DNA of 62,842 nt, counting the filler, from Rhabdomonas costata (Eukaryota), in the NCBI GenBank assembly GCA_019059605.1. It is 27 parts of 27 records of this genome, joined end to end, with 100 filler letters (N's around TTAATTAATTAA, not from the genome) between each part and the next. Parts side by side here need not be neighbours in the genome. Positions count along the whole stretch, not along the records: positions 46,639 to 48,860 come from JAHMHO010004674.1; positions 48,961 to 51,191 come from JAHMHO010004675.1; positions 51,292 to 53,521 come from JAHMHO010004676.1; 24 more parts are not named here. One strand, written 5' to 3'. The notes beneath the pieces were generated by a model. That model ran no database searches and was not told the origin of the DNA. It saw nothing but the letters and a program-made list of their open reading frames with translations. Each line of letters starts with the position of its first letter. Within the stretch, counting starts at the first letter, position 1. Position numbers and translations under genes: made by a program. Below are positions 1 to 62,842 of the stretch, piece by piece.

Positions 1-20
1 TGTGGGGGTGGGGTTGCGGC

Positions 21-1433
21 CTGCCCGGACAGCAGGATGCGGCTGCCAGCCGGGTCGAATTGCACCCCCTGCTGGCACTGCATGTGCCGCAGCAAGGCAC
101 CTGCATTCACGGTGTAGGAAGGGAGGAGGGCAATGTGGACGCAACGTGAGGGGTTTGGTAGAGGTTCAAAGGTAAAGGTTCTCTTTTCGGCGATACGCGT
201 GCATCAAAGCTGTAGCGAGACCAAATCAATGCTTCGTGACCAAGGAATGCCGCACTAATGCTGCCCATCTCTCACGCACCCACTCCCACACCCACACCAA
301 AACCCTCACCCACACATTTTCGGGGTTGAAAGTATGGCGAAGCATAACAAGGACATACAAAAATTTTGCAATTTTTGCGGTTTGCTGCCCATCTTTGTAC
401 TCACGTGGGCTGGACAGTTGCTGGTGATGGGAGCGTGATTCCCATCCGGAAACTGAAAATCACACTCCCTTTGGCCAAGCAGGCGGGGTGACGCAGCGGT
501 CGCACAAGCCGGGGCTTTTCTTCACTCCAGGAGATGACATACACACGTACACATATGTATTCTCGCTATCGCTTTCTGCCCCTCAACTCATGTCATCCCG
601 ACAGCCGGGCGACAGGCGGCTCTGTGGAGACCAGACTGAAAACGCCCGTGTGCCGGTTGGCTCACTATGTTGATGGAGTGCGTTGTGCCACGGAAACAAA
701 TGAACTTTAACCACGAATCGAAAAAACGACAAGGCAAACATCCGCTCACCCAGCACTGCATCGCACCAACCACACCTACCCACCCACACGCACCGCTGTT
801 ACACAGGGCGATCGCGTCGCGGAGGAAGTTGTGCTTCTGGCAGTACACCAGCCGCTCCACACACATATCAAAGATCGTGTTGAAGGTGGCCTCGTTGTAC
901 CTGCCCCCGGCCGTGAGCAAGATGGTGGGGAAGGGTGCCAGGACAGCGGAGGACAGAGAGAGAGAGGAAAAATAGTGTGCGAGAATAGCAGCAACGTATC
1001 AAGCGAGCATAAATCTTTGCCTAAACCAGGGATCCTCACACTTTCGCATTTTTCAGGAAATTTTCGTATTTTTTTTTTTGTGAATTTTCCTACATTTGCA
1101 CTCTGTCACCAAACAGAGAGGTCAAATTTTGCAAACAGCAGGATACATACAGTTTCAAACAACACCGCAACTTCTGTCCAGGCACAACGTGCCAACAAAA
1201 CGTTTTTTTAACAAAACTTTTCAAGACGCAAAACACGAGATGCCTAAACTTATCGCAAATCCAACGACTCTGTCTGCTCCCCTGCACGAAGTCCCTTTCC
1301 CTCATCCCTTAACTCTAAAAACAAAGAGCAGAACAGGGACTCGGGGGATGGGGCGTCGGGCGGACACGTACTTGTTGCCAGCAGGGGAGCCCTGCTTGCC
1401 GAGGAATACATGGTACACGGGAATGGTATTACT
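21..1433 (-). CDS. Uncharacterised protein, three internal exons (1372-1433, 794-900, 21-100)
   Basis: AG acceptors and GTACGT/GTGCGT donors with matching phases give SNTIPVYHVFLGKQGSPAGNK-YNEATFNTIFDMCVERLVYCQKHNFLRDAIALCNS-GALLRHMQCQQGVQFDPAGSRILLSGQ. Family not recognised. Confidence 0.65.
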
Positions 1434-2234
1434 CTGAGCAAATCATCAGCATCAGAAGCGGCGTGTGTGTTGGGCGCATTGCGTTCTGGCTGTTGCTTGG
1501 TTGACTGGTTGACTGGTTGCTGGTGATCACTGTGGACTGACTGGCGCACGCGCTGTTGGCGTGTGTGTGTGTGTGTGTGATTGGCAGCGTACGTTTGCAG
1601 AACAACAGCGGGAGCGGGATTGCAAACGGCAGAGAAACGCGGTGTTCTACACGCGCATTAGAAAGCCTTTCTCATTTATGCATTCAAAACGCGCAAGGGG
1701 ATTCACCACATTCCAACCATTTTATTTTAGAATTAGTAAACTTTTGATGGGGTACGGGGGCGAAAGCAGACAATGTGTGTGTGTGTGGTCTGTTTTACTA
1801 TTGATGTGTCATTGCGAGGAGGAGTGAGCGTGCGCCTTAAGGAAAAGGTTTAGTTTGACAGGGTTGGGAAAACTTGTTTCCAGCTGCATCGTTGAAAATC
1901 TCACGTTGTACACTGTACCTTAATTGGCCAATCCAAACCACACTCATGTGATAAAATCAACTGCAAAATAAATTCCGAAAAACCCGATGCACCCCCAACT
2001 AACGTTTGCAAGAAAAACAATGTTAGGTGGAGATAGGGTATCACCCGCAGACTCTAGTGCACCATGATAAGAGGCACGAGATGGGGAGTCAGAGAGGGAG
2101 AGCCAAATTTAATCCTCACCTTCAAAAAAGGGCATAAAGATGAAAAAGCCCACGTCTTGTCCAAGTCTTACGCACTTACGCAACTTGGGAGATCAACTAT
2201 GTTAAGTACGCTTCAATATACGCCACCCAACACC

Positions 2235-2334
2235 NNNNNNNNNNNNNNNNNNNNNNNNNNNNNNNNNNNNNNNNNNNNTTAATTAATTAANNNNNNNNNN
2301 NNNNNNNNNNNNNNNNNNNNNNNNNNNNNNNNNN
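2235..2334. other. Artificial contig linker (N44-TTAATTAATTAA-N44); first of 26 copies spaced about 2.33 kb apart
   Basis: Identical N-padded 12-mer giving stops in all six frames. Segments between linkers are all about 2.23 kb, i.e. length-sorted contigs. Adjacent segments are not genomic neighbours. Confidence 0.99.
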
Positions 2335-4057
2335 GGGTGGGTGGGAATTGTGGTCTTCTCCAGGCTAACCGAACTCTCAATGCCACTTGCGCGGTGCTTA
2401 ATCACCACAGCTCACTGCAGCAACGTGGGTTTCATTTCTGACTTAAGCACAGTGCCGTAGGATTGAAAGAGCAGCTATGAAATGGGTTACAAAAACTAAG
2501 CGAAAAGGGTGATAGGGATGGAAGGTGGCGGGGACTGGAAGGTGATAGCGGACGAAAGGCATAATTGCAATGAGATGAGATTCGGGCAAACTGAATGCAG
2601 AGAGCCGAGGAGATGCACAGGTGTAGAGATGTAGGACGCGGTGCGGCAGTGGAAAGATGGGGGAGGAAGGGAAAGATGTCTTGTGCTCTGTTCTCGCAGG
2701 GTATGTTGTGCATGCACTTGGCTCCTTTGTGTTATTTTTATCCTTTCTCTCTCCTCAGTCTGCGTACACCGGTGTCCCTGGCATGGTCTACGGTCCTGGA
2801 GTTGGGCCTGGGTACATATACTGAGACGATTCAGTAAGAGCAGTGACCCAGACTCTCCATCGGAAGGCCCGGGTGGGTGTGGGGTGGGCCTTCTCTTGCT
2901 TCTCTGTTCGGGAGCTCCTGAGCCCATCTTTTGCTTCTCTACTCATGATCTATCTCCAGTATGGCAATGTCTTGGTGGTGCACGGAAGCATTATGCGCTC
3001 TTTGTCATTTATGTCCTCTGCGACCCCTTGGGCCGCTTGTGCGCTTTCGCGTGCACAGAGTCTTTGCGTTTTGTGAAAACCGCTGTCTCCACTCCTAATT
3101 CGTATTGCTTGACGAAGGTGCGTGGGTATATTATTGCCAGTCTGCAGATTAGCCAATCCATTTGGATTCTGTGGTAGCGTTAACGTGTGTGTGTGTGTGT
3201 GAGCGTGAAGGAGGGCGTGCTGCCCAATCCGAACCCCAGAGTACTCTTGTACACCTCCCCATATTTTATGATTCTCTCTCTGGGCGCTTTGTGTAAGTCT
3301 GAGGCTTTCGCATCTCTCCTTCGATTGCTTGCATCTGTTTCTGTAAGGTGGGAGAGCCCTTTGCTCCCTTTTCGGTGTGTTATGCAGCACATACGCACAT
3401 ATGGGTGTGGTTTTCAACCTTTGCATCCGTGTCCTATTTTCTATGTGAGAATATTGTTCTTCTTTTTGTTATGGGTTATGGGTATTCAAGAAGCGAATTG
3501 GGGACGTGATTGCATTCACTTGCATGAAAGAATTCCGCTGTTGAGCTGTCAATTCGGAGTAAGCGCTTCAGGGTTCAGGACTTGAGGACAAAGAACTATG
3601 CCCAATTTGGAGCCATATGGGGTCACCCATCCGTGTGGGTTATGTCCACTCGAAAACGATGGACCCCCAGAAAACGGTGACTCCTTCGCTTTTCTTTTGA
3701 TGATATGGAGCATAGAGTACCCACTGGATTTCAAAGTCACAGCACAATGAGAACCAACCCAACCCACAAGAAATTTGGGGGTGGAACATTCACCGCAAGG
3801 CTTAGGCTTCTTGCAGACCGATGGTTTGGCAAGCCGGAAAGATCATCCTGCAAAGCCGTGCTCGCCCGGGCGCTTGAGACTCGGTATTGCGAACGATTTT
3901 TTGTGAGACTCACTGACCCGCGGAGAAGTAGCCAGCGTAACCACCGTTCCAGAGATGTGGCTTGAGATCCAGGGTATTTGGTATTGGCTGAGAGCCTTTC
4001 CTTCCTTCCCTCTTGTTTGACCTTCCCTCCAGCAAGCACTACACCTGCTTAACAACA

Positions 4058-4339
4058 ATGCGAGTTCTTTCTCTTCTCGTGCCGCTGCTTTTTGTGGCCT
4101 TCGGGCTGGCCACGGATGTGAAGGGGGTTGTCAACCTGGACTCAGTGACTTTTTCGAAGCTCGTGGGGACGCCAAACTTCCACGTTTTCGTGAAGTTTGA
4201 CAAGCAGTACCCTTTCGGTGACAAGGTGCGTGGTTTCCCTGTTCACCGGCTTTTATGGGGCAGTTGCAAACTTTTTAGTACTTCTCATCATCATCCTTCG
4301 TTTCTCACAGGAGGACCAGTTCAAAGAATTCGCCAAGAG
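4058..4339 (+). CDS. ERP29: ERp29-like ER protein, 5' part (exons 4058-4225, 4311-4339)
   Basis: Signal peptide, then KGVVNLDSVTFSKLV...VFVKFDKQYPFGDK|EDQFKEFAK, matching the ERp29 N-domain pattern (LVKFDxxYPYGEKQDEFK). GT-AG intron at 4226-4310; next donor is probably GCGTGT. Confidence 0.85.
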
Positions 4340-4668
4340 GCGTGTTACGCATTGGCATCACGGATACTTTTGCCCCCCCCCCCTGCATATGCAAGGCTGC
4401 TGGGTTGTGGCTTGTGAGCTCGATAGCGCTTTCCTGATGTCAATGTCTGGTGTTCATCAGCAAAAGCAAAAAAATAATGCATACAAGATCAAGAAACGAA
4501 TTCAAGAAGGGAACAATCAATTGCACGAGACAAAACAGATCATATCCATGCACAGGAAAAAAACCACANNNNNNNNNNNNNNNNNNNNNNNNNNNNNNNN
4601 NNNNNNNNNNNNTTAATTAATTAANNNNNNNNNNNNNNNNNNNNNNNNNNNNNNNNNNNNNNNNNNNN

Positions 4669-6858
4669 GTGTGGGGTGAATAGGGGGGAGGTCGATGAGA
4701 AGGCCAGGGACACGGAGGTGGCATTGACCGCGTTGGGCTCCATCATTGGGGAGAAGCTGCTGTAGTACAGCAGGGGAAAGAACAGCACTACCATCACGCC
4801 AACGAACCCGCAGACCCCGCAGTAGAACTTCGGCCACAGTGGGAAGGGCTCGCCCAGGGCGCGGTTCCACGTCTTGGAGTCCTCCAGGTTGGCGCGGGTT
4901 TGCAGGAGCTCGTGGTGGATGTCCTGAAAGAGGTTATTCACGCCAACTTATCATTGCTTCCTTTAAAGGCAACTTGTGGCTTGTAAGAGAAGCTTGCAGC
5001 CGTATCAATCCCTAGTATGGGAATGCTGGAACCAACTTGGGGCTCGATCCCAATACAGAACCGGCGCTGTGCGGGGTGTAGGTTATGGTGTGGGGATGGA
5101 TTGGCGGAGCGGGGGAAGGGAAGGTAGGGTGGGGAGTATCCTGTGGTTGCCCTGGTTGTGACTGTTGCGGTGGCAGTGGCGGCAGCAGCGGTGGTGGTAG
5201 TGGTGATGATGGTGTGTGTCCTTCCACAAGTGCCAGTTTCAAACTACACATATACCCGCGTCACAGCAGCGGCATCTTTTGCTGTTTTTTGGAACCTGGT
5301 CAGTGCACCTGTTTCACAAGTACACGCATTCACAGCAGCCTCTTGAAACGAAGCTTAAAACTTGGGCGAACAAGTTGATTCGGTGTTGACACTGCCCTCC
5401 TACAAGTTCGAGTCCCTGCAGTGCGGTTTCAGAAGCCCGCCCAGGCTGTTCGGTCCATCGGAGGCGCCATGACGTATTCACCTCGGGGATGCAGCATCAC
5501 AGCAAAACCCATCATTATGATTTGCCCCAAGCACATACTGAACACTTTGTCACTCACATTTGCTCCCTTACGAGCATCATGAGTATAGTGGAAAACACGG
5601 ATGGTGATGCGGATCCTTCACGGTGCAACGTAACTCTGCATATTCTTGTCCACTTTCACTTCAAATCAATGCGGCTTCCCTCACTGCTGCAGCGGGGCAG
5701 ATCGAACGATCAATCCTGTTGTTCATGCTGGGCATTCATCTTCTCCAAAATCCCTTGACTGGAAAAGCATAAAGTTTGCAGCGAACAAGCATAGCAACCA
5801 CTTCGGAAAACAAATCTGAGCTGTTCACGGCGCAGGAACCTCCAGGGTGAGCCAGTACCAGAACTTCAAGGAGGTTGGGGTAAAGGCCCAGTCCAGCAGG
5901 CAGCGCATCTCAAACACAAAAGGAATCATTCGGAAGCCCTGGTACGTGTAGAACCGAACCTCGGAGTACTTGTCAGTCAGCCGGTCCTTCGTCACCAGCG
6001 GAAACCCACACCGCACCTGAATGCATCGAAGATACGAAAACCACACCGATGTGCGCCGGTCACATGTCATCGTGGTCACCCAAGCGATCACAGATCAGGA
6101 GAACTGGCTTTTCTGCCAAGTGGGAAATCCACGCGGGCGCGCTGATAAAGTGTGCGTAAAACATAACAACTGGAGTTCAAGCCGAAGCTGGAAACGGCCG
6201 CGCGTTGGTCCGTAAGATGAGCTTCGGTGTATCGCCGCACCTGTGCCGCGGAGAGGGTGAGGTACGCGAGGTACACTGCGAACAAGCCCAGCAGAGGGCC
6301 CTGGGCGCTTTCCACATAGCTGGGCATTTTCTGCGCCAACCACAACGGAAACAGGATCGTCCCGTAGAATGCCACTGACGGGAGAGGGAGGGAAAGGTGC
6401 GAGTTGGACCCTTTTGGGGGGCCGATGCCCGTTCTCCAATTTTTTCCCTCCGAAACTTTGAGCCCGTTCTGAGGTAATGGTGTCCCCTGGTGTCATCTGT
6501 CTGGCCCGGAAATCTGCCAATTCCGTTTCTATGCGAAGCATCCAAAATCATCTGGTTGGTACTATCCTTACCACACTATTATTAGAGGGAAAGAGCGCAT
6601 GATCAATTCACAGCGGTGCCCTTCCCCCCAAAAACATGTTCCATCGCAGATATTGCGCAGTGCAAGTGCTGCTCGGTGCTCACTCTTGCAAAGCAAAAAT
6701 ACGGTCGGGGCAGAGGTACCGAGGAACAGCACGCTGATGGAGAGGTGGACGACCAGCTTGACCTTCAGCGAGCGGGTGACGTACAGGATACGGTCCACGG
6801 TGATCAGCAAAAACAGCCCCAGCTGAGTCAGCACAAGGCTTCCGGGGAGCAAATTGTT
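4669..6858 (-). CDS. PIEZO: Piezo-family mechanosensitive channel, anchor/outer-helix region (exons 6720-6858, 6241-6374, 5840-6016, <4669-4923)
   Basis: LSAAQVRCGFP...YQGFRMIPFVFEMRCLLDWAFTPTSLKFWYWLTLEDI matches the conserved Piezo PFxxE(x6)W motif region. All junctions are GT-AG and in phase. Confidence 0.93.
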
Positions 6859-7479
6859 CTGCGATAGTGAAGAGACACCAACCCCCAAACTCACCCAACA
6901 CTNNNNNNNNNNNNNNNNNNNNNNNNNNNNNNNNNNNNNNNNNNNNTTAATTAATTAANNNNNNNNNNNNNNNNNNNNNNNNNNNNNNNNNNNNNNNNNN
7001 NNGTTTTGGGGGAATGACGTTCTTCTCAATGACTCATGGGGTTTCACCAATGATAATGCAGGACATTTCCCACCCCGCTAACCAAAAGGTGATCAACAAG
7101 GGAAAACAAACTAGAGATAAATTAAAAAGTTGAAAGCAATCTCATTCCAAGAAGCTTTTCATACTCTCGGCTAAGATGGCATCTCAAAGTGGCTGACTCA
7201 TTCCGCTTTTCTTTTGATGGAAGGTAACCAACCCGCCTTTTCCGCTGATAAAAAACTGGGAATTGCAACACAAAACTGATCTGGAGCGAGAATACAGTAC
7301 AATAATTCACCAGAAAGGGAAGAAAAGGCGGAAATTGTTTATTGACAGATGGTAACACAAACGGAACCAGACGCACGCTTCCCAACCAAGCCAACGTTCA
7401 ACGCATAATCCTGCAGCAAAACACATGTTAGGTATACAAAGCACATGTTAGGTATACACAGGCATCGCCACCCAAAAAA

Positions 7480-9236
7480 CGTCCCAAAAGGTTGCGGGAT
7501 GGTGAGCATGTGGCGGGCTCACGGCGTGGGTGTCGTGTCAGGAGCGGCCGCCGCTGTCGCGGAAGAGGAAGGTGAGGGCTCACGGGGAACGTTTTCCACA
7601 ACCTGGGCACCCCAGCCCCCCACAAGTCAGGGCGGCCAAGAGTGAAGAGTGAGGAGCTTTAAGTACGTGGTGCGCGTGAATAGTGAGCTTCCTGATGTTT
7701 GTCCTTTCTCCTGCACATTGTTTTAACTTTTGTTTGGTTCCGCCTCTCACCCTTGGATCAATGGCCGCTCGAGCGCTTCCACGACCCCAACCTGTACGGG
7801 GGGCCCCGAGTCAGGAGGAGACCTGCGTAAAACCTTCGCTCCTGAGCCCACTTGCTTGTCTGTGATCACGCGCAGACTTCCCTCTTGCGCAGTGCTGGAG
7901 GTCGCCCTCCCACCCGCCACAAGCATGCCCACGCGCTGACTTCTCGCACTCTCCCCTCACGTCCCGGACCTGGACCGTTTCTGTTACCGTCTCTTTTGTT
8001 CCTTTGTCTCCCGTGGACGTGTTTTCTGTGCTGGTGGGGAGAAAACAATAGTTTCCGAAGGAAACGTTGCTCTTGCATCCTGCCTTCTCATCTCATCACT
8101 CTCCTAATCTTGGTATGGTTGCCCCCACAAACTGAAACCGAACTGCTTTCTCTGTTTTCGTACAGGTTGTCGGTTGTCGATCTGCTGAGGTTTTGCATTT
8201 TTGCATTGTTTTGAGGAGACTTTTCCACCCCTTCACCACCTAAAAGCGCGGTTATGGAAACGGGGTATCATCAGACTTGGTCTGTGATGCTTAAGTAGGC
8301 ACACGGTTCGGCGCAGCTTTGCAACTTCCTTCTAACGACACCCACAAAATCTTTTCAGCTCACCGCCTCCGACTGCAATACCACTTCATCATTGCCAATC
8401 GGGACCTAGGGCACAATGCATTCAAAAAAAATGTCGTTGTCCATTGCATCAGCTCTGACTGAAGCTTGATGAAGGGAGAGAGAAAGGTGATCCAGAAGGG
8501 AAAACGGGAAGGAGGGGGCGCTGGCAAATACCATTTGTGCGGGTGGGGTGGTGCACCGTGTGGGGAAGTCACGGCCCTCCGGAGGGTCCCCACTGCCAAG
8601 GGCGCCCTCCGCGGCCATCCCACAAGCTGCGTCGCAGCCGCAGACGGGGCAACTGCCTGGAATACAGGTATGAGTGATGCCACTGTCACGATGAGGCTTT
8701 CATATGCCGCGACAGTGGGGGTGGAGGATGGGAAGGGGGTTGAGAGGATTACAACAGCTGCTTGCTCTGCTTTGGAGATATACGTGCCGGGTCGAAAGTC
8801 CGCAGTTTTCAGACTAGAACACAGAGGCGACCTTCAAAGTCATAGGCACCGAATGGCCCACTGAGCTCCTTCACACCAAACCCTCCAAAGTCCATCAAAC
8901 ACAATGATACGTCGGGAAACCACCGCGGTTGGGGAAATCCACCCGCAAAGCAACGAAAAAATTTCCACATTCCAAATTTCCGTCATGATTTTCAGGTTAA
9001 GGTTTGCACAATTGTTGCAGCAACATGGGCACAAAGACGCACAACAACACGAGAGATTTTGTGTTAAGAACCTGAAAGCACTGACCAGTGTGCATGTAAG
9101 TGAGGGGAAAGAGATGGGGTTGACCTTCGCCGTCCACCTCGGGTGTCGGGTGCGGCGCCGCGGTGGTAGTGATCCCGCACAGTAGCCTGGCCTCCCCCGC
9201 GAGGTGGTGCACGGTGCGCGGGGTGAGCTGCACACC
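7480..9236 (-). CDS. Uncharacterised low-complexity protein, about 4 putative exons
   Basis: GC-rich blocks near 9125-9236, 8557-8656, 7751-7821 and 7480-7601 are bounded by AG/GT and phase-compatible (...EVDGE-GSCPVCGCDAACG...FPTR-SPPDSGPP...). No recognisable domain. Confidence 0.35.
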
Positions 9237-9336
9237 NNNNNNNNNNNNNNNNNNNNNNNNNNNNNNNNNNNNNNNNNNNNTTAATTAATTAANNNNNNNN
9301 NNNNNNNNNNNNNNNNNNNNNNNNNNNNNNNNNNNN

Positions 9337-11460
9337 GGTGTGTTGTTTATGTAACAATCCGGGTGTCGAACCCGTTGAATCAAGGGAGATCGAGGAGATA
9401 GCCTGCGAGCCGCGACCTAAAGACACTGTGCCACCAACGCAGGAGAAGAAGCACCTTTTTTGCAAGGCAACCCCAGCAGGTGCAGCTTTAAATCCACAAC
9501 CACCAGCTGTCCTACCTGTAGCACCACTGGTGAGAAATGCGGTGCCACCTGGTGGGTTTCTGCCGCCACCAGGTGGCACCGCCAGGGTCTTCTTGCCAGG
9601 AGCTTTGGTAGTTGATGTTGACTGCGACATAGTATACCAGGCGGTGTACGGTCTCGAAGCCTTCGTCAACCGCAGTCACATGCTCGCCAAGGTCGAAAAT
9701 TCTCGCTCTTCGTTGGCCGCCCACATGACGCGGATGGTCGTTGCAGCGAGGTATCTCTACCACGTTGTTCTTGGTGTGCCCGTTGAGCAACTCCAGCGGA
9801 TGCCAACTGTATTCAATTTGAACCGACCCCAAGTCGACTTGTTTCCAGACGCTCGAATGTATAGCTTGTATCCTGAGGCCATGCTTAGAGCGGGGCAAGG
9901 ACTTGGAATCCGTCAAGGGTCGCAGTTGTGCCGGGTTGTTTTACCTGCTGGTTGCTTGCATAAACCTGACTATCAGATCGGCCGTCGACCAGTTCAGGTC
10001 ATTACCCCTGATGGGCTCATGGAGGTCAAGTACAACAAAGAACTACACCGTCAGAATAAGGAGGCGGGAACGGTTTTCACTCATGAACGGTCCTACTTTT
10101 AGGTTGGCGCAGGATGGTACCACAGACTTCCTTTTCAATCGACAGAGCATCTTGCCTGGGCGTTACATAGTCACCGCAAGCCAAATTAGAACTTGTGTTG
10201 ATGGACAGGTGTTGACGCGGTCATACCGGTGCGAAGCCGTGCGTCAGCGTCTGAGGTATAGCATTTCAATGGTCCATGCCGATCGTTCCTTGGCGCCATC
10301 CAGCCCTGGTGGGGCTCAGAATTTCAGTACCACCATTGCGATATGGTTAAGGTGCTCAGCTTTCCAGACACGTACTCTGCTGAGTTGCGGGAGTCAGCAC
10401 AAACAAAAACAGGAAGAAGAAAGGCAAGGAAAACCAGTGTGGATACGTACGTGCTGAGTCAACACATCTTGATTTCACTGAAGTTGGCATGCCTTGTCCA
10501 GTGCCCGTGCCCCCACAGGTATTGGCTAAGCTGATGCCTACCGCAATGGGGTTGAAATATGAGGATGGGCCTCCTGAGCTGAGTGTGATGTGCAACACAA
10601 TCAGCCAAAAAGCCGCTTCTGAATTGGAAAAACTCGATTTCCCACCCCAATGGGTTGGACAAGCAAGTGTGGCTGTGTATGGGTTGGCTGCCTTTGAGTC
10701 AGTGAGGAGCAAGGTTGCGGTTGGATCTTCTTTGGAACAGGCCTTCCGCAGCATGCGGGAGCAGTACGAACCTTCTGATCCTCGGAAGAAGAAATAAAAT
10801 GGCAAACTCACCCCTGGTGTCATTCCCCCCGGTTTTGAAACAGATGTTCATAATGTGTGTTCGTTCTTGTCCCGGGGGTCTTCGTGTAATTTGGTCGGCC
10901 GGAATCTTGACTTGCCCATTTTCCAGTGTTTGGGCGCCGAAGTTGAAGATATCGAAGAGCAAATTTCGGTAGACGACGCCGACATCCAGGAGGTTAGTTG
11001 CAGGTATTGTGGTGGTCGTGGACCAGGATTGGTGTCGCGGGAGGGTTGCTTCATTTGCCTCCGCAAACAGCGTATCATTGCGGGGTTAAAACCAGGAGCT
11101 TCAATCAATACATCGCCCAGACAAAGATGCCGAGAGCAGTACCACGGCCTCAATGTTTATGGTGTGATTATACCAGGCCTTGCATACCTTCGGGCCGCCT
11201 CCATGCGCATCAATGAAGTTAAGGCTTTAGCGGCAAGGCAACTCGCGCCAACGCCCAAGTTTGAACCTGGATTGCATGGGCTGCTCATGTCTTGGCTAAA
11301 GGAGAATTATGAAGCTTTGTTTCCTACATTCACGTCTACTGATTTCTCTTTTGGAACCGACGCGGATCAGCAGTTTGAGATCTGGAATGCACACTTTCCA
11401 AGAGCCACCGCGCACCGCTAATGCCCGCGCGTGGCCAATGGTGAAGCGTGACTTCCTCAC
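9337..11460 (+). pseudogene. Disrupted replicase of a noda/tombus-like positive-strand RNA virus (candidate endogenous viral element)
   Basis: Intronless ORF chain 9338-10102, ~10100-10457, 10384-10797, 10798-11421, ~11414-11465 linked by frameshifts and stops. C-terminal segment LKPGASI...C...GLNVYGVIIP...NEVKALAARQLAPTP...WLKENYEALFP...FEIWNAHFP resembles the RdRp-proximal region of this virus group. The upstream H-x6-G-x5-E-x2-Y-x5-DG pattern resembles their capping domain. No GDD core is present. Confidence 0.7.
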
Positions 11461-12221
11461 AAAAATGCACAATAATAAAGCTGATGAATGGCTATTAAAT
11501 GATATGTTCGCATCAAAAGTTGATTCAATAACAAGAAATATCATACACAAATATTCTGTCAACCCACACANNNNNNNNNNNNNNNNNNNNNNNNNNNNNN
11601 NNNNNNNNNNNNNNTTAATTAATTAANNNNNNNNNNNNNNNNNNNNNNNNNNNNNNNNNNNNNNNNNNNNAGGCTGGGGAGAGGGGGAAAGTGATATCGG
11701 TCACCAGTAGTAAAAGAAAACTGACCTAAGCTGACTTTAATTAACGCGAAATTAACGCGAAGAGGGTAAGATGCCTTCGAAATGACTCCGTTTTAGTGCA
11801 AGGGGGTTAACTCAAATTTACCATTGCTCCATAGACGCTTAGCAGCTCAAAAAGTCTGCTGGCTACGAGCTAGCCAATGGGCGGACGAGAAGGACAGCAT
11901 TAGCTTAGAGGCAAAGGCCAGTCCGCGGTCGGAGCGGGTTGCTGGGGTGGAAACGTGACCTGAGGGGGATTGTTACTTGTGGTGACAGTTATCACCTCCA
12001 ACTTTATGTGCACCGCGGACCCCCTGGGCGCGCTTTGCTGACCAGGGAACGTCAGTCTGCCGCAGGGGGGGGGGCAGTGAACAGAAAAACGGTGCACCAG
12101 AACTTTGGAGAGTTGCACAAAAACCATCGGCACACCACGGATGTGAGGTCCACTCATCCAGCGCGTCATGAGCTCAACATCTACAGGCACAAACATCAAG
12201 AGAGAGAGAGAGAGCGTCGAC

Positions 12222-12733
12222 CTCGGAGGTCTGGGCCAGAGTCCGCAGCTGGGCCACGGAAAGGGTGTGCAAGGTGTGGAGCTCCGGGGTGTCCTTGAAG
12301 TGGTTGATCCATCCGAACGAGGCCCCCGTCGCCCCGCCCGGGGAGACTCCTGCACCCCATGCACAGATAACCCGTAGCGGAGGTGGTGCATTGTGAGGTG
12401 TAGTGTGGTTTGTGTGACAACAGCGTTCAGAAAAATCCGATGGAGTCATCTCACAGAGGAAAGAAGAAGAAGAAGAAGAAGTAGCAGAAGAAGCATAGGC
12501 AGCTGAAAGGCACCCGAGGCCTTGGGAAAGGTGTGCTATCAACCAGTGCGAGCGAAAAGCAAACGGGGTTAACCAACGTTCACCCATAGGATAGTTTGCA
12601 GCCTTTGCCACCCACCCTCACCTGGGAGGCGGTCGATCACGGTGATCTTCTCAAATGCCCCGCGGAGGCGTGAGGCGTAGAAGGCGATGGAGGCGCCGAC
12701 AACCCCGCGGCCCACCACTGCCAGCCTAACCAT
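12222..12733 (-). CDS. FAD-dependent oxidoreductase (DAO/glycine oxidase family), first two exons (12622-12733, 12222-12349)
   Basis: MVRLAVVGRGVVGASIAFY...ITVIDR (Rossmann GxGxxG) spliced in phase to GVSPGGATGASFGWIN, typical of DAO-family N-termini. Confidence 0.85.
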
Positions 12734-13997
12734 TTTCCCTCTCCTTCGCGGGACGCAGAACCACCGATTCGGAGAAGAGAATAGAGGACGACAGAGAGGA
12801 AGAGAAGAGGAAAAGCTTGCAATATAAAGAACCTGCGAGGGGACACACCACATTTTCCCTTGGTGCTTCCACAGCTGGAAATGCAAAATGCAGCATGGGG
12901 GAAATAGATACTTCAGCTTCGTCTGCAGCGAAGGCTTCAGAACTCCTTTCCTCCCCTGCGCAGAAATAACAGCATCGCTCTTTGATTCTTGGAATCTGTC
13001 AGTGCGCCCCTCATCCCTCCCCAACGCACATACGTCACGAGGCGCGTGAGGATGGCACGGTTGTATTCCTATACCTTTGACAAACCCGGGGGGGGGGCCT
13101 CTTGCCTATCTTGTTCTTCTCCTTTCGTCAACATTAGCCCATTAGACCGTTTAACATCCTCCCATCTATCCCTTCACTGCCTGAGATGCTCGAAAACTAA
13201 CCTCCGCGCTAGTCCCTAGCCCCTCACTTTCAAAGCAGGGCACCTTTATAAGAGCACCGTTCCTGCCAGACCAGCGCTCAGATAGGAACAGAAGCAGCGA
13301 CGACTGGAGGCCAGCCAGTGAACATAGACTTCACCTCCAGTGCGTCTGTATGTATGCGTGTGGGGTACAGTACCCGTGTCTGTGGTAATGCTCTCCTTGT
13401 GGGTAAGGATTTCGTGCGAGCGCTTTCACCGAAAGGCCTCAGCCGGACACTATGTACATCGCAAAAGACGGCACACGGGCTGTGAGGATTGCAGCGGAGA
13501 AGGGACCCACACAACCCCGCAAAAAGCACCGATGGGCAACACAAAACACAGGCAAACAACCGCCCACACATGCACAGCGATGAAGGGACAGCGCCCAGAG
13601 CGCCCAGACAGGAAGGTAGAGGCGTTTAAGGGCGCTGTCCCAACCTCAGTTGGCAGTTGAGAGAGGACACACAAAAAAGAGACGGCACCAGAAAAAGGAT
13701 GGATAAAACGGAGGCAGGTCCAAAAAACTCAGACTCAGAGATGAAAAAGAAGACCAAACCACTGGCAGGGCCAGCCCCGCGCGAACTGCGGGGAGCTGGG
13801 CGGACGCCCCCCAGGGCTTGGCGAGGTTCTCTATATCGTGAGCTAATCTCTAAAAGGCAAAAGTGCACGGCAGTCACAGAACTAACACCACCACNNNNNN
13901 NNNNNNNNNNNNNNNNNNNNNNNNNNNNNNNNNNNNNNTTAATTAATTAANNNNNNNNNNNNNNNNNNNNNNNNNNNNNNNNNNNNNNNNNNNNGGG

Positions 13998-14110
13998 TTG
14001 TGGGTACAATGCTGAATTCGAAGCTACTGTATTAAACCGCGAAAAAAATGTGGAGGACATTTCCCTCGCGGTTTAATACAGTAGCTTCGAATTCAGCATT
14101 GTATCCACAA
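13998..14110. repeat. Near-perfect inverted repeat (45-bp arms, 23-nt spacer)
   Basis: 14005-14042 is the exact reverse complement of 14066-14103 and extends 7 bp further with one mismatch. Confidence 0.9.
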
Positions 14111-14891
14111 AGACCTCCAATAAAACGAAGCTCAAGAGCCACGGGAAGGCACGAATAATCCATTTTTCGAAGCCGCAACTGAACAGTCGACCGCGGGAAA
14201 AAGTTTCGCCACTGCAACTCAAGAGAAACCTCGCGCAGGTGACAATGACACAGTCGCCTACGTCGGGCTTTGCAAAGGTTGTCCCTTCTTCCTCCGAAAA
14301 ACACTCTTGAAAACACATAAATCATCGTGAGCGAGCACCAGGTACGTTGAACAACTTTGTCACCTCGAATAGTCATCCGATAGAACCCAAAACCGTTATA
14401 AATGATGAAAACCAAACGAATACCCAACTAACAACCCAAATACAGAAGAACAGCCGGGGGGGTGGGGGCTCCAACGCTGCAACACACAATAGAAGAAAAC
14501 AGATGTGCATGAAAGGTCTGCACCAAAGTAAAGAGTCATGCGCCCCATTCCTCCGTTCCCTCTTCTCATGGAGTGGGCAACGAGCAGTAGTCGAGTCCCA
14601 GCCCAGCAAAAAAAATCCCACATCACAAACAAAGCATCCAGTTTCCTACTTTCACCCTACATCAAAAATGACTTACCCACATCGAATCTAAAAAAAAAAC
14701 AGGACGGAATATATGGGCAGCAGCAGAGTTTCTTTTCTGCGAGAAAAACCAATCGAAAAAACCAGACACTCCACGCTAAATTGCTTTCAGGGAAAGCACA
14801 AAATCCGCTGGCTATGAGAAAATTCCAAGCTCCCAACCCGAAGAAAGCACCATCTCTCACCAGCAAGCGAAGAAATGCACTTTTTCGCTCA

Positions 14892-15999
14892 CTAAACGTG
14901 TTTCGAAGCGTCGAGCTTCATAGGTGCTGGAGCGGTGATGACGTAGTATGTCTTGGGTTCTGGGAAGCCGTTGAAGCGCGTGGTGAGGCACATGGTGTAC
15001 GCTCCAAACATGCGAAAGTACAACCAGTCGTCGATGAAGAGCTCAGGCATAAACAATTCCTTGCTTATGGTGTCCTGACTGAGGCAACGCACAAACAAAA
15101 GCAAAAAAAAACGTTCGATTAAATGAAAACAGGGTGTGGTGTGAAAAAACATAATCAGGATCGTCACCATTTCACTCACCATGAAGTGAGCCAAAGGGAG
15201 AAAGAAAAGAGTCGAGGGCCAAACCGATGCAGTCATGGATTCAACTCTTCCCAGCTTCCAATGCTCCGCACAATGTTGGCGCATTTTGGATGGAGGGTGC
15301 GGTAAAAAGAATCTAAGAGAATTGAACCATTGGACTTCATCCTTTGCTGAGAAAATGCTGGTGGGGATGTTGACAGCAAGCATTTAAAAAACACGCAGAG
15401 CATGCATGTTCGCTTTCAAAATTGGCAGATGTGGCAAGCGCCCCAACTAGCATATCCAAGGGACACAGAAGGCGTTCCAAAACCTGTCGCACGTGGGCCC
15501 AAACAGCGTGCAGGGCAACCATTTGCTGGGGTCTGCCACGTTGGGGTTGCTGGAGAACAAAATCTGTGTGTGTGTGCATGTGCACATGTTGGGTAAAGCG
15601 CGAAGTTGCGTGAGTGCTTGTAGGGGTCCCATTTGTCTGTTAAAGCCCAGTAACGGCGATTTCAAAAAACAGCAAAAAAAAAAAAGCAAAAACCGTTCAG
15701 TTGTGCTAAACGCGTAACGCCCCTCCCCCGAAAAATACAATTTTTGCCACTGTACACGGTTATGGTATGCAACCAACAAAACGTTACACGTTGTCATACG
15801 GTGTTGCATGCTTCCCTCGGGACCTTACAGCCATACACGCTTCAGAGGTACAAAGAAATGAAACAAGCATTTAAAAGCACGTGGTTTCACAAACATACAC
15901 ACAAACCCTGGGAATGGGGTGAACATGGTCCGTGAGAGCGTTGTTCATGGATCCATAGACCCCGTCGGACAGGTAGTACTTCCACCCCTTAATCAATCC
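14892..15999 (-). CDS. ODC: Ornithine decarboxylase, C-terminal exons (15907-15999, 15484-15549, 14892-15078; a small extra exon near 15824-15839 is possible)
   Basis: YYLSDGVYGSMNNALTDH ... LFGPTCDS|QD ... DWLYFRMFGAYTMCLTTRFNGF correspond to the ODC motifs YYxNDGVYGSF, GPTCD and GAYT...FNGF. Confidence 0.9.
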
Positions 16000-16327
16000 C
16001 TGCGCAAAAATTAATTATTAATGCATGTGTCACTTTCACGCTGTCACAGAAGGGCAAAGAATCCGCGCGAGCAATTTTTTTCTTCTACTTATCAAGTTCT
16101 TCGCAAAACGAGTAACCTTTAGATGGGAAGCCAATGCAAACGGAAACGCGGATGAGAATGTCTGCATAACAACCTAGAAGTACAGGGGGCAGCAAAGGGG
16201 CCATGTGAGGAAGGGGTAAACAAACACNNNNNNNNNNNNNNNNNNNNNNNNNNNNNNNNNNNNNNNNNNNNTTAATTAATTAANNNNNNNNNNNNNNNNN
16301 NNNNNNNNNNNNNNNNNNNNNNNNNNN

Positions 16328-18317
16328 GGGGGGGGGTGGACTCCCCCGTCAGCAAGGCCTCGCTGGCCAGGCAGGTGCCCCCGAGCAGGAGCACGTCGCA
16401 CGGGGCGCAGCTGCCGTGAGTGGACGGGGTCAGGCACACCACGTCCCGCGGGACCAGCTCCGTGGACAGCACCGTAATCCACTTCTTCACTCGGTACACC
16501 AAAACCTGGTGTGTGAGAGTTTGGTAAGCGCATCGGGCTGGCGGATGCAGAATTGGAGTCTAATAATATCCTTTGGTGACCACTTCTTCGGCCATGTCTG
16601 TATGGTACGTACAGTGTACAGTGGGTCTGTATGGTATGGTTTGTATGTGCCCCGAGTTGGCTGATGCGGCTGGCCTGCGGTTGGTGGTATTGTCACTACT
16701 GCTGTCACTCGGGTTTCCTATTAAGCTGCCACGTCGCGGGAGATGTGTGATATGTGTTGATTTACGGACGCTTCAAAATTACCCGAGCGCTCGCGGGCAG
16801 CCTGCGAACCTTTCCTTGCAAAACGAGAAGTTGCCTCGTACATCCTGTCGAAGTGGTCAACAGAACAAAATAACGAGCTCAGAAGGGTTGCGGTACTAAT
16901 TCGAAAGAACAAGAGGGCTCTGCCTGTGCAGTGATTATATTATTATATACAGTGAATAATTGTTCGTATATGAATACGTAAATATGCGCGTGAATGTGTG
17001 AGAGGTTCCCACCTTGGTGCTGACTGCCTCCATTCCTCGGAGCTCTTTGAGGTTGCGCAGCCGCTGCTTTACAACGGTGCACTCGAATGCCACCAGCATC
17101 AGCCCGGTGACGATGGCATAGTACCAGTACTCATCGAGACACCTGCAATGTAATGGTGGTGGTGCTGGCCGCTGATGGAAAGGAAAGGAAAGTCTATCTT
17201 CAGGACAACGTTCAATTTCTAAAAGTGAGAGCACAGACGCGGAGTGTGGTGCACCACGAAGCACAAAAATGCGCGGAGAGCGGAGGGGCGTGGGAGATGG
17301 GTAACTGCTAAATCTGTGCCTTAAGGCGTGAGCTTAGGCTGTATGACACAGACATTGCCATGGACCAGACGTATGAGACGCGCATGAAACCTAATCTACT
17401 GGAAGAACCAGGCTCGAACCAATGGCTCTGGACACATTTCGTTTTCCTCTCAAGCTTTTTAAAATCTAAAACAAGTCCAACATGGAAATTCCCGGAGGAC
17501 CAACCCACAGTGGAGGCGGTTGCTATGGGAGGGCAAACGAGTGGGCATCGGGAGGAGAGAGGGGAAGCAGCGAGAAAAAACACACCACAGCGCGACGCAG
17601 AACATCTGGAACACAAAAAACGGGGCCGAGGCGTGCTCGCGGAACAGCTCTGTAAACCCGGGAATCGGAATGTGGAACTCATTCCGCCCGTACCGCTGCA
17701 GAGCTTCCTGCACGTCCTCCTCCTAAATGATGGGGCACCACACATAGAGCAGGGGCTCGCCGTCCCGCAATGACCAGAGGAAAGTCAGTTAAGTGATACT
17801 TTGATTCAAGTGAATAAAAAATGGGTGAAAGATCACCTGCTAACAGTAAGGTCTCGTGAAATACAACATCCGCGTTGCAATTACACGTAGCAGGATGGGG
17901 AGCTGATCCCACCACCACCATCATCCTCATCATAATGTGCGGAGCCCTCAACAAACTTAGCTTGGGCATACATGCAAATCATTCAAATAAAATCAGAGCT
18001 GTACGCACAAAGCAGGAAGCATAAAAAGTAGAAGAGCGTGTTTCTCCCCCATACTGTGCATCGGGCACATATGAAATGCACCAGAGCAACAAAACAAGGG
18101 GAGCCAGGGAGCAAGCACGCGCGGGTACCGTGCGGTACCCGTACATCTGCTTGTACTCCTGGAATGGCAGTTTGGTTGGCAGCGGGAGTTTCTCGAAGAC
18201 TCCCCGAGTGGGATCATAGGTATACCGCCGCTCTTGGAACCGGAAGAAGAGGCTTGGTCCAGAAGCATCGCTCCCGCACTGGCCCCTCTCACCTTCCTTG
18301 CGTTCCGCAACAGCGGC
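16328..18317 (-). CDS. ATP13A1: P5A-type ATPase (ATP13A1/Spf1), N-terminal region (exons ~18129-18317, 17586-17722, 17013-17142, <16328-16505)
   Basis: [44 protein letters not shown]...[19 protein letters not shown] and PCDVLLLGG...[10 protein letters not shown] are diagnostic of P5A ATPases. Confidence 0.93.
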
Positions 18318-18790
18318 CTGAATCCACCAACCACAAAAGACGGCCGCATAGCAAGAGAATGGAAAAAAACAGCAGGCAAATTAAGCCAACTCCGGCTGCG
18401 GTGCACTCCAACAAAACGCATCCATAACAGCCATATGTGCGAGCCTTTAGTGTTTACAATGAATAAAGACAAAATACAGGGTGGAGTGAACGAAGCATGT
18501 CCCGCTCAGTGGGTTCAACGTGCCCAGCAGAAGAAAAATGCGACCGACGGCATGCGACGANNNNNNNNNNNNNNNNNNNNNNNNNNNNNNNNNNNNNNNN
18601 NNNNTTAATTAATTAANNNNNNNNNNNNNNNNNNNNNNNNNNNNNNNNNNNNNNNNNNNNGTGGTGGGTGTGTTTGGGGGTTGGGTGCCTTGTGCTCTTC
18701 TCTCAGGCATATGCGTCGCTTTGTTTTGGTGGCTGCATGTGCGAGGGAGAGGACTGGGCGGTATGATGATCTGAATTGCATGCTTCTCAG

Positions 18791-20341
18791 CTGAGGGCGC
18801 GCAATGCCTGCGTGGACCGCACGGGCCAGCGCCGGCAGGCTGGCGAGGAGTGGCTGTACGTGGGCCAGGGCTGCTACCTCCCCGCGGTGGACGAGGAGAT
18901 CATTCGGGTGGTCTCTGCAACGGTGCTTACGGAGACCACTGCGCTGCACCTGGTGGCCCTGCAGACCTTCAAGGACGTCTTCGGTAGGGGGAGTGCCGTC
19001 GTGTTAAGATACATTACCGACGGGATTCGTCATATACGCATACATACGCAGACACACACATACATTTGGATAAGTGCTTAAGTTCTCCGGGATTTTTCGG
19101 GTGATCAGCGGGTAAGGCCGATTAACTTCCCGAGGCAATGTCGTTTCATAACCCTGTCACATTTTTGGTTTCGCCACTTGCAACCCTTGCAACCCTTCGG
19201 CCAGATAGAAGGGCGCCGTAATCTTTGAACCTATGGTCACCAGTAATGGCTGCGTTACCAACAGTTCGGCACGAGTTACGCGCAACGATTTGGTACAGAT
19301 ACTCATTTCTTCTTTGGAGTCCTTCCCCCCTTTTGGCAAAATGCCATTTATTGGCTTTCCTGTTGTTGTGCTATTTTCGTGCAGGAAAGGAGCGGAAGGC
19401 TGGAGAACAGGTGTCACTTCCCCCCGTCTTCCTACTTTTGAACGTGACCGTTTGGCGCTGTGCAGCGCCGGCATCGTGGAATGCCGCTATCGCCTTGAGC
19501 TTAAGGAACGTTTGGGTCAATTCCCACCCCATCCCAAGTTTAAAATTATTCCACGTCTGTCCCAAAGGCCACGGTGGCAGCTCTGGCGCCAGAGAGTGGT
19601 CATGGCATCCAATGGGTATTGGGTGCTTGGCATCAAGTTGGGGTTGGGATCTGTGCAGTGGCTGGTGACGTTCAAAGACACGGAGGCGTATCTGGTAGGC
19701 CCCAGCGAGAAGCAGTGCGGTGTGGTCAACCTGACCGTCCTGGACTGCCGGCAGTTTTGCGTCGTGCTGGACCCATGGAAGGAGGGCCGCCAGATGCTTG
19801 GCCAGAAGGAGGTGTTCACTCGTGCGCAAAGGAATTCAGTGGGTTTTGTCGATAACCTCTGTGTCGGTCGGTTTTAAAGCCTGCACCACGCATACACACA
19901 CACGTGCATCGTGGCCAACAGCGCGGTCGTCCGGCAATATCTAGTCCACTTTTTCACACTTGCGCTTGTACGAATACCGTTCATTGCGGCAGCTAAGTAT
20001 TGTTCGATGTCGAGGACTCCAGCAGAACAGCAGAAGAAGAGTAGGAAAGAGAGAGAGAAGATGAAAGAAGAGGAAAGAGATGATGAATGAAGTGCGAAGA
20101 GAAATGGAATTGGGAGATTGCTGGGTAGGAGGTGCAGTTGATAAAGAAGCCAAGGGGCTGAAGGATGACGAGGAGATGAGCGGTGCTTAGTGTATCTAGT
20201 ATATCTGACCCACTACTGTGCGCAGGTTCGGCGAGGTCGCTGCAGCTTCTTCTTGCAGCCCGGGGAGAGCCTGGAGAACGGCATTCAGCCCGTGTACGTC
20301 CTGACCGCCCAGGAGGCCCTCCTGCTGGCTGCCATTGAGGG
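18791..20341 (+). CDS. MVP: Major vault protein, repeat-domain exons (18791-18983, 19385-19410, 19659-19811, 20226-20341)
   Basis: [22 protein letters not shown]...YLPAVDEE...TALHL...[12 protein letters not shown]...FCVVLDP...[20 protein letters not shown] is colinear with MVP repeats. All junctions are in phase. Confidence 0.95.
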
Positions 20342-21306
20342 GTCCTCTCTCTCATACGCCGTTTCTTTCTGCGCGCATCACATTCGCACAAACGCTATGT
20401 CAGAAGCAGTAAACTGGCGTTACGGACAGTGTCTCATGACAGATTTTTGGGTGGCTAGGTGGCTGAGTGGCAAAGCTTATCAAATGAAAGACATGGGAGG
20501 ATCGTGGAAGTGGGAAAGGGGCTCTGCAGGTTTGAGGTCATACTCCCTAACTTATAGCTTAATAACGTTATCCGTTAAGCTCCCCCCCTAACAGGAAAAA
20601 GAAAGCAAATCCTGCCCTCCTCTGTGGGCTTCGCACTTGTTCGTGAAAATTACTTCCGAAACTTCTCTACTTCTGTTGTTCTTCTGTTGATTTACTTGAA
20701 GAAGGACGAGTTTTCCAGGAACTCACATCAAATTAGGTTCTTGGGAAGGGGGTGGGAATGGTTAGAATGTGGAATCAGGAGAAGTTCCCTCCTCGGCTCT
20801 CCTTCTTCGCACCGATGTGTTTCCTTTTCCCACCTTCCGTCGTTTTCACTTTGTGTTCCAGTGTGCAAATGTTGCGGTATGCCTCCCCAAACCCNNNNNN
20901 NNNNNNNNNNNNNNNNNNNNNNNNNNNNNNNNNNNNNNTTAATTAATTAANNNNNNNNNNNNNNNNNNNNNNNNNNNNNNNNNNNNNNNNNNNNGTGTTT
21001 GCAGTTATTGAGTGACCTTGAGGTGAATGAAGAAAAGCCCTGAAGGTTGCGTGCCAGTCGAACTGCTATTCCAATCCATCAGCGAGCTTTTTTTGGGAGG
21101 TTTTCTCTGCTCAGTAGAAGGGGCGACGGACCGTGTGCACCCCCCACCGTCATGTCTGCGGAAGTAGGTGAGGTGAATCAGGAGCCCGATTTGAGATACC
21201 TCATGTCTCATGCACACGCAGAGTTAGCATTTGTGTAAAAATGTTGGACTGTGCTTGCCGCCTCACCCCATTCTCCGCAACCCCTCTTCCTTGGTTTTTT
21301 CTGCAG

Positions 21307-23151
21307 ATCTCTCAGACACCCCATGCCTGGACTCCCATCTGCAGAACACCTTTGACGTGGCGCAGGACCTGCAGATCGCCCAGAGGGATGCCAACTCCTC
21401 CGCGGCCGCCGTGCTGCCGTTGCTGGAGCCTCTCGTGACCGTTCTGCAGAACCTCTCCCGCGATGCCTCTGAGCTGAGCACCACAGAGTGGGAGCTCCTG
21501 ATCTGGGCTTCTCTGATGAGCATCGACGTGCTGACGAGCTCCACCACGATTCTGGCTCAAAGGACAACCGCGCAGCCCATGGCAGAGGCCTTCCTGGGGA
21601 TCCTCACAAGCCTGACTCAGGTTGGGGGATGAGGTCGGGCGCGATGCTGTGGAATGGGTCTCCCCGCAAAGACTACTTCCTTCCAGATCGCCATACATCC
21701 ATCAATCATAGTCGTTTTCCTTAGATTTTGGACCGACAAGGGTGGGAGGGAGAAGGGCGACTACCCACGCCAAGGTTGCAACCCAGTCATGCCAACCGTG
21801 AAGCCCACGTCTTATGACAATAACTCCATAACTGGCACAATGGGGCCGTGAGTTTGCCTCAGACCCACTCTCTAAGGGAAAGGGTATTCGCGTACGTTGG
21901 GGAGGGGGCAATGAAAACTTGGCGCAAGAGAGGTCCTCCTCTGAAGGAATAGCCCCCGACGCATCATGTGCGGGAGACATTTGTTGCGTCTTCAGAAAGG
22001 CCTGCCTTTTCAATTTGTCATTCTGTTGGTAGGTCGAGGGAGTAGGTAAATGTGCCTGTACACACTCGATGATGTTATTTTGCATAAGGTGATTAGGTGT
22101 ACTGTACCACTGCCCCCTGGGTGACGATTTTGAATTTCTGCCGTTTAACGCACTTTAACGCCCTCTCCACCTCATAATATCGCAACTGCTACTTAACTGG
22201 ACCCTGTGGTGGTGCACTGCGTTTCTAATGGAGCTCTTATGGCTTGGCATGGAATTGTTCGAATTTCCACGCATAGGTCGTTTCCAGTTGACTCGCCCCC
22301 CCTCCCCCTCCACCTGTACCAGGCCGCCGTGGTCACCACATCCCAGAGCACCCTGACCAGCCTGCTGCGACTGGCCGAGGGGGTGGTGCAGGCCTACCAG
22401 GGCAACATCAGCTGCCGGACCATCTCCCAGCAGGTCGTCACTGTCGCCAACTCTGCGGCATTCAGCGCGGCCCGCCCAATGAGCGGGAACCTCACCGCAG
22501 TTGCTCTGCAGGTGTGTAGGTGCGCATTGGGCTGTGGAGTGGGCCTCTGTCTTAGTATGCGGGGGCGGCTTGTGGCGGGTTCAATTCTTTCCTCTCCTCG
22601 CACCCTGGCCCTCTCATTGTCCCCACCACCGCACTTCCACTCACCGAACTATTCATGCCTCGCACATACTCCTCCTGCACACCAACCCCTTCTTAATCGC
22701 TGCCTGTGTCCAGAAACACTGCAGGGTCCATTGCACGCTCACATCATTTGAGTATAGTTTGGATCGGACCCCAGAACACTGGCAGGGGAAAACCACTGAA
22801 GCCCTGCTTTCGACCCAAGCCTTCTGCAGAGGTGCATGCTGAATGGCATTGCTATACCGTATCCTATGAAATACCAGGATGTTGTGGTGGCCAAGGGTTC
22901 AGATGACCCTGTGGAGCAGTCCCACCGCACGCAGACCTTATCGCAGTGTGTTGGCTGTGCGTACTCACCCTTTGGGTGCACAGCTTCAGGAGGTGGTGCG
23001 GCAGCTGAGGGTTGTGATGGTGGAGCTCTACTTGATCGGCGAGAGTGGGTGCCTGGTGAGTCGGACTCAGCTGTGCTCGCTTCGGCTCAGCCGTCCTTCT
23101 AACCCCTTGGCTTCCACGGGCGCACAGCTCAGCAACTTTGCAGCCACACAG
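21307..23151 (+). CDS. Uncharacterised helical S/T/L-rich protein, three exons (21307-21620, 22323-22511, 22984-23151)
   Basis: GC3-rich open blocks flanked by CAG and GT. Composition is loosely like REJ/GAIN regions of polycystin-type receptors, but there is no diagnostic motif. Confidence 0.55.
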
Positions 23152-23716
23152 GTCCCGCACATCTTTGTCGTGACTGCCTCTCGGGGTGCTTTTTTCTTGA
23201 CCCAACCACCCAACCACACCCAACACNNNNNNNNNNNNNNNNNNNNNNNNNNNNNNNNNNNNNNNNNNNNTTAATTAATTAANNNNNNNNNNNNNNNNNN
23301 NNNNNNNNNNNNNNNNNNNNNNNNNNGTGGGGGTGGGGGTCGAGCAAAAGAGCCAGAGTTGTCAGGTTCTTTGCGCCCGTTGTCTCACTCCCACCCAGAT
23401 ATTTTCGTTGTGAAGGAAATAGTAATGCATAGCAATGCACTGAACTGTGTGGCACTCGTGTGTGTGGAACTTGAGCAGTGTTTTCTTCTTTGAGAGCAGA
23501 TCACTTTCCGCCTTTTTGGGCATAGCTTAACGTTGACAGCATTTTTTCATTTTCGTTTTTTCACCTTTGGTGCGCAAGTGTTTTTTCTGGGTCTGTCCCG
23601 CTGGCTATTTCGGGGAAAGACTGGAGTAGATTGAATAGATAGATTTAGACAGGAGGCGGTTGAGGCACTATATTTTGATCAGTAGGCGGTTGGGGTGGGG
23701 GGTTGGTGTTCTGCAG

Positions 23717-23813
23717 GCGGGGTCAAAGGTGCCTATTCGGGAGTCTCTCCGCCGCAGTGCTGAATATGCCCAGGTCATGCTCAAGCGGGACCGCGCAGCG
23801 GCAAACATCAGTG
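23717..23813 (+). CDS. Isolated putative exon of an unknown gene
   Basis: ttctgcag acceptor, open frame AGSKVPIRESLRRSAEYAQVMLKRDRAAANIS, GTAATA donor. Confidence 0.35.
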
Positions 23814-26053
23814 GTAATATTCCCAACCTTCTCTGTTCTATTGTGTATGCTGAAGTTTCCAGTTTTTAGATTGATAGTTTATGCTCTCTCTCTTGGGAAG
23901 CCGAAGCACCTCGGGTCTTCATTTTAGACTATGCAAATGAGGCAAAAAGGCTGCGATGCCGTCCTTGCACCCCCTGGCAGTGGCCTTTGGCGGCTCTTTG
24001 TACCTTTCCCACTCTCTTGTGCCGCTTGAAACGCTTTTTGTGAAGGGTCGACGTAGAAATTGGTTTGGGCGGTGTCCCTTTTGCAGTTTAAATGAAGTCA
24101 AATGGAGTTAAATGGGGTCCGATTTTGCGGACTTGTCCCTCTCCCTCAGAGAGTGTGCCTCGTCCCTGCAGGTATACTTGGTGGTACCTTCCGAAGTTAC
24201 CTATTTTCAGTCATCTCTTCTAGTTGTTTTGGTCGTCTTGTATGCTTTCGGTCCCCCCCAAAATGGAGTTGAATGATGTTAAACAGCCCAAAAGGAATTG
24301 GTCGCCGAAAACGCTGCGGCGCCGCTTTTTTTTTTCTCTCGGCAGATGTGGTGGTGTGTCCTTGATCGTTTCATTTGGCATTGTTGCAATTGTTGCTCTA
24401 GTACTGTGCTGTGCTGCCTTGTCTTTCAGCTCGGTACGACCCTCCGGCCAAGAGAGGCTGTGGGCCGCCCTAGCTGACTTGCGTTGAAGTAAACGTGTCT
24501 GAACGGCTGACTTGCTTTCTGACCTGTTACTTTACTCCAATTCTTCCATTTAATTCTTCGGACTTTTCCGGACTTTGGTCACCCCAATGTACTTGAACAT
24601 GTCATGGCATCTTGGGATTGTCCTCGACCAACGACTCTTGAACCGAGGGCTCCTGACGTGCAACTGTTGTCTGCTTTTGTGTTGTGCAGTGCTCCAGCCT
24701 TCTGGAAAGGGATAACCGCGAAAAGGAGTGCAAACCTAAGTTGGCAATTGGCAAGGCCTTGACTGGTATCCACAACATATTATTGATGCGACTCAGATGA
24801 TCAAAGCCAAAGCAGGCCTGGGGTTTTTGGGTATTTCAGTGGGCTGCGTGCCGGTCCTCGGGGTCAGGACATTCCGGACGTTCTCCTCAGGCCGGTTGTA
24901 GTGCCCCTTGGCGGCTCTTTCGTCTCACTTGCCGCTTGCCCCATGCAGCTTAGGGTTTACGGTAGCACGATACCGTATATTAAAAGACCACCCACGCCGA
25001 AAGAGGCCAGGCTGTTGGTTCGCGGTCGCCTGCAGTCCACAAAACTCACTGTCACCTGAATCACTGCATCACTGTCATCCCCGGGGTCCACTGGGGAGAG
25101 TGTGTTCTCCACTAGAATCAGGTGACAGATACACGGCTCCTAACACCTGTCTGAAAGGCCGGTGGCTCGCTGTGCAAATCGTCATCGCCATTCCTAATGA
25201 CCATACGGACATCTGCCCAAACCTGTAGACGTCCCAGCGAAAGATAAGCTGTGATTACTCCAGCTCACCAAAACCAAATGCCCTTCGAGAATGCTCTTGC
25301 GGTCCTGGAACCGCCTTTGGGGTCAGTGCTGCGGATAAATCCGAATTATCCTCCCAAACCTGCCGCAGGAACACAACGAAAGTAATAATGAGTCGTCGTC
25401 GGCGTAGCCATCGCCTGTCAGTTAAGTCAGTACCGCCTTTTCTTTTTTTAGTGGACTTTCATTCGTTTCTCGAGATTCTCGTGTGTCTTGTTCCTGAAAT
25501 ATGGACTCCGCCCCGGCCACCACTTCTGCGGAGTCCATATTTCAGGAACAAAACCCACNNNNNNNNNNNNNNNNNNNNNNNNNNNNNNNNNNNNNNNNNN
25601 NNTTAATTAATTAANNNNNNNNNNNNNNNNNNNNNNNNNNNNNNNNNNNNNNNNNNNNCAGTTTTCAGTGTTTATCAAACGGAATTATAATTAGCTGTGG
25701 GGGTGTTCGGAACATGTTCCCTAAGTGAGTTGTCTCTTTTTTCTTTTTCTGTTTTTTGTGGAGTTCGTAAAAATATCGAAATTCCCACGCTGACATAAGG
25801 GCGGTTTTCTGAACTGATGGCTTCTTTTGACTGCCGCGTCCAAAATCGTTGGTTTGTGGATTTCTTTGCCGCTGTTTCAGACTTAAAGGGTGTGACTTGG
25901 TGCTCTTCTATGGGGAGAGTGAAATCAGTTCGTTCTTAGTGATGTCCCTGGTGCTAGATTTAAAACACCTCATCAAGTTTTTTCACTGCTGTCTTCTCAT
26001 AGAATAGGTCTGGCCTCTCACGTCGCAGTCAAATTTTCTGGTTTCTTTCAAAA

Positions 26054-26674
26054 ATGTCAATACCCGCAATTTCATTGGCACTGTGCTACATGACTCTGTG
26101 TTCCGCGGCGTACGTCTACCTCCACGAAGCGAAGGCGCGCTGCTTTTTCCACGAGTTGAATGCCGACGACACGGTAGTGGTGCACTACAAGGTGTTGTCC
26201 CCAGAACCGGGCCTTGGCGTCGGGTTGGTCGTTTCCGACCCAGAGGGCTTTGTTGTGGAGCGCGCCACGCTGTCCAAAGCCGAGGACAGCCTGGAAGTCT
26301 CGGGGCTGAATATTCCCGGTGAGCATTCCATCTGCTTAAGCACGATGAGCAGGACTGTGGGTGCAAAAGGATCGCCTCTGAAACTCTTTGTGGGAATCCT
26401 CCGCGGCTTGGAGTTGGGCCAGGGCGGAGCAGTGCCCTTGACGAGGATGGAGGCCGTGCACCAGCGAGTGTCGCACTTGAGGGAAGAGTTTGCGGGGGTG
26501 CTTAAGGAGATGCGCCAGACCCGTGACCGGCTGGATCAGCTCCGCGCCACCACCAGCACAACGCAGGTGCGGGTGTGGGTGCTCGGTGCGGTGCAGGTGC
26601 TGATTGTGGTGCTGAGTGGAGCTCACGCAGTGCGCTCTTTGAAGACATTTCTGGTGGCCAAGAAGGTGGTTTGA
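26054..26674 (+). CDS. p24/emp24/gp25L (TMED) family cargo receptor, complete and intronless
   Basis: 206 aa: signal peptide, GOLD domain with two Cys (RCFFHEL...GEHSICL), coiled coil, TM helix and tail LKTFLVAKKVV. Confidence 0.93.
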   Translation: MSIPAISLALCYMTLCSAAYVYLHEAKARCFFHELNADDTVVVHYKVLSPEPGLGVGLVVSDPEGFVVERATLSKAEDSLEVSGLNIPGEHSICLSTMSRTVGAKGSPLKLFVGILRGLELGQGGAVPLTRMEAVHQRVSHLREEFAGVLKEMRQTRDRLDQLRATTSTTQVRVWVLGAVQVLIVVLSGAHAVRSLKTFLVAKKVV

Positions 26675-27214
26675 TGTGCAGCAGCTTCCGCTTTGTTGCC
26701 CGACGATGCCGGGAAAGAGCGGCGCCTCTAGTTTCTCCCGATTGAGCGCATGCGGCGGTTGAAAATGGACGGGATGGGCCTTGAAGTTCTCTCAGCCAGT
26801 CGTATGGCATTGAGTGAGCTGCGGATACACACATTGTACTTTTAGCGAGGTGGCTGTTCTCCACAGATGCAGAGGTGCAAGATCTTCCCAGCCCATGACA
26901 AGCATATTAGGCCTTAATTAGTCGCTCTCTTGGGTTCGTGGTGTCCCAAAGGTTACCCTATCCAGCCCCATGGAAATGCGGCGAAGTCAAAACTGATGAA
27001 AAATGGACCCTTCAAGATGCCAGAACCGGGCATAGAGATTCAGCTAGAGGCTGGGAAACTGTCAGTAAACTCCCCTCGTTAGAACTACCATCCCAACAAG
27101 TATGGGCTTAACCAGTCAGTTTGAGTGTTGGTTGCTTTCCGGCCTTTACCAGCCTTTTCAGGCCAACTTCTACTTTCCCCTTGTGCCTGTGAGCGCTAGA
27201 GAGAGGGAGAAGGG

Positions 27215-27890
27215 ATGAATTTGAACACTACGTGCTGCTCCCCCGAGGATGTGGCGTACGTCAAGAAGCACAACCTGGCCGCTCTTCTGGAGAAGGCGGT
27301 GTCCAAGGTGATTGCTGACAAGCCTGAGAACCCCTTTGCCTTTCTGGCCTCGGAGATTGCCAAGGCGGCCCCCCTGGTCAAGGGTCGACCCCCCACCCCA
27401 GCACTCGGCACTTTGCAAGTTGGCTTGGGACAGAGGAGATACAGGTTAGAAATGAATGGTTGGTTGGGAAAATGAAACTAGACAACAGAAAAGATGATGG
27501 CCGTTCACATATTACAAGTAGCGCGTTACACCGATAAATTAAGAACATACTTTTTGTCCTCAGTAACAGATGATGTAACTTGATGTAATGATATGTAATT
27601 TGCCTTAGCACGCACGCTACTCGCATGACTTCGCTGCTGTGAGCCAAGGGGTGCTCACCGTGCTCACTGTGCAACTGGCCAAGGTCAACTTCCTGCCCAC
27701 GGGTCCGATGCGGACATCCTGGCTCATTCTTTGCCTTTGGTTGGTCTCTCCTATTCAATGTCTGTCCGCTCCGGGGCGAGATCGCAAAGATCCACCAAAT
27801 GCTCTTTTCGGGTATGATTTCATAGAAGCACCCCAGAAGAAGCCCAGGACGGAGGATGGCGGGTTCACCTACGACTACATCGTGATCGGC
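27215..27890 (+). CDS. Dpy-30/RIIa-like docking domain spliced to the start of a flavin oxidoreductase (exons ~27215-27383 and 27826->27890)
   Basis: AYVKKHNLAALLEKAVSKVIADKPENPFAFLASEI is a D/D-type motif. Phase-1 donor GTCGAC (27384) and acceptor catag (27825) join it in frame to EAPQKKPRTEDGGFTYDYIVIG, the first strand of a Rossmann fold, which is cut by the contig end. Confidence 0.65.
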
Positions 27891-29183
27891 NNNNNNNNNN
27901 NNNNNNNNNNNNNNNNNNNNNNNNNNNNNNNNNNTTAATTAATTAANNNNNNNNNNNNNNNNNNNNNNNNNNNNNNNNNNNNNNNNNNNNTTTGTTGTGG
28001 AAATATTCTTGCAGCTTTCTTTTTGCAATTATAAAAAAGGAAATCCCCCTGCTGTGAATTGTATATTACAGACATCCCCACAACAGAAAGAGGTTCCTTC
28101 AATTGAAACGCATTCCGCATTTTTAGACTTATTCCGGGGGGGGGGGGTCATGCTTCACCAGAGCCGAAAGTTGACATGGGCGCACCTCATAGTCTTGGCA
28201 AGCAATCGGTGTTGATTGACAGTGGGGCCTTGCTCCAGAAGGAAGAGCTCACGAAGGGCCTAAAAAAAACAGCAGCAAAAGCTCAACATACCTTGTCCGC
28301 TTGAGAGCGATCCATGAGTTATGCCAACGTTCAAGCAGACCTTTCCTATTTATTGAATGGCCTACATCATTTCAAAAGTAAAAAAGGAGCCAAATTGCAG
28401 TTGGAGCAGGACTCAGACGAGGGAGAGCTTCGCCCCAACGCATTCTCCCCAAAGGCTTACCAAAGCCCAGAAAGAGTGGCCTTCCCATGAGACGAAATGC
28501 ACGCCATTGTGGTCCTGCTGATCAAGTGTGAAAGTTTGGTCAGAAGTCAGAAAGGCACGGTCTGTGCCCAAGACTTTCGGGTGTGTGGCTACTACAGTCC
28601 CTACGTGCCGAACCACGCTGCGTTAGCAGCTCCCCAGTCTGACATTCTTCAGACTGACCGTTTTGAATGGCGTGCGGGTCAGGAGATGATGAATGGGTGT
28701 TTGTGGTGCTTAACATTGTTCACCCTGAGAAAGACCTTTCTTTATTCACTAGGAGGATAGAGGAAGACAAACAAAAACACGTTGAGATGAAGCCTCGCCT
28801 CCAGATACAATCCAGATTTATTACAGCCCATTTTAGTCCGAAACACTTTTTTCTATTGTGACCTTTCAAACAAAGTGACGATGACGATACTTCCCATTTA
28901 GTGTCCTTCAACAGCCCCCATGTCAAACAGGTTCCAACTTGACACCTCTCGATATCACAATAAAGGCAGGACGTGAAAAGCTCAACAGCGGGGGAGGTCC
29001 TCTCCTCTCCATCCTGTCCTCTGGGGGATGAGGGGAGCGATGCGAGGTTGGCAACAGGGAAGCCACCTGACGGATTCTCTCTGAAGCACATCCTTTTTCC
29101 TATTGGGGTTTCCCTTGCCTTCGTGTGCGAATTGTTTGTGTGAGGCTTTCCAAAACTGCATAACAGGCCCACCATAAATAAAC

Positions 29184-29375
29184 CTCTCCGAAGAAGGCCA
29201 TCTGGAGGATAACCAGCGCGAGCACCGTGGACTTGACCATCTGGTTGCTCCACAGGTTGTGGTAGAACGAGACAAGCTTCCTCCGGTCCCACGCCAGCAG
29301 CTTGAAAGGGATGCACAGCGACAGCACCCACATCGCCTCCATGATCATCAGCAGAAACATGAGGTTTCGAATCAT
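29184..29375 (-). CDS. BAP31/BAP29-like ER membrane protein, first exon
   Basis: MIRNLMFLLMIMEAMWVLSLCIPF...WSN...VLALVILQMAFFGE resembles the BAP31 TM1 pattern (E...LLCIPF) and TM2. An AG acceptor lies 22 nt upstream of the ATG. Confidence 0.55.
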
Positions 29376-29858
29376 TCTTGTTCCGATCGCAAAGCAACTA
29401 ACGAATAGAGTCTGTTAAAATGATGAAAAACAGAAAACAATAGTGGTTTTTGCAGAAAAAAAAAGGGGTGCGCACAGCCCGGCGTGGAGCGCAATAGTCG
29501 AGTGAAATCACACGGTTTTGGTGACCCGAACCGTGCATAAACACGTTTGTCACTGCTATCAGTCGTTGCGTGAGAACAAAAGAAAATGGGGTTCTGGGTT
29601 TGGCATCAAGCATGAAGAAAAAACTCAGACTGCTGGTCCTCGCAACGCAACGCGAATCCCAAATCTGTTCGAGTGAACTCAAACTCATGGATTTGCGAGA
29701 ATGTTGCAATCAACTGAGAACGGGAAATCAACTCCCACAAACTGTATTTCATATTATGCAGTGACAACGAGGACAAAAAGTAAGGAAACGGAGCGCGGTG
29801 CCCAATCCAGTCAATCCAGCCCTTCTGATCCCAGCAGAAATGGGCACATGGCAACAGT

Positions 29859-29945
29859 TCACGCCAGCCGGGCGTAGTTCTTGCCAGTCTCGAAGTCCAT
29901 CTGATATTGCAGCCCAGGTGGGCAGACGTGCTCAGGGAGAACCTC
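29859..29945 (-). CDS. Terminal exon EVLPEHVCPPGLQYQMDFETGKNYARLA*
   Basis: tgtcag acceptor followed by 28 codons and TGA. Resembles the short PxGL-x3-(D/N)-x2-TG-x3-A(K/R)L motif of SIL1 N-termini. Confidence 0.5.
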   Translation of the reverse strand, partial: EVLPEHVCPPGLQYQMDFETGKNYARLA

Positions 29946-31307
29946 CTGACAAAGACATACACAGAGTTGTAGGTTGGAGTTAGGGAGACGAGCTAAGAGG
30001 AGTTCTGGAAAACAGCGAAAAGGTGTGCAAAGCAAACATAAACAGCAAACATAAAAAATACACCTGCCAATACGACTTTGCCTCAAAATGTACACGCCCA
30101 GGAGGAAGGCGCGAGGCAGCCCCGTGAGGCCGCAGCCACGTCTCGAGGCTGCGGTGCTTCCCACAACGTTCCTTGCAGCCTCCCATCTCTCCATCGCCAC
30201 CGAAGGCGGCGAACACCACAACNNNNNNNNNNNNNNNNNNNNNNNNNNNNNNNNNNNNNNNNNNNNTTAATTAATTAANNNNNNNNNNNNNNNNNNNNNN
30301 NNNNNNNNNNNNNNNNNNNNNNTGTGGGGTGGGTTGTGGTGAATGGACCTTGGGGATCTGTGCACCCGCACTGCAACAGTTATGATGCAAGTACGTCAGC
30401 CGTGCCAATGAAACTCAGTCGCTGCCTCTGTGCACACACCGGAACATACCTGCACTCTCTTTTTAACCCTATTAGCCTTCTTCAGGTTTTGTTCCTCATC
30501 AAAAATTGAGGAACAGAAGTTGAGGCCTACCACAGACCGTAACCTTCGCCCTGCAGCCTAACCAACCAATGAAAAGTCATCGCTCGCCTCTGCTTCTGCC
30601 TGAAATGTCCATCACATCCCCCACAAGAACGCTGTCCATGTCCAGGGGGACTCCGGGACCTTTTTTATCCTTATCTGCAGCTCAGTATGGCTTATGCGGA
30701 TTACGTCAGCCTGCAGTATTCTTGGGACTCGAGCTTCCTGGCCTTAGCAGCAGCACAAAGAGATAGAAATCAGCTGCTGACACTCTTCGTGGGTACTTAA
30801 TACTACTAGGGAAGTTATAAGCAGCCCATGAAACAGCCCTCAAAAGACCATTAATTGACTGCTGGAGCGGCTGCAATCGGAAACATTCCGACTCCAGTGC
30901 CAGCACAAAGTTACCCTGGGCTCTACCCTCAGGTATGCAAAGCGGGCCAGGCCAAAATCTTCGTATGCTCCGTATGCAAGCCTGCAAAAGGTCCAAAAAG
31001 TGTCCACCCCGACAATTGGAAATACGACCAATGGAAAACTCCCCAAATAGACCCCTCAAGTTGCCATACCTAGGTATAGAGATGCAGCCAGAAGCTGGGA
31101 AGCTGCCAGTAACCTAAACTCAGAAACACTGCCATCGACACGGCACTATCCGGCAGTCAAACCCCTGCCAGTTGGTCCGGTCGGTCCGGCTCCCGCCCTT
31201 GACATTTATGTGTGTACAGGACCAAAAACCGGCTATCAGGGCAGATGCGTGATGCTGGAAGACCCCCTTCTCAGAATGACAACAAGAGAAATATCATGTG
31301 CAGGTAC

Positions 31308-32038
31308 CGTTCCTCCAGCCCGCCTGTCCATCTCGGAGAGCTGCTGCATGTATCCCGGGTTGGGATCAATGAACGGCCTGCGGGCTCGGATGTGCTCCAG
31401 AGCGTCCCTCATGCTCATCCCGTGGGTCTTCATAAGATACCCCGCTACCAGGCTGGCCGCCCGGCTCACCCCGGCCATGCAGTGCACGAACACCACCCCA
31501 CCCTGGGCCAGCGCGCCCTGGATGAACCAGGATGGGCCGTCGAAGTCCACCCGCTCCGTGGCAGAGTCCTGAAAGACAGGTAAAAACGGATTGAGAGAGA
31601 GCGAAAAACAAAAACTGCAATAGAACGGTGTCATGCAACGTCCAACGCTCCAACTTCCATGAATTCGGTCATGTGCATTTTTTGGTGGTGACTCCGGCCG
31701 GCACATGCGCCCCCCCCAAGGGATTCCACTAAATGTTATTGCAGGAAGGATACATGACCACAACGATGTTCTGGATGTCAAGATCCTAGGTGCCTGGGAT
31801 AGTACTTAGTCCTGGAAAGCGACAACCTGCGTATAACATTGCCATATGTACGTATAACATTACTGGACGTATAATGACTGCCACTCCCCACACACTGCTA
31901 TTCACCCAGATTGTTCACTGCCCTGAGAAATTGCACGTCTGCGAGCAGCAAGTAGAGGCGAAAGCGAAGAAGGGGGTCCGAGGGCTCGACATCGTTGGCA
32001 AAATTGCCGCTGCTCAATGCTACAACTACACTGAGGTC
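31308..32038 (-). CDS. Dual-specificity protein phosphatase (exons 31937-32038, 31308-31568)
   Basis: Catalytic loop VFVHCMAGVSRAASLVAGYLM and R motif RARRPFIDPNPGYMQQL. Confidence 0.93.
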
Positions 32039-33311
32039 CTGAACACCCACAGGAGCGCGCTGCCATGCCGTGACCAGAGGCCAAATAATCTGGAAGAATC
32101 AATGACCTAGGGCACGCCCAAGCTGATGTCCTCATTCAAGCATAACAACCCGTGCCGCCCACCACAGCGCTTGGTTACATGGCGCCACACGTTGCCCGAT
32201 GAAGGGTCAAGCTCTCATGCCATTGTAGAGCGAGAAACGAAAAGATTATTACACCTCGTAATGGTGCGAAAAAATGATTACGCTCAGTAATGATTTGATT
32301 TGAGGCCATTGCTGGAGGGAAAGTGAAAGGCTGGAACCGCAACCACCACAATGCAAAAGGCAGCAGACAGAGGGCCTGGTTTGTGCATGTGCATGTGCAG
32401 AGCCGCACGGGTGAGAAAGAAAGATCCCACAGAAAGAGAATTGGGTACAATTGTCAACAGAGAAAAAGAACGTAACCCCCAAGCAAGCCGAAGCATCGTC
32501 ATCATACAAAGGTGAAGGAACGGGTTGCTGAGTATGGTTCCCGTTACCCACCCCNNNNNNNNNNNNNNNNNNNNNNNNNNNNNNNNNNNNNNNNNNNNTT
32601 AATTAATTAANNNNNNNNNNNNNNNNNNNNNNNNNNNNNNNNNNNNNNNNNNNNTCTGGGCCCTGTTTGGTTGGGCGCTGCCAAGATGAGTCGTCAAGAG
32701 GCTTCTTTCGCCGCAAACAAGTGTCGGAGCTGCCAAGGCAACAGAGAAAAATGGCGCGGGGCCTGACGACTCTGATTCTCGTGGATTTTGCGAACGCATA
32801 CAACTCCCAAATCGGCAGAAGTTGCTGGAGGAGGTTGGTGGGAAAGCTCCGAAAGCCGCCCGAAGTTGGAGTGGACGAAATCGGCCAGTGCTTTCGCGAG
32901 AAACTGCACAATTTTTTCTTTTGCAATTTCCACCGAAAATTTTACTTGGATTTCAACTTGCTTGTTTTTGCACCTTTCCATTGCACTCTTTTGCGCCTTT
33001 TTTTTTTGCACCTTTTTTGCATTGCACTTTGATCCTTTTTGGACCCCAAGACGGAAATCCTTCTTTCGCCTGCCTGTAATATGTTTTGTATTGCCATCAA
33101 ACCAGGCGAAAAATTGGCTTGAAATGACATTTTTTATAAAACAAAATAAGGTCATGCTCACAGCAGTCCAGTGAACGGCACACCAGCATTTTGTACTGTT
33201 TTGCATGTTTTTTGCATCGCGCTTTTGATCTCGCCAATTTTGCACTTTTTCTCAGTTTATCCAGGGACATTGCTGAGCAAGCTGGTTTGCAGTGCTTTTC
33301 ATTTCTTTCAG

Positions 33312-34730
33312 GCATATGGTGGAGGCCACTATGCTGAAGGCATCAAGAAGTTGGAGGAAGACATCGCTGCCAAAGCGAAGAAGATCAACGACATTATTGG
33401 GATCAAAGAGTCCGACACGGGACTGTCACAGCCTTCTAACTGGGACCTGCAGGGCGACAAGCAGACTTTGAACTCAGAGCACACCTTGCATGTATGTTTC
33501 AATTTCTTTCCCACACGGAAACCATTTTGAACCTGGGTCGTACAAAAATTTGCTTCAAATCGCTTTGAAACGTGTATAAATCCCAGGCTCTTTGGTTTTT
33601 TTCCGCAGGTTGCCCGCTGCACAAAGATTATAAATGCAAGCACCGAGGATGCAAAGTACATGATCAATGTGAAGCACGTTGGGAAGTTTGTTGTCGGTCT
33701 GGGTGAGCGCGTGGCCCCCACAGACATTGACGTGTGTTCGCAAGTTTGCTTGCGGTGGTGATGTTTTTCTTCGATTTTTGTCAACCATTTCGGTTTTGTG
33801 TTTTATGCAGGAGGCGATGCGAGTGGGTGTGGACCGCACGAAGTACTTCATTCAGATTCCCTTGCCTCCGAAGATTGACCCCACTGTGAGCATGATGCAG
33901 GTGGAGGAAAAGCCTGACATTACCTACGCAGACGTCGGAGGTTCGAAGGAACAAGTGGAGAAAATCAGGGAGGTTGTGGAGCTGCCGCTGCTTCAACCCG
34001 AAAGGTTCTTCTGGCCCTCTCTTTTCATGTTTGAAAGCGCACACTTGCTCTCTCTTGCACACTTGCTCTCTCCCTTGTTCCTGGCTGTGCGTTGTTCTTC
34101 CCAGGTTTACTGCGCTGGGAATCGATCCTCCGAAGGGTGTGCTCTTATACGGTCCTCCTGGAACAGGTGTGTACGGTCCTTCTCATTGTGTGTTCTTTCC
34201 ACTTGTCTTCTTTTTCATAAAAACCGCAGAATAAAATGAAGCAGGGCAACTGCAACTGCATTTTTGACCCAAACTCGTGGCAAAAGGCGGGAGTTCCGAT
34301 TACACAAGCGAGTTTTCAGAAAACAACAACCCCAAAGCACCGTCACCGGCCGAGGGTGAAAGGTCGGGACTCTCCTTACCCCAAGCACCGGCCACGCAGC
34401 GTTTCGGGAGGCCTGCTGTATATACAAAGGACCCCAGGTCTGCTTCGACTTAGCCCTCTATAACCCATGTGTGTATACACGGAAAAAATTCTTTCCAAAG
34501 AATTAAAGTTGAAATATTCTTTGAAGGTTTGTATTTTGTGATGGTGACCAACCTCTTGATACTGAAATCCCCCACTCGGTAACCGCATTCGGGGATAACT
34601 TCTTTTGTCCATCTCGTTGCCCCTGCAAAAAGTCACGGCCTCTCTTCGTTTCTCAGGAAAAACTCTGCTCGCTCGCGCTGTGGCAAACCGAGCAGATGCC
34701 ACCTTCATCAGAGTCATTGGCTCAGAGCTG
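33312..34730 (+). CDS. RPT1: 26S proteasome AAA ATPase Rpt1 (exons 33312-33491, 33609-33731, 33811-34004, 34105-34166, 34657-34730)
   Basis: [40 protein letters not shown], Walker A GPPGT|GKT and RVIGSEL. All introns are GT-AG and in phase. Confidence 0.97.
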
Positions 34731-36220
34731 GTACTTTGCGCCTGCCCCCCCCCCTTTTTTTTTTTTCGAAATTCGACATATATTGGCCATATTCTTTTCC
34801 ACTGTGCTGGAGAGTTTTGCCTTGCTGCTTTCTGGTGGCAGTATCAAATCGTAATTCAAGTCTCGAACATTTTACCGTGTGCAGANNNNNNNNNNNNNNN
34901 NNNNNNNNNNNNNNNNNNNNNNNNNNNNNTTAATTAATTAANNNNNNNNNNNNNNNNNNNNNNNNNNNNNNNNNNNNNNNNNNNNCTCCTTTATAAGTGA
35001 AGAGGTGGTGCAACGTTTGAAGCTACAGCTGTACCCGCTTCAGCAGAAGCTCACAGTGAGAGAGTGGCCAATGCAGAAGTCCCTCCAGCACGGTGCGGTG
35101 ATTGACATTAGCATCACTTGGTTTCCTGACGGCATGGCGGGGCACAGCCCCTCCGCGGAAGCGAAGCTCGCAAAGAGTGTTTCGCCTTCCGACGCCCAGA
35201 AGCATGCCATGGGCTCCCCGAGCTCAACTCAGAAACCCATGGTGTGCATGTAATGCAGGATACTTTGCATTTTTTGTCTTTGTGACCAAGAGGCGAGCGA
35301 GGGGTTGGGTAATTAGAAAGAGTACTGTAAACGCCCGTCGAGGTTCCCAACGCCCCGTGTACACTGTGGACTGTGTGACAAGCGAGAGAGAGAGAGAGCG
35401 CGCGTGCGACAAAGCAGTCACGGAGTGGACGTCGGTGTGGCCCGATGGGTCCATGCCAGCGGGTCCTTTCCTGAAAATTTGCCCTGGCCAAGTGCAATGT
35501 GTGTGTAAGTGCGTGAAAAAGTGACAAAAAATGGACAGAAATTTAAGTTCTCGAAAACCAAACGGTTCTGTTTCCCCGCGATATTGCCCGCGTCACCTCA
35601 AAAGTGAGAATTTTTCTCGCTGTACATTAAATTTTACGATTTCGGAGTTAGAGAGCGAAAAAGGGGGTCTAAAAACCATGCTTTTTCGCCGCCTAACAGC
35701 TCAAAAGGGGCCTTTTTCCGTGCATGTTTTTGGTTTGGACTGAGTTCTTATTTTTGACCTGACGCGAAGCATATGATGGGCTCTCCTGAAGAAATTTGAA
35801 AATAGTAAACTTCCACAAACAATGGCCCGGAGTCTTGTCCCCCACCCCTCATCTTTGACTGTTTTGCCCTATTTTCGGCCCATTTTGTCAGTTTTTGCCA
35901 ATTTTAGGGCATTTTCCACTGTGAATTCTTTTTGCCCCACACACATACATTGAATCCAGGGTCGGAAACTGTGTTGGCAGCATCTTCCATCGGGACTTTG
36001 TTGGCCCATCTATTGACGAGGGGGGTCACTGGATTTCAACATTCCATTTCAACCCCCATTTCGAGTTTTGCCAAATGCTTAAAGAGGATTCCCCTGATGC
36101 CTCACAGCAGTGTCGTCCTCTCCATTGAGCGCAGAATGTGTTGCTTCCCAGTTGATTCCCCTTTCCTCCGTCAATGCGCACCGCAATACTGGTGTGCGGG
36201 GGTGTCCGCTTTTTATACAG

Positions 36221-36346
36221 GCCGCAGGATGGGCTCCAGGAGACGGTGCGTACGGTGTCTTGAATTTCGACCCGGCCAAGCTCTGGGTCGCCAACCCCAC
36301 CGTTCCGTCTTCCGTGGAGGCCCCGACTACATACATTGTGTGGTGA
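36221..36346 (+). CDS. Putative terminal exon of an unknown gene
   Basis: tttatacag acceptor followed by AAGWAPGDGAYGVLNFDPAKLWVANPTVPSSVEAPTTYIVW*. Confidence 0.35.
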   Translation, partial: AAGWAPGDGAYGVLNFDPAKLWVANPTVPSSVEAPTTYIVW

Positions 36347-37319
36347 CCGCGGACGCTTGTACATTTTTCTAAGCCTTAGATAGAAAAGGGAACGACTGGC
36401 GCTTTTTTTGCCAGCCGAATGTATCTTCTTCTTCCTCTGCCGACGAATTTTTTGTCCGCGGTCTTTTTCCCTCTTCCAACTCTCTCTCTCTCTCTTCGCT
36501 CGCTCGCTCGCTCGCACCGCCTTGCTTCGGTGTATGTGCGGCCTGAAGTACTCACACTTGTAGGTGTAGTGCCATCTTTTTTAGCTGGCACCAGTACCAG
36601 TTCCCCTCGGGGAAGAAGGGCACCCCACCCTCCTTCTCCGCCTGTGTGATGCGTTTTTTTCTACTGTTTTCAGGGAGGTGACAAAAGATTTCCTGCCATG
36701 GGGAGTGCTTTCCTCTCCCTTTCTGCTTTGCGAAAGGGCGGAATCAGGGGGCATTTTACCACTGCGACGGGCCAAAGGAGAACCTCACACACACTTGTCT
36801 ATGCGTGAGTGTGTGAACGGCTATGTGCGGTGATAGTGCTGCGCTCGCTGCCCAAACTTTTGGGTAGGTCCCTGCCCAGCTTTTTGCTTTGTGAACCCTG
36901 CTTTGTGTTCCCCCCGCTATGTGTGACCTGTGACAATCACAGGAAAGCGGACAAATGTATATTTCCTTTGTGACCTGTGCTTCTGCAGTTGGGAATCAGG
37001 GGACAGCTCAAATCCAGCTCGCCGAGTCCCATAATTGACTCCCCACCCGCCAAGCGCCAAATAGGCCCTTGCAGCTAGCCAGTAATTTATGGTGTCGAAA
37101 AGACCATACGCCTGCTTTGGCTTCGCCCTCGGCGAACTGAACGTCACAAAAAGTGGGCCGGGTTTCTTTTTACAATTGTATAAAAAGTGCAAGAAAAAAC
37201 AATGTATACAAAACAACNNNNNNNNNNNNNNNNNNNNNNNNNNNNNNNNNNNNNNNNNNNNTTAATTAATTAANNNNNNNNNNNNNNNNNNNNNNNNNNN
37301 NNNNNNNNNNNNNNNNNGG

Positions 37320-37350
<31 letters not shown>

Positions 37351-38114
37351 CGAATGCAATGCGGAGGGCCCACAAGGCACAAAGGGATGCCCGAAAACTG
37401 GAGAGTGGAGAGAAATGAGACAGAGTAAGGTAACCATGCCCTTCCACCAGGAAGGTGGGTCTAAGCCCGGACCCACATGGGCAATAGGGCCTAAAGGGAA
37501 GAAGATATCTCTAAACGCACCAATCGGGGTTCCCAAGGCCCCGCGTACACTGTGGAGTGGGAGTCACATGGGGTAAGTCAACCGAACGTGAAAAGACAGC
37601 GGCAAGCTAGCATGGGCAGACAAGGGCGTGAGGCCGATGGGCCCATGCCCCATCGAAAGGTGGGACTCCGCGAAAAAATCCCAATCCATCCACGCAAAGC
37701 AGTGTGCGTGTGTGCGTGTGTGATTGCGTGCGTGTGTAATCTTAATGGCTGTTTGTATAGCAGCTTCTTTCGCTTTTCAGCCAGCTATACTGATGGTCAC
37801 AACACAACGAAATGAGTTTTTGGCTGGAAACAAACGCGTCTGCACTTGTTACTTTTTATTTTAGAGTAAAATAGTCAATACAAACAACAAAGGGGTAAAT
37901 CTGAAAAGGGAACTGATTTGCAGGAAAGCAAGGGGGCTTTTCCATCATGTGTTTGCTGCCAATGTTGAAGCACTTGCGTACACTCCTTTTCAAGCTAGTG
38001 GTCACCAAAGAGTGGGTTTGAGTTGGTTTTGGTTTGGACTGAGCACCGACGGGAAGTTACATCACCACCATCACTTTCATGATCACTCGGTCTCAATCAC
38101 CGTTCCTGTTTCAG

Positions 38115-39266
38115 GCATGTTGGCTCTGCTGTGTGTACTGGGCAACTTTGTGGGGCTGTACCTGCTGGGCGCCTTCGTGGCCGGGCTGATGTTCAGCCGC
38201 GTGCCCCGCTCACGCTCCATCTTCGAGCGCCGCCTGCAGACGTTGACCAATTTCTTCGTATGGGGCGCCTTCCCCACCCTCTCCTTCACCCTTCCTCTGT
38301 GCGGGGTTTTGTCCTCATTAGCAATGGGAGTGATGAGTGGTGATTTCCGGAGACGCAAGTTGGGAAGGTGTAGTGACGGAAAACTACACTGCGAAACATG
38401 AAAACGGAGGATGCACAGAAAGAATGAGTTGTTGCTGCTTGTATCGATGCGGCTGTGAGACGTGATTTTCGGAGGACTTAGCACATCTGACAGCGCATCT
38501 TGAGTATGGACAGCTGCTTTATGTTTGCGGCTGTTGCCGTTGTGGGCGTTCCAAATGTTTTGGTGTGTGAGTGCACATGTATCTGCATTGTGACGTTTCT
38601 GCCCACTCCTTCAGCTGATGATGTTCTTTGCGGCGACGGTGGGCGGTGCCGTACCGGTTAAACAGCTGTTTGACCCGTGGGCCTTTTTGAAGGTTCTTTC
38701 AACCTTGCAGCCTTCCGAGTTCAACTTCATCTTTCTTTCTACCTCGTACGTGCTCCGGGTGCGTTTGGAGTTTCTTGTTTGCAAAGAGAGTTGCGAGCTT
38801 CTGACATTGCCGGTCGTGCCGCATGCCCCAAAAAGGTCTCAGTGAGTTCCACACGGCTGAATGGTGAAGTCGGGTTTTTCGCGCTATAGTACCTCTGAAA
38901 TGTCGCCCCAATTCAAGCTCAGCTCAAGCTCCATGGATTTGATGTCAAGCGCCAGTTTTTTCTTATTCAGCATGGCAATTTAATCTTCATTTTTTCCCAC
39001 CATCTTCTTTCAAGCTCTCTCATTCTCTTTCTCTCTTTATTTTTGGGTCTCGTTGTTTCGTAAAGCCTTGCTGTGGTGCCTGACACATTTTTTTGGTATG
39101 AGGGTACACCAATAGAGAAAGACGAGCATTGCTTTTGCCCCCCGTTTCAGGGTCTCGTGTGCGCTGTGCTTCCCACGGCACTGACTAAGATCATCGCTGG
39201 GCTCTTCGCGGGGTATGGTCACCGCCTGCTAGTCAGCTGCGCAATGGTCGCCCGTGGGGAGTTCAG
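38115..39266 (+). CDS. CPA2-family cation/H+ antiporter (exons 38115-38257, 38615-38692, 39151-39266)
   Basis: LLGAFVAGLMF, FFAATVG, TKIIAG and AMVARGEF are the CPA2/Kef-like signature helices. Confidence 0.88.
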
Positions 39267-40819
39267 GTTCATCTTGCTATTGTTTCTTTCAACTCTCCTC
39301 TCTCCTCTTATCTGGTGGGGAAATCGGTGAAATCGGGTGTCGCGGTGTGTGTGCAGCTCCAGCGGTGGCGGTGGAGCCCTGGACTTTCTGCAGCTATGAC
39401 TTAAACTTAAATCGGCGCTGGTATGTTGTGTGGCCCCCGAGATTTTGCTGTTATCATGGAACCCATTGGACGCAGAAAGGTGGTCAAAGTGACATTGTGC
39501 TTACTCCTGACAGTCCTTGCAGTGCCAGTCCTTGCCTCCTTTCCCGTGATAACACCAAAAANNNNNNNNNNNNNNNNNNNNNNNNNNNNNNNNNNNNNNN
39601 NNNNNTTAATTAATTAANNNNNNNNNNNNNNNNNNNNNNNNNNNNNNNNNNNNNNNNNNNNAGTTGTTGTGGTTCTTTCTCTTGCCCAGCCGAGAAACGG
39701 AAGTTTCCGAAGGAAACTGTAGAGTAGTCAAAAATAAAACTGGGAGGGGGGAAAGGAAATAGGCCGCCGGGGGTGGACGGATTGTTTTGCAACTTGTGCA
39801 GCTTCGTCAGGCCTCACAGTTCATCGGGGGCGTTTCTCTGATTTGCCTTCAGTCTTAGCGGGAAGGTCGGGGGCGAGCATGGTGCGAATCTTGTTACGTT
39901 GAGCTCCAGCACTTCCTGTTTCAAAGGTGATAGTTTCGAGGCCAAGAGCGCTTGAGTTCAGTTTTTCGGTGGCATTTGGGGTTGCCACTTTTGCTCCTTC
40001 CAGGCTTCCAGGGTTTGATTGGGCATAGGCAGATCCAGAGTCTAGACCGGTGTGAAGGTGTGAAGGTTACCCTTGCTTCCACCGCAGAAAAAAGGACTTT
40101 GTCAAAACGTCAACCTGGACACAAAGCAGTCAAGACACGGCTTCTGTTCTCAACTTCCTTCACAACGGAGTTTACATAAAGAAAAAAGCCAAAAAAAAAC
40201 ACGCCCCCAACTCCTTGCCCCATGCAAGGTCATATACAAGAAACTTCCTCCCACCAATAAAGTCAAGAATAGTAAGACTTTCTTTTTCAGATTTGGTCAG
40301 CTGCCATGGAAATGGCGGGACAGCCTCGGGATGAAGCAACCCCCACGCCAGAAAACCCCTCACCTAGGGTCAGAACATCGCGTAGGGGTCACCAGCCGTC
40401 AGAGAGCCCCCCCCACATGGACAGTCGACGGCAGGTCGCAATCACCTCCTGCTTGTCGAAGCCCCCCTCCACCATCGGTTCCCTGAAACATCTCGCTTTT
40501 AAATCCTTTTTGTGCTATTTCTGAGGCAATGAAGCAAGAAGATGGGAGCATAAAAGGGCTTTTCGAACTTCTCCCGATCCGCAAGAACAACAGACACACA
40601 TTCTCCCAGCCGGAGAAGCAAACGTCGACGAAGTGGAAGACAAGCGGCGAACTCGGTGCGCTGGGCTTCATGCTTCAGCATGGGTGCGAGGCAATGCATC
40701 TTGTTGGCGCGAGTCACAGCTTCCTTCCGATCAGTGTCTTGAACTGAAGACAGTAAGGGACGAGAACTCTTCACAAGCATGGCAGCAGCCAAAGTCGCTG
40801 GGAGTTCGAAGGGGTTCGC

Positions 40820-40821
<2 letters not shown>

Positions 40822-40860
<39 letters not shown>
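40822..40860. repeat. (CA)n microsatellite
   Basis: About 19 perfect CA units. A similar (GT)n run lies at 37320-37346. Confidence 0.95.
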
Positions 40861-40862
<2 letters not shown>

Positions 40863-41583
40863 CGCTCGCCCAAGGGGCACAAGCCGCCTGTGGCAATGAA
40901 CGAAGCCTCCTGTGCAACCACGCACAGCAGAAAGGTCACTCGTAGAGTTCATCGCGGCGCTCACGGAGAGGAGAGAGATTAGCCGCATATTCGCTGGGGA
41001 GGAACTCCATTTCAAAAAAAAAACGGGCGGCATGTGGTCTTTCCCCCCGTGAGCAAAAGGCTTGGGATGAGAGTGGGACAATATCACAGAATTCCAAAGT
41101 GAACACTGCAAAAGAGGTTGGTTGCACAGTGGGGTACGTGCATCTATCTTGCCCACTGAGACCAGTAAACAGCCCCCGGTGATGCGCAGAACCCGCAACC
41201 GTGATTTGTATAATATTTTGACGCTGATTACGGTTCCCCACCACCCCGTTGACTTGAGCCGCACAAACGGTCACAGCTCGTCAAACACAACCAACTTCGT
41301 CACAATTCGAAGGAGTGCAAATCAAGCAAGACAACTCTGCAACAACCATACGCATACTGGCCGTGCCCATTTTGCGCCTGCGGAGACCGAGAATTCAAAA
41401 CTGCAGATAAATGGCATGATGGCATATAATCGCAATTACCAAACCCTGGGAGCGCAAGTGCTGAACCCAGTTCCACGCATGAATCCAAGGTGCAGCCCTC
41501 AAAATGTACGTCACTGAAGACGGCAACTGGCACAAAGCCCGACTGTGAAAAAACGGTGAAGTCAATAGACCAGTCAGCACCCC

Positions 41584-41860
41584 TCACTTCTTCTTTCGCC
41601 CTCGCTTGTTGGAGGACTTGGGCTTCGACTTGGACTTTGGGGCTGGTGGCCGCGCCTTCCCCTTTCCGCTCTTCCTAGACTTCCCACTGCCCTGACCATG
41701 GCCATCGCCCTCAACATCATCATACCCCTGCATCTCCTCCGCGTCCGAACCGCTACCCTCACTTGCGGAAGAGTCACCGAGAATGTCATCCAGGTCTTCG
41801 ATGCTGAGTTCCTCTCGGGTAAGGATGTTGCCGTCGCCCTCCAGGGGATCCGGCCCGCTT
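41584..41860 (-). CDS. C-terminus of an acidic/basic-tailed, probably nuclear or nucleolar protein (absent from the ORF track)
   Basis: Open frame PDPLEGDGNILTREELSIEDLDDILGDSSASEGSGSDAEEM...KSKSKPKSSNKRGRKKK*, ending at TGA 41584-41586. Confidence 0.65.
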
Positions 41861-41988
41861 CCCCGTCCCCGCTTCTTATCTGCCCACTNNNNNNNNNNNN
41901 NNNNNNNNNNNNNNNNNNNNNNNNNNNNNNNNTTAATTAATTAANNNNNNNNNNNNNNNNNNNNNNNNNNNNNNNNNNNNNNNNNNNN

Positions 41989-43212
41989 CACGATGTCCAC
42001 CAGGTGGACAACCACCCGGGGCTCCACCTCCGCGACCGTGCGCTGGTCGCAAAGCACAGAGAGACCAAGGGCTTTCGCGTGCTTTGCCATGAAGAAGGCC
42101 AGGTTGACCTACAAAACGAGCCCAGACTCAGAACAACCAAAGCAAAAACCGCCATTGCTGAGCAATCAACGTACGCCCACCATTCCTGCGCGACAGACAG
42201 AATTCTATTTGCCTTTTGGATCTTTTGGGTTCACCGAAAAGTTCCCGTTGATTTGCTGGTGTGAAGAGCACACAAATGCAGGCGGCCCTGAGTGCACTAT
42301 TCTTCTGGCACCGAGTAGGTCCACAGCATGCTCGAGGTGAAGCAAAGAAACGACCAGACGCGATCAGCCAAGCGAGTGTGCCTGATGCTCGTAGATGACA
42401 GGATGACGGAGACTTTGCCCCGCAACATCATCGGTATTATTGGGACTTACCCCAGTTGTCCGCCCAATCCGGAACATTGCCGCAGAAGAGAACTCATCGA
42501 GGGAAGGCATGCCCATTGCACATCTTCTTTGACTTAGAGACAGTTGTGTCTGTTCGTTTGTGGTTGTGTATGTTGGTGCAATATAAAGACAGAGTAGAAA
42601 CACACACACACAAATGTCAAGGAGCAGTGGAAGTGCGTGGAGAGCTGCACTGGAGCATTTCGAGCATTTCGCTTGGGCTCAAGTCCAGTCTTTCAGCTTT
42701 GTTAGAGCGACCTTCGAAACTTGCGAATCTTGAAAAATTGACGACTGGAAATAGGTTTGATTGAAGGCGTGTCGAGGAATGGTATTCCTGCGGCGCTCTA
42801 CGGGGGAATGTCTACGAGTAAACCTGGCAAGGTCCGGTCCTGTATTTCCCTCCACGATGCCACGGTACCAATGAAGGACACCTATATCGAATGACAATCA
42901 ACAGAAAGATAGCCTTTTTTGCCTTCACCACTGCAACCACTGCACAACGTGGCACAGCTCCACCCCAGGCCGAAGGACGGGGGGTGGATTGAGAGGGGGA
43001 GAGACGACGCGTGGCATGAGAAGGAGCGGGCCGGTGGGGTCAACCACGCTGCCGAAAACTTGGAAGCCCTTCAGCCTCTCTGTGCCGACATTGCCGCAGG
43101 TCACCGCTCCACACGCCACAGCGACGGTGCACTCGACGTCCTCCTCGTCCTCCAGGGGCAGAGCCGAGGCGATCTTGAGCGCAGCTTGGCAGGCCTTGAC
43201 TTGGTGGCCAGC
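41989..43212 (-). CDS. Class III adenylate/guanylate cyclase catalytic domain (exons 43045-43212, <41989-42108)
   Basis: HQVKACQAALKI...VAVACGAVTCGNVGTERLKGFQVFGSV|VNLAFFM. The GNVG...K...VFGxxVNLA signature is restored by a GT-AG splice. Confidence 0.85.
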
Positions 43213-43288
43213 CTAGGATACAGTTAGGGATAAGAAATAGTTGAGTGGGCTAGCTTAAAGCAGGTCATTCTAGCATTAGGTGGGTGCG

Positions 43289-43383
43289 GATGTCCTTCAT
43301 TGGGTTGCGGCACCTGGAGATGATGTCCTTCATTGGTTTGCGGCCCCTGGAGATGATGTCCTTCATTGGGTTGCGGCACCTGA
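43289..43383. repeat. 33-bp minisatellite, about 3 copies
   Basis: Unit gatgtccttcattgggttgcggcacctggagat; the second copy has 2 substitutions. Confidence 0.95.
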
Positions 43384-45669
43384 AGCGTAGGCTCTTCCTC
43401 AGAGCCTTCCAAAACAGACTTGACAATAGAAGAGCCGCCGCCCAAGCACACCTCCAGCAGAAGGCACAAAAGAACCCATTTTGACCGAATCCAAGGAGCA
43501 ATGAAAAGACATCCGAAAAATGCATACCTGCCGCGTGACGCAGTTCCAATGACACAGCACCTTGTCACCGATACACTTGTCCACCACCCCTTGGAAGTCC
43601 TTCACTCTCTGAGCAAACAGAGAAGCACGCTCCCACTTAACAGCCCGCCACTGCAAAACAACATAACAGCGGCTACACTGTATCCAAAGTTGAAAACCGC
43701 ATTTTCATGTCAAACGCTATTTACAGCGGTGGGCCCCGTGGCAGCCGAAGCCAAGGGGAACGTGTTTCGAAGCCTTTTGTTCACGGAGAGCAGCTGATGG
43801 CAGGCGAATGGCATCTGACAGAAGCAGGCCCAAGCCCGCGTGATTCCAACGCTTTTGGAAGAGTGACAAGCAATGAGCAGCGTCCTGTGGATAGGGCTAT
43901 TTAGGGCCACACGCAAAACTCCATGCAATGGCCACTAGTCGCACGGGGGAAAATGCGGTGCAGGCGGGCTGCTGCGCAAACCACTCCACCGACCTAACAT
44001 CAGGACATCCTTCCCACACATGCACGCAAAGACACCTCTGCGGCAGTGAAGGAGAAGCAGAACCAGGCGTCCGCAAAAAAAGCAATGAATAAATCACATA
44101 CCTCAGCCACAAGGGACAGAAACGAAGCGTAAACTTCGGTGGGCCCCCGGAGGTTGGCGGACAGCTTCAAATTGAACCCTGAAAGAGCAAAGGTGTGGAT
44201 GGGCAGGTCAAAAACNNNNNNNNNNNNNNNNNNNNNNNNNNNNNNNNNNNNNNNNNNNNTTAATTAATTAANNNNNNNNNNNNNNNNNNNNNNNNNNNNN
44301 NNNNNNNNNNNNNNNGTGACCTCATCCATGCTACTGGAATTCCTTTTGAAAGATTAAATTCTGATCCTGGGTGGACCCGAGGCACTGGAGTCTTTTTATG
44401 CATCCCGTAGCTTGCCCTCCTGGACCTAGCAGGAGATGTGTCCCCACCTCTCTTCAGCACCTCCTTGACTCTCACCCACAGCTTGGCCCTTCCCATTCTC
44501 CTTTCCCTTCTAGTGCAGCTCTTAGCTTGTGTTCTGCAGTGCTACATTCCTGTTGCTGCTTGACACTGGGCATTGGTAGGGCGTCCCCTTGCACCTGCGC
44601 TTGGAAAACAACCTTTTCAGCCCTTTTTCAGCACACCCCTCCTCAGAAAAATTGGCAGCAAGGTCAACGATGAACTCTCACTCCCTCCTAACTGTGCTGC
44701 CTGCTGCTGCGCTGCAGTGCTGGTAAACTGCCCACATCTTTCCGTTGGGAGCACTCGGAAGGGTTGCCTGTCACGGGTTTTGGCTCGCCCTGGCACCCCC
44801 CCTCCAAGTGTGGTGGACAAAAGGCGACCAGATCTACTGGCTTCTTTCTTGGGGATCGTGGGGAAAGGGTTGTGGTTATTGTCTCTCCCCTGCCTTTATA
44901 CCCATTCTGGGGCAGCCCTGAAGGAGAAAGCACTGTGCCTGCCTGTTGCATCCAATCCGACACTCGCTTGCCCAGTGGTCTTTCTTGTGGGTCTGAACAG
45001 GGCAGCTCTATCAGAAGAGAAACCGCCGCTGACTTGCCACAGAGCTTTGCCACAGATGTGCTTCTGGCTCTTGTGCACGAGTGAGCGAGCACAGAAACCT
45101 AACACGTCTTGTGCCGTATCTTGTTCATGCTGTAGAGATTCGCTCAAAAAGCCACGGACAACTTCACGCATCAAGAAGTACCCTCTGTCCTCTGAGTGCA
45201 ATGCCGTGAGATCCGCCCCCCCAACAGTCCTATGTTATCAAGGCTCACACGAAATTCGGCTTGTGCCGGCAGAAAGGGTTTTTCAACTGTCCAACGGCAC
45301 CCGTACCGTCGGCACCACCTGCATAAGCTTTTGTGGCAGTGTGGCGGTATGCTCCTGCTTCTTCTCTCGCTGGATGGATCTGTTTTGCGGATGGGGTGCT
45401 TCCGGGCTTGTCGGAGATGTGGTGCATCGCTGCTGCTCTCATTCATCCCTGAGACTGTACTTTGCAGGCCTTCTTCCCCTTTCGCGCCACGGGCTCTGCC
45501 AAGTTCTGCAGAGTCTGTGAAATTGGGTGTTGGGTTGTGGGCCGAGGAATGGCCCCCTCTTCCCTCCTTCTCCCTCGGCCGCAACTATTGGTTGTCCATA
45601 CGCTGTGGAGCTTCCGCTGGGGGATGTGGCCTTTGCGTGTTGCATTGTCACTTTTCTGTGCATTCATAG

Positions 45670-45891
45670 GATTCGAAGCAGCGCACTGTGCCCTACTGCG
45701 TTGCCGAGACTGGCGAATGGGAGCTCTTCCTGAAAATTTCGGCCCGTGCAGTGGAGCTTCAGCTGGACCTCTCGGCGGCCAGCGACAAGTCCTGTGGAGA
45801 GAATACAGTGCTCCTCCTGGCGGTGCAGAAGAGCGCCCCCTTTGCCGTTGTGGAGAAGCTGATCACCTTGGGTGCCCCGGTCACCGCCAAG
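45670..45891 (+). CDS. Ankyrin-repeat protein exon
   Basis: 74 codons between catag and GTAATT: RTVPYCVAETGEWELF...GENTVLLLAVQKSAPFAVVEKLITLGAPVTAK. Confidence 0.75.
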
Positions 45892-46022
45892 GTAATTGAT
45901 GCTGTCCCACCACCAAAAGGAGAGGGAGCCTCCGCTTATGTTGTCATGCTAAGAAGGGATGTGCAGGCTCTAGGACATGGTGTAGAAGCACAGTGGGGCT
46001 TTGAGAAAATTCCGGATTGCCA

Positions 46023-46527
46023 GAGTCAGATTGGTGGCGAGGTTGGCCTGCAGTATCGCTTTCTGGAGAGCCGCTGAACATTGAATGCGGAAATCGCAAT
46101 GGCTTGGCTCCTGTGCTGTTTGCCATTTGGGGATACCCTTTCAGGCACAACAGACACGACCCGATAACCTGTGATAAGGGCGCGGCCAATCTTTGGGGTG
46201 GGATGTGAGGTTTAACGGTATAACGCCGTTATACCGATTGACTAAACCAATGTGACCCGGTCAGGTGACATGCTTCGCGTTGACGTGTATCGCCACGTAA
46301 AACCGAATGTTACCCCCCAGATACAACGTCCCCGCTGACTTGTTGGCTATAGCCCAACAAGGAATAAGCTCCCACCAACTATTATAACCAACAGGAAAGA
46401 CCGCGGAAAGGGTACCCCCAAATGGCAAACAGCACAGGAGCCAAGCCATTGCGATTTCCGCATTCAATGTTCAGCGGCTCTCAGCGGAAAGCGATACTGC
46501 AGGCCAACCTCGCCACCAATCTGACTC
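46023..46527. mobile_element. MITE/foldback-like element with ~120-bp terminal inverted repeats
   Basis: 46023-46142 is the reverse complement of 46406-46527 apart from a small indel and a few substitutions. The ~260-bp interior is non-coding. Confidence 0.75.
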
Positions 46528-47550
46528 AACCAACCCACNNNNNNNNNNNNNNNNNNNNNNNNNNNNNNNNNNNNNNNNNNNNTTAATTAATTAANNNNNN
46601 NNNNNNNNNNNNNNNNNNNNNNNNNNNNNNNNNNNNNNTGTGTGGGGGAGAAGCAAAGGACCACATCCCAGCCCAGAGGGTGGGGATAGGCCACGGAGGA
46701 AGACGAGGAGGTGTGTGTGGGGGGTGCTTGACAGCGTATTACAGAAGGCTGGCAGGTGACATAAAGGCAGCCGCCAGCGAGAATCGTAGGTCAGTGGCTC
46801 AGATATCACGTAGTTGCACCTGAAGTGGGTCATAACAGAAGTGACCCATATCAGAAAAGATATCTGCAGAACTTGTGCGTATGTGCGTGTGGGAAGAGGA
46901 AAGAAGGTCCCCGAAATGGGGACGCGAGTCGGTGGGTGGGATATAAACAGGTCTCGGAGCCCATTTTCTGAACGCTCCGAAAGAGAAGCAAATGTCAAGG
47001 CGGGCAAGGTGCGCTTTTTCCTCCCACACAAAAAGTAGGTAGTTTAGAAAGTGGTGTCCAACGTACACACACAGTACACACACACACCACACATGCACCC
47101 GAGCTACGAAACAACATACTCTGAAAAACAACCCACAAACCAAACTTGGATACTACCCTGGTAATCGGTACTTTTTCGGTGTCATACGTTCCGGCTTCAC
47201 TGCACGACGACAGAGACAGAGCTCAAATTCCACAAAGAAGAATGAGTGTGCTTCAGGGTACTGTGGGACGACTGTGGTGGGGCGGGCGTATCGAAGATAA
47301 GGGGTGAAACTTAGTCGAGGCTACTCACGTGCTCGTGATACAACTGCATGCCTCGTAAATGTCACGTATGTATGCGTATGTGTGTGCAGGTGTCTGGGTT
47401 TTGGCCAACATCCAACACAAAGACGCACTCTATGGTCGATTGCCACGACCAGGGGTTGCACGTACAGTGGCGTGTAGGTCTGTCCGTCCGACAGACTGTG
47501 AGTAACTGTGTGTGTATGTGATCGTTGTAATGTGGCTGTGCCCATTATAC

Positions 47551-48307
47551 GAAGGCCAGGGGGCACAGCGGCGGAAGCTGCGCCCTCACCACCCCGGCCA
47601 GGTCCCCCACCACGGGATGGGCGAAGAGCTCGGCCAAGCCCAGGCTCAGCCCAAAGCGGGCGTTCAGGCGGACCATTAGCGAGCTCGCCATCAGCGAGTC
47701 CCCCCCGGCTCCGAAAAAGCTGTCGTTCGGGCCCAGGTGTGCCGCACCCAGGACCTGCATAACACAGGTTATTCATGAATGGGAGCGGGGGGAAACGGCG
47801 CCCCCCTCCACCCGTCCTCACACCCCTTAGTAGCTGTTGTTCTGAAACTGAATTGTACACGCCATCAGCAACCGCAGAGAGGGAAGGACCGAGAGCTGCG
47901 GTCAGGGTGATAAGATATTATAAGCAAAGAGAACAAACCGGCACCGTTCACGACAAAGCGGACGGCCGCAGCAGCGCACGAGCAAGTAGGAGCGGCTCCA
48001 ACGGGGAAGAGCACGAGAGGGGGGTACCAACCTCGCAGAACAGGGCCTTGACCTGCTCCACCACGTCTGCCTCGGTGCGGATTCCGCGGGGCAGCTTGCT
48101 TCCACCTCCTGCCAGTTCCCGGGGCGCGGTGGGAGTGTCCGCTGGTGGGCCGGCGGAGGAGGCCCCGGTGGGAGTAGAGGGGGGGCTGCTGCTGCCCAGC
48201 GAGGAGGCCTGGGAGTGGGAGGAGCCCTTCTCCGTAGTGCTGGCCGCTGAGCCTCCACGGAGCCACAGCTTGGCCTTTTCCTGGAGGTCAAACCGGCTGA
48301 CAATGAC
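47551..48307 (-). CDS. Phosphopantetheine carrier (PCP/ACP) domain of an NRPS/PKS-like synthase (exons 48032-48307, ~47551-47754)
   Basis: EQVKALFCE|VLGAAHLGPNDSFFGAGGDSLMASSLMVRLNARFGLSLGLAELFAHPVVGDLA, with the GGDSL attachment serine, preceded by an S/P/A-rich linker. Confidence 0.9.
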
Positions 48308-49307
48308 CTGAGAGAGCGGACGCGTATTTATCGAACACAGCAGGAGGTGGGAAGGGATGGTGGCTGGGAAGAGAAAACCCCACAGGGGTTCAGGTTCTGC
48401 TTTTGAAAAAGAATAGGAATCTAACACATCCGTGAGCCTGGCGGCACTCGGAAGAAAAGACGATGATGATGGTATGGGAAAGGGGAACTCAACGAAAGAG
48501 AGAAATAGCCACCAAGAGCATCCTGAAAGACTCCGAAAACCGAAAGTCATATCTAAACACAGCACCTCCGCGGTGCAATAGCGTTGGGCAGGGTGGTATT
48601 CATAATTTCCGGAGTTAACTAATCCCCAAACCCCCAGCAACCAGGATCTTGCGCCGGACAGGAATGGAAGCTCCGCATTGATGAGGGAGGCGCTGTAATA
48701 CTTCATCTCGATACAGCAACGTTCGGGTGCTCATCCGCATTGCTGGTGAGAGCACCACGTAAACCTTTCAGTCCTGAACTGCTCTCATGTGCGTCAGGCT
48801 GTCTCCAAAACACTGCTGCGAGGAAAACAAACATCAGTTGGGGGTGGTTAGTGACCTGGGNNNNNNNNNNNNNNNNNNNNNNNNNNNNNNNNNNNNNNNN
48901 NNNNTTAATTAATTAANNNNNNNNNNNNNNNNNNNNNNNNNNNNNNNNNNNNNNNNNNNNCATTTGTTATATTTTTTAGGGTTTGTAACTGTAACAATGT
49001 TATCAAATTGTATCTGTAATTTGCTAATTTATTATGAATATATATTTCTTTTTATTATATATATTATTACTATTATTTTTATTGAAAATTTATATTTCTA
49101 ATTTATTGTAAATATTTTTATATAAACTGTCTTTTCTTTTTTATAAAATTAATTTCACAAACAAGAAAAAAGCAGTAGCCAATGGCACTAGCAAAACACA
49201 CAAAAGTCAGTAGCTCAGCATGACGCACACGAGCAGTGGCTGGCCCAGCACGAAGAGGAAGAGGAAGAAGAGGAAGAAGAAGGAGAGCCGCCTCACAGAC
49301 GAATACG

Positions 49308-49697
49308 TCACAGGCCATCCAACTGGACGACTGTGCGCTTTACGACTGCGCAGGTATCCGCTTTGAATCTGATCGGAATTCTCTGTGTTTCGAATTCCGG
49401 CCTCGCGAGCCACTCTTCGCGGGTATCGAATGTCTGGTCAACGGCCCAGTTTTTGCCTTCTCTGATGACCTCACCAAATAAGTCCTGCCCGACCAAACGG
49501 TCGGCCACAAAGATCCCCACCTGCCAAAACGGAAAATGTTGATGTAACAACGGATAATCGCACGTCATTTTGACTGCCTTCAGGCAGTCCTTTGGCAAGG
49601 TCTTAATCATCGTTGTGATGATTTTGCGGAGCTCGCTGAGTTGGCTTGGGGCTGGGGGCTGACCAACCGGGAAAACAACAGTGATGATGCTCGACAT
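49308..49697 (-). CDS. Intronless 129-aa hypothetical protein on the virus-like contig
   Basis: Complete ATG-to-TGA ORF in a good start context (gccaaccATG). No family recognised. Confidence 0.6.
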   Translation of the reverse strand: MSSIITVVFPVGQPPAPSQLSELRKIITTMIKTLPKDCLKAVKMTCDYPLLHQHFPFWQVGIFVADRLVGQDLFGEVIREGKNWAVDQTFDTREEWLARPEFETQRIPIRFKADTCAVVKRTVVQLDGL

Positions 49698-49737
49698 GGT
49701 GTTGGCGATAGGTAGGCTGTTGAAAAGTAGTTGCTGG

Positions 49738-50148
49738 CTATGTGGGCTTCGTGAGCTTGCCTCATTCGCTCACAACAACCCTCAGAAAAAGCTTAGGGCT
49801 TCGTGGCTCGGGCTTGGGCTCGGGCTCGGGCTTGGGCTCATAAAAGTTGCACTCGCTTGCAACAATCCTCAGAGGAAGCTTTGAGGGCTTCGTGTACTTG
49901 GGTTTTGTGGGCTTCGTGGGCTCGGGCTTGGGCTCATTAAAGCCGCATTCGCTTGCAACAATCCTCATAGGAAGCATAGGGGGCTTCGTGCGCTTGGGCT
50001 TCGTGCACTTGGGCTTCGTGATCTTCGGCTGAAAAATCGTCAGTTCGTTGATTCGCTCACACGTGCACGTGGCGTTCCCGCATTGCAAGCATTTCACATA
50101 TATAATAATCTGAAAGATGTGCTGAATAAACTCCTTCGAGATTTCCAT
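49738..50148 (-). pseudogene. Intronless K/P-rich repeat protein with a CxxCxxxxCxC motif and a premature TGA
   Basis: MEISKEF...KCLQCGNATCTC, then 3 repeats of (TKP)n-LPxRIVASEC. The third repeat has TGA (49762-49764) at the Cys position and the frame continues GKLTKPT to TAG 49738. Confidence 0.55.
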
Positions 50149-50270
50149 TGTCACGCTATCAACAACTGATACGTAACAGCAGTAAATAGACAAAAAGTAA
50201 CGTGCGCACTTTATGTCACTAGGACATGTAATTCAATATATTATTATGGAATATCTAATAAATCGTTTAT

Positions 50271-50278
50271 TCAATTTT
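50271..50278 (-). promoter_or_regulatory. AAAATTGA Mimiviridae-type early promoter octamer
   Basis: On the coding strand 122 nt upstream of ATG 50148, within AATATAAAAATTGAATAA, which is identical to the copy at 51081. Confidence 0.55.
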
Positions 50279-50297
50279 TATATTCTATATTGTTTGT

Positions 50298-50331
50298 TTT
50301 ACTTTCTTACATATATATGTAAGAAAGTAAA
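50298..50331. terminator. Perfect 34-bp AT-rich palindrome, candidate hairpin polyadenylation signal
   Basis: tttactttcttacatatatatgtaagaaagtaaa equals its own reverse complement. It sits just 3' of the upstream minus-strand gene. Confidence 0.55.
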
Positions 50332-50343
50332 CAATATTGACAT

Positions 50344-50988
50344 CTAAAATAATCTTTTTACATCTAGTCTAGAAAACATACGTGAAGCAACAATAGATCC
50401 TTCTGTTTGTGTAGTATCCCTACCAACAAGATCATCCTAAAGAAACTTTCTTTCAAGAGGAGTCACTTTCGTATAATTGCGACGTTCTTGCAATGATTTA
50501 CTCTCTTCTGCTTGGTCCATTTCAACCATTTGCACTAACTGCAAATGTCTGAACACCATGATCATGACACTCATGTCTTTTTTTCTTGTTCATCCTGTTC
50601 AGATCCTTTCACTATTTGCAAAAATTTGAGCATTATATTCATAATGCCTTCGACAATCATGTCCTTTTTTCCTGCTTCGGCAACCCAAATATGTGCATTA
50701 TTTTCAAATAATCGCACATCATGGACATGAGGCCTTCTCCAATCGTGGGTTTTTTGGTTTTCCACTTAGAATCATTGGGCATCATTGACAACTCATCACA
50801 TGCTGTTGTCAACTGACCCAATTGCACAAATATTTGCACTGGTTGCAAATTTTTGAGCATCATAATTCCTTCAACAATCATGTCTTTTTTACATGCCACT
50901 CCTCAGTACCATAAGCCATTGCTAATTCATCACTTGCTATCTTCAACTTTTTTATCAGTTGCTGTTGCCTTTGTTGTGAAGTTTCCAT
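50344..50988 (-). pseudogene. Frameshifted intronless helical-repeat ORFan
   Basis: METSQQRQQQLIKKLKIASDELAMAYGTEEWHVKK/DMIVEGIMMLKNLQ...LTTACDELSMMPNDSKWKTKKPTIGEGLM.../KKDMIVEGIMNIMLKFLQ: three related units across shifted frames, with a DNA direct repeat at ~50623-50670 and ~50848-50892. Confidence 0.55.
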
Positions 50989-51080
50989 GACAAAAACAAC
51001 TGATGAACAAAAATTTGAAAAATTTCATCCGAAGATGGTAATTTTTTAAATTATAATGGACTATTCAATAAAATTATTAT

Positions 51081-51088
51081 TCAATTTT
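51081..51088 (-). promoter_or_regulatory. AAAATTGA Mimiviridae-type early promoter octamer (third copy at 51170-51177)
   Basis: On the coding strand 92 nt upstream of ATG 50988. Confidence 0.55.
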
Positions 51089-51552
51089 TATATTATTTCC
51101 TTATTTTAGATGTATCTATATCCGTTTCTATATATTGTTGCGCTTTATCAAAAGATTCAATGGCTATATTCAATTTTTCTTTTATGTCATCNNNNNNNNN
51201 NNNNNNNNNNNNNNNNNNNNNNNNNNNNNNNNNNNTTAATTAATTAANNNNNNNNNNNNNNNNNNNNNNNNNNNNNNNNNNNNNNNNNNNNGGTGTTGTG
51301 TCGTATACGAGCGCCATAAAAATAATAAATAAAATTAAAAATTATAAATTATATACTATTATTTTTATAAAAATTAAATGATAGTAAAATTTAACAATGT
51401 AATAATGTTCTCCCAATTGATCCGCTAAGTCTTAAAACGCCCCCCCCCTGAAAAAATCAGTTGTCCCCGCATTTCTAGTCGGGTTGGTATTGCGTTTCTT
51501 AATCCAAGGAGAACACGCTCTCTCTCCCTTCAGTCCTTTTGCAAAAAAGAAC

Positions 51553-51780
51553 CTGATCAGAGACAGCGGCGCAGTCATCGGCGAAGTGCAGAACATTGAA
51601 CGTCGCCGTGTCGGGCAGGCCCTCCAGGTGGCTGCGCAGCAGCGGGAGGAGGTGCGCCAACTTGGTGCACCCCTCCGGGTACACCTTCTCGCGCATCGTG
51701 CGGCCCACGCTGACGACATACAGCACCCTGCTGACCCCATAGCTCGGCGGGAATGTGGCCACTGTGAACGGAGCAGCCTC
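51553..51780 (-). CDS. vWA-domain exon with a degenerate MIDAS motif
   Basis: 76 codons between tttcag and GTTCTT: RVLYVVSVGRTM...TKLAHLLPLLRSHLEGLPDTATFNVLHFAD, a VIT/vWA5-like pattern. Confidence 0.7.
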
Positions 51781-53090
51781 CTGAAACATATCACAAAGAG
51801 GGACAAAAACGGACAAGAAGAAGGAGTGTGAGGGCAGGACCCAAAACAGTGCCACTCTGAGGTAAGTATTGCGCAAAATCTCCCATGGTGTGCACTGCTA
51901 TCAAGGCAAGTTGGCTCTTGGGGGGGCTGAAACCACACACTCAGCTCTGTGTTAAACACCCGATGGCACACCTTTCCCGGGGGTGCGAGGTACTTCAGCA
52001 CCAAAGTGCTCTCATCTCCTGGGCTGCGGTATTCTTGGAGTGTCCTCTTGTCGTCGGTCTGGTGGTAACGTCGCGTCCACCCTTGCTGAGAAGTTTACGC
52101 GCACGCCCACACAATAACAAATCGAATTTCAAAACACTTTCTGAGGGAGCTGCAGCGATGTCAAAACATCGAAAACGCCCGTAAGGTATCAGATAGAACA
52201 CTGATAGGAACCAGGACAACCGGCCTTATTGACCCCTCTGCTGCTACAGAACGTCCAGAGTTCCCAAAACACAAACAGATATTTTCGTGATGGCGTGCGG
52301 GGGGTGCACATACACGCAATGGTGAGAAACCGTGTTGCGACCAAGAGCATAGCTTTGAACCTCAGGTGCTGTGCCTGCACAGCTCCGCGCAACAGATTAC
52401 AACCATAGCAACCGAATGTGAGGAATCGACAGGCACCTGTGAGGTAAAGGTACGGAAGACAAAGCGCTGGAACTCAACGGGGATCCCTGCAAACAAAACA
52501 AGAGGAATGCTCGATACCCCGATACCCGAAATGAGGGCTCACAAGCAACCTGTTCCGCAACCTATTTCGCCCCCACCCCACCTGCCGCCTTGCTGAATCA
52601 CGATGCGTTCTGCTCCTGTACATTGTTTTATGCATCGTATAATTGACTGGTTTTCGTCCCATCAGTTCCTGTGAGTCACAGTGGGAATTCAGCGAATAGT
52701 CCCTGTATGAGGGTCGAACTGAGAGTCGAATTTGTCGTACATTGCCTGTGGACTGGCTTGCCGTGGATTTGCCTATTGTGGTACCAGCAGTGGTAAAGTT
52801 CTCCTGAGGTCACTTAGATATGCAGACCCAACCAATAGAAGGGCTTACAGGACTGTTTTGAAAATTGTCCCGGGCAGAACGACCCCTCAAGATATCGTCG
52901 CGCAGAAACCATTCCGTCAGATATCGACCCAAACGCCTCTCCAGTTCTGGAGGGGGGATCAGTGTTGGTAATAAGAACAATAGGGCACACACACCCTCCC
53001 CCCGTGTTGGGTTTTGATTCCAAGAAGGCGAACTGCTGCAGATCCTTCAAAGCTTCAAAGGACGCCAGCACCACATACAGTGAACTCACG

Positions 53091-53239
53091 CAGAAGATGG
53101 ACGTGGGGAAAGGCAAACCTTCCGCGGCCAGAACCTTCTTCTTCAGTCCCTCCACTGTGGTGCCCTCGTGGGCATCGATCGTGAACATTCCAGCATCTCG
53201 ACCTCCTCGAACCACATTGATGGGAAGAAACAATGACAT
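53091..53239 (-). CDS. Ubiquitin-like N-terminal exon, possibly the same gene as the vWA exon
   Basis: MSLFLPINVVRGGRDAGMFTIDAHEGTTVEGLKKKVLAAEGLP resembles the ubiquitin-fold pattern TVxxLKxKIxxxEG. Candidate donor GTGAGT. Confidence 0.5.
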
Positions 53240-54214
53240 TTCCTGCTTGTTAACAACTTTCACGCCGCTGCCTATCTTCCTGACCGTTTTCTGGCCAGAG
53301 CCATTGGTGCACAGAAAGCGAAGCAAAACTGGCGAAGAGTACCTGACCCAAAACGGCGGGTGCGCGAGGGAGCAGAATTGCTCGAACAGACCGCTGCACC
53401 ACTCCACAGCAAGACCCTCCACAGCCTCACCCAATGTGGGGATCTTGTCGCCGACAACAGGAATCCAGAATGTTCGGGCAATCCACGCAAAGTCCTTTGA
53501 ACTGTCCCCCAAAGAACACTTNNNNNNNNNNNNNNNNNNNNNNNNNNNNNNNNNNNNNNNNNNNNTTAATTAATTAANNNNNNNNNNNNNNNNNNNNNNN
53601 NNNNNNNNNNNNNNNNNNNNNGTGGTGGGGGGTGAAAGTCAAAAACCAGGAAGCAAGAACAGACTGTGACAAGAACAGAATGTGCCTAACCGAAGCAAAA
53701 ACACTGGCCCCAAAACACTGGTCATGATTTTGCCCCGGACGATATGTGCCGAGTTCCAGTTGTAACTTTAAGCTTCAGGTCCACTCGTCGTTGCGGGGGT
53801 GGGGGTGTAACGGTTACCAGATCACTTTTCTTTGTGCACCAGCGTCCTAGCCAATCATTGCTCCCCTCCTCCTGCTGCTCCTCCTCCCCTTTCAGGGTCG
53901 TTGTGGGCTTCCAATTTGGTAAGTACAACACCGGAGGCCAACAAGGCCTTTACACATCCCTGACCAATAGAATAGGTCACGTAGGAAAACCGCTGGTAAC
54001 CAATACCCCCGCCCTCCTTGCAACATCAAGAGCACCAACCTTCAAACACGATGGCTGTCCATGATTCAGTTTCCGTTGTGCCGCCTGAATTTGTCTTGAA
54101 TGGACAGCTGAGGTGAATGAATGCTTCCGAAGTGCACTGCAGCGAGACAGCAAAGAGGAAAAAGCATGCCCTGCATAGCTGAATGCTCAGCAGATCGGAT
54201 GACAGGATGAGGGG

Positions 54215-54370
54215 CCCCTCGATGACCACACTCAGGGTGAACGACTTCGTATAGATCGCAGATAGGACCGAGCTCACCACGCCAATCGAAATCGAAACAA
54301 TGTAGCTGGTCAAGACAGTGAAGGTGATCGCAATGGATTCGTTGTGGTGGGAGCGCCGCGCCGACGAAAG
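54215..54370 (-). CDS. Membrane-protein exon, possibly a CPA1/NHE antiporter
   Basis: GC3-rich hydrophobic stretch ITFTVLTSYIVSISIGVVSSVLSAIYTKSFTLSVVIE. Exon boundaries are uncertain. Confidence 0.4.
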
Positions 54371-56410
54371 TATTTGGCCACCAGAGACCAAGCGTAACGT
54401 GCAATTGTAGGAGCCAACCAGTGCAAGGGACTTATCTGAGTGAAAAGATGGCCGGATGGAGCTTCAGGAGGGGCTGTCAGAATACAATGTTGTAAAACAA
54501 CGTTATGATGGTGAACACCTCCCCACATGTTTCCACTGTCGCCATCAAATTGGGACTCAGCTTCCTTTGTGTGTGGTTCTGTTCAACTTTGATCATGCTC
54601 GCTGAAAAAGCAAATTGCGACTCAGCAAGTTCCATGAGTTGCGGCATAAGGGCGCTTTATCTGCCAACTGTGACCCGAGACAAACCCCCCGATATGTCCC
54701 GAGACGTGAATACCTCGGCATAAGAGCGTTAGACATACAAGCGATGGGTAATGCACCGTAAATTGACAGCGGCAATAGGCTACCAACGTATGTAGGAGTT
54801 TAGAAAAGAAGTACACGAGAAGCACAAGCGCGATTCACCGAGCCGTAAAGCGGAAGGGTTTGTATGTGTTTACGTGAAAGGTGACGGGTCCCCTATATAT
54901 CACCCCTATGGGAGATTCTTGGTCTCGCAGGGTAATGTGGCGATGCACCTTTCTTTGGGAAAATTCCACGATGTCTTGACTCAGGTGCATCACCAGGAAA
55001 GACATATTTGACGGACACGCCTGGATTCCATGAGCTGCTGGTTTTTTCTTTTGCAAATCCGAGATTCCGGGGTGAGTTCAGGCCTTTTCTCTCAACACAT
55101 AGGGATGACCGGAAACCGGCTGAGCAGGTGGAGCAAATGCTCAGTCATCGTCATCTCTAAAAAGTTTTGTTCATTTGATAATTGACAAAACTTGATTTAA
55201 AAAGGGGCCATCAATGTGGAAAAAATGGACAATAGTTCACCCTATCGCATGCACACACTTATCAGGTCCTGTTTGCCCCCAACAATGGTTAGTTACCATG
55301 AAGAGTTTTGAAAATAGTCTCGTTTTTGGCCTGTTTGGCCCATTATTAGCCCATTTTGCTTGGTTTTGCCCCATTTTAGGGCAGTTTTCACAAAATATTC
55401 GACCCCCCTGCCCCCGTATGATGAATGTTGGATTGGAAACTATGATGGTGTGATGGTGTAGTATGTCCCTTCCGGCCTGCACTTTTTGGGGGCCCAACAC
55501 TGACGGGCGGGGGAAGGGGGTAACGAGATAGAGAACTATTGTCCATTTTAAGCACACTACTGGAGTTAACAACAAGGCATGCCCGCACAAACGGGGTGCC
55601 GATAGTAGATAGTAGCGTTGGGACGGCGCACCCCGCAAGCCTCAGACACGAAAAAAAAGTACATAAACAGCAGACCACACAAGCAAACACCGGACAGCAT
55701 GGTGTCCGGAGATCAACGCGACCAAACAAAACCGACGACGCGTTAGGGAAGGGGGAGCCGAGGCGCGGTCCCTGTAAAACGGGATTAGCTCGAACAAAGC
55801 CGCCGAGCAATAGAATCGAGTGGGCCGAGTAGGCCGCCTAGGATCACCAACCNNNNNNNNNNNNNNNNNNNNNNNNNNNNNNNNNNNNNNNNNNNNTTAA
55901 TTAATTAANNNNNNNNNNNNNNNNNNNNNNNNNNNNNNNNNNNNNNNNNNNNCAACCCTGAAATGCTGTGTGAACAGGGGGGTGGGGACAAATTTAACCT
56001 GATCCATGTCCGAGTGTCGGGTGTGCCCAAGGATACGATACGCACCATTGGACCTTGGTGATTTGCTGGGTGTGCAAACGGCGTCACTGTACAGGTGTGG
56101 GTGTCGCTGTCTGTGGAGCCTGTTTAGTGCACTTTTTCCTTTTCATAGCGATGGATTAACTGGAAACTCGGGACCTCTGTGCATGGAAAAAGGCCCCATT
56201 TGATCTGTTAGGCAGCAAAACAGCGAGGTTTTAGGACCACTCTTTCGCTGTAGAAGTCCGAAACAGTAACCTTCAATGTACAGCGAGCAAAATTCTCATT
56301 TTGAGGAGACGTGCGCAATCCTTTTTTTGACGTTCGGGTCTCCTAATGTATTTTCAGAGCGCCTGATATCGGGGCATCCTATTCAATTTAGCCCCACTCC
56401 TCGGTCCTTA

Positions 56411-56983
56411 GGACAACCCATCGGGCTGCAGCAGCTGGTGGCGTACGCGGAGAAGTTTTCCGAGGCCGCTCGGCTCTACCGGTGTGGGCAGCTGCCGGGT
56501 GCTCAGGCCGCGGCGGCGCATGCGGGGCGCTTGCTTGGCGCCGGCAGCGTTTTTGGCTCGTCCACGGCAATGGCGGTGGAGGACGAGGCGCTGCGAGCGC
56601 TCCAGCATCGGGTTGCACGGGCCCTGGTGGCACCCCAGGGCGTGGTGAGCGGCTCAAACTGTTCCACTTCTCTGGTGTCACGGTCGGGCGTTATTATTCA
56701 AGTCATGAAATAGCTGAGGCAATGGATGCTCCGTGGTCCAGGTGGTTCAGTCCCATTAGGATGCATCTCAGAGATTCGCTCGGAGTACGTTGGATATTTC
56801 CCTTTTTTTTTGCTGTACTTTTTTATATGTTTTGATGTATGTCTGAAGTGCTGTGTAACTCGGTCGCCTGCCGAACGGGGCTGTGGGATGCTTTTCTGCA
56901 GCTTTTTTTTTTGCAGGCGGCACGTGGTGCGTTTCCGCCCCGACGACCTGGCTTTGTTTTTGGCAGCAACTCCTCCAGAGCGA
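56411..56983 (+). CDS. Uncharacterised protein, two putative exons (~56411-56680, ~56917-56983)
   Basis: GC-rich open frames QPIGLQQLVAYAEKFSEAARLYRCG... and RHVVRFRPDDLALFLAATPPER, bounded by AG and GT. Confidence 0.45.
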
Positions 56984-58282
56984 GTGAGGTCCCCGTGCAT
57001 TGTGGGGGATGTACTTCGTGGACCACTCTCACTCTGCCCTGCCCCTCTTTCGAATGCGCACATACACACACACGTGCACCTTCCCCCGTTCTCTTCCTCC
57101 CGTGCTTTTCACTGCTCTGCACACTGCCTGCAGGTTGTCGTGGTGTGTATCCTACTGATCCAGGCTGTCGTGCGGTGTATTGCTGTCTCACATGGCCAAA
57201 GGAAAGTAAATTCCCGGGGAGGGGTGGACGCTCCGAATCTCTGATACGATCTCACAGGTCTTAAGCCTCTGAATTCATTAATCCAGACGCCTTTTCCCCT
57301 ACCCTGCCGCCCTCCACTGTATGAATAATATGAGTGGACTGGAGTCGGAGCCGGAGAGGAGGGAGGGAGGGGGGTGTGGAGGGTCACAAACCACCAAAGT
57401 GACAGACGACCACAATAAAACATGTGAGGAAAGACCACTGCGCAAAAGGTTCGGAACATCAGAGCGCAGGGAGCCGAACCCCAAAAACCGGGATTCCGAG
57501 GTCATGGGGAGGGGGGGCGAACGGAATAATCCGCTGTGGACGAAGTCCGTTCTCTCCAGTACGCACATGCGCACAGGGGCGCACCCCGCACTGGGACACC
57601 TCGCGATCTTGGTGTCTTGGTGTGCAGCGCTGGGGGCGCCTTGCGCAGCATTCAACTCAGGGTGGCTGATCTGGGCGAGGGGGGTCACGCTTTGACTACC
57701 CGGGAATTCCAGAAATTGTCGATTTTTTTCCAAGAATTACGAAGATTAATTTTTCTTTGTGCAGTCAAAGCAAAGGAAAGATGCTAATGAAAGCGATGAG
57801 TTTCTTAGTGCCTGAAGACAACCACTAGCTGCATAATTTCGAGAGAAAGAAAGAAAGAAAGAAGAAAGAAACGGGTTTCTTCTTGTACTGCAACCCATAA
57901 CCTTGTTCGTTTCACTGCACAGGTGAAAACGGGGGCATTTCGGACTTCGTATGAAAAGAAAGGTCAAAAGTGATTAACTGAAAACAACTGATATGACCCT
58001 TCTTTACGGTGTCCGCTTCGTTGCGTTGACGTTCCCAAGGTTTGTGACCTTGAATGTGAAGTGGGCCATAAATGGGTACAGCAACGCAACCACAGGGAGT
58101 GGCGAAGGGCTTCCATCCCCAAAATCGGACCCTCCTGAGGTGGAGGAGGCCGCCAGGGGTGGATCCCGACTCACAACACAAANNNNNNNNNNNNNNNNNN
58201 NNNNNNNNNNNNNNNNNNNNNNNNNNTTAATTAATTAANNNNNNNNNNNNNNNNNNNNNNNNNNNNNNNNNNNNNNNNNNNN

Positions 58283-58353
58283 TGTTTTTGGGCCCTTTTT
58301 GCCTTTATACGGTCCTTCCAAGCCCGTGTAAAGGCAAAAAGGGCTCAAAAACA
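58283..58353. repeat. Inverted repeat, 30-bp arms with 2 mismatches
   Basis: 58283-58312 pairs with 58324-58353. Confidence 0.85.
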
Positions 58354-58970
58354 TCCAAAATGGCCCTCACATTGCCTCTAGGGTGGCTGGAAAAAAAGCA
58401 TTCCGGCCCACTCCGGTGCCGGCCCCCGACGATTGGTAAAGTTCCGGAGGCCCTCTGAAGAGGCTAGATTGGCCCACATGGTAGAACTCCCAGAACAGCG
58501 ATAAGAGAAAAATGTGACTGTACTGAGTTGGGTGCAAAGGAAAACACTGGGTAAACAATGCCAAAGGCACCGAAATCGGCTCGGATCCATATTTTCGGTC
58601 TATCACGCTGGCAACTCTGGCCCCACCCCCAACCCAGGCCTGTGGAAAATGGGGGCCAGCAGTTGCCTGGGGCCTGGTTGGGGACATGAGAAGGAATCTC
58701 ATACACACAGCTGGGTGAGAAGAGTAGACCAGCGCAGATGCTATCAGGCGCCGAAATCGGTTAAAATCCATATTCTCGGTCAACCACGCTGGCCTCGCTC
58801 AGGGGGAAGGATGAAGACATCTCTGAACCCACCCTAAACACACACGTACACACAGCAATCCAATGAGATACTATTACCAAATGAATCTGTGGCGCTAATC
58901 ACTGCGAGAATATTCTGTCATGCGCCGAATTCGAATCACATCCATCAATGGCAGAGAGGGGGGTGCATAC

Positions 58971-59562
58971 CCACCACCACAGCTAAGGCCCTCCAGCGGA
59001 ACTCGCGAGACCCGGAGGCAGCCGTGCCAGGTCCAGAGTCCGGGCAAATCTTCGCCACGGCCCTCGCCAGCGCCCCCACAGGGGGCACCCCGGAGAAGCG
59101 GAACTGCACCCACCCCAGGAAGCCTATCCGATTGAGCTCCTTGCCCAGCAGCCACACCCCGAATGCCATGAACACCACCCCAAGCACGTTTTTCAGCAGC
59201 TGCGGCGGGGTGTGCACCAGGACCTCCGTGCCCAGGCAGAAGCACGTGGTCTTGGGGATCAGCAGCCACCAAAAGTAGTCCCAATTGATGTCCGCCCGGC
59301 TCTCCAAGTACAGCGGGATGATGCTAAACGGCGCGTTCACCGCGAGCAGCATCACAGCGTCGACGACTTCATTGGAGGAGGAGGTTAGGGTGGGGAACAG
59401 CCGCACCAGAAGCACCCAGGCCACATGGAAGATGATCGCGGGGCCAAACCCGGTCATCCCCATGGCAATGAAGCTGGGAACCACGAACAGCGCCAGCCCA
59501 AGCAAGGGCATCGCCCCAACCGCCAGGGACTGCTCGAAGAGGCTGTAGATCAGGGAGGGCAT
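58971..59562 (-). CDS. TauE/SafE (TSUP) family membrane transporter, first exon
   Basis: SFIAMGMTGFGPAIIF motif followed by several TM helices and P..LLKNVLGVVF. Donor GTATGC near 58970; tttgtag acceptor shortly upstream of the ATG. Confidence 0.8.
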
Positions 59563-60221
59563 TTTAGTTGTTCGGCGTTTCTGCGCACGCAGTTCAGGCT
59601 ACAAAGAACAAGTGATTATGATAATCACGGTCAACTCGGCGTCGTCGATCCGTGAAGAAGGCAGAGCTCCCACCAATACACACCAGAAGACAATCCAGAC
59701 GGGGATTCAGGCCGAAGCCCCGCACCTTTTCAGCGCGCTCTCAATACCAAAAACCAAACCAAAATAAAACCGACAAAAACTTCTGTCCGAGAGAGGAGTA
59801 GCAACCTGTAGAAACCAGACACACATTTTACACAGTCACAGACACACAAAAGTCAGCAAGAGGGGGCTTGTGCACATGGAACAAAGCAGCCGATGGCTGA
59901 ATTCCAGTATTCCGGTATTCTAACACCACTTCCAAACACTTCAAATTTGAAATAGGAATGCACGGAAGTAACAGCGGATTTGAATCGTGCCTGTGCCCTT
60001 GAACATGTGGGATGCTCTGAAGCGGCGCAAAATCTCGGAAGCTACCAGCAAAAAAGCAAAAAGACGGGCTCAGCAAGCTTTCTGCTTACCAGGTGCTTCG
60101 ATCTGACAAGTAAGGATATTATCAGAGAACACCGCTGCAACAGGAACTGGGAAAAAAAACACGAACGACGCTCAAGTGTCATAAAGGAAGTCAACGCACG
60201 AGCTGGCTCAAAACAGCAGCT

Positions 60222-60395
60222 CTATAGTGCAGAGAGGGACCTGACCCCCTCCTCGGAGTACCTCTGCTTCGTCACACAGGCGGCCTTGAACGAGGCCAAA
60301 GAGGACAGGATGGAACCCCCCAACCAGCACATGTACTTCCGCTCAGGTGCGGCCCGGATCCTAACCTTGGTCTCTTTGGGAGAGATCCTCCGAAC
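60222..60395 (-). CDS. Actin-related protein (Arp1/centractin-like), last exon (absent from the ORF track)
   Basis: VRRISPKETKVRIRAAPERKYMCWLGGSILSSLASFKAACVTKQRYSEEGVRSLSAL* matches the actin-family C-terminus (ERKYxxWIGGSILASL). Confidence 0.9.
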   Translation of the reverse strand, partial: VRRISPKETKVRIRAAPERKYMCWLGGSILSSLASFKAACVTKQRYSEEGVRSLSAL

Positions 60396-61126
60396 CTGCC
60401 AGCGTAAAGCAAACTAAAAAAATCACCTCAAGCGTCACCAGACCGTCCCCAGAGAGGGCGAAGGCCACTGGGAAAAAAATGCAACACTAAAATGCGATGC
60501 AAAAAAGTGCACNNNNNNNNNNNNNNNNNNNNNNNNNNNNNNNNNNNNNNNNNNNNTTAATTAATTAANNNNNNNNNNNNNNNNNNNNNNNNNNNNNNNN
60601 NNNNNNNNNNNNTAGGTTGGGGGGGGGGCGAGGTGTGTGTGTTGGCTGAATACATCTGTATACTTCGGCGACAACACTTTGTTCGTGAGAGGAAAGGGCT
60701 CTTTGCCCGTTATACGTTGTCGTTTATACGGTGTTCCACGGTAGTGGTCGGCGAGTCTGAGAGCCTAAGTAGCACAGCTCCATGGGCAGTTAAGGTGTGC
60801 CGCCCGATCTCGGCGGGTTTTTGATGCGGGGAAACGACCGACACGGAGCACCATCAGCATTGCACACAGTGCAGGCGTAGGTTTACAAACAAATCCCCTC
60901 AGAGCTACCAACAATGACGTCCATCCGCAGTGTTTTTTTTTACATCATGGAAATTCGAACAAACCTCTTCACTGGTTACAAACACTTTTTGGATGGATTA
61001 AAAACGCAAAAGAAAAAGTTGCCGTTCCACCAAGGAACGGCCGCGGACTGATGGTATGATGTGGATGAAAGAGAAGCGGACGCGCTTTCCGCACGGCTGC
61101 ATTGGCGTGCTTCATGAGCGGAGTAC

Positions 61127-61265
61127 CTTCCTTTGGCACGTGCCGATGAGAGAAGCGCGAGAAGAATGGCACGTTTTCCTTCAGGAAGAGCATCACCGCC
61201 GTGATAACCACGGCGAGAAAAACATTTCGCTTTAAGGCAGACCTGTCAAAGTAGGGTTTCGTCAT
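61127..61265 (-). CDS. First exon of a small single-pass membrane protein
   Basis: Pyrimidine tract and ctgtag directly before aaATG; MTKPYFDRSALKRNVFLAVVITAVMLFLKENVPFF...KE, then a GTACTC donor. Confidence 0.45.
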
Positions 61266-62842
61266 TTCTACAGCTGACAGAGCAACACACAGGAAAGCAC
61301 TGCACAGAAAGAAAACGAAAATATAAGAAATGGGCGCCGCGCAATTTATCACACATCCCTGAGGAGTTCACTAATGCAGACGGAATACAGTCAAAGAACT
61401 TGCGCTTGGCCGAGAGGCATGTTTGTTCGCTTTCAAAAATCACCAACGAAAACAAGCAAATATGACGCTGAATATGACATAACCTCAGAAATACTTCGCA
61501 GTATATCGGTGTTCCCGGTAACGGAAAAAGCACAGGGGACAGGGGGAAGAAACTATTTAACTTAAGTGGTGGCAGAAAAACAAACAGGGCCACCGCTGCT
61601 AAACGCTTTGCTCCTAATTGTCAAGCCAAAAAGCGGTATCCCAGTACAGCAAGCACATGTCACACCATGAAGAACTAAGTCCAAAAATTCCAAAACGCTT
61701 CAAACAATACAAAAACAAACTACCAACTAACAACCAAAACCAAACTACTGTAGGGAGGCATTGCGTGTCCGTTTTTCTTTCGCCAACTTAAGCGCTGACA
61801 CGGACCATCAGAACTGATGCCTTTTACTCGCTGGTGTGCTGTGCCATATCTCGCTTTCTGTCGAACGATTGGCCACATACCGCATCCCCTCATCGGCGCG
61901 TTTGGAGATATTTGTCACTCTGGATTCCCACCCTCTGAGCTCGCGCTCGTACACCGCCCCTTGGGCGATTTTGCTCTGAGGGATTCCGGATCCTTGCTCC
62001 CGCTCCCAGCACTGGCCTGACTCCGCGGTGCCGAGCTCGGTGGGTGTCCACTGCTACAAATTACATGCACATGCTCACTCACTCACAATATGTTGGATTG
62101 GAAATCGTCACTTTTTTATGAGAAGAAACAAATATTTCTTCTGTGTTTATCTGATGGTCCGATGTCTACTACACTCAGCAACCGCCACAGCAGTGTGGTT
62201 TGCACAGATGCCAAGTCGACTTTAGGGATAGCGTTCGGTTTGATGAATAGTCGGTACGTCATATTATGCCACTCTCACGTATCAGTTCTGTGACGGTTCT
62301 GGTTCCCATATTAATGTGAAGCGACCTTCTGAGCTCATCGTCATGCACAGTTGATGTACGAAAGGCCTTTGAAACCTCCAAAAAGCGTTCAGAGTTTCTT
62401 TGGGACTCTCTTTTTTCCAAAACCTCAGGACAGAATCTTCCCGTGGAGGGCAGCGACACTCTGAAGGACATTAATCCGCTACACCTTATAACGATGTAAA
62501 ATCATATCCGGGCCGCATTTGATAAAGGTCTCCTTTCGACCAACAGCTCCCTCGCAGCAGTTTTTAGTTATCGTCTTCCAGACTCACACCCCTTCCCACC
62601 CGCTTTGGTTCCTCGCCCCTCTTCTTGTAGTCTTTGCCCATGTTTCCATTTCTAGCTCTGTTTGGCTCACTGCATACTCACCGACATCTGAACACCACTG
62701 GTCTGCAAGGTTGCTTTTATTCTCGCATCCTTCTTTCTTGAGGCTGGACAATCTCTTTCCTTATGAACCTTTCACGGTCACTTGCTTGTCAAGAAAAGAG
62801 ATTGTCCAGCCTCAAGAAAGAAGGATGCGAGAATAAAAACAA

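Follow-up and report, generated by a model that had tools for sequence, protein, structure and literature searches.

How did a short contig in the genome assembly of the protist Rhabdomonas costata (GCA_019059605.1) come to carry RNA-virus coding sequence, and is what it carries a decayed DNA copy? An initial annotation raised the question by reading the locus as a broken copy of a noda/tombus-like replicase. The window, by which we mean the whole stretch of DNA analysed (62,842 nt), joins 27 contigs of about 2.22–2.24 kb each through N44-TTAATTAATTAA-N44 spacers, and positions 9337–11570 are one entire contig, small and unplaced. The + strand of this contig matches two adjacent viral proteins in tblastn: the C-terminal domain (~380 aa) of a large ORF1 (P0007 against 9593–10099, 169 aa, 53% identity, E 6e-61) and the first ~205 aa of an RNA-dependent RNA polymerase (RdRp; P0002 against 10861–11409, 183 aa, 48% identity, E 2e-55; P0004 against 11119–11409, 97 aa, 65% identity, E 4e-46; P0003, 42%, E 2e-45). 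The homology follows a frame path of 9338–10099, 10098–10346, 10280–10369, 10471–10776, the TAA at 10795–10797, 10843–11409 and 11396–11464, and the features along it are collected in Table 1. One strand is open for more than 200 codons in each of its three frames (207, 254 and 211 codons), a pattern unique among the 27 contigs.

Table 1. Features of the contig at 9337–11570, in window coordinates.
Feature	Position	Strand	Basis
Proline-rich stretch	9337..9523	+	Same open frame as the ORF1 domain downstream; contig begins inside the stretch
ORF1 C-terminal domain, part 1	9524..10099	+	tblastn, P0007 residues 1-169, 53%, E 6e-61
Perfect 17-nt inverted repeat, 10-nt loop	9539..9582	.	In ORF1 coding frame; 100% complementary
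Break 1	10097..10102	+	Frame change at T4 run; makes TAG at 10100-10102
ORF1 C-terminal domain, part 2	10098..10283	+	Other frame; P0007 residues 169-254, 40%, E 4e-12
ORF1 C-terminal domain, part 3 (PWWG..FQY..FPD)	10280..10369	+	tblastn, P0007 residues 245-274, 60%
Break 2	10284..10303	+	20 nt vs 63 nt in 4/4 close relatives; frame change
Break 3	10370..10497	+	128 nt vs 54-57 nt in relatives; frame change
ORF1 C-terminal domain, last part	10471..10794	+	tblastn, P0007 residues 284-385, 51%, E 5e-34
ORF1 stop, TAA	10795..10797	+	Aligned with relatives' single ORF1 stop before in-frame RdRp
RdRp N-terminal region, part 1	10798..11409	+	tblastn, P0002, P0003, P0004
Break 4	11409..11412	+	Frame change within FPRAT/RTANARAW
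RdRp N-terminal region, part 2 (RTANARAWPMVKRDFL)	11411..11464	+	tblastn, P0002 residues 180-202, 65% identity
AT-rich tail, 106 nt, GC 0.30	11465..11570	.	No detectable homology; no match elsewhere in window

A HMMER scan of 1.84 billion proteins returned 18 matches, 14 of them joining query residues 153–343 to the N-termini of RdRp-side proteins and four joining residues 24–135 to the C-termini of ORF1-type proteins (for the last part of ORF1, P0007 at 1.1e-22, and also P0010, P0014 and P0015). The viral relatives are annotated as nothing beyond "hypothetical protein", and a "longer" search run with the alignment of the ORF1 domain came back empty, which is weak evidence. Their identity comes from Pfam: RdRP_1 and/or RdRP_2 is found on seven of the eight RdRp-side proteins scanned, the seven of about 590–710 aa, and both domains on all 15 full-length relatives of a 15-sequence alignment. 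The replicase of an RdRp-using RNA virus, named as the source by the initial annotation, is supported by HMMER and by the Pfam domains of the relatives, and neither a lack of replicase matches nor a best match to a cellular or retrotransposon protein was seen. That the contig holds a cellular or retrotransposon gene has a probability close to nil. Nothing was found in its favour. The contig pieces themselves draw no Pfam match (six + strand pieces; five minus-strand open frames at E<=0.1), which leaves both strands free of any reverse transcriptase, integrase or cellular family, and every HMMER match is to an RdRp-side protein or to the ORF1 domain directly upstream of such RdRps. Other searches were likewise empty: the ESM Atlas gave no usable match to 10798–11418, the best E in a PDB sequence search with contig pieces was not below 0.78, and Rfam reported 0 families over the entire window. 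The homology of both proteins establishes the contig as viral in origin.

Between the two proteins stands a single in-frame stop, which the initial annotation had counted as decay along with at least three frameshifts. The count stands, at four frame changes and one stop, but the stop itself has another explanation. At the aligned site, 12 relatives carry TGA (8) or TAG (4), where this contig has TAA. A long ORF1, a single stop and then a same-frame RdRp were found in 11 of 29 IMG/VR loci examined, and the closest relative, L081, which carries both P0007 and P0004, has the same layout. Since the relatives have their own single stop at this site, the TAA is, on this alignment, not decay but the virus's own ORF1 stop, past which the replicase would be made by readthrough. 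The RdRp region of the contig has no in-frame ATG before 11203, and in 5 of 13 cases, this contig counted, the first in-frame Met lies past the conserved Cys motif. An early reading of P0004 as a broken copy in its own right was rejected: its Met is the first ATG past the stop in L081.

Downstream of the stop, the conserved CxxC-x12-CxxC motif lies at 10999–11058, and its cysteines reach at least 90% conservation across the RdRp alignment (A1). The string NEVKALAARQLAPTP...FEIWNAHFP...ANARAW, placed by the initial annotation just before motif F, does align to RdRp residues about 120–200, ahead of the FLKxEKxDK block that we take to be motif F. The last recognisable viral sequence ends at 11464, just ahead of this block; the profile alignment of the contig's RdRp reaches position about 211 of 607, and the protein is cut at about residue 205 of ~620, with about two thirds absent. 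The catalytic core (the A1 columns D315, D320, SG..T..N and GDD) is absent from the contig, in which nothing corresponds to the invariant columns of that alignment from K224 on, and is present in full-length relatives. The tail that follows is unusually AT-rich, a level matched by just 55 of the 5536 106-nt windows taken from the other contigs. It may be flanking or filler DNA, or else viral sequence in an advanced state of decay. Its reading as a continuation of the RdRp was rejected as unproven: MAFFT gave a weak FL..K...KAD match, but the profile scored 0.4 bits, a value that 224 of 2000 shuffles also attained.

Upstream of the stop, the initial annotation had assigned VDLFPDAR and HRQNKEAG...RLAQDG to an N-terminal methyl/guanylyltransferase region. 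These strings fall instead in the ORF1 C-terminal domain, which has no Pfam match. For 9593–10776, the P0007-type domain, the methyl/guanylyltransferase assignment lacks support: hhalign of the ORF1-domain alignment (A2) against a 17-row alignment of viral methyltransferases gave a probability of 0.1%. The AlphaFold model of P0007 is poor (pLDDT 60.6); Foldseek against PDB with it returned nothing at E<=0.001, its rows for nsP1 and SAM methyltransferases having TM <=0.19. The ORF1 of the relatives is about 1330–1350 aa long, with no methyltransferase or helicase detected by Pfam. The match of P0014 to the first part of the domain begins at residue 167. Further upstream, the frame of the proline-rich stretch is open from the contig's first base. 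BLASTP of this stretch against the ORF1 of relatives gave nothing specific, proline-rich matches only, and by eye CCLCNNPG at the contig start resembles VCVCNNPG at the corresponding place in L081; the stretch is probably a variable linker of the viral ORF1. The second arm of the inverted repeat encodes PPGGTA where L081 has PPIMPNA.

That the copy is broken, as first annotated, is borne out by the four frame changes. Break 2 is a loss of 43 nt from a conserved segment that is kept in all seven aligned relatives covering it, and break 3 is a purine-rich gain of 71–74 nt flanked by a direct repeat (10370–10385 and 10445–10459), which was read straight from the sequence and was not listed by an ungapped repeat search. 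Across 675 homologous codons there is no in-frame stop other than that at the ORF1-stop site, so that the case for decay is made solely by indels. Single-base events account for two of the four breaks, one of which lies in a T run, and these could be sequencing errors. If all the breaks were errors of assembly or sequencing, the copy would be unbroken and could be a domesticated host gene that is expressed, or else a whole viral sequence; the lack of nonsense substitutions and the high amino-acid conservation (53–65%) would fit. We consider this quite improbable: the 43-nt loss and the repeat-bounded gain are atypical of base-calling errors, the RdRp homology ends ahead of the catalytic motifs, and domain matches on other contigs are unbroken, such as emp24, which covers 2–181 of 182 profile positions.

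Where the viral piece resides is a separate matter. The initial annotation had contrasted it with intact host exons nearby; because 9337–11570 is an entire contig, such exons have no physical link to the viral piece, and that contrast falls away. Partial eukaryotic domains, for example DSPc and PRS7_OB, do lie within longer open frames on the other, unlinked contigs. The contig carries neither a retroelement nor a poly-A tail nor a host gene, and no host flank is recognisable: viral homology or an open frame runs up to the first base, and the sole non-viral stretch is the 106-nt tail. Integration into host DNA is a proposal, and a provisional one. The absence of host flank at both ends of a short, unplaced contig would also be expected if it derived from viral RNA or cDNA that was never integrated, such as a defective genome from a viral infection of the culture that was sequenced. 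Defective RNAs can have deletions and rearrangements, and the 17-nt inverted repeat, together with the fold-back end of L081, shows that sequences of this kind are subject to template-switch artefacts. This origin is nonetheless unlikely, since the other contigs resemble genomic DNA with split genes, RNA is not normally caught in DNA libraries, and four breaks and a lost polymerase core would be intolerable for a replicating virus. Nor was a near-identical exogenous virus found in the protein collections, where the nearest sequence has 64–65% aa identity, or a close relative in IMG/VR queried with the contig's own pieces; an exact look-up of seven contig ORFs in a 15-billion protein collection found none present.

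The copy could also be a genuine endogenous element in the DNA of a contaminating or co-cultured eukaryote, since the contig is unplaced and only 2.2 kb long and the unplaced set includes at least one compositional outlier. We judge this to be less likely still, because the GC content of the contig (0.51) and its dinucleotide signature are mid-range, the latter ranking 14th of 27 and not an outlier (CpG 0.78 vs 0.75 and TpA 0.58 vs 0.54, against the other contigs). One clear outlier in composition is the contig at 48961–51191, which makes the unplaced set heterogeneous. A search for a second viral copy within the window gave 12 HSPs beyond this contig, every one at E >= 0.12. A relic of the dinoflagellate spliced leader was also sought and rejected, with 0 matches at <=3 mismatches to the motif presumed to represent it.

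The relatives of the viral piece are environmental contigs, among the closest being L081, the IMG/VR loci L002, L003 and L004, and those represented by proteins P0003, P0024 and P0025. Like them, the contig has the C-terminal domain of ORF1, a single stop at the same position, an RdRp in frame with ORF1 and, at the RdRp N-terminus, the CxxC..CxxC motif, and an 18-row tree places it as sister to P0004/L081 with support of 99/95. It differs from its nearest relatives (53–65% aa identity) in being broken in four places, in retaining no more than the last domain of ORF1 and roughly the first third of the RdRp, and in having TAA in place of TGA or TAG. The assembly of L081 is itself flawed, its 3' end folding back and its frame shifting where a (TG)n run stands, and comparison at the contig ends is limited for that reason. 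As to classification, expression of the polymerase by readthrough matches the tombusvirus-type design. Pfam RdRP_3 is found on 2 of 15 relatives, against RdRP_2 and RdRP_1 on 15 of 15, and the noda/tombus-like label of the initial annotation is only loosely supported. The best solved profile matches in PDB are picornavirus 3D, pestivirus NS5B and alphavirus nsP4. Only distant kin at 24–30% identity bear Chropara_Vmeth, RdRP_3 and a nodavirus-type capsid domain; among them are L059 and L060, in which RdRP_3 is the top match and is accompanied by Chropara_Vmeth.

The data presented above lead us to favour, with a probability of roughly two in three, a model whereby the contig is a non-functional DNA copy (nrEVE) of an internal piece, ~2.1–2.2 kb long, of a positive-strand RNA virus. 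The piece would run from the C-terminal domain of ORF1 across the ORF1 stop into the RdRp made by readthrough, of which it holds the first third. The source virus belongs to a lineage that appears in environmental contigs alone. Retroelement-driven reverse transcription and insertion is an established route for nrEVEs, and here too a host retroelement enzyme may have copied the viral RNA into DNA, which was then inserted into nuclear DNA. The copy would since have decayed neutrally for a short time, as suggested by several indels without new stop codons, and would have no protein function, serving at most as a source of antiviral small RNA.

RNA virus lineages from metatranscriptomes are mostly without a known host, and a DNA fossil in the genome of a named eukaryote supplies both the host of such an orphan lineage and a lower bound on its age. 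In what we hold to be an evenly balanced judgement, a true germline insertion here would be the first host anchor for this clade of positive-strand RNA viruses with readthrough replicases, seen only in environmental contigs. Members of the clade have a ~1300-aa ORF1 and an RdRp with an N-terminal CxxC..CxxC motif, and their contigs often lack a capsid gene. Such an insertion would mean that the clade infects, or infected, the lineage of Rhabdomonas costata; additional copies elsewhere in the assembly could be used to date this association, and an RNA-based antiviral memory may draw on the locus. The ORF1-stop-RdRp design clarified here also aids the annotation of environmental relatives.

Readthrough replicases are made by tombusviruses (p33/p92), tobamoviruses (126K/183K) and alphaviruses (opal stop between nsP3 and nsP4), and, as in these, the polymerase of the contig's virus would be a C-terminal extension past the single stop of an upstream replicase protein. 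Because the design occurs outside tombusviruses too, it does not define membership of a tombus-like group. Unlike all three, the clade of the contig's virus has an ORF1 of about 1330–1350 aa with no Pfam-detected methyltransferase or helicase.

In animals and plants, endogenous RNA-virus copies are a common finding. Reports from protists are few, examples being dinoflagellates and Perkinsus (PMC10235124, PMC12548735). The dinoRNAV elements of Symbiodiniaceae are RdRp gene fragments of a positive-strand RNA virus present as DNA, mostly incomplete and isolated on scaffolds, for which retroelement-mediated integration was proposed (PMC10235124). They resemble the present contig in being incomplete positive-strand RdRp fragments in protist assemblies, but are described as occurring in many copies, on scaffolds and chromosomes with host and retroelement genes nearby (PMC10235124), whereas here there is a single contig without flanks. 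Compared by description, the dinoRNAV arrangement of an RdRp ORF, a long noncoding spacer and a capsid ORF also differs from the ORF1-stop-RdRp order seen here (PMC10235124). The RdRp-like elements of Perkinsus olseni, reported as the first of their phylum, are likewise RNA-virus RdRp remnants in a protist; they are Mononegavirales-like (negative-strand) and were found as annotated proteins across three assemblies (PMC12548735), whereas the Rhabdomonas costata contig is of the positive-strand type.

The window consists of 27 unlinked contigs of 2,222–2,244 nt each, roughly sorted by size, and not of one locus. Because the contigs are joined only by spacers (N44-TTAATTAATTAA-N44), neighbours in the window carry no linkage information. 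The feature at 9337–11460 lies within one whole contig, 9337–11570, which is physically linked to nothing outside it; the contrast drawn by the initial annotation between a broken viral copy and intact host exons nearby therefore sets unlinked contigs side by side. The remaining contigs resemble eukaryotic genomic DNA, with a full emp24/GOLD domain in one contig and partial DSPc, 26S proteasome subunit 7, TauE and DAO matches within longer open frames of others. One contig, 48961–51191, is a compositional outlier (GC 0.39; trinucleotide correlation with other contigs 0.30 versus 0.70–0.94 for the rest) with low-complexity SP/RSP-type repeats and no clear gene under table 4 or table 11.

Of the 27 contigs, 9337–11570 alone stays open for >200 codons in each frame of a single strand, a signal that is weak on its own because long open frames are common in this stop-poor DNA. 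At the level of sequence, homology is the decisive result for the reality of the observation. A HMMER search of 1.84 billion representative proteins with 10384–11418 as query (TAA read as X) returned 18 matches: 14 aligned query positions 153–343 with the N-termini of the matched proteins, while four aligned positions 24–135 with the C-termini of other proteins. A Pfam scan of ten of these proteins found RdRP_1 and/or RdRP_2 around residues 230–500 in all seven RdRp-side proteins of ~590–710 aa, and no family in P0002 (RdRp-side, 329 aa) or in the ORF1-side proteins P0007 and P0014. In tblastn, P0007 matched the contig at 53% over 169 aa (E 6e-61), P0002 at 48% over 183 aa (E 2e-55) and P0004, another RdRp-side protein, at 65% over 97 aa (E 4e-46). 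Nothing comparable was found in the other 26 contigs (12 HSPs, all E >= 0.12), and the minus strand of 9337–11570 gave no family match. These searches confirm the feature and its origin in a viral replicase, and effectively rule out a cellular or retrotransposon source.

The RdRp is certainly of the positive-strand type. Over 15 aligned RdRps, Pfam reported RdRP_2 and RdRP_1 in all 15, RdRP_4 in eight and RdRP_3 in two, and the top matches of a profile search of PDB sequences were picornavirus 3D polymerase (2.7e-9), pestivirus NS5B (1.1e-8) and alphavirus nsP4 (7e-7). More distant loci (24–30% identity, E ~1e-19) have polyproteins in which RdRP_3 occurs together with Chropara_Vmeth/Vmethyltransf, one adding a Peptidase_A6 capsid domain. 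Together these matches make the proposed noda/tombus-like affinity a loose neighbourhood at best. A tree of the N-terminal region with 18 rows places the window sequence as sister to P0004/L081 (support 99/95; L081 is a JGI contig), nested in a clade with the proteins P0002, P0003, P0024 and P0025, most deeper forks being unresolved.

Homologous segments and in-frame stop in contig 9337–11570
Feature	Position	Strand	Method
ORF1 domain, first frame	9524/9593–10099	+	tblastn
ORF1 domain, second frame	10098–10346	+	tblastn
ORF1 domain, first frame again	10280–10369	+	tblastn
ORF1 domain, third frame	10471–10776	+	tblastn
TAA	10795–10797	+	
RdRp, frame as before TAA	10843–11409	+	tblastn
RdRp, shifted frame	11396–11464	+	tblastn

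The contig contains four frame breaks that differ in kind. The first (~10100) is a one-base event within a four-T run, and the fourth (~11410) a small event within FPRAT/RTANARAW. At the second, the VHAD and PWWG codons are separated by 20 nt versus 63 nt in all four close relatives, so 43 nt have been lost from a segment kept in 7/7 aligned relatives covering that place. At the third, 128 nt separate FPD and PVPVP versus 54–57 nt in three relatives, a purine-rich gain of 71–74 bases flanked by a direct repeat (10370–10385/10445–10459) whose copies are one indel apart and which a gap-free repeat search did not list. That assembly errors mask an intact copy is very improbable. The decay initially described is thus borne out by the breaks, the loss and the gain, together with an RdRp lacking its catalytic columns. 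No stop codon was found in the six homologous segments (675 codons); several indels yet no nonsense change suggest that the period of decay was short. Within the viral ORF1 frame, 9539–9582 forms a perfect 17-nt inverted repeat with a 10-nt loop that looks like a templated fold-back copy, its second arm encoding PPGGTA in place of PPIMPNA of the closest relative.

The in-frame stop had also been read as decay, and here the relatives point elsewhere. A profile-guided scan of IMG/VR gave 232 related stretches, of which 80 loci were kept, and the 29 with an RdRp match starting more than ~1 kb into the locus were examined. Eleven have a long upstream ORF (251–1561 codons), one stop and then a same-frame RdRp; in four the upstream ORF overlaps in a different frame, and in 14 the RdRp either forms part of a longer ORF or extends as far as the edge of the locus. 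All closest kin, L002 (10.3 kb), L003 (6.6 kb) and L004, have the single-stop form, with an ORF1 of ~1330–1350 aa where complete, and the 380-aa domain of the window corresponds to its C-terminal domain. The nearest relative, L081 (2,167 nt), encodes both P0007 and P0004 in the order ORF1, TAG, in-frame RdRp, with K.TPG right after the stop as in the window and 104 codons without an in-frame ATG. The first in-frame Met lies past the conserved Cys motif or >100 codons in for five of 13 sequences (the 11 loci, L081 and the window), the window being one of the five (first ATG at 11203). The best reading of these arrangements is that the source virus has a readthrough replicase, a design under which the stop is ancestral and not damage. 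The codon itself is TAA in the window versus TGA (8) or TAG (4) in 12 relatives.

Several features of the relatives were recorded alongside. L081 changes frame where a (TG)n run lies close to its 5' end (85–107), and at 2037–2167 its terminal ~57 nt repeat the preceding stretch in reverse complement, an assembly or cDNA fold-back artefact. A zinc-finger-like CxxC-x12-CxxC at the RdRp N-terminus (columns C56, C59, C72 and C75 of RdRp alignment A1) is at least 90% conserved in the clade and intact in the window copy (10999–11058). Host-like domains occur in related ORF1s: an RNase H1 N-terminal (Cauli_VI) domain (E 5e-13) in that of L003 (ORF1 at 515–4564) and RING fingers (E down to 1e-20) in those of L012 (418–3636) and L013 (360–5042), Pfam finding neither helicase nor protease nor methyltransferase in these three. 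L003, L008, L012 and L026 (5.3–6.6 kb) encode ORF1 and a readthrough RdRp and no further ORF of at least 200 codons; their capsid is either missing or encoded on a different segment. Extra downstream ORFs without a Pfam match are present in L005 and L013.

VDLFPDAR and HRQNKEAG...RLAQDG, initially assigned to an N-terminal methyl/guanylyltransferase region, lie instead in the ORF1 C-terminal domain. Pfam finds no family in this domain, be it the window copy or those of the relatives, and hhalign against a 17-row methyltransferase alignment from the distant loci gave a probability of 0.1%; the methyltransferase reading was rejected on these grounds. An AlphaFold model of P0007 from eight sequences was poor (pLDDT 60.6, pTM 0.47), and no Foldseek match passed E <= 0.001; the non-significant rows include SAM methyltransferases and alphavirus nsP1 (E 0.04–0.14, TM <= 0.19), which were not counted as evidence.

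At the 3' side, RdRp homology stops at 11464, ~205 residues into a protein of ~620, just short of the conserved FLKxEKxDK block and of every invariant catalytic column of A1, in agreement with the original placement just before motif F. The final 106 nt have a GC of 0.30 versus 0.52 in the rest of the contig and score 0.4 bits against the RdRp profile, no better than chance (equalled by 224/2000 shuffles); equally AT-rich 106-nt stretches are rare in other contigs (55/5536 windows, 48 of them from 48961–51191). On the 5' side, the contig starts inside the open ORF1 frame, whose opening residues here, CCLCNNPG, resemble by eye VCVCNNPG at the same place in L081, BLASTP giving only proline-rich noise. 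Host flank is therefore recognisable on neither side, and 9337–11570 lacks any retroelement, poly-A tail or junction with host sequence. An origin of the contig from viral cDNA or RNA that never integrated, for example a defective genome, is rather unlikely. Its GC and dinucleotide signature are mid-range (14th of 27 by distance), which fits residence in the present genome and would also fit a host-adapted virus; an element in the DNA of a contaminant is a distinctly improbable source.

The contig is most likely an incomplete, disrupted copy of the replicase block of an RNA virus in a DNA assembly, and we give a probability of roughly two in three to its being a non-retroviral endogenous viral element, with host integration putative. 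By the established route of such elements, viral RNA would have been reverse-transcribed by a retroelement enzyme, the copy inserted, and neutral decay would have followed. The contig helped to reveal the readthrough design of an orphan virus clade, for which it offers a possible host anchor. The dinoRNAV elements of Symbiodiniaceae (PMC10235124) and the elements of Perkinsus (PMC12548735) are of the same kind as that proposed here.

Follow-up and report, generated by a model that had tools for sequence, protein, structure and literature searches.

A short AT-rich contig in the Rhabdomonas costata assembly with candidate Imitervirales-type transcription signals

A 2.2-kb contig of the fragmented Rhabdomonas costata assembly (GCA_019059605.1) carries co-oriented open reading frames (ORFs) set between AT-rich spacers, together with a repeated promoter-like motif and palindromic hairpins. 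As read from the sequence, this regulatory layout is supported as a match to the published transcription signals of Imitervirales. We lean, by a modest degree, towards reading the contig as part of an Imitervirales virus or of a dependent virophage/PLV/transpoviron-like element. We read it as viral in type because a 12-mer occurs three times on one strand (0 of 2000 shuffles), two ORFs share an upstream block, hairpins are present, the ORFs are co-oriented and the spacers are AT-rich.

Setting and base composition of the contig

The window, meaning the whole 62,842-nt stretch of DNA analysed, consists of 27 separate contigs of ~2.2 kb joined by 26 linkers, each of the form N45-TTAATTAATTAA-N44. 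The contig studied corresponds exactly to positions 48961–51191 and is a stand-alone piece. Because the contigs are separate and joined only by linkers, adjacent 'host' sequence in the window has no physical link to it. Its GC content is 0.39, compared with 0.465–0.56 in the remaining 26 contigs. The earlier note had described its spacers as unusually AT-rich, and this is borne out by the finding that 100-nt stretches at GC ≤22% are present in only two of the 27 contigs. Three such stretches lie on the contig studied (48961–49190, 50211–50380 and 50981–51170), where spacer GC is 0.14–0.24 and GC content steps sharply at 49150/49151 and near 50227.

The second contig with DNA at GC ≤22% is the next one in the window, which has a single stretch (51292–51441). 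There, ~110 nt of similar AT-rich DNA adjoins a host-type exon, a junction that serves as a lead, not a link, to the contig studied. Positions 49054–49090 resemble the AT-rich beginning of this next contig (38 nt, 87% identity, E 1e-4 in a 58-kb database), the sequence being of low complexity. Trinucleotide likelihood relative to the host was tried as a means of setting the ORFs apart and fails in this role for both g1–g2 (z −1.0, within the host range) and g3 (z −0.6); the spacer alone stands out (z −12).

Both ends of the contig are AT-rich, and no junction with host DNA was found on it, so that an earlier suggestion of an endogenised fragment finds no footing here. The contig shows neither terminal repeats nor a target-site duplication, and searches of it for tRNA, rRNA and Rfam families returned nothing above threshold.

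Table 1. Features of the contig at positions 48961–51191 of the window
Feature	Coordinates	Strand	Description
Contig-end open frame	51093–51191	−	32 codons + TAA from first base of contig end; GC 0.255
Promoter-like block upstream of g3	51038–51094	−	AAAAATTGAATA at 51089–51078; second box TAGTCCAT
Upstream ORF (ORF reading)	50930–51028	−	32 aa, MKFFKF..., hydrophobic start
g3	50437–50988	−	AT-richer ORFan, GC 0.37; four pieces
Terminator-like hairpin (candidate)	50288–50337	−	Perfect 34-nt palindrome 50298–50331 + outer 8-bp stem
Promoter-like block upstream of g2	50228–50284	−	AAAAATTGAATA at 50279–50268; box TATTCCAT
g2	49762–50148	−	128-aa ORF; GC 0.51–0.52, GC3 0.67
g1	49308–49697	−	129-aa ORFan; GC 0.52, GC1/2/3 0.53/0.39/0.64
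Weaker imperfect hairpin	49132–49169	−	7+9 bp; inverted repeat, 87% complementary
AT-rich 3' flank	48961–49131	.	GC ~0.14; reaches contig end

Promoter-like blocks and hairpins

The octamer AAAATTGA occurs on the minus strand of the contig at 51177, 51088 and 50278, and the word common to all three copies is the 12-mer AAAAATTGAATA. Among 2000 dinucleotide shuffles of the contig, three copies of the octamer were reached in 12, and three copies of a 9-mer or of the 12-mer in none (0/2000 each). The form of the motif on the contig carries a fifth A (AAAAATTGA), which we take to be the CroV variant. By our own estimate from base frequencies, the chance of an octamer in a given 60-nt AT-rich block is ~1–2%. 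The three coding-strand copies described in the earlier note are thus all present, though only two of them lie upstream of ORFs and the window as a whole shows no enrichment (5 observed versus 3.7 expected, with 33 of 100 shuffles reaching 5). In the other AT-rich stretch of the window (51292–51441), the octamer is absent (0/1), as is a strong hairpin.

The promoter-like blocks upstream of g3 and g2 (Table 1) represent a duplicated block of 57 nt that is 79% identical between the two positions. The block upstream of g3 contains a second box 26–33 nt from the octamer start, and the corresponding box upstream of g2 has an identical offset. Since the block stands upstream of both ORFs, GC-normal g2 and AT-richer g3 share one promoter module. 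The third copy of the 12-mer (51178–51167) falls within the contig-end open frame and has no complete ORF downstream. A direct repeat at this contig end has a spacing of 89 nt, with an alignment that shows likeness extending past the 12-mer. There are two ways to read the contig-end frame: as the 3' end of another, fourth AT-rich gene in the same orientation, or as the promoter block repeated in tandem. All three motif copies go back to duplication of a single block. They therefore do not count as independent events, and the shuffle statistic overstates their independence.

Two further candidate signals were set aside. The second box, TA(G/T)TCCAT (+26 to +33), was considered as a lineage signal and is best explained by the local duplication. 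It shows no fixed-offset enrichment among 413 pooled IMG/VR octamer sites; it is present in 93 IMG/VR stretches, with a single match in each of the 80 listed, and no lineage was found. The mimivirus late-promoter expression (PMC11464507) was put down to AT-richness; all 8 of its matches in the window (≤1 mismatch) fall on the contig, on both strands.

Measured from the octamer, the putative start codons of g3 lie at 60 nt (ATG 51028) and 100 nt (ATG 50988), and that of g2 (ATG 50148) at 130 nt, with a 2-codon uORF beginning at 50227. Thus g3 and g2, and not g1, are preceded within ~150 nt by a coding-strand octamer that lies in AT-rich spacer DNA. The distances of 100–130 nt to the long ORFs come close to the upper limit of the 150-nt window given in the literature.

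The strong hairpin follows the g3 stop at a distance of ~100 nt and directly abuts the promoter block of g2. Its perfect palindrome, already recognised in the earlier note, folds at −19.3 kcal/mol (z −6.48), a value equalled by 0 of 200 shuffles. The weaker hairpin marks the transition from GC-normal to AT-rich sequence, ~140 nt downstream of the g1 stop; for the 150-nt stretch around it z is −2.0, and 7 of 200 shuffles fold equally well. The 105-nt spacer that precedes g3 has no such hairpin (z +0.36). Palindromic hairpins thus follow g3 (strong) and g1 (weak), where they mark predicted transcript ends.

These features agree with the early-motif and hairpin grammar published for mimiviruses, as the earlier attribution to Mimiviridae-type signals had proposed. 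According to PMC5294985, 45% of mimivirus genes have AAAATTGA in the 150 nt before their start codon, and PMC4402537 places mimivirus-type polyadenylation at hairpin-forming palindromes, the 'hairpin rule'. The early promoter and the hairpin rule are credited there to Suhre 2005 and Byrne 2009. In IMG/VR, exact matches to the 16-mer TATAAAAATTGAATAA around the motif were found in at least 120 stretches; of the 80 listed, 24 belong to GVMAG contigs. These 120 loci contain 440 octamers in 1.05 Mb, with a median of 0.415/kb versus 1.34/kb on the contig studied.

Open reading frames and their database matches

The three co-oriented, intronless minus-strand genes of the earlier description are present as g1, g2 and g3, all on the minus strand, though as ORFs only. 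GC content is mixed among the coding frames, at 0.255 in the contig-end ORF, 0.37 in g3 and ~0.52 in g1 and g2. Stop-to-stop ORFs of at least 150 aa are common in the window (n=50), with 2 on the contig.

The four pieces of g3 (50988–50878, 50899–50657, 50765–50571 and 50574–50437; 36, 80, 64 and 45 aa) are related units with spacings of 135, 86 and 86 nt. From each piece to the next the frame moves to −1, giving three changes in one direction. At each junction an A6/A7 run is followed by ACATGA, so that the stop overlaps the next ATG, and the reading is ...A AAA AAG ACA TGA in two of the three. The A-runs themselves occupy 50885–50890, 50665–50670 and 50578–50584. The 32-aa upstream ORF shares its frame with g3 piece b and is separated from it by TGA codons. 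With one direction in common and an A6/A7 run at every site, the changes may be homopolymer miscalls in the assembly and not signs of decay. There is a smaller possibility that the junctions could be programmed slippage or stop-start coupling sites, not damage. Reading the contig with alternative code table 4 (TGA=W) lengthened some frames and still did not join g3. The conserved host gene Rpt1, viewed for homopolymer errors, has exons too short to judge.

The g2 ORF begins with a Cys-containing N-terminus, continues as 32-aa K/P/E/T-rich repeats and has its stop, the TGA at 49762–49764, in the place of a TGC found in the repeat units, with a second stop 8 codons on. Frameshifts or stops had been claimed for two genes; both the g3 frame changes and the g2 stop are there to be seen, with the qualification that the former all sit in A6/A7 runs. 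Tandem-repeat periods in g2 are 6, 9, 12, 15, 18 and 96, every one a multiple of 3, which speaks for coding sequence over satellite. The repeat copies differ 6/4/4 by codon position and thus give no sign of purifying selection. Beginning 64 nt past the g2 stop, g1 has neither an AT-rich spacer nor an octamer of its own, and its frame is open upstream as far as 49769. An AF2 model of g1 (no alignment) has a mean pLDDT of 38.6. Both g1 and g2 are host-like in GC (~0.52) and GC3 (0.64–0.67), unlike typical AT-rich Imitervirales coding sequence.

Pfam assigned no family to the six ORF pieces, and its two sub-threshold matches (E 0.13 and 0.093) include the sole match to g2, PARP (E 0.13). As the earlier note had stated, no hallmark viral gene was found on the contig by this search (MCP, PolB, A32 ATPase, VLTF3 and RNA polymerase subunits). 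A word-based search of 5.8e9 proteins found no relative of g1 or g3 piece b. Three phmmer matches of g1 among 1.84e9 representatives, all long tandem-repeat surface proteins, were judged spurious because one short match was summed 6–10 times. Peptide scans returned nothing from IMG/VR (g1, g2 and g3 piece b) or from JGI metagenomes (g1 and g3 piece b); for g1, the best match among PDB sequences had an E of 0.85, and the ESM Atlas gave no usable match. Cellular homologues of the ORFs, which the earlier note had named as evidence that would speak against its viral reading, were likewise not found in these searches. Among 10 long ORFs of other contigs, 4 have domains, all cellular.

Origin of the contig and its relation to known systems

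Several observations count against a viral reading. The contig has no hallmark gene and no ORF homologue, g1 and g2 are host-like in composition, and g1 is promoterless. The motif copies are duplicated, the stretch at 51292–51441 is octamer-free, the second box has led to no lineage and the g2 repeats show no sign of purifying selection. As an alternative, the contig would belong to the host's own genome or to a host-specific repeat or mobile element, in which a spacer with a chance AAAATTGA was locally duplicated and no giant virus was involved. Such an origin would fit the paralogous motif copies, the GC-normal ORFs or minisatellite-like repeats between AT-rich spacers, the host-like GC and trinucleotides of g1 and g2, and the AT-rich DNA beside a host-type exon in the next contig. 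Chance yields many ORFs of such length in the window (50 of ≥150 aa), and ORFans are to be expected since the host lineage is poorly sampled (the best match of the host p24 protein among 5.8e9 proteins is 57% identical). The Atlas placed this p24 protein no more narrowly than Eukaryota. We nevertheless regard a host origin as unlikely, given that AT-rich DNA of this kind is confined to two of 27 contigs, that an octamer would seldom arise by chance in a 60-nt AT-rich block (~1–2%, our estimate) and that the g2 periods favor coding sequence over satellite. The octamer, 12-mer, strand bias, upstream position and 3' palindrome moreover fit one published grammar.

The composition of the contig, unlike that of 25 of the 26 others, and its shortness and want of links could point to a contaminant, either another cellular organism or an organelle with AT-rich intergenic DNA. 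This seems improbable, as no cellular protein matches any ORF in the searches described, no tRNA, rRNA or Rfam match exceeds threshold, the coding GC of 0.52 is unfit for AT-rich organelles or nucleomorphs, and table 4 leaves g3 unjoined. We see only a slim chance of an assembly or amplification chimera in which AT-rich viral-like pieces were misjoined to a GC-normal host piece (49151–50227), despite the sharp GC steps at 49150/49151 and ~50227, the very fragmented assembly and the homopolymer-linked frame changes in g3. The promoter block of GC-normal g2 copies that of AT-richer g3 (79% over 57 nt), and the GC-normal segment terminates at a hairpin, as does the unit that contains g3. The joins thus coincide with the expected start and end of a real transcription unit, a coincidence that random chimerism would not produce twice.

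The contig comprises two complete minus-strand units, each with a promoter-like box, one or two ORFs and a hairpin. The motifs all lie on the strand of the ORFs, two of them upstream, and the hairpins lie 3' of g3 and g1; we infer that they serve as transcription signals, and that a viral polymerase reads them. In unit A, the box AAAAATTGAATA at 51089 is followed by g3 and the palindromic hairpin at 50337–50288. In unit B, the box at 50279 is followed by g2, g1 and the weaker hairpin at 49169–49132. During infection, the early transcription factor and RNA polymerase of the virus would presumably initiate downstream of the box, with cleavage and polyadenylation of the transcript at the hairpin. 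Translation would give lineage-specific small proteins, namely a helical-repeat g3, a K/P/E/T-repeat g2 and the 129-aa ORFan g1.

A more specific idea, which we consider doubtful, is that g2 and g1, host-like in composition, came to lie behind a giant-virus early promoter and ahead of a hairpin terminator of viral type. In the host genome, such a cassette would be silent until an Imitervirales virus supplies the polymerase; triggered by infection, it would be of host or provirophage-like nature and could act in defence or as a decoy. If located in a virus, it would be a very recent host-gene capture.

Giant-virus, virophage and PLV DNA, whether endogenous or co-assembled, is already well documented in protists, and this contig alone is too short and too anonymous to alter current knowledge. 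If the viral reading holds, it would associate a giant virus (or virophage/PLV) with a very poorly sampled eukaryote lineage, and its GC-normal ORFs under viral signals would be an instance of recent host–virus gene flow. The 12-mer and hairpins provide a handle for retrieving related contigs from the full assembly.

A comparison with Imitervirales reveals differences in gene content and composition. The contig is without a hallmark or conserved viral gene, and g1 and g2 have a GC of ~0.52, whereas Imitervirales coding GC is about 0.25–0.30. In contrast to Imitervirales early units, g1 has no promoter and the octamer–ATG distance is 100–130 nt. The contig resembles these early units in having a coding-strand octamer at most 150 nt from the ORF start in AT-rich spacer DNA, a palindromic hairpin after the ORF, and dense, co-oriented, intronless ORFs.

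Virophages and PLVs of protists have many ORFan genes and are often integrated in many genomic copies, which would explain a short broken contig. The contig shares co-oriented ORFs, AT-rich spacers, a mimiviral early motif and ORFans with the PLV PgVV-14T and with endogenous virophages/PLVs, and differs from them in that no MCP, penton, packaging/FtsK-type ATPase, cysteine protease, pPolB or integrase was found on its 2.2 kb. Since this length is at most ~15% of a 14–40-kb PLV, the absence of morphogenesis and integration genes is weak evidence. When compared with PgVV-14T, the contig presents the PLV-type layout of co-oriented monocistronic ORFs and AT-rich spacers with a helper-virus-type promoter motif. 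The early motif, co-oriented ORFs and AT-rich intergenic stretches of PgVV-14T (Gezel-14T) are described in its preprint (bioRxiv 10.1101/2022.07.28.501842).

PMC7031253 reports that transpovirons and virophages carry host-virus-like regulatory elements, in the form of terminator hairpins and a late promoter, and that transpovirons have terminal inverted repeats of 380–520 nt. The late promoter and terminal inverted repeats are theirs, and the contig has neither such repeats nor a conserved transpoviron gene. Transpovirons are short episomes with mostly ORFan genes and host-virus-like flanking signals, including terminator hairpins, and the contig is similar to them in these respects of gene content and signals.

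A final comparison is provided by GC-rich ORFs in two AT-rich GVMAG contigs, L043 (ORF GC 0.70, contig 0.27) and L112 (ORFs 0.57). These are unverified MAG contigs, likened to the contig by GC and octamers alone, in which higher-GC ORFs lie within AT-rich octamer-bearing DNA. They thus offer a precedent for the mixed composition seen here.

Composition and ORF layout of the contig

The linker word TTAATTAATTAA, embedded in N45-TTAATTAATTAA-N44, occurs 26 times at ~2.33-kb spacing and divides the window into 27 unlinked contigs of 2222–2244 bp. Positions 48961–51191 are exactly one of these (2231 bp; the target contig), and all results are based on this 2.2-kb target and the 26 unlinked contigs. 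Because the contigs are separate, the target has no physical link to neighboring window sequence and neighborhood readings that cross a linker are invalid; the host introns to which the spacers had been compared in the earlier note come from other contigs of the same assembly.

The target has a GC content of 0.39, compared to 0.465–0.56 in the other 26 contigs. Stretches of 100 nt with GC ≤22% are present in 2 of 27 contigs: three in the target (48961–49190, 50211–50380, and 50981–51170) and one, the window's only AT-rich stretch outside the target, in the next contig (51292–51441). The target is itself a compositional mosaic; its ORFs listed below are all encoded by the minus strand.

Segments of the target contig
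Feature	Position	Strand	GC	Description
Contig-end open frame	51191-51093	minus	0.255	32 codons, then TAA
Spacer	50989-51093		0.19	
g3	50988-50437	minus	0.37	four successive reading-frame pieces (a–d): 36, 80, 64, 45 aa
Spacer	50228-50436		0.24	
g2	50148-49762	minus	0.51	128 aa
g1	49697-49308	minus	0.52	129 aa
3' flank			0.14	

On its own, ORF length is weak evidence here, since stop-to-stop ORFs of ≥150 aa number 50 in the window and many of these are in clearly non-coding frames. The g1 ORF has coding-like GC1/2/3 values of 0.53/0.39/0.64. The g2 ORF is composed of 96-nt (32-aa) K/P/E/T-rich repeats, and its internal tandem-repeat periods (6, 9, 12, 15, 18, and 96) are all multiples of three, which favors coding sequence. 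Between the best two repeat copies there are 6/4/4 differences at the three codon positions (3 codon changes synonymous, 7 non-synonymous), and thus no sign of purifying selection. GC3 is 0.64–0.67 in g1 and g2 and 0.32–0.47 in the g3 pieces, compared to 0.75–0.82 in three clear host exons; trinucleotide likelihood does not separate g1–g2 from host (z −1.0). On the plus strand, facing the sequence 3' of g1, a GAAGAG-type repeat (49252–49287) encodes a 48-aa ORF (49220–49366) that includes KRKRKKRKKK; it may be due to chance or may be a small convergent gene with a nuclear-localization-like signal.

Promoter-like blocks and hairpins

The early-promoter-type octamer AAAATTGA is not above chance across the window (5 found, 3.7 expected; ≥5 in 33 of 100 shuffles). 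Three of the five copies are in the target contig, all on the minus strand, and the remaining two are in ordinary GC-normal sequence. The true common word of the target copies is the 12-mer AAAAATTGAATA; dinucleotide shuffles of the target produced three octamers in 12 of 2000 cases and three 9-mers or three 12-mers in none of 2000. Blocks 51038–51094 and 50228–50284 are 79% identical over 57 nt (direct repeat D6). The third copy, 89 nt farther upstream than the second, also aligns past the 12-mer (D8), so the three copies are not independent. The three coding-strand copies of the earlier note are confirmed. We estimate, from base frequencies rather than with a tool, the chance of an octamer in such a block at ~1–2%.

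Octamer-to-ATG distances are 60 and 100 nt for the two ATGs ahead of g3 and 130 nt for that of g2; g1 has no box and starts after 64 nt of GC-normal sequence 3' of g2. After the promoter box and ahead of the g3 ATG is a 32-aa upstream ORF (MKFFKFLFISCFC..., 50930–51028, minus strand) with a signal-peptide-like start, in the frame of g3 piece b but with three intervening TGA codons. Both intergenic blocks contain a second box, TA(G/T)TCCAT, 26–33 nt from the octamer start. Among 413 pooled octamer sites there was no fixed-offset TCC/GTCC enrichment, and an IMG/VR scan for octamer-N17-TAKTCCAT returned 93 stretches, with one match each among the 80 listed and no matching viral lineage. The second box may therefore be simply part of the duplicated block.

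A perfect 34-nt palindrome (50298–50331), extended by an outer stem to 50288–50337, forms a hairpin of −19.3 kcal/mol (z −6.48) that was equaled in 0 of 200 shuffles. Located ~100 nt past the g3 stop, it leads directly into the promoter block of g2. At 49169–49132, where GC-normal post-g1 sequence gives way to AT-rich sequence, there is a weaker and imperfect hairpin (7+9 bp; z −2.0 for the 150-nt stretch; 7 of 200 shuffles as good); the short spacer ahead of g3 forms no hairpin (z +0.36). By its sequence, the target reads as two putative box–ORF(s)–hairpin units, 51089–50288 (g3) and 50279–49132 (g2 and g1).

Frame changes and database searches

Four related units, seen as DNA repeats D2 and D3 with spacings of 135, 86, and 86 nt, make up the g3 region. 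The repeat is also evident at the protein level and spans ORF pieces (the tail of piece a, for example, resembles the tail of piece b's first unit), which indicates that the ancestral frame was continuous through all four. All three frame changes are to the −1 frame, and each sits in an A6 or A7 run just ahead of ACATGA, where the stop overlaps the next ATG. g3 contains five A-runs of ≥6, three of which coincide with a frame change, and the sole repeat unit that stays in frame lacks ACATGA. This pattern fits a systematic process, such as homopolymer-length miscalls (from sequencing or amplification), or real slippage mutations. Programmed slippage is less likely; two of three junctions contain an in-frame A AAA AAG, a classical slippery heptamer. 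Reading TGA as tryptophan (Table 4 code) did not rescue the g3 frame. In g2, the terminal TGA occupies the position of TGC in the repeat units and the next stop is eight codons on. Decay, as proposed in the earlier note, is unproven.

No relatives of target ORFs were found in Pfam (6 ORF pieces), IMG/VR (g1, g2, and g3 piece b), JGI metagenomes (g1 and g3 piece b), PDB sequences (g1), or Atlas (g1), or in a word search of 5.8e9 proteins (g1 and g3 piece b). The three phmmer hits of g1 against 1.84e9 representatives are all long tandem-repeat proteins whose 25–30-residue match is counted 6–10 times, and they were judged spurious. The AF2 model of g1 has a pLDDT of 38.6. No hallmark viral gene was found on the target, and 10 scanned long ORFs of other contigs contained domains in four cases, all cellular (DSPc, proteasome Rpt1 OB, TauE, and DAO).

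Elsewhere in the window, contig 9337–11570 has two long plus-strand open frames, 9338–10102 (254 aa) and 10798–11421 (207 aa), without a Pfam match. Their GC3 is 0.51–0.53, compared to 0.75–0.82 in the host exons, and instead of an ordinary host gene they may represent one derived from a transposon or virus. The single-exon p24/GOLD-domain gene at 26072–26671 is complete; its best match among 5.8e9 proteins has only 57% identity and is the sole hit at E ≤1e-10. The host belongs to a very poorly sampled eukaryote lineage.

Origin of the contig and comparison with giant-virus signals

The observation is real and exceeds chance at the contig level. We lean towards the target being a piece of an Imitervirales virus or of a dependent element (a virophage, polinton-like virus, or transpoviron-like element); its two early-type transcription units would then hold lineage-specific ORFans. 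The alternative of a host region or an unrelated mobile one, in which a fortuitous octamer was duplicated, is unlikely. A cellular contaminant, for which the database searches offered no relative, is improbable. An assembly chimera could account for the compositional mosaic but seems very improbable, because the same promoter block precedes GC-normal g2 and AT-richer g3.

Both target ends are AT-rich and neither contains a host junction. The next contig starts with 24 GC-normal nt (opening with ATG when read on the minus strand), then ~110 nt of GC <15%, then a host-type exon. This contig is the only lead on integration, and it shares a weak, low-complexity match of 38 nt (87%) with the target 3' flank. 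Neither the octamer nor a strong hairpin is present in stretch 51292–51441, which may mark the border between a similar element and host DNA.

The Mimiviridae-type transcription signals proposed for the target fit published descriptions well. There, 45% of mimivirus genes have AAAATTGA in the 150 nt upstream, the motif being linked to early expression (PMC5294985), and Mimiviridae polyadenylation occurs at hairpin-forming palindromes of non-conserved sequence (PMC4402537). Virophage and transpoviron genes are likewise described with host-virus-like flanking elements, namely terminator hairpins and a late promoter (PMC7031253), and polinton-like virus PgVV-14T with the early motif, AT-rich intergenic stretches, and a single ORF orientation (bioRxiv 10.1101/2022.07.28.501842). 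An exact 16-mer around the target motif matched at least 120 IMG/VR stretches, with giant-virus MAG contigs making up 24 of the 80 matches listed. In 120 fetched loci (mostly GC 0.18–0.36), 440 octamers occur in 1.05 Mb, a median of 0.415 per kb compared to 1.34 per kb in the target.

A moderately unusual point is that ORFs of host-like composition stand behind viral signals. One IMG/VR giant-virus MAG contig of GC 0.27 (L043) has a Cys/His-rich 218-aa minus-strand ORF (2518–3174) of GC 0.70 and GC3 0.89, a striking GC island that stems either from a recent transfer or from chimeric binning or assembly. AT-rich giant-virus MAG contigs, themselves unverified, provide a precedent for mixed GC, as in L112, which has ORFs of GC 0.57.
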